20,000 nucleotides of DNA from an uncultured virus (IMG/VR IMGVR_UViG_3300046832_003565) (lineage: Duplodnaviria; Heunggongvirae; Uroviricota; Caudoviricetes), in the IMG/VR virus record IMGVR_UViG_3300046832_003565; one strand, given 5' to 3'. Both the position numbers and the translations under genes were made by a program. This document shows, piece after piece, positions 1-20,000 of the stretch. Each line of letters begins with the position of its first letter. The first letter of the stretch is position 1. The notes beneath the pieces were generated by a model. The model was not told the DNA's origin and did no database searches. It worked only from the letters and a program-made list of their open reading frames with translations.

Positions 1-71
1 CCAAGATTGTTTTGAAATTTAGACAAGAGATTTTCTTGTTCAGGCGATAATAAAGATTTTCTTTTTTCCAT
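1..71 (-). CDS. 5' part of a hypothetical protein (MEKRKSLLSPEQENLLSKFQNNL...), truncated by the window edge
   Basis: ATG at 71-69 directly abuts the TAA stop (72-74) of the upstream lysozyme gene; frame is open to position 1; not in the ORF track. Confidence 0.6.
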   Translation of the reverse strand, partial: MEKRKSLLSPEQENLLSKFQNNL

Positions 72-815
72 TTATTTTCCTTTAAATTTTTTCATCACTT
101 TTCTCACTCTACTGTTCCAGCCTTTTCCAAATTTATCAGCATCTTCATCAGTTTTCAGTCTATAAATTTGTTTATTTGCTATTGCTGTGGCTAGTTTTAT
201 ATCTCCGTTGACAGTGAGTCTTTTTATTTTGTTTATAGTGTCAGAACCCATAATTCCATCCACTTTTAAACCTAATAATTTTTGTACAAGTCTTATCGAA
301 TCTTGTGGACCATCAAGAAGAGCTTGTGAAAGCATAATGTGCGCAACATTTGGTGGTAGTTGATCTCCTTTTATAATGTTCCAATATTCTTCTTTGTAAA
401 TTTGATCTGCTTCTTGTCTTGTTATCTTATAAACATCTTTGAGTGGTTTATTGTGTTTTTTATTCCAATTGTTATAGGTATATTGTGTGATACCTAAATT
501 TGTTTTACCGCCTTTATCATAAGATAAATTAGATTTTCCGCCTTCAAGTTCTACTAGGTTATTTATTATATTTTTGAAATTGTTTGGTTTTGAAGAATTA
601 GAAGTTGGCGCACTTGGTTTTGGAACTACGGGTTTGGGTTTTGGGATTATAGGTTCTGTTGATTCTGGTTTAGTGACAGGTTTTATTACAGGTTTTGTTG
701 TTTTTTTAAGCTGAGTTTTTTTTGCTTTTTCCTCAAGCATTTTATTATATTTCTCAGCATCTAAATTAAATTGATCAACATCAGACATTTGAGCTATAAC
801 TGTTCTGTACCACAT
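72..815 (-). CDS. Glycoside hydrolase family 108-type lysozyme with C-terminal peptidoglycan-binding region, N-terminal MWYR tag and Pro/Lys-rich linker
   Basis: LEGGKSNLSYDKGGKTNLGIT matches the GH108 EGG...D.GG.TN.GIT motif; Y..EYW; VQKLLGLKVDGIMGSDT and FGKGWNSR are typical of the GH108 C-terminal part. Confidence 0.85.
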   Translation of the reverse strand: MWYRTVIAQMSDVDQFNLDAEKYNKMLEEKAKKTQLKKTTKPVIKPVTKPESTEPIIPKPKPVVPKPSAPTSNSSKPNNFKNIINNLVELEGGKSNLSYDKGGKTNLGITQYTYNNWNKKHNKPLKDVYKITRQEADQIYKEEYWNIIKGDQLPPNVAHIMLSQALLDGPQDSIRLVQKLLGLKVDGIMGSDTINKIKRLTVNGDIKLATAIANKQIYRLKTDEDADKFGKGWNSRVRKVMKKFKGK

Positions 816-841
816 ACATATATTTTTTGTATGTTAAAAAG

Positions 842-865
842 AAAAACCCTTTGTTCAAGGGTTTT
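842..865 (-). terminator. Intrinsic terminator-like hairpin
   Basis: AAAACCCTT-tgttc-AAGGGTTTT inverted repeat with a T-run on the minus strand, at the end of the 864..1232 gene. Confidence 0.65.
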
Positions 866-1232
866 ACAAGAAGCTCAAATAGTTATTTATTTTTTGGACA
901 ATATCGCAAGAAGAATCATAGAAATCATTATTTGTATGTTCAAGTTCCAAATCAAGTCTTAAGTCTTTTATTATATTTTGCAAATTGTAATCGTGATTTA
1001 TAATGTTATTTTTTGGCATCCAGAAATTATTTTTGTTTAGTTCATAATCTATATCGTCTAATATTTTACATTCATCAACAAAGTCTTTAACTTCATCGTT
1101 GAAGTTCATTTTTATTTTACTAAGTCTTTGAGATTCTAATAATGCATTGAAATCATCTTCGCAAAATGATCTATTGTTATAAACCATACATTCTACAAAA
1201 ACATAAAAAAACCAATAACTTTTATCTTGCAT
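864..1232 (-). CDS. Hypothetical protein (122 aa)
   Basis: ORF track; TATAAT 5 nt upstream of the ATG on the minus strand; ends at a hairpin. Confidence 0.65.
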   Translation of the reverse strand: MQDKSYWFFYVFVECMVYNNRSFCEDDFNALLESQRLSKIKMNFNDEVKDFVDECKILDDIDYELNKNNFWMPKNNIINHDYNLQNIIKDLRLDLELEHTNNDFYDSSCDIVQKINNYLSFL

Positions 1233-1293
1233 AGTCTATTATAGCCTTATTTTAAGAAAAATAAATTCTGAATTTGACTTGTATAAATTCATG

Positions 1294-1662
1294 ATGCAAA
1301 AGACATCTTGTATTGTAAATAAACCTTTTTCAGCAAATCAAATGTATGTTCCAATTGCTCGTGGAAAAATGGTGAAATCTAAGAAATACAATGCATGGAT
1401 TGAGAAAAATCTTCCAATACTAATAAATGACATGTTGCCTGCAAAACAGTTTCCAGTGAATGTTGAATTGCTTGTTATGGCTAATCATTTATGGAGACAA
1501 AAAAACGATATTGATAATTTAGCAAAACCATTAATTGATCTTTTAGTGAGAGCTGAAATATTTCCAGATGATACATCAAGATACATTGAAAATGTTCATG
1601 TAAGATATTTATATATTTCAGGAGATCCTTTGGTAAGAATTTCTTATGAGCCTGTAGAATAA
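1294..1662 (+). CDS. rusA: RusA-family Holliday junction resolvase
   Basis: KPFSANQMY near the N-terminus and the catalytic pattern DIDNLAKPLIDLL...IFPDD (DxDNxxKxxxDxL..DD). Start moved from TTG 1279 to ATG 1294 (ATG 1291 also possible) because TATAAA lies at 1282-1287. Confidence 0.8.
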   Translation: MQKTSCIVNKPFSANQMYVPIARGKMVKSKKYNAWIEKNLPILINDMLPAKQFPVNVELLVMANHLWRQKNDIDNLAKPLIDLLVRAEIFPDDTSRYIENVHVRYLYISGDPLVRISYEPVE

Positions 1663-1671
1663 AAACATATC

Positions 1672-4026
1672 ATGTGGTACAAATTTTCTAAAAATGTCTT
1701 TTCAGCTTCAGCGCAAATAACAAAATTTCTTTCTCCTTTGCCTGTTCCAGAAGTGATTGAAAAAGCGCCTAGTAATATACAATTAGAACTTGCATATTGT
1801 TACATCGTTGCAGAAAACAGAGATTCAGCAGAAATAAAATTAGCACTTAATCATCTTTCTGAAAAAATGTTTGAATTAAAACAAAGAAATGTAATTACCA
1901 CTAAAGTATCAAAAAAATCTCTAGAAATAAGCTCTTCTTTTGACGAAGTTGATTTTGATGATTTTGAAGCTATTGTTGAACATATTGATTATTTGGATTC
2001 CCAATTGAAACCAAAAAAAGATATGGCAGCAACATTGGACATGAATCCTGTAATCGCTAATGGAAAAATCAAAGTATACAATCCAAAAACTTACGAAGAG
2101 TCAGAAAAAGTATGTGTAGGAACATCGTGGTGTATTGGTGATCGTTCCACTGGAATGTTCTTAAATTACAGATACAACAATGAAAGTAATTTTTATGTTG
2201 TAGAGGATCCAAACAGAAAGTATCCATTCCGTAAAGTGGCAATTGATGTTCGACCTAATGAAATTGAAATTACAGATGAAATAAATGATACTGGATTTAC
2301 TTTAAAAGCTGAATTGATAGTTGATGGTAAAAGTTATGGAAAAAGTATCAAAGGCTATTTTAAATATTTAAGTGATATTTCTAATGGCGAAATAAAAGAA
2401 GAAGATTTTACACCAAGACCTTTATCGCCTGAAGAGCAAGAGACAAAATTAAAATTTGCTGATGAAAACAAAAGTTTATCTTGGTTTATGGACTTATCAT
2501 ATATGGACAAAGAAGCATATATTTTAAGAAGATATGATTTGTCATTTGCTCAATTTATGTTTATGTATGAACGTAAAAATGTATTTAGAGAGCTATTAAA
2601 TCTTGTTGCTACACAACGTCAAGATGAACGTATTCAAAGAGTTATTGAAAAAGATCCGATGTTGTATAGAACTAAATTACGTTCTGATCTTTTGTCCGTT
2701 GTTAATATTGGATTAGATGAAAATAATTTTGACACAATAGTGCAATATAAATTATTCACTGTTCTTGACAGATATATTCAAAACTTTATTGGCAATGTTC
2801 CAAAAATATCACTGTCATATGCTCAATCTAATCAAGAGTTTAAAGATTACATGAAGAAGTTTCTTTCTGAAAAAATCTTTACCACGGAATTCGCTTTTGA
2901 CTTAAGATTTTTCGAATTATTTACAATTGATGAACTTCAATCTCTAGTTCCTACAATGAGCGAAATGTGCAAATCATCATTTAATTCAATAACTAATGTA
3001 GATGGAATTATCGATGCATTTGCTAATCAAGAAATCGACTTTGATCTTTTTGAAAAAGCTATTATAGATCAAATGGATGTTTTAGAAGCAATCAAAAAGA
3101 CGCAAGAAACAATTTTATCCAAAAAATACAAAATTACAAAGCCATTTTATCTAACTAAAGATGTATTGACTATTGAATTTGTAACTGAATGTTTAAAAAA
3201 TAATCTTATATCTGTAGAAATATTAACTGGCAATCAAAGCTCTGGAGAAAATGTCTCCGGTGTGTATGGGTTTGGGCAAGATATAGAATTTGATGAAAGA
3301 TTCAATCATACTGGTACAGTTGTAGCAGCAATGTCTGATGATTCTTATGACTCTTATAATTACGATTTAGCATTTGAATTGATAGCTATTGGCATGCAAA
3401 CTGGTGCTTATAATTTACAATCTATTCCAAGAGAAATTCAACAATCGACTGGCGAATTAGGAGTTGAGGGACTTTTTGAAATTGTTGTAAATAGATCCAA
3501 TAATATTTCCGACATACCATCAAACTTGCTTTCTGATGATGATTTTGTTAGACTTCTGATGAAATCCAATAAATTTACAAGAGAATACTTGGAAAATATT
3601 TCAGAAGAACAGAAAAATGCTTTGGCAGATGCTGCTGTAGGTATCATAAATTCTAAATATGAAAAACAATTTCTAATCAAAGATATTGCAAATGCAAAAT
3701 TAGAATCAAAACTTAAAAAATTAAATCCATCATTGTTTACTACACCATCTACATCAGCAAGACCAGCAACTTTACCCGCAAATTCCTCGCAAAAAATGAC
3801 AAGAGGTAGAGCAATGATAGCTCTTGGACTAAAACCAGGAGATAAGTATCATGAAAAAGAAGCTGATGCTCTAAATATAAGTAGTGAAATTACAAAAGTT
3901 CAATTTGATGCAATTAAGAAAAAGTTCGATGCTGACCGTGCTGGAGCAAGTGCAGAAGACTATGTTGATTTCAAATACATGTATGAAGATGACGATTCTG
4001 ATGATGATGACTTTGACATTTACTAA
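1672..4026 (+). CDS. Large hypothetical phage protein (784 aa) with MWYK tag and acidic C-terminal tail
   Basis: Long ORF; segment IKVYNPKTYEESEKVCVGTSWCI...F.NY...FYVV resembles a module I recall from large-phage proteins; ends EDDDSDDDDFDIY. Confidence 0.8.
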   Translation: MWYKFSKNVFSASAQITKFLSPLPVPEVIEKAPSNIQLELAYCYIVAENRDSAEIKLALNHLSEKMFELKQRNVITTKVSKKSLEISSSFDEVDFDDFEAIVEHIDYLDSQLKPKKDMAATLDMNPVIANGKIKVYNPKTYEESEKVCVGTSWCIGDRSTGMFLNYRYNNESNFYVVEDPNRKYPFRKVAIDVRPNEIEITDEINDTGFTLKAELIVDGKSYGKSIKGYFKYLSDISNGEIKEEDFTPRPLSPEEQETKLKFADENKSLSWFMDLSYMDKEAYILRRYDLSFAQFMFMYERKNVFRELLNLVATQRQDERIQRVIEKDPMLYRTKLRSDLLSVVNIGLDENNFDTIVQYKLFTVLDRYIQNFIGNVPKISLSYAQSNQEFKDYMKKFLSEKIFTTEFAFDLRFFELFTIDELQSLVPTMSEMCKSSFNSITNVDGIIDAFANQEIDFDLFEKAIIDQMDVLEAIKKTQETILSKKYKITKPFYLTKDVLTIEFVTECLKNNLISVEILTGNQSSGENVSGVYGFGQDIEFDERFNHTGTVVAAMSDDSYDSYNYDLAFELIAIGMQTGAYNLQSIPREIQQSTGELGVEGLFEIVVNRSNNISDIPSNLLSDDDFVRLLMKSNKFTREYLENISEEQKNALADAAVGIINSKYEKQFLIKDIANAKLESKLKKLNPSLFTTPSTSARPATLPANSSQKMTRGRAMIALGLKPGDKYHEKEADALNISSEITKVQFDAIKKKFDADRAGASAEDYVDFKYMYEDDDSDDDDFDIY

Positions 4027-4074
4027 AACAGTTATTTAATTGTTAAAGATTTGGTAAGTCGTCAATGTTTAGAA

Positions 4075-5700
4075 TTATGAGCCTTTTCTGTAAACATTAT
4101 TATTGTATGATGCAAATTTTTCATCATCCTTCAGTATTGTTTCTCTGATTTCTTTAGTATTGATAAAAGGAGTGATATTTTCTTGTTCATCTCCTCCATA
4201 CCACCATTTTTTATATCCAGAAGGCAATTTAAACTCTTCGCCTCTTATGTCCTTGAATCTAAATGCGAAATTACTCTTTTCAAACCATTCTTGTATTTTT
4301 TCTGCAATTATGAACCACAAAAATTCAGGTTGATTTTGATACCATTTTCCGAAATCTTCACCAGGTGAATCATCTTGATATTTTTCCTTCATGTTTTCAT
4401 ATTCTTTTGTAGCCACTTCAAGAAAAAATCTGGCATCCAAATATTTTCTAAAATCATGAGATATTGGACTTTGGCTTAGGGCTAATAAAGCTTTAGCCAC
4501 CAATCCATCGTATATTTTTTCAGCATAATCTTCTAAATCATAATCTTCGATTGTATATTCTTTTCTATCGCCGTAACTATAAGCATCTCTATTTTTGTTT
4601 AAACCATTGGTAATCGAATCTATAACATTTTGTGTTATATCTGTCATATTAGCCTGGTATAAATTTCCTTCACTGAATTTTTTATAATCAAATACTGGTG
4701 ATCTGATACCAAATCTATTAAAATCTTCAGGAGCATCATCATCGAGATCATCAACTTCATATTCTTCTGGACCATATATAGATCTGTGAATATTGTAATC
4801 TATTTCAGTTGGGTCATAAGTCCAATATATTCCTTCTTGCCAATCTTCAAAATGATCCAACATTGGATTGCGTCTGATATCTTTTTCAATATCGTCTTGG
4901 CTTTCAAAAAACTCTTTAATTTTTTCTACTAAATCATCTTCTGTAATTTTTTTATTATTATGCCCTTTGACTTGTTTAACTTTATCACCAACCACTTCTA
5001 TTGTTACATGTGGTTGATTTCCAGGGTCTCTTAAGGAATAAATATTTGTATTGCCTCTTCTTACTTCATCCCAATATCCAGCAACACAGTGGTGCATTTT
5101 TGCGCCTTCTACATCTAAATCATTTTCAGAAATCACTTCTACCATACTCCAGCCATCTGGGTATTTCATTATTTCATTTCTGTCAGCTGGATTGTAAAAT
5201 TTACCTGAGCCTCTACCTTGCAACATTGATTCCCATTGATCTGTATCTTGGACTACTTCCTCCCAAGATTTTAAGCCTAAATTATAATCGGGATCATTAA
5301 TTTCAATATTATTTACAAAATCTTGAACATGAAGAGCTAATTCTAAAAAATTACCATGATCTCCAAAACCACCTTGTGGAATATTATGACTGTATTCTCC
5401 ATCAGGTCTAGCTGGTTGAACTCTCCAACCTTTTAATTTATGAAAAAGCCAATTTTTAAATTTTTCATTTTGAAAACGAGCTAATATAAATTGTTCTTCT
5501 CTTGTTGGTTTATTTTGTCTGGATAGATTTTCTAATTCTTGTAATGAAATGTTAGGATTTTTCTTTATAGCGCCTAGCATTTTACCTTTTGTAGCATCGT
5601 CATATTTTGAATTAGAAAAAACAGATAATATAGATTCATCTACACCTTGTGTTCTTAGCTTTTCCACTTCATCTTGTAAATTTGCAAATCTATACCACAT
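4075..5700 (-). CDS. PcfJ-like domain protein (541 aa) with MWYR tag
   Basis: DLDVEGAKMHHCVAGY...IYSLRD...PHVTIEV...VKQVKGHNN fits the PcfJ-like pattern EG..M.HCV..Y / SLR / TIE / Q..G..N. Confidence 0.75.
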   Translation of the reverse strand: MWYRFANLQDEVEKLRTQGVDESILSVFSNSKYDDATKGKMLGAIKKNPNISLQELENLSRQNKPTREEQFILARFQNEKFKNWLFHKLKGWRVQPARPDGEYSHNIPQGGFGDHGNFLELALHVQDFVNNIEINDPDYNLGLKSWEEVVQDTDQWESMLQGRGSGKFYNPADRNEIMKYPDGWSMVEVISENDLDVEGAKMHHCVAGYWDEVRRGNTNIYSLRDPGNQPHVTIEVVGDKVKQVKGHNNKKITEDDLVEKIKEFFESQDDIEKDIRRNPMLDHFEDWQEGIYWTYDPTEIDYNIHRSIYGPEEYEVDDLDDDAPEDFNRFGIRSPVFDYKKFSEGNLYQANMTDITQNVIDSITNGLNKNRDAYSYGDRKEYTIEDYDLEDYAEKIYDGLVAKALLALSQSPISHDFRKYLDARFFLEVATKEYENMKEKYQDDSPGEDFGKWYQNQPEFLWFIIAEKIQEWFEKSNFAFRFKDIRGEEFKLPSGYKKWWYGGDEQENITPFINTKEIRETILKDDEKFASYNNNVYRKGS

Positions 5701-5702
5701 AA

Positions 5703-6494
5703 TTAATCCTCTTCAAATAAATTGACATCAGAAGTTTGAAATTTTTGTTTATCATTAGATGGCAATCTTTCAATTTTATTTTTGACATCAAAATGCCATT
5801 GTGGTGCATCAGAAATTCCAGAAGGATCAAAACTTGCACTTCCCAATTCATTAGCCATATTTCTAACAAGCTTGAGTTTTTCTTCTTCTGGAAGATTAGA
5901 GTGTTCTTCTTTTATTTCTTTATCATACGATTGGTAAGGATCAGTAGCTTCAATTGGAAAACCAAGCCCTTTGAATCTTGCCCAAAATGCTTCTTTTGAA
6001 TGAACACGCCCAGTGATAAATTTTATATTTGGCTTTTGTATTTGAAGGTATTTTTTAAGCTCTTGATATAATTTTTTTCCAATTCCCCAATCAACTCTAG
6101 TAATTGAAGAATCATCAACCAAATATCCAGCACTTGATAATTGGTCTAGATATTCAGATTTTTTTTTATCTTCTGGGTTAACAGGTTTTCCGTATTGTTT
6201 CTTGCCTTTAGATGTAGGATATTCATATATTGATGTGTATATAATACGAGCGGTATCAGAACTGTCAGGAGCTTCGAAATCGATATAACCTAATTTTCTT
6301 CCATCATAAAGATAGGCATACAATCTATATTCTTCTGGGTATTCATCATCTTCAATCACTTCAAACTTTAAATTATCCAAATCAAAACGTTTAGGTTTTT
6401 CACCAGGATTAAGTGGATAAGTATTTTTACCAGAAAAATCCATATTGATTTGACCAGAAGGATCAACTTTAGTGATAGCTAATTTGTACCACAT
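5703..6494 (-). CDS. Hypothetical protein (263 aa), probable GNAT-fold acetyltransferase-like, with MWYK tag
   Basis: KLGYIDF...ARIIYTSI...WGIGKKLYQELKKY...GRVHSKEAFW resembles GNAT motif A (xGIGxxL) and motif B, with an insertion. Confidence 0.55.
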   Translation of the reverse strand: MWYKLAITKVDPSGQINMDFSGKNTYPLNPGEKPKRFDLDNLKFEVIEDDEYPEEYRLYAYLYDGRKLGYIDFEAPDSSDTARIIYTSIYEYPTSKGKKQYGKPVNPEDKKKSEYLDQLSSAGYLVDDSSITRVDWGIGKKLYQELKKYLQIQKPNIKFITGRVHSKEAFWARFKGLGFPIEATDPYQSYDKEIKEEHSNLPEEEKLKLVRNMANELGSASFDPSGISDAPQWHFDVKNKIERLPSNDKQKFQTSDVNLFEED

Positions 6495-8710
6495 TATAAA
6501 TCTCTCTTTATCACTACTGCAATACTGCCTGATGAAATCATTTGAGACAATTTTTCACGTTCATTTGAATCTTCAGAAAGTGTTGATTCATATTCTAAAG
6601 CAATTTCAATAACACTCTTTAAAGAATTGATATCGCCTTTTTTTATGTCGTCTATATATTCTTCCCACATCAAATGCAGTTCTTCAGTGATATCTGCAAA
6701 ATAATTGCCATCATAATCAGGATCAGGTCCTTCAGATTTTATTGTTTGCAAGCATTTACTTATGTAAAAATCTTTGATATTTTCTAATATTTGTTTGTTA
6801 GATATATCTTTAGAAGGTTTGAATAAATCATTGTAGCTAAAATCAGACAGCCCCTCGTCTTGTACTGCTGCTAATCTAAACTTTTTATGATTGTAAGCAT
6901 AAATCCATTTTTCGGGAGATACATCAGAGTTAGTGTCAAATAATTCTAACTGTCTATTTCTTCCATGGTTGTAGTTTCTGTATTTATTGTAAAATTTCAC
7001 AACAGAACTTGGAGTGATAGGTGATAAATCTAAATTCAATCCGATTTTATTAGCTAATCCATAAAACTCAGATGGAAGATTTTTTAACATATATTCATAC
7101 AATTCATCTGTAAAATAAACTGAATATACATCGTAGATTCCATCGTATTGTTTAAGTATTTTTTCGCCATCTTCATCAAATTTAGCTCTTCCACGTTTAG
7201 GTTCTCTACGATATGGCGACATTGCTATATCATCTATTTCTTCTGGACTTTTATCTTTGAAGTTAAATAATCTTGCAGGACCGAGATCTTGTTCTCTAAA
7301 TTTCCTACTTTGTGGTTCAGTAATCTGTTCTAATTCTTCATCAATATAAGTCATTAAGTGATCCTTAACAACTTCAATTTTAAGTTTAGCTTTGACTTCT
7401 TTTTGATTAATCCCTAATGGACGAGATTCTTTTGCATATTCTTTTAAGTAATTAATATCGTGGCGAATGAACATATCTCCAATATAAGAAATTAATTCTT
7501 CAAATCCTTCATAATTAATTTCTTCAGATGATTTGTAAAATTCTGGATCATCATAATAGCCACCACGGTTTTGTCCTATTTTATCTATCAAATAGTCAAT
7601 ATCAAATTCTTCAATAAATTCATCTTCATCTACAGTAACAGGTCGTAAAGGAACTCCTAGACCGTCAGTTGAATCTTCATCAAAATATGGATTTAAGTAT
7701 TCTTGTATAGATTCTAATGCTCTGTTTTCATCAGAACCTGATCTAAAATAAAATTCGTGATCATAAGTTTTATCTTTTGAATAATATTTTCCTTGATATA
7801 TCCATTGCTGAATCAATTTCAAGTAATCATCTTTAGGTCTGGAATTGCCTTTGCCCTTAATTTGCTGAACAGAGTCTGGTAAATCAATTTCAATGGTTAC
7901 ATGTGGTTGGTTTGATTCATCACGTAAAGAAAAGATTTCAATTGTACCCCTTTGAAATTGAGTAAAATAATTGTTAGTTCCTACACAGTGACCCATGATA
8001 TCGCCTTCAATATCAAAATCACTTTCTTCTGTTATCTTGACAATCATCCAACCAACATATTTATCAGATAAACCAATTCTATCAATTGTCTCTTTATCAA
8101 AAATGAATACGACATTTGGATCAACTATTTGTCCATTTTCTTTTTTAATCTTAGTAAATGTTTTTGTTGATGTTTGATTTGCAAGTTCTTCATGCCATCT
8201 GTCACTTGCTTGCATTGCTTGATCAAGAGTCATTGAAAAAATATTGAATCTTGGGCTTTGATCTAAATGATCTACATACCAGTCAAATACATGTCTTATT
8301 TCTGTTCCAATCATGGTAACAGCGTTGTATGGCATGTTTGAAAATTTTGGGTAAGTGTAATTTTCAGGGTCAAACTGATTAGGTCTATAAGAAGGAATAG
8401 CCACTCTATCGACCCATTTGTAAAAGTTAGCTTTTTGCTCCTCAGATAGATTAGAATTGGTAACCAAAGTATCTATTTCAGAAAGCAATCTCATTTCTTG
8501 AATTGAAAGATTATTTGTCTTTTTTGGACTTAATTTTTCTTCTAACTCATTCCAAGACATTAATGGGTTTTGCATCAATGCGCCAATATATTTTCCTCTT
8601 AAGGCAAGATCTGCCATCTCTTGAAGCTTGGTAATATTGTCTTGGCTTACACCTTTTTCTTTAAGTGTTTCGAAAGCTTTTTCTGCATTTTGTGCAAGTT
8701 TATACCACAT
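6494..8710 (-). CDS. PcfJ-like domain protein (738 aa) with MWYK tag; paralog of 4075..5700
   Basis: DFDIEGDIMGHCVGTNNY...IFSLRDESNQPHVTIEI...VQQIKGKGNS; N-terminal ~60 aa align by eye with the 541-aa protein. Confidence 0.75.
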   Translation of the reverse strand: MWYKLAQNAEKAFETLKEKGVSQDNITKLQEMADLALRGKYIGALMQNPLMSWNELEEKLSPKKTNNLSIQEMRLLSEIDTLVTNSNLSEEQKANFYKWVDRVAIPSYRPNQFDPENYTYPKFSNMPYNAVTMIGTEIRHVFDWYVDHLDQSPRFNIFSMTLDQAMQASDRWHEELANQTSTKTFTKIKKENGQIVDPNVVFIFDKETIDRIGLSDKYVGWMIVKITEESDFDIEGDIMGHCVGTNNYFTQFQRGTIEIFSLRDESNQPHVTIEIDLPDSVQQIKGKGNSRPKDDYLKLIQQWIYQGKYYSKDKTYDHEFYFRSGSDENRALESIQEYLNPYFDEDSTDGLGVPLRPVTVDEDEFIEEFDIDYLIDKIGQNRGGYYDDPEFYKSSEEINYEGFEELISYIGDMFIRHDINYLKEYAKESRPLGINQKEVKAKLKIEVVKDHLMTYIDEELEQITEPQSRKFREQDLGPARLFNFKDKSPEEIDDIAMSPYRREPKRGRAKFDEDGEKILKQYDGIYDVYSVYFTDELYEYMLKNLPSEFYGLANKIGLNLDLSPITPSSVVKFYNKYRNYNHGRNRQLELFDTNSDVSPEKWIYAYNHKKFRLAAVQDEGLSDFSYNDLFKPSKDISNKQILENIKDFYISKCLQTIKSEGPDPDYDGNYFADITEELHLMWEEYIDDIKKGDINSLKSVIEIALEYESTLSEDSNEREKLSQMISSGSIAVVIKRDL

Positions 8711-8711
8711 T

Positions 8712-9050
8712 TTATTTTACTTTCTTTTTAATTTTATATAAAACACTTACAGGATGATCGTTAATTAATGAAGCCCAATATCCAGGATTTATTTCTTCAG
8801 GAGAAACTAACACTTTGTAAATTATAAGAGATTTTCTTCTGTCATTGAAAAAATTAGTGTCGCCAAAGTCTGTTGCTTCTTCAGGTGTAGTGGCTAATAA
8901 TGATTTTGCTCTCAATACATTAAGATCAATTCTAGAACCATGATAAAAAACATATTTATCACCCTCTTTTTGAACTTGATGTCTTTGCAACCATTCTTCA
9001 TTAGTTTCAGACGTTTGATTAAACAAAGATTGAGAAATTCTATACCACAT
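8712..9050 (-). CDS. Small protein (112 aa), possible ADP-ribosyltransferase fold, with MWYR tag
   Basis: YVFYHGS...LLATTPEEATDFG...IIYKVLV resembles the H-G-[T/S] strand 1, the [Y/F/L]-x-[T/S] strand 2 plus helix, and the downstream strand of ART-fold domains. Confidence 0.5.
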   Translation of the reverse strand: MWYRISQSLFNQTSETNEEWLQRHQVQKEGDKYVFYHGSRIDLNVLRAKSLLATTPEEATDFGDTNFFNDRRKSLIIYKVLVSPEEINPGYWASLINDHPVSVLYKIKKKVK

Positions 9051-9051
9051 T

Positions 9052-9882
9052 TTAATATTCTCTTATATCTGACAAATATTCGCTATGTTTATATATGCTT
9101 ACACTATCTGCTGTAAGTTCAACATCATCAATTCTTGAAAAATCATAATAGCTATTACAAATTTCATAACAAGAATAAGGAATATCAATATCATAAACAT
9201 CTACAGTTTCATCATCGTTTTCGTCAGAAGGAATGTCAAATGCTTCGTTTGAAACTGCGACAACTTGAACATATTCATGGTTGCAATGATTGCCTTCTTC
9301 ATTCTGTGTAAGAACTGTAAATTCTGGAAATTCTGCTTTTACTACATCAGCTATTTCTTTAGCAATATAATTGCAGATGCCTCCAACACCCCATGCATCT
9401 CTATATTCTTCTTCTGAATTAAATTTCTTAGGATCCCAGTCATCATAAACTGATTGAGCAGCTGCAGCAATTTTTGAGCTGATTTTTCTTATTCTTTGAG
9501 CAATTGGATCATCATCTAAATATGAAGATGTTTTTATATTTTTGTAATATAGAGGTTCTCTAAATGAAAAATCTTTATTTCTACCTTTGTTAGGAACAAA
9601 ATCATTTTTTTTGTAAAATCTCCGCAACTCTGTTTTTTTACCCTTATCATGTTCAGGATAAAGTACTATAGGTTTGCCAACTTGATCGCTATACTCTTTT
9701 AATTTTGTAAGTATTTCAGAACCTATACCAGAATCTTGCATATTTTTTGGAACTCTAATTCTAGACAATTCAATTACTTGGGCAAGTTCATAAATTGATA
9801 ATTCAACTTCTGGATATTTTTCCTTAAAAAAAGAAATTATATCTTGAACATTATTTTGAATTGAAGCTATTTTGTACCACAT
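9052..9882 (-). CDS. Two-domain protein (276 aa): N-terminal GNAT-like domain plus unknown C-terminal domain, with MWYK tag
   Basis: IELSRIRVPKNMQDSGIGSEILTKL...PIVLYP...LRRFYKKNDF matches GNAT V....Q..GIG and FY.k.gF motifs; second domain contains GGICNYIA and HCNHEY. Confidence 0.7.
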   Translation of the reverse strand: MWYKIASIQNNVQDIISFFKEKYPEVELSIYELAQVIELSRIRVPKNMQDSGIGSEILTKLKEYSDQVGKPIVLYPEHDKGKKTELRRFYKKNDFVPNKGRNKDFSFREPLYYKNIKTSSYLDDDPIAQRIRKISSKIAAAAQSVYDDWDPKKFNSEEEYRDAWGVGGICNYIAKEIADVVKAEFPEFTVLTQNEEGNHCNHEYVQVVAVSNEAFDIPSDENDDETVDVYDIDIPYSCYEICNSYYDFSRIDDVELTADSVSIYKHSEYLSDIREY

Positions 9883-9906
9883 ATGTCAATTATTCTATTT
9901 CAAAAG

Positions 9907-9933
9907 AAAAAAAACCCTGTAGAAGGGGGTTTT
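9907..9933 (-). terminator. Intrinsic terminator-like hairpin downstream of the M23 gene
   Basis: Minus strand AAAACCCCCTTCTACAGGGTTTTTTTT: GC stem followed by T8. Confidence 0.6.
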
Positions 9934-9937
9934 CATT

Positions 9938-10597
9938 CTAAAAATTTGGACTCACTGGTGATCCATTCAATCGCAGTTCAAAATGCAAATGTGGTCCTGT
10001 TGCACGACCTGTTTTACCAACTTTTCCAATTACTCTATTTTGCATCACTTCTTCATCAACACGAACATCAATACTACTCAAGTGTGCATAATAAGTTTCA
10101 TAACCGCCACCATGATCAATAATCACCAAATTTCCATAGCTACCTTTGGGACCAGCATGTGTAATTGTGCCACTTTCAGAAGCTATAACAAAATCATCTT
10201 CATTTCCATCAATATCAATACCCTGATGATTTGTAGATGCACCGTCCATAGGAGCATCTCTAGGTCCAAAATTTGAAGTTATTGATCCATCTAGTGGTTT
10301 TTTAAAATTCAATTCACCTGTGTCATTATTAGTATCAGACTTATCATCATTTGTAGGCAAATTATTTTCTTCTACAATTTTATTATAATTTGATATGATA
10401 TCGCTTGAATTAAAATTGTCTTCTGCAATTAATTTGTTTTTATAACTTCTAAATGCATCTGATATCTTTTGCAAATCAGAAGTTTTTTGCTTAATTGAAA
10501 AAATATATCCTGTCATTGCTCCATAGAGGCTATCAGGATCATTTGTATTGTCAAGATTGTCAACTTCGGAATTAAACTTTGCTATTTTATACCACAT
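9938..10597 (-). CDS. M23-family metallopeptidase (peptidoglycan endopeptidase) with MWYK tag
   Basis: ITSNFGPR...HQGIDI (HxxxD), YGNLVIIDHGGGYETYYAHLS, VGKTGRATGPHLHFE (HxH). Confidence 0.93.
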   Translation of the reverse strand: MWYKIAKFNSEVDNLDNTNDPDSLYGAMTGYIFSIKQKTSDLQKISDAFRSYKNKLIAEDNFNSSDIISNYNKIVEENNLPTNDDKSDTNNDTGELNFKKPLDGSITSNFGPRDAPMDGASTNHQGIDIDGNEDDFVIASESGTITHAGPKGSYGNLVIIDHGGGYETYYAHLSSIDVRVDEEVMQNRVIGKVGKTGRATGPHLHFELRLNGSPVSPNF

Positions 10598-10625
10598 AGA
10601 GATTATATTCTTGATATTAAAATAA

Positions 10626-10648
10626 AAATCCCCTTTTTACAGGGGATA
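10626..10648 (-). terminator. Intrinsic terminator-like hairpin downstream of tRNA-Arg
   Basis: ATCCCCT-ttttac-AGGGGAT inverted repeat followed by TTTT on the minus strand. Confidence 0.65.
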
Positions 10649-10650
10649 TA

Positions 10651-10723
10651 TACAACCAGCAGGACTCGAACCTGCGACCAACTGCTTAGAAGGCAGTTGC
10701 TCTATCCGCTGAGCTATGGTTGC
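10651..10723 (-). tRNA. trnR: tRNA-Arg(TCT)
   Basis: Cloverleaf GCAACCA/TGGTTGT, D arm GCTC/GAGC, anticodon arm ACTGC-CTTCTAA-GCAGT, T arm GCAGG-TTCGAGT-CCTGC; no encoded CCA. Confidence 0.95.
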
Positions 10724-10752
10724 ATTTAGTAAGCATTTCAACTTACAAATCT

Positions 10753-10780
10753 ATTATACCAAATTTTTCATCAATGTCAA
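10753..10780 (-). promoter_or_regulatory. Sigma70-type promoter for tRNA-Arg
   Basis: TTGACA (10780-10775), 16-nt spacer, TATAAT (10758-10753) on the minus strand. Confidence 0.7.
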
Positions 10781-10807
10781 ACACAATTTAGGTATAATAT
10801 TAGTGAA

Positions 10808-11215
10808 ATGAAAATAAAAGATATTTACAATTTACCAAGACAATCTTCATATGATATTGAGAAAATCTTTACATTAAAAGAATGGGGAAGAAGTATTTTT
10901 CCAGTTCAAAACAATCTAGGAGTAGATTGGGAAAATCTTAAGAAAAATGTTCCAGGACTTCAAGCATTTTCAGTTGACACAAGTCTAAATAAATTTTATA
11001 TTGTGAGTATTAATAATCAACAATTTATTCTATTAAATTATGACAAAGTACTTCAAATTCACACACCTTATTGCACAGATTTTTCTTTATATGAAACATT
11101 TATGAAACTACTGATTGCTCACTCAAGTTTATCATATTGTTTTTTTAGTGCAAAAATAGAAGATAATGTAACTCTTCCAGATGATGATGGATATTATATA
11201 GAATGTGATGATTAA
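10808..11215 (+). CDS. Hypothetical protein (135 aa)
   Basis: ORF track; GGTATAAT at 10791-10798 upstream; ends at a bidirectional terminator. Confidence 0.7.
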   Translation: MKIKDIYNLPRQSSYDIEKIFTLKEWGRSIFPVQNNLGVDWENLKKNVPGLQAFSVDTSLNKFYIVSINNQQFILLNYDKVLQIHTPYCTDFSLYETFMKLLIAHSSLSYCFFSAKIEDNVTLPDDDGYYIECDD

Positions 11216-11243
11216 AAAAAGGGGAGAAAATCTCCCCTTTTTT
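11214..11243. terminator. Bidirectional intrinsic terminator
   Basis: A7-GGGGAGA-aaa-TCTCCCC-T6 lies exactly between two convergent genes. Confidence 0.85.
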
Positions 11244-11514
11244 ATTGTTTGTAAACCCCTTGAGCTAAACCCCAAACAAAAGATGCTACAGCTAAAATAA
11301 TACCAGCAGTATTTCCAGTATTAATTTGTTTAGCTCGTTTGTCTTCTTCTAAATCATTTACATTAGGCATGAATAAAAGAACAATAGCGCCTAATAAACT
11401 TCCACCAAAAAACCAAGCCCAAAAGTTATAACCTTTTCTGTTTGCCCAAGTTCCGCATCCATATGCAATAAGCAGAATCAGAATCCATGTCAATATTTGC
11501 GTAGTTAAATCCAT
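11242..11514 (-). CDS. Small multi-pass membrane protein (90 aa)
   Basis: Three hydrophobic segments; A.RKGY.FW.WF pattern; AAGGA Shine-Dalgarno upstream. Confidence 0.75.
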   Translation of the reverse strand: MDLTTQILTWILILLIAYGCGTWANRKGYNFWAWFFGGSLLGAIVLLFMPNVNDLEEDKRAKQINTGNTAGIILAVASFVWGLAQGVYKQ

Positions 11515-11515
11515 G

Positions 11516-11839
11516 TTAATTTCCTTTTGATTTTATTTTTTTGTAGTAAAAATTCCAAAGTTCTTGAAATCCATTTTTACCGATTGAATGTTGCAAATGA
11601 TAATCAATAACTAATGGAGCGCGAGCTTCTTTGTTATTTCTGGAATAGAAATTGTCATAAAACTTTTCATATTTTTCTTTGTCAATAATATCAACACTTG
11701 TGAATTTTTTATTTAAAGAAACAATTCCAATTCTACTTCCAGACCTACCAATTAATTGAATGGCATACCTACTGTCAAAATTACCAATATTTAATACACA
11801 TTCTTTTTTGATTTTTTCAACCCATTCACGTTCGTTCAT
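11516..11839 (-). CDS. Hypothetical protein (107 aa)
   Basis: ORF track; tightly packed with both neighbours on the same strand. Confidence 0.65.
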   Translation of the reverse strand: MNEREWVEKIKKECVLNIGNFDSRYAIQLIGRSGSRIGIVSLNKKFTSVDIIDKEKYEKFYDNFYSRNNKEARAPLVIDYHLQHSIGKNGFQELWNFYYKKIKSKGN

Positions 11840-11842
11840 AGT

Positions 11843-11980
11843 TTATTCAGGTCTATCTGTAATCATAGAGTCTAACATCTTTATCAATCTATTTAAACGA
11901 TAATTCATATAGAGAGAAAATGCCATAACAGATACAAAAATAATAGAACAGTTAATCCAAGTTGCAGTGATAATATTCAT
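11843..11980 (-). CDS. Small single-pass membrane protein (45 aa, MNIITATWINCSIIFVSVMAFSLYMNYRLNRLIKMLDSMITDRPE)
   Basis: Hand-translated; GGAG Shine-Dalgarno upstream; fills the gap between neighbours; below the ORF-track size cutoff. Confidence 0.6.
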   Translation of the reverse strand: MNIITATWINCSIIFVSVMAFSLYMNYRLNRLIKMLDSMITDRPE

Positions 11981-11982
11981 AT

Positions 11983-12138
11983 CTACTCCACCATTTTTGC
12001 TGTCTTTTTATTCAATGTTTCAAAATTATTATCGTAAGATTTCAAGATTTTTTTAGTCTGAAAAATTATGACAAATAACAAGACGAATAAAATTGCTACT
12101 AAAGCAAATAAAATTGATAATAAAATTGTTTCGTTCAT
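11983..12138 (-). CDS. Small single-pass membrane protein (51 aa, MNETILLSILFALVAILFVLLFVIIFQTKK...)
   Basis: Hand-translated; strong N-terminal hydrophobic helix; TATAAT 6 nt upstream of the ATG. Confidence 0.65.
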   Translation of the reverse strand: MNETILLSILFALVAILFVLLFVIIFQTKKILKSYDNNFETLNKKTAKMVE

Positions 12139-12155
12139 ATGTTTATTATATCACA

Positions 12156-12509
12156 TTATGACTGATGCCACCATTCATCAGACTCAGGAGCTCTTTCAGA
12201 TTGAACATTTTCTTTTGGTGGAGTTTTGTCTAGATTTAATGAACCATATTCTTCGTTATAAGCTTGCACTGCTTCCATTGCAAACTGATATCCAGAAAGT
12301 TTATCCATAACTTGAGCGTAACTATGAGTCAAACCGTAAAATGTCATCCATTCATTTTCGGTGTAATTGTAAACTATAGTTACAAACCAATTGTCATCAT
12401 CAAGAGGATGATGACTTGGATACATTTTGAAATTTAATTTAATAGGAGCATATCTTTTGTTTAAATCTTCTATTCTATTTTTAATTTCTTCTGCATGTAC
12501 TTTTGTCAT
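12156..12509 (-). CDS. Hypothetical protein (117 aa)
   Basis: ORF track; ATG abuts the stop of the upstream gene. Confidence 0.7.
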   Translation of the reverse strand: MTKVHAEEIKNRIEDLNKRYAPIKLNFKMYPSHHPLDDDNWFVTIVYNYTENEWMTFYGLTHSYAQVMDKLSGYQFAMEAVQAYNEEYGSLNLDKTPPKENVQSERAPESDEWWHQS

Positions 12510-12731
12510 TTATTCTACTATCCAATCGTCAGCCAAAAGATCATCAGCATAAAAACTTAAAGTATCTCGTTGTGCATATTTGATATCGTACTTCACACCC
12601 TCGTGAACATTATATTTTATCATCATACCAAACTTTTTGGTATTAACATCAAAGCAATAAGAAGTGTTTGAATGAATTCTTCTTATAATCTTATTTTGTT
12701 TTATTTCAATTAAAGCTTCGCTAAGTGACAT
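12510..12731 (-). CDS. DUF2829 / Tad2-like small protein (73 aa)
   Basis: MSLSEALIEIKQNKIIRR at the N-terminus and DDLLADDWIVE at the C-terminus match the family pattern (F.EAL..LK.G..v.R ... D.LA.DW). Confidence 0.65.
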   Translation of the reverse strand: MSLSEALIEIKQNKIIRRIHSNTSYCFDVNTKKFGMMIKYNVHEGVKYDIKYAQRDTLSFYADDLLADDWIVE

Positions 12732-12753
12732 GGTATTTTTCCATAATACAGGA

Positions 12754-12825
12754 AGCCTCCGACAAGAATCGAACTTGCAACAAATGGTTTACAAAACCAT
12801 TGCTCTACCTTTGAGCTACAGAGGC
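12754..12825 (-). tRNA. trnT: tRNA-Thr(TGT)
   Basis: GCCTCTG/CGGAGGC acceptor, ATGGT-TTTGTAA-ACCAT anticodon arm, GCAAG-TTCGATT-CTTGT T arm; no encoded CCA. Confidence 0.93.
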
Positions 12826-12846
12826 TTGAAAAATCAACCTATTTAT

Positions 12847-14214
12847 TTATACACTATGTAAAACTGTACCCCATGCTGGATAACAATCATTATTGCAATT
12901 AATATATAAATCTCCTGAACCACAGGGGCAAAAATCATTATCTTTATAAGAAGTTTTTACTTCTGGTATTCCATCATGGCAGTCTGCCAAATCATAAGGA
13001 GATGGATGATTAAATTTTCTTAACTTATTGCTATATATTGTATCAAAGGTATCGACCAAAGGTCTTAAAGAGTGATTGACATCATGATTATCAATTATAT
13101 AATCTTTTAATTTTTCACCCATTGATTGTCTTAATTCTTTATTATCAATGAGTTTTTTGATGTTATTGTACCAATCTTCACTATCATTTGATATAAAACC
13201 ACCTATTCCATTACTTTCAACATGAAATCGTTGATTGTTTGCAACTTTAGAAGCAACATATGGAATAGATAAAGCTCCATATTCATATAATTTTAAAGCA
13301 GATTTACATCTACCAAAAATTGTATTTACAACTGGAGCTAAACCTATATCAAAAGATGATATTTTATGAGGATAATCAGTAAAAGGCTGGCAGTCAAAAA
13401 ACACCAACTTGTTTGCTGGCACTTTGTGATTTCTCATACACACATTCATTGCCATGTCAAATTCACAAAGAATACCAAAAAATACATTATCATATTCTCT
13501 TAAGATTTGAATTATAGGTTCTATGATTTCATTCAAGTCTGTTATATGACTACTGGATCCAAAAAAACCAATCAGCAAACTATTTTCGTCTACTTTGCAG
13601 CCTTGCTTAGAAGCATAAGTTTTCCAATCAAATTTTGAATCAAATGAATATCTATCTTTTATATCTATGTAATTTGGTAAAAATGAGCAATTTAGGTTCA
13701 AATGCTTATAGTATGCCATTAATTCTCTAGTTGAATAAAAAACAAAATCTGATGATGAAATGTTATTTTCTAATATTTCAATATTTATTTTTCCCTGTTC
13801 AAGATCTTGATCAAAAAAATGAAAGCTTGGATTTTCCCTATCAACATAATGATAGTTATCATCAAGATCAAATATGAGAACTGAGTTATTTTTTTCAGCT
13901 ATTTCTTTAATCACTGGGAAATTTTTGTTATCAATTACTTTTGGTGCAATAATGAACTTGCATCCATTAAGAACTGATATTTGCTGGGCTCTTGGATAAC
14001 AACAAATACTAACAGTGCAATCATTGTCTCCCAAGTTTTTATATGGAACTCTTGCTCTGTACCAATCATGCTCGCCTGCTACAACAGATACAGAAAGTAA
14101 GTTGTTAGAATTAGTGGAAATATGTTGATAATCAATATCTGTTTGTATGAAATTAGCACAAACTTTCATCATTTTTTCCCTAACAATATTGGCTTTATAA
14201 AGAGTGTCTTTCAT
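12847..14214 (-). CDS. GT-B fold (GT4-like) glycosyltransferase with C-terminal SEC-C-like motif
   Basis: WYRARVP, IFDLDD, LPNYID, IGFFGSSSH..DL, FDIGLAPV....F..CKSALKLYEYGALSIPYVAS, LIDNKELRQSMGE; tail CPCGSGDLYINC. Confidence 0.85.
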   Translation of the reverse strand: MKDTLYKANIVREKMMKVCANFIQTDIDYQHISTNSNNLLSVSVVAGEHDWYRARVPYKNLGDNDCTVSICCYPRAQQISVLNGCKFIIAPKVIDNKNFPVIKEIAEKNNSVLIFDLDDNYHYVDRENPSFHFFDQDLEQGKINIEILENNISSSDFVFYSTRELMAYYKHLNLNCSFLPNYIDIKDRYSFDSKFDWKTYASKQGCKVDENSLLIGFFGSSSHITDLNEIIEPIIQILREYDNVFFGILCEFDMAMNVCMRNHKVPANKLVFFDCQPFTDYPHKISSFDIGLAPVVNTIFGRCKSALKLYEYGALSIPYVASKVANNQRFHVESNGIGGFISNDSEDWYNNIKKLIDNKELRQSMGEKLKDYIIDNHDVNHSLRPLVDTFDTIYSNKLRKFNHPSPYDLADCHDGIPEVKTSYKDNDFCPCGSGDLYINCNNDCYPAWGTVLHSV

Positions 14215-14309
14215 TCACTAATCATTTCTTATCTAGAAATATTTGCTAATTTTAAATTACAAAAATCATGAGAGTAAATCTATACAAAATAAAGACTTAT
14301 CATGATAAA

Positions 14310-14380
14310 TTTTCCGGTAGAGATTCGAACTCCAATTAAAGGCACCAAAAACCTCTGTCCTACCATTGAACGACCGGAAA
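14310..14380 (-). tRNA. trnQ: tRNA-Gln(TTG)
   Basis: TTTCCGG/CCGGAAA acceptor (U1-A72), GAGGT-TTTTGGT-GCCTT anticodon arm, TGGAG-TTCGAAT-CTCTA T arm. Confidence 0.9.
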
Positions 14381-14399
14381 CTATATTTTAATTATACAA

Positions 14400-14472
14400 T
14401 AGTCTGTAGGGGGATCGAACCCCTGGTCTCATCCGTGAAAGGGACGCATCTTAACCACTCGACTAACAGACC
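14400..14472 (-). tRNA. trnE: tRNA-Glu(TTC)
   Basis: GGTCTGT/ACAGACT acceptor, CGTCC-CTTTCAC-GGATG anticodon arm, AGGGG-TTCGATC-CCCCT T arm. Confidence 0.92.
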
Positions 14473-14490
14473 ATATGTGATTATTATACC

Positions 14491-15249
14491 TTATTTTTTT
14501 GGGATTTCAAGCTTCCCAAATTTAATTTTTTCCCAATCTCCTCGACCTGGTTTTTTAATTCCGTAATATTTACACCATTTATTTACTGCATTATCACTAA
14601 CACCAAACATTTCTCCAATTTTCACACAAGGCATTTCCCATACTAACTTTTTTAAAACTTCTTTATCAGGTCTTTTAGATATTTTTATAACAGGTGCATA
14701 ATTCACTACTGGCTTTGTTTCTGGAATATAAGTTTGCCTGATTTCATTTTGAAGAGAAACATATTCATCTATTTCTAAGAAACCTGCGTGAATTTCAGAA
14801 TGACAATTAGAACAAACTATAATACATTTATTAAGTTCAATTTGTAAAACTTCAAATGGCTTGGTCATATTGCTGGAAAAACCAAATTCTTTTTCGTGTG
14901 GTTCTATGTGATGAAAGTGCAGTGCAGAAATACATTTGTCATAATTACAAACTATACATTTACCACCCATATATTCAACTGCTTTAAGTTTTTTATTTTG
15001 TCTTGATCGAGTTGTCCGACAAGTATTGCAAATATTTTTATGCTGTTGATGCCCTCCTGGATAATCTTTTTCACAAATACGACAAGTGTTCATTACTGGT
15101 TTTTCTTCTGTTAAATTCAATTGTTTTGTATTATGTTGATTGAATGGCGAACATTCGAAACAATACAAACGATTATTAGTGGATTTTAACTGTCCTTCTA
15201 AATAAATTCTTGAGGGTATTGTATTTTCACAGTTTTTGCATTTCTTCAT
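14491..15249 (-). CDS. Free-standing HNH endonuclease (putative homing endonuclease) with N-terminal Zn-finger motifs and C-terminal HTH-like region
   Basis: GGKCIVCNY...ALHFHHIEP..KEF...ELNKCIIVCSNCHSEIH is an HNH core; four further CxxC motifs upstream; IGEMFGVSDNAVNKWCKYYGI is HTH-like. Confidence 0.88.
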   Translation of the reverse strand: MKKCKNCENTIPSRIYLEGQLKSTNNRLYCFECSPFNQHNTKQLNLTEEKPVMNTCRICEKDYPGGHQQHKNICNTCRTTRSRQNKKLKAVEYMGGKCIVCNYDKCISALHFHHIEPHEKEFGFSSNMTKPFEVLQIELNKCIIVCSNCHSEIHAGFLEIDEYVSLQNEIRQTYIPETKPVVNYAPVIKISKRPDKEVLKKLVWEMPCVKIGEMFGVSDNAVNKWCKYYGIKKPGRGDWEKIKFGKLEIPKK

Positions 15250-15330
15250 ATTAATAATTTCCTTTGGTAGTATTTTTTACTATACTACCATTAATTGTTC
15301 GTATCAAAATGAATTATACCTTGTAAATAA

Positions 15331-15363
15331 ATAAATCCCCATACTTTTGCATGGGGATTTATT
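15331..15363 (-). terminator. Terminator-like hairpin downstream of the tRNA-Met/tRNA-Asn pair
   Basis: ATAAATCCCCAT-acttttgc-ATGGGGATTTAT inverted repeat. Confidence 0.7.
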
Positions 15364-15365
15364 AG

Positions 15366-15646
15366 CTCCAACTGCTGGGATCGAACCAGCGACCGATCGG
15401 TTACTTACTACTATAGTTTTCACTACCAGATAATCTGTTTGTAGTCTGGACTATACCATCATCCTTAGCATTACCTAGTAGGATGTCGTCATTATAGTCT
15501 CTGCACCTTCCCTTACGGGCTTGGCTCAGTGTTGACATATCTTTCGACTTAGTTTTCACTGAATTTCGACAATTTTCTATACTAAATTACTTTAATAAGC
15601 TGCTATCTGTTTACAGCCGATTGCTCTACCGCTGAGCTAAGTTGGA
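15366..15646 (-). tRNA. trnN: tRNA-Asn(GTT), split by a group I intron (5' exon 15646-15613, 3' exon 15403-15366)
   Basis: Joined exons give a 72-nt cloverleaf: TCCAACT/AGTTGGA acceptor, G discriminator, ATCGG-CTGT^TAA-CCGAT anticodon arm, GCTGG-TTCGATC-CCAGC T arm. Confidence 0.92.
15404..15612 (-). ncRNA. Group I self-splicing intron (209 nt, no ORF, IC3-like)
   Basis: 5' exon ends in U and intron ends in G; P1 pairs exon GCUGU with intron GCAGC giving a U.G at the splice site; P4 UUCAGUG/CACUGAG; P3 UGUCG/CGACA; R GCAGAGACUAUA and S GGUAUAGUCC form P7; GAAA-capped stem near the 3' end. Confidence 0.92.
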
Positions 15647-15650
15647 TCAA

Positions 15651-15724
15651 GTGCGGGAGGGGGATTTGAACCCCCGACCTGTAATTTATGAGACTACCGA
15701 GCTACCAAACTGCTCCATCCCGCG
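15651..15724 (-). tRNA. trnM: tRNA-Met(CAT), initiator-like but atypical
   Basis: CGCGGGA/TCCCGCA acceptor with C1.A72 mismatch, GAGC/GCTC D stem, TTCAAAT T loop, anticodon arm GTAGT-CTCATAA-ATTAC; 4 nt upstream of tRNA-Asn. Confidence 0.9.
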
Positions 15725-15747
15725 CTACAATTTATTATACCACAAAA

Positions 15748-15837
15748 CTAATCACATGCAACCTTTAGAATTGTAATAATTGCAAATGCAACTACGAAAC
15801 TAAAAATGAAATTTACTACCTTAGATTGGTTTTTCAT
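15748..15837 (-). CDS. Putative 29-aa membrane peptide (MKNQSKVVNFIFSFVVAFAIITILKVACD)
   Basis: Hand-translated; single hydrophobic helix; ATG lies 6 nt after the -10 of a near-consensus promoter. Confidence 0.5.
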   Translation of the reverse strand: MKNQSKVVNFIFSFVVAFAIITILKVACD

Positions 15838-15843
15838 AGTATT

Positions 15844-15873
15844 ATTTTACCTTTGGATTCTTGATATTGTCAA
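15844..15873 (-). promoter_or_regulatory. Sigma70-type promoter, probably giving a leaderless transcript
   Basis: TTGACA (15873-15868), 18-nt spacer, TAAAAT (15849-15844), then 6 nt and ATG. Confidence 0.6.
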
Positions 15874-15909
15874 CAATTAAGTTGATATGTAGGTCTAGAA
15901 GTGTTATTT

Positions 15910-16149
15910 TCATCTGCTCATCATTCTTTCTATTGCCAAATCTTTTTTAGATTTAGGCTGATAATAATTTTTTTTAGAAATATCTGCCATCATGTGTATA
16001 GCAGCAGTGCATACTTGTTGTTGATTTTGATATTTTCTTTCAAGTTCTTTTTGATCAACTTGCTCTACAGGCTTCAAAGCATATCCAATGCTACCACTGA
16101 TTAACACCAACATTAAATAAAACACAATTTTTTCAAAGTTTAGTTTCAT
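15910..16149 (-). CDS. Small protein with N-terminal transmembrane/signal helix (79 aa, MKLNFEKIVFYLMLVLISGSIGYAL...)
   Basis: Start moved from 16221 to ATG 16149, which has a GGGGAGG Shine-Dalgarno; the longer start would run through a terminator hairpin. Confidence 0.7.
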   Translation of the reverse strand: MKLNFEKIVFYLMLVLISGSIGYALKPVEQVDQKELERKYQNQQQVCTAAIHMMADISKKNYYQPKSKKDLAIERMMSR

Positions 16150-16165
16150 AAGTACCTCCCCAAAT

Positions 16166-16195
16166 AAAAAAACCCTATTCAATAAAGAATAGGGC
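16166..16195 (-). terminator. Intrinsic terminator downstream of the methyltransferase
   Basis: Minus strand CCCTATTC-tttatt-GAATAGGG followed by T7. Confidence 0.75.
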
Positions 16196-16247
16196 TTCGA
16201 TGCTCTAACTATATAATACAATATAACTTTGAAATTTCCTATTAAGA

Positions 16248-17006
16248 TTACTTAACATTAAATGCTTTACCAGTGAGTGTTGTGAATCTTGCTATGGATT
16301 TTTCATAATATTCATCATCCATTTCACAGCCTTTAAATACTCTTTCTGTATTGTCACATGCAATCATTACAGAAGCAGAACCAGCAAAGAGATCTAAAAC
16401 CACATCACCAGTTTTTGTATATGCTTTGATTAATCTTTCTAAAATCTCTAATGGTTTTTGTGTTGGATGCCAGTTGCAATATTCTTTTGAAGTGGTGTGA
16501 TTATTTTTTTCCCAAACACAAGTTGGAATAGTGCCTTTATCATATTCTTCTCCTGTTCGGATATTAATCTTTTGCTTTCTTTCTTTTCTTACAGCATCTT
16601 CATTGAATAAGAAAGTTTTTTCTTTTGAGTAGCACCAAATATATTCATGTTTTCTGGCAAAATTAGTTTTGCTTCTTCCTCCCCAATTGTAAGACCATAT
16701 TATTTCATTTTGTGAATGGAAATCGGGAAGTTTGTCAAGAATTTCTAATTTGTATCTTAGAAAAGTGTTGTATTTCAAAGTACCAAATACACACATCATT
16801 TTGTTGGGCTTAAGCACCCTAGCACATTCTTTTGACCAAGATTCGCACCATATTAGATAGGTTTCATCTGAAGTCCATTGTTTATCCCATCCTTTGCCAC
16901 CATCATAGCCAATAAAATATGGTGGATCTGTGAGAATTAGATCAATAGAATTATCTGGTAATGTTTTAAGATATTCGAGACAATCAAGATTCTTATATTC
17001 GTGCAT
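16248..17006 (-). CDS. DNA amino-methyltransferase (N6-adenine/N4-cytosine, beta class), apparently orphan
   Basis: IDLILTDPPY catalytic motif first, then HPTQKP and the SAM-binding VLDLFAGSAS. Confidence 0.93.
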   Translation of the reverse strand: MHEYKNLDCLEYLKTLPDNSIDLILTDPPYFIGYDGGKGWDKQWTSDETYLIWCESWSKECARVLKPNKMMCVFGTLKYNTFLRYKLEILDKLPDFHSQNEIIWSYNWGGRSKTNFARKHEYIWCYSKEKTFLFNEDAVRKERKQKINIRTGEEYDKGTIPTCVWEKNNHTTSKEYCNWHPTQKPLEILERLIKAYTKTGDVVLDLFAGSASVMIACDNTERVFKGCEMDDEYYEKSIARFTTLTGKAFNVK

Positions 17007-17122
17007 AGCGAGATTATACCTTACAGATATAAAAAAATAAATAGATTCCCATCATGAAACTTCGGTAATATTCTAAAATTAAAATAAAAATTCTTTGGGG
17101 TTTTTGATGGTATAATTAAAAA

Positions 17123-17719
17123 ATGACTAATCCTGATTTTTTAAATTGGAAAGAGCTTTTTGTAAGTGAGAGCAACCGTATAGATCCTCAACCTGGGTAT
17201 CTAGGAAATTCTAGTGGCTGCCCCATGTACGAAAATCATATGAGCGCATTGAATTTTGCATTGTCTAGTGATTTTGAATTGAAAGAATCTACTCCTTTAG
17301 ATGTTCACAGGCTATTGACAAAGGGTATACCATTTTTTGAAGATTGCAATATGAGTGGGCAATATAGAACTACATCAGTTTGGATAGGCATAGATATGTG
17401 CCCTAAATTTGTTTTATTACCATCATTGATGACGCAATGGTATGAATGCACTAAAAAGTGGATGGATTCATGCCAGGATAAGAAATCTGCTTACAATATT
17501 GCTTGGGCATCTCATAACATGTTTGAAGTGGTACATCCTTTTATAGATGGCAATGGTCGCACTGGAAGATTGCTATTTAATAAAGTATTAGTTGAACTTG
17601 GATGTGACCCAGTGATATTTCAATTTGATGATAGATACGAATATTATGAATGCATACAAGAATTTAGAAATTCTTATTGGAACGGTATGCAATTTGATTT
17701 CACTTCTTTGAAATTATAA
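17123..17719 (+). CDS. Fic-domain protein (putative AMP transferase)
   Basis: Intact HPFIDGNGRTGR motif; FVSESNRID and GQYRT..VWIG segments are typical of Fic/Doc proteins. Confidence 0.93.
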   Translation: MTNPDFLNWKELFVSESNRIDPQPGYLGNSSGCPMYENHMSALNFALSSDFELKESTPLDVHRLLTKGIPFFEDCNMSGQYRTTSVWIGIDMCPKFVLLPSLMTQWYECTKKWMDSCQDKKSAYNIAWASHNMFEVVHPFIDGNGRTGRLLFNKVLVELGCDPVIFQFDDRYEYYECIQEFRNSYWNGMQFDFTSLKL

Positions 17720-18871
17720 TAGGAAATGCTTAAGATTTTCTATGGGAATAACATTTTCATAATCATTTTCATAAACACCTGGAATTAATTTTTCATCAAT
17801 TTTGCAAAATATTTTACATCTAGATAATTCAATAAAATTTATATTCCTATAATTTTTAAGCTCCTCAAAGTTCAATTTAGGATTGTAATCTATTTCGCTA
17901 ATTCTTGATTTTATTACCATTGGAATATCTGACAAATCATTGTTTGGTCCGATATAAAATCCATAGTCTGTTCCATATTTGTCATGAGCATATAAAAATG
18001 GTGCTTTGGGGTTTACATTTGTGTAATCAGGGAATCTTTGCCAGTAACCATATTTGATTTTTATATTATTTTCAAAAAATCCAATTGGAATATTTAGTGG
18101 TGGGAAAGTATTGTTGAAATAACCAACATGCCCATATCCATCATAATGTCTAAATTGTTCTTTGAGAGGATAATAACAAGTTGATTTGTATTTGTGACCT
18201 ATTGGACTGTTTGTAATTTCAGTGCTTACTTCATCAAATCTGTGTATTCTGACATCTTTTTCAAAATCAATTTCAAATATTGTAGTTTTTAATCTTGCAA
18301 CTTTAAACATTTGAAATGAAAAATCATTGCTTAAATGTTTCGCTTTCATAATGTTTGGATCATCAGTAGGTTCTGGATTATTCAACATCATAAATCTGCT
18401 GCATTCTGGATAATGTGAATATATGGAAAATGCCATTGGGTCAGGGTCATTTTTTAATTGTTTTTCAAGACCCTTCATTGTGTCCAGATTGCTATCTAAA
18501 AAAATGTGATCATCATTTCCTACAAAAAGAATTACTTCTTTTTCATCCTGGAATATCTGAGGATATATTTCTCTCCAATCAGCTATAGAATTGATTCTTC
18601 TAGCCCCTATAAAGACATTATCAATATTTTCTGCAAATAGATTTTTACAAAAAGATTTAAACTCATCTTTTCTGTCTTCAAAATCATCTTCAAGAGATGC
18701 AAATATATAAATTTTACTAAACAAACTACTTAATTCATTAAGACTTGCCAATGCATACTTAAATGTATCTAATCGATCATCTTCTGGCATCCAATCACAT
18801 TTTCTATAATTCCAACCCATAGATTTATGTATTCTAATGTTTGTGATTTTTACATTGACAAAAAGTATCAT
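17714..18871 (-). CDS. Hypothetical protein (~385 aa), possibly GT-A glycosyltransferase-like
   Basis: Long ORF; ILFVGNDDHIFLD resembles a DxD-type metal-binding strand. Start moved from TTG 18886 to ATG 18871, 6 nt after TATAAA. Confidence 0.55.
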   Translation of the reverse strand: MILFVNVKITNIRIHKSMGWNYRKCDWMPEDDRLDTFKYALASLNELSSLFSKIYIFASLEDDFEDRKDEFKSFCKNLFAENIDNVFIGARRINSIADWREIYPQIFQDEKEVILFVGNDDHIFLDSNLDTMKGLEKQLKNDPDPMAFSIYSHYPECSRFMMLNNPEPTDDPNIMKAKHLSNDFSFQMFKVARLKTTIFEIDFEKDVRIHRFDEVSTEITNSPIGHKYKSTCYYPLKEQFRHYDGYGHVGYFNNTFPPLNIPIGFFENNIKIKYGYWQRFPDYTNVNPKAPFLYAHDKYGTDYGFYIGPNNDLSDIPMVIKSRISEIDYNPKLNFEELKNYRNINFIELSRCKIFCKIDEKLIPGVYENDYENVIPIENLKHFLL

Positions 18872-18906
18872 AGAATTTTTATACAAAGACTCGGTAAAAT
18901 ATAAAT

Positions 18907-19167
18907 ATGACTACTTGGAGAAAATTATTAGAAGAAGAGTTTGAAATTCAAAATGAATTATGGAAAAACATTGCTATGATGGCTCCAGCTGATGGAAAAT
19001 GGTTAGATTATTATTTTGATAATGATTCTAATGTAAGTGAAGGTGTTCCATTCACAGTGTGGACAAAAAATAGAGTTTATTTTCCATTGTCATTTGAAGG
19101 ATCAGAATTTGTAGGTTCTGTTTCTAGAATTCCCAATGGTATTGCAACTGTTCATTTATCATATTAG
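18907..19167 (+). CDS. Hypothetical phage protein (86 aa)
   Basis: ORF track; EGVPFTVWTKNRVYFP...GSEFVGSVSRIP resembles a small phage protein family I recall, function unknown; TAAAAT 6 nt upstream of the ATG. Confidence 0.75.
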   Translation: MTTWRKLLEEEFEIQNELWKNIAMMAPADGKWLDYYFDNDSNVSEGVPFTVWTKNRVYFPLSFEGSEFVGSVSRIPNGIATVHLSY

Positions 19168-19218
19168 AAATATTGAGGTAAAAAATGTGTGTATTTGTAT
19201 TGGAAAAAATAAAATAAA

Positions 19219-19449
19219 ATGTTTTTATTTTCAAGAATATTAGTATTTTTAAAAGATGGTTATAAAATCCAGATGAGAACATGGACAAAGGATTATTATA
19301 TTTATTTAAAAGAAAACAGTCTTTATGATTCTTCGGGGAATTTATACTACCCTGATTTTAATGAATATCTTAAAAATAATCTTCATATACTGGATAACTC
19401 AGGACACACTTGGGAAGTTATTGATGATGATTTAGACTTGCATCTATAA
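19219..19449 (+). CDS. Small protein (76 aa), possibly a divergent DUF2829/Tad2-like protein
   Basis: FSRILVFLKDGYKIQMRTW...YIYL...WEVID echoes F..AL..LK.G.KV.R..W ... W. Confidence 0.5.
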   Translation: MFLFSRILVFLKDGYKIQMRTWTKDYYIYLKENSLYDSSGNLYYPDFNEYLKNNLHILDNSGHTWEVIDDDLDLHL

Positions 19450-19510
19450 GTATCTCAACCTTAAACCAAGAATAAAACAATAGCTATAGATTAAACCTGG
19501 GGGGGATTAA

Positions 19511-20000
19511 ATGAATAAAGCTATTGTTTTATCTGTGTTTTTATACACCATATGTTCTATGGTATATGGTCAAAAACCACCACAAGTGAAGAACTTTTCT
19601 TCGCAAGTGGAGCTGTGCTACTGTGTTGGTACTCCATCTAATTATCACGTCAAAATGAGATGGGATTTGATACCCAAATGTACTCGCTATTTTATATATA
19701 GAGTTGAGAAAGGTGTAAAGCCAAATTACAATCAACCTTATGCCAAACTTACAAATAATGAGAATATTTTCATTGATAGAAATGTCAAGTATCAGCAAAA
19801 ATGGGACTATTATGTTTGTGGTGTAGTGCCTAGTGGATACTTACAATTTTCAAATAAATCTACTGCGATTATCCCTTTATTAGATCTTAAGAATCCCGAA
19901 GCTCCCACTAACTTAAGAACATTTGGATTATGGAATAATGGTGCTTATGATCAATTGGTTTGGGACGCTAATTCTGATGCTGTATCTTATAATATTTATA
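19511..20000 (+). CDS. Secreted fibronectin type III-like repeat protein, truncated at the window end
   Basis: Hand-translated open frame MNKAIVLSVFLYTICSMVYGQKPP... with signal-peptide-like start and G-rich Shine-Dalgarno; FN3-like elements (MRWD...YFIYR...FIDRNV...YYV; PEAPTNL...LVWD...VSYNIY); missing from the ORF track because there is no stop in the window. Confidence 0.75.
   Translation, partial: MNKAIVLSVFLYTICSMVYGQKPPQVKNFSSQVELCYCVGTPSNYHVKMRWDLIPKCTRYFIYRVEKGVKPNYNQPYAKLTNNENIFIDRNVKYQQKWDYYVCGVVPSGYLQFSNKSTAIIPLLDLKNPEAPTNLRTFGLWNNGAYDQLVWDANSDAVSYNIY

What the first reader, a model, noticed from the sequence alone, without database searches (positions are those of the whole stretch)
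15366..15646. Group I intron inside the anticodon (position 35/36) of a phage tRNA-Asn(GTT)
Seen: a complete 209-nt group I core with correct P1 U.G and terminal G splits the anticodon as GT^T. Established: the classic bacterial tRNA group I introns are in Leu(UAA), fMet, Ile(CAU) and Arg(CCU), and phage group I introns are mostly in protein-coding genes. I recall that 35/36 introns in tRNA-Asn/Asp have been noted in Patescibacteria, but this should be verified. A phage-borne copy would be missed by standard tRNA scans. Inference: phages may move such introns between hosts, and the intron may protect the gene from nucleases targeting the intact anticodon sequence.
Basis: partly seen in the sequence, partly recalled or inferred. 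Interest (0 to 1): 0.78.

Follow-up and report, generated by a model that had tools for sequence, protein, structure and literature searches.

The report
Self-splicing intron splitting phage tRNA-Asn
A large uncultured phage carries its asparagine tRNA gene split inside the anticodon by an intact self-splicing (group I) intron of a known bacterial kind; close relatives of this intron appear as excised RNA circles in river water, and a neighbouring DNA-cutting gene may be what keeps the intron in place.

Summary
Confirmed. A 209-nt group I intron (15612-15404, minus strand) splits a phage tRNA-Asn(GUU) at 35/36: Rfam 75.7 bits, strong covariation, and intron-less twins of two related alleles fix both borders. 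New evidence of activity: in 2 of 4 RNA runs laid, close relatives (not this copy) form circles closed at the terminal G, one U short of full length; ligated exons were not seen. The site is known in bacteria (Williams 2020; Nakagawa 2025, title only) and common in phages: 25 of 39 viral hits. The intron sits in at least seven unlike tRNA-Asn alleles of one phage family. The adjacent free-standing HNH belongs to the family encoded inside bacterial Asn introns and seldom stands beside an intact gene (9:1 versus 4:10 haplotypes, p=0.0045), but intron and HNH distances do not co-vary. Phage-to-host transfer is unsupported: its clade is phage-only in my sample. The scan reported this intron family and the HNH idea before on other DNA.

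The parts
15613..15646 (-). tRNA-Asn(GUU) exon 1, positions 1-35, ending in U35 (5' splice site)
   Evidence: ARAGORN intron mode and in-script splice test; intron-less twins of related alleles
15404..15612 (-). 209-nt ORF-less group I intron, IC3-like, terminal G at 15404
   Evidence: RF00028 75.7 bits; covariation; circles of relatives closed at this G
15598..15603 (-). internal guide sequence, 3' strand of P1; G at 15603 pairs with U35
   Evidence: 6-pair P1; P1 columns 93% paired
15448..15572 (-). catalytic core P3-P8, with the P3/P7 pseudoknot and the guanosine-binding pair in P7
   Evidence: helix map; P3 6 of 6 pairs covary, P7 nearly invariant
15366..15403 (-). tRNA-Asn exon 2, positions 36-73; CCA end not encoded
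   Evidence: sequence
15330..15363 (-). 13-pair hairpin right after the tRNA, terminator-like
   Evidence: seen in the sequence; similar hairpins in relatives; not listed by the consensus scan
14491..15249 (-). free-standing HNH endonuclease gene, 252 aa ('HNH-A'), candidate homing nuclease for intron-less tRNA-Asn genes
   Evidence: PHROG 2255 E 7.8e-34; 41-50% identity over 47-83 aa to 12 HNH frames inside cellular tRNA-Asn introns; motif intact in 14 of 14 full copies
15650..15725 (-). tRNA-Met(CAU), 3 nt upstream, probably on the same transcript
   Evidence: ARAGORN and Rfam; co-transcription inferred
15734..15744 (-). extended -10-like box just upstream of tRNA-Met
   Evidence: seen in the sequence; not listed by the consensus scan; function inferred

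Best explanation
It is a working, ORF-less group I ribozyme in the phage's tRNA-Asn(GUU) gene. The Met-Asn precursor folds the intron core; a free guanosine cuts after U35, the exons are joined at the terminal G, and a normal tRNA-Asn is released, the intron being freed as a linear RNA that in some variants closes into a circle. The intron is a selfish, nearly harmless passenger. It most likely persists and spreads among co-infecting phages because the adjacent free-standing HNH nuclease cuts intron-less tRNA-Asn genes at the anticodon arm while the split gene is immune (collaborative homing). Shown: structure, borders, mobility among alleles, excision and circularisation of close relatives. 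Inferred: splicing of this copy, exon ligation, use of the tRNA, and everything about the HNH's target. Confidence is 0.93 for the splicing part and about 0.5 for the HNH part; the number given is for the splicing intron with the HNH as the leading, unproven helper.
For: Core and covariation. Empty twins: exons of L350 are identical to the intact genes of L341, L342, L311, L346, L351, L353, L357, L310, L335; exons of L352 are identical to those of L315, L316. RNA: contigs in runs X7 and X10 join 15603 back to 15403 with the same 7 other letters between; X7's contig is 239 nt with a 30-nt end overlap, a 209-nt circle. DNA loci L411, L417, L421 carry that P1 loop, and the join equals their intron minus its first U; six listed X10 differences (intron 59, 60, 78, 96, 98, 179) match the L417 type. 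Cleavage after an early U is what Azoarcus does (PMC13168695 passages). HNH: 10 of 12 viral loci with a 75-100% identical HNH have the intron, 1 is empty with a changed anticodon stem (L313), 1 is cut off; without it 4 intron versus 14 empty contigs; Fisher p 0.0005 by contig, 0.0045 by haplotype. Same HNH family lies inside 12 cellular Asn introns but does not match the frames in phage Leu introns (best BLAST E 0.07). Neighbouring parts otherwise reassort freely, so plain linkage is a weak account of the association.
Against: No contig showed joined exons; 2 of 4 runs showed no circle; X13 shows the unspliced form or DNA; both circle runs are 2018 river sets and may be one campaign. The circles are from relatives (3-10 differences and another P1 loop); this copy has no U at its 5' end and may not circularise there. 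The intron often stands without HNH-A: 4 viral contigs and 8 of 21 metagenome loci. Intron and HNH-A distances correlate only while near-identical copies are kept (rho 0.475, n 14) and not after thinning (rho 0.03, p 0.40, n 10). The HNH family fills other tRNA slots too, and HNH-A is not closer to the intron-encoded enzymes than its paralogues. Ordinary break repair would copy the donor's exons along, yet the intron sits in native, unlike exons. Haplotypes were grouped by eye and are not independent.
Confidence: 0.72

Rival explanations
1. The intron is active but moves on its own by an RNA route (reverse splicing into any tRNA-Asn that ends in the same 4-6 exon bases, reverse transcription by a host enzyme, recombination); the HNH is an unrelated tenant of the slot.
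For: Introns 90-98% identical to this one sit in exons only 56-78% identical that share 4-8 bases at the 5' junction; free intron RNA exists; about half of the intron loci lack HNH-A; no intron-HNH co-variation. The route is described as theoretical in PMC3984707 (passage).
Against: No RVT_1 match in 5 of 5 relatives, three of them 84-89% complete. It does not explain why HNH-A almost never stands beside an intact gene. The same review says direct experimental support for the full route is lacking (passage cut off).
Confidence: 0.25
2. The intron is an old inherited resident of this phage family; its spread over alleles comes from ordinary recombination in a mosaic tRNA cluster and repeated precise loss, with no dedicated mobility.
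For: The cluster is highly mosaic in Asn, Glu and Gln alleles; a chimera with exon 1 and exon 2 of different alleles around the intron exists (L415); allele A was never seen empty.
Against: Alleles 56-61% identical in exons carry introns 90-95% identical, which common descent of the whole gene cannot give; crossing over inside the intron makes mismatched stems, not new working alleles.
Confidence: 0.15
3. The intron is kept because it shields the phage tRNA from host anticodon ribonucleases or times its supply.
For: Phage tRNAs do counter tRNA-cutting defences (PMC10264068 abstract and passages; PMC11555353 search listing). An unspliced precursor has no intact anticodon loop (inference).
Against: The spliced product is an ordinary target; many relatives do without the intron; PMC10264068 does not mention introns (0 occurrences).
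Confidence: 0.07
4. This copy is a dead relic or the RNA circles are library or assembly artefacts.
For: Only assembled contigs were available; template switching can make false joins; no joined exons seen.
Against: All core pairs are intact; the join falls exactly at the terminal G and after the first U in two different sequence variants; each of 36 DNA loci holds a single copy, so no tandem repeat explains it.
Confidence: 0.04

Closest known systems
Bacterial tRNA-Asn 35/36 group I introns (site 4 in the scheme of Williams 2020, bioRxiv 10.1101/2020.01.27.920355, whole main text read, tables are images; Nakagawa et al. 2025, bioRxiv 10.1101/2025.07.03.662931, title seen only in a reference list, content recalled)
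   Same: Same tRNA, same site, U before and G at the end; 56 of 120 genome hits are of this kind, in Patescibacteria, Omnitrophota, Acidobacteriota, Chloroflexota, DPANN-labelled and other bins.
   Different: Here in a phage; Williams searched bacterial and archaeal assemblies only. No nuclease frame in P1, unlike 12 of the cellular introns. It falls in a phage-only clade. The label 'Asn.4Ug' itself I saw only in earlier AI notes, not in the paper's text.
Classical IC3 tRNA introns: Azoarcus tRNA-Ile (36/37), cyanobacterial tRNA-Leu(UAA) (34/35), tRNA-fMet (33/34), tRNA-Arg(CCU)
   Same: Small size, no P5abc, 3-nt link between P7 and P3, GNRA loops on P2 and P9, early-U circularisation as in Azoarcus (the subgroup criteria other than P5 are recalled).
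   Different: Different tRNA and site; circle forms after intron U1 in the variants seen, after U2 in Azoarcus; no subtype model could be run.
Collaborative homing (free-standing endonuclease plus ORF-less intron; described in PMC3984707 and PMC2988022, passages read) and T4 SegB in the tRNA cluster
   Same: ORF-less intron with a free-standing nuclease gene 116 nt downstream of the split gene; the same nuclease family is found inside the homologous introns in cells.
   Different: Host gene is a 73-nt tRNA with many unlike alleles, not a protein gene; cleavage site untested; SegB is GIY-YIG and cuts between tRNA genes.
tRNA introns of Lak megaphages (Devoto 2019, PMC6784885, passages read)
   Same: Phage tRNA genes with introns.
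   Different: Those were called enigmatic and not assigned to group I in the passages seen; other tRNAs (Tyr, Thr).

Membership tests
Group I intron (RF00028) | U.G pair in P1 at the 5' splice site | tested here: met
   U35 with intron G10, 6 contiguous pairs
Group I intron (RF00028) | Terminal G at the 3' splice site | tested here: met
   G15404; border fixed by intron-less twins and by RNA circles of relatives
Group I intron (RF00028) | P4-P6 and P3-P7-P8 core with guanosine site | tested here: met
   75.7 bits; helices and covariation
Group I intron (RF00028) | Guanosine-dependent self-splicing with exon ligation | tested here: inconclusive
   Excised circles of relatives in 2 of 4 RNA runs; no joined exons; not this copy
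Subgroup IC3 | No P5a-d extension (PMC11835236 passage) | tested here: met
   P5 region is one short hairpin, intron 60-78
Subgroup IC3 | No extra helices between P7 and P3, as IA introns have (criterion recalled) | tested here: met
   P7 5' strand ends at intron 118, P3 3' strand starts at 122
Subgroup IC3 | Best score against subtype-specific covariance models | not testable with these tools
   No subtype models are held; filed as IC3-like only
tRNA-Asn 35/36 intron class | Insertion between anticodon positions 35 and 36 of tRNA-Asn(GUU) | tested here: met
tRNA-Asn 35/36 intron class | One lineage with the cellular Asn introns | tested here: inconclusive
   Phage-only clade, bootstrap 99; deep nodes unresolved; Asn introns are not monophyletic in the tree
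Collaborative homing pair | ORF-less intron with a free-standing endonuclease gene nearby | tested here: met
Collaborative homing pair | Endonuclease cuts the intron-less allele at or near the insertion site; split allele immune | not testable with these tools
   Only indirect: presence pattern and family link
Collaborative homing pair | Intron and endonuclease inherited together | tested here: inconclusive
   Presence association p 0.0045 but no distance correlation after thinning

The most novel reading that the evidence does not exclude
In these large phages each tRNA slot is contested by its own HNH homing nuclease; HNH-A cuts intact tRNA-Asn anticodon DNA, the ORF-less ribozyme is its immunity module, and the ribozyme enters unrelated tRNA-Asn alleles by an RNA route or by repair on 4-8 bases of homology. 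That would give, in one family, the free-standing and intron-encoded states of one nuclease and a natural test of RNA-mediated group I mobility.
Probability: 0.17. Interest if true: 0.85.

Novelty: new variant of a known kind. Interest (0 to 1): 0.52.

Why it matters
Group I introns in phage tRNA genes are invisible to default annotation yet occur in well over a hundred IMG/VR contigs, so phage tRNA sets are under-counted; I found no paper describing them as group I. This family offers matched split and empty alleles, an intact candidate nuclease and RNA evidence of excision in nature, which makes two old questions testable with short synthetic substrates: how ORF-less introns reach new sites, and whether composite mobile introns arise from free-standing nucleases. 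The element itself is a known kind at a known site, which caps the interest.

Tried and rejected
Paper searches for the Patescibacteria study found nothing; led to its citation but the text is not held, so its IA subgroup claim is recalled and untested. Al-Shayeb 2020 main text has no 'intron'. The intron database paper mentions no phage. INPHARED blastn gave 55 records, none covering 80%. Single-sequence AlphaFold of the HNH was useless (pLDDT 31.5); no Pfam, NCBIfam or PDB sequence hit. The HNH core tree could not tie HNH-A to the intron-encoded enzymes (89 columns). The Mantel signal vanished on thinning. tRNA-Glu as HNH-A target was considered and is less likely: the same Glu alleles occur with and without it (Glu type association p 0.12). 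The site classifier broke ties badly (it gave L448 = L150 a 33/34 call), so I do not use its tally; 46 of 151 Patescibacteria genomes match the intron model but their tRNA sites are not reliably assigned. mis-scored L307 as Asn-intron (the hit was an Arg intron; one search shows its Asn gene intact); L292 (more distant phage, other HNH) and five loci without an Asn gene in view were left out of the association test. Runs X6 and 12 unlaid runs give no evidence; lack of cover on the HNH in RNA contigs says nothing. Eight weak rows were dropped from the intron tree, whose alignment model was built from phage introns. No Armatimonadota genome handle was available, so the likely host was not searched. 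Williams's tables and supplements could not be seen and may list counts for this class.

Full report
Observation. The feature is on the minus strand as described. Exon 1 runs 15646-15613, the intron 15612-15404 (209 nt) and exon 2 15403-15366; ARAGORN in intron mode calls tRNA-Asn(gtt) with the intron after position 35, and the joined exons give a regular cloverleaf. RF00028 scores 75.7 bits against a gathering score of 50 when the stretch is searched with permissive filters, but default ARAGORN, the gathering scan of the window and the genome-wide family search all missed it. All core helices can be drawn. On an alignment of 32 phage introns (32 rows: the window and 31 of 40 distinct candidates listed) 96.1% of cells pair, 32 of 52 pairs have two-sided changes and no shuffle of 500 comes near; slid controls give 28-45%. 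The layout is IC3-like: one short P5 hairpin, three bases between P7 and P3, GNRA loops on P2 and P9 (criteria partly recalled).

Setting. The window lies in a 52-kb virus record estimated 15% complete; relatives reach 300-358 kb. It is the only match to my intron model in the record, and ARAGORN finds no other tRNA-Asn there. A prepilin-type DUF1559 gene elsewhere on the contig has its best named relatives in Armatimonadota (74% to Armatimonas) and is present in 3 of 5 related records, the three most complete: a single-gene hint at the host.

Borders and mobility. In the same gene slot, related phages carry several unlike tRNA-Asn genes. Near-identical introns (90-98% to this one) sit in exons 56-84% identical as well as in this allele: alleles here called A (window), B, C, C2, D, F and H. 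For B and C the exact intron-less twins exist, which fixes both splice sites without any folding argument. So the intron has changed alleles within the family, or alleles have changed around it.

Activity. Of 16 RNA-type runs listed I laid 4. X7 and X10 each hold a contig that runs from 15603 back to 15403 with the same seven other letters between. X7's contig is 239 nt with a 30-nt end overlap, so the molecule is a 209-nt circle. The seven letters are not this copy's P1 loop, but three metagenome loci (L411, L417, L421) have exactly that loop, and the join equals such an intron less its first U, closed on the terminal G. The added G plus that U would mimic exon bases 34-35 against the guide sequence (inference); Azoarcus circularises in the same manner after U2 (PMC13168695, passages). 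Six of X10's listed differences match the L417 type; X7's exact DNA source was not found. Limits: these are relatives, the data are contigs, the two sets may be one campaign, X13 shows only the unspliced form or DNA, X6 shows nothing on the intron, and no joined exons were reported.

How common. A viral scan for the 3' half of such genes gave 39 loci: 25 Asn 35/36, 12 Lys 35/36, 2 unresolved. In GTDB genomes the scan also hit its limit: of 120 loci 56 were Asn, 18 Lys, 1 false and 45 uncalled, 17 of the Asn loci in Patescibacteria-labelled bins. In a tree of 99 intron cores (170 columns, 8 rows dropped) the window's intron groups at bootstrap 99 with five phage Asn introns and no cellular one; deeper nodes are weak. 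Among 401 Patescibacteria genomes 8 gave partial BLAST hits, the longest 67% identical. Recent exchange with cells is therefore not shown; the cellular sample is capped and lacks the likely host.

The neighbouring nuclease. A 252-aa HNH gene follows the tRNA. Its core is 41-50% identical to frames inside 12 cellular tRNA-Asn introns and does not match the frames inside phage Leu introns by BLAST. Among 12 viral loci with a close orthologue, 10 have the intron, one is empty but has a changed anticodon stem and one is cut off; among neighbour-anchored contigs without it, 4 have the intron and 14 are empty; p is 0.0005 by contig and 0.0045 for hand-grouped haplotypes. Against a tight partnership: 8 of 21 metagenome intron loci lack it; intron and nuclease distances do not co-vary once near-duplicates are removed; paralogues fill the Glu-Gln, post-Thr and, in empty alleles C and E, the same Asn-Glu slot, and HNH-A is no closer to the intron-encoded enzymes than they are. 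The pattern fits an incompatibility (nuclease beside an intact, sensitive gene) better than a fixed cassette. A parallel is seen for the Glu-Gln paralogue, which never stands before the window's type of Gln anticodon arm (one 653-nt spacer in L355 was not classified).

Mechanism. Most likely the precursor self-splices to a normal tRNA-Asn, and the intron survives as a selfish passenger helped by the HNH, which would cut intact Asn genes of co-infecting relatives. The unexplained step is entry into unlike exons with only 4-8 shared bases at the 5' junction: ordinary repair should bring the donor's exons along. Either repair on very short homology (a title to that effect is in the reference list of PMC3984707; not read) or reverse splicing with a host reverse transcriptase is needed; no RVT_1 gene was found in 5 related records.

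What is known. Williams 2020 (whole main text) raised the list of intron-split bacterial tRNA settings from 4 to 21, from cellular genomes only; the table is an image I could not read. Nakagawa et al. 2025 is cited by title in PMC12641178 and is not held; its content is recalled. Devoto 2019 reported unclassified introns in Lak phage tRNAs (passages). Reviews state that phage group I introns tend to lie in protein genes and describe collaborative homing (PMC3984707, PMC2988022; passages). Four searches found no paper on group I introns in phage tRNA genes; most subscription papers are outside the library. Earlier AI notes of this scan describe the same intron family and the HNH idea on other DNA and one circle for a different phage tRNA intron.

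Verdict. Real, very probably active, a known kind of intron at a known site in a setting (phage, with a free-standing nuclease of the intron-associated family) that I did not find in print. Interest 0.52.

Noticed in passing
G000:C1:21812-22780 (L429:113-1081), outside the window: Prepilin-type DUF1559 / H-X9-DG gene with best named relatives in Armatimonadota, carried by the three most complete related phages; host hint and a possible phage-borne pilin-like gene.
   Followed up: partly
L307:4959-5178, L432:1501-1719, L135: The same phage family has a second, different group I intron in tRNA-Arg(UCU) at 34/35, in at least two Arg alleles; the window's Arg gene (10650-10724) is intact and its exons resemble L307's.
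   Followed up: partly
L259, L262, L263, L265, L272, L275, L277, L285; cellular L141, L158, L161, L203: Group I introns at 35/36 of tRNA-Lys (CUU and UUU) in 12 viral and 18 cellular loci; some carry a non-HNH nuclease-like frame; phage L259 groups with a Reyranella intron at bootstrap 100.
   Followed up: partly
L415:730-950: Chimeric gene: exon 1 of allele A and exon 2 of allele H around the intron, with mismatched stems and an HNH remnant; recombination inside the intron or an assembly chimera.
   Followed up: no
window 14310-14473 and related loci: tRNA-Glu and tRNA-Gln slots also swap among unlike alleles; the HNH paralogue in the Glu-Gln slot was not seen before the window's type of Gln anticodon arm.
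   Followed up: partly
window 72-10597: A run of ten or so genes whose products all begin with M-W-Y, including two PcfJ-like proteins, an M23 peptidase and a GH108 lysozyme.
   Followed up: no
L002:1326-1976 (LR756508.1) and L001:1392-1682 (LR756501.1): Two huge phage genomes in GenBank carry unannotated group I-like introns in tRNA genes: Leu(UAA) in the 735-kb one, two Lys-like genes in the 484-kb one.
   Followed up: partly
L145, L154, L155 and other Collinsella loci: About 25 Collinsella loci match the intron-plus-tRNA 3' pattern but got no splice call from my script; their nature is unresolved.
   Followed up: no
window 12847-14214, 16248-17006, 17123-17719: Glycosyltransferase between tRNA-Gln and tRNA-Thr (absent from that slot in the relatives shown), a DNA methylase and a Fic-domain gene upstream of the tRNA cluster.
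   Followed up: no
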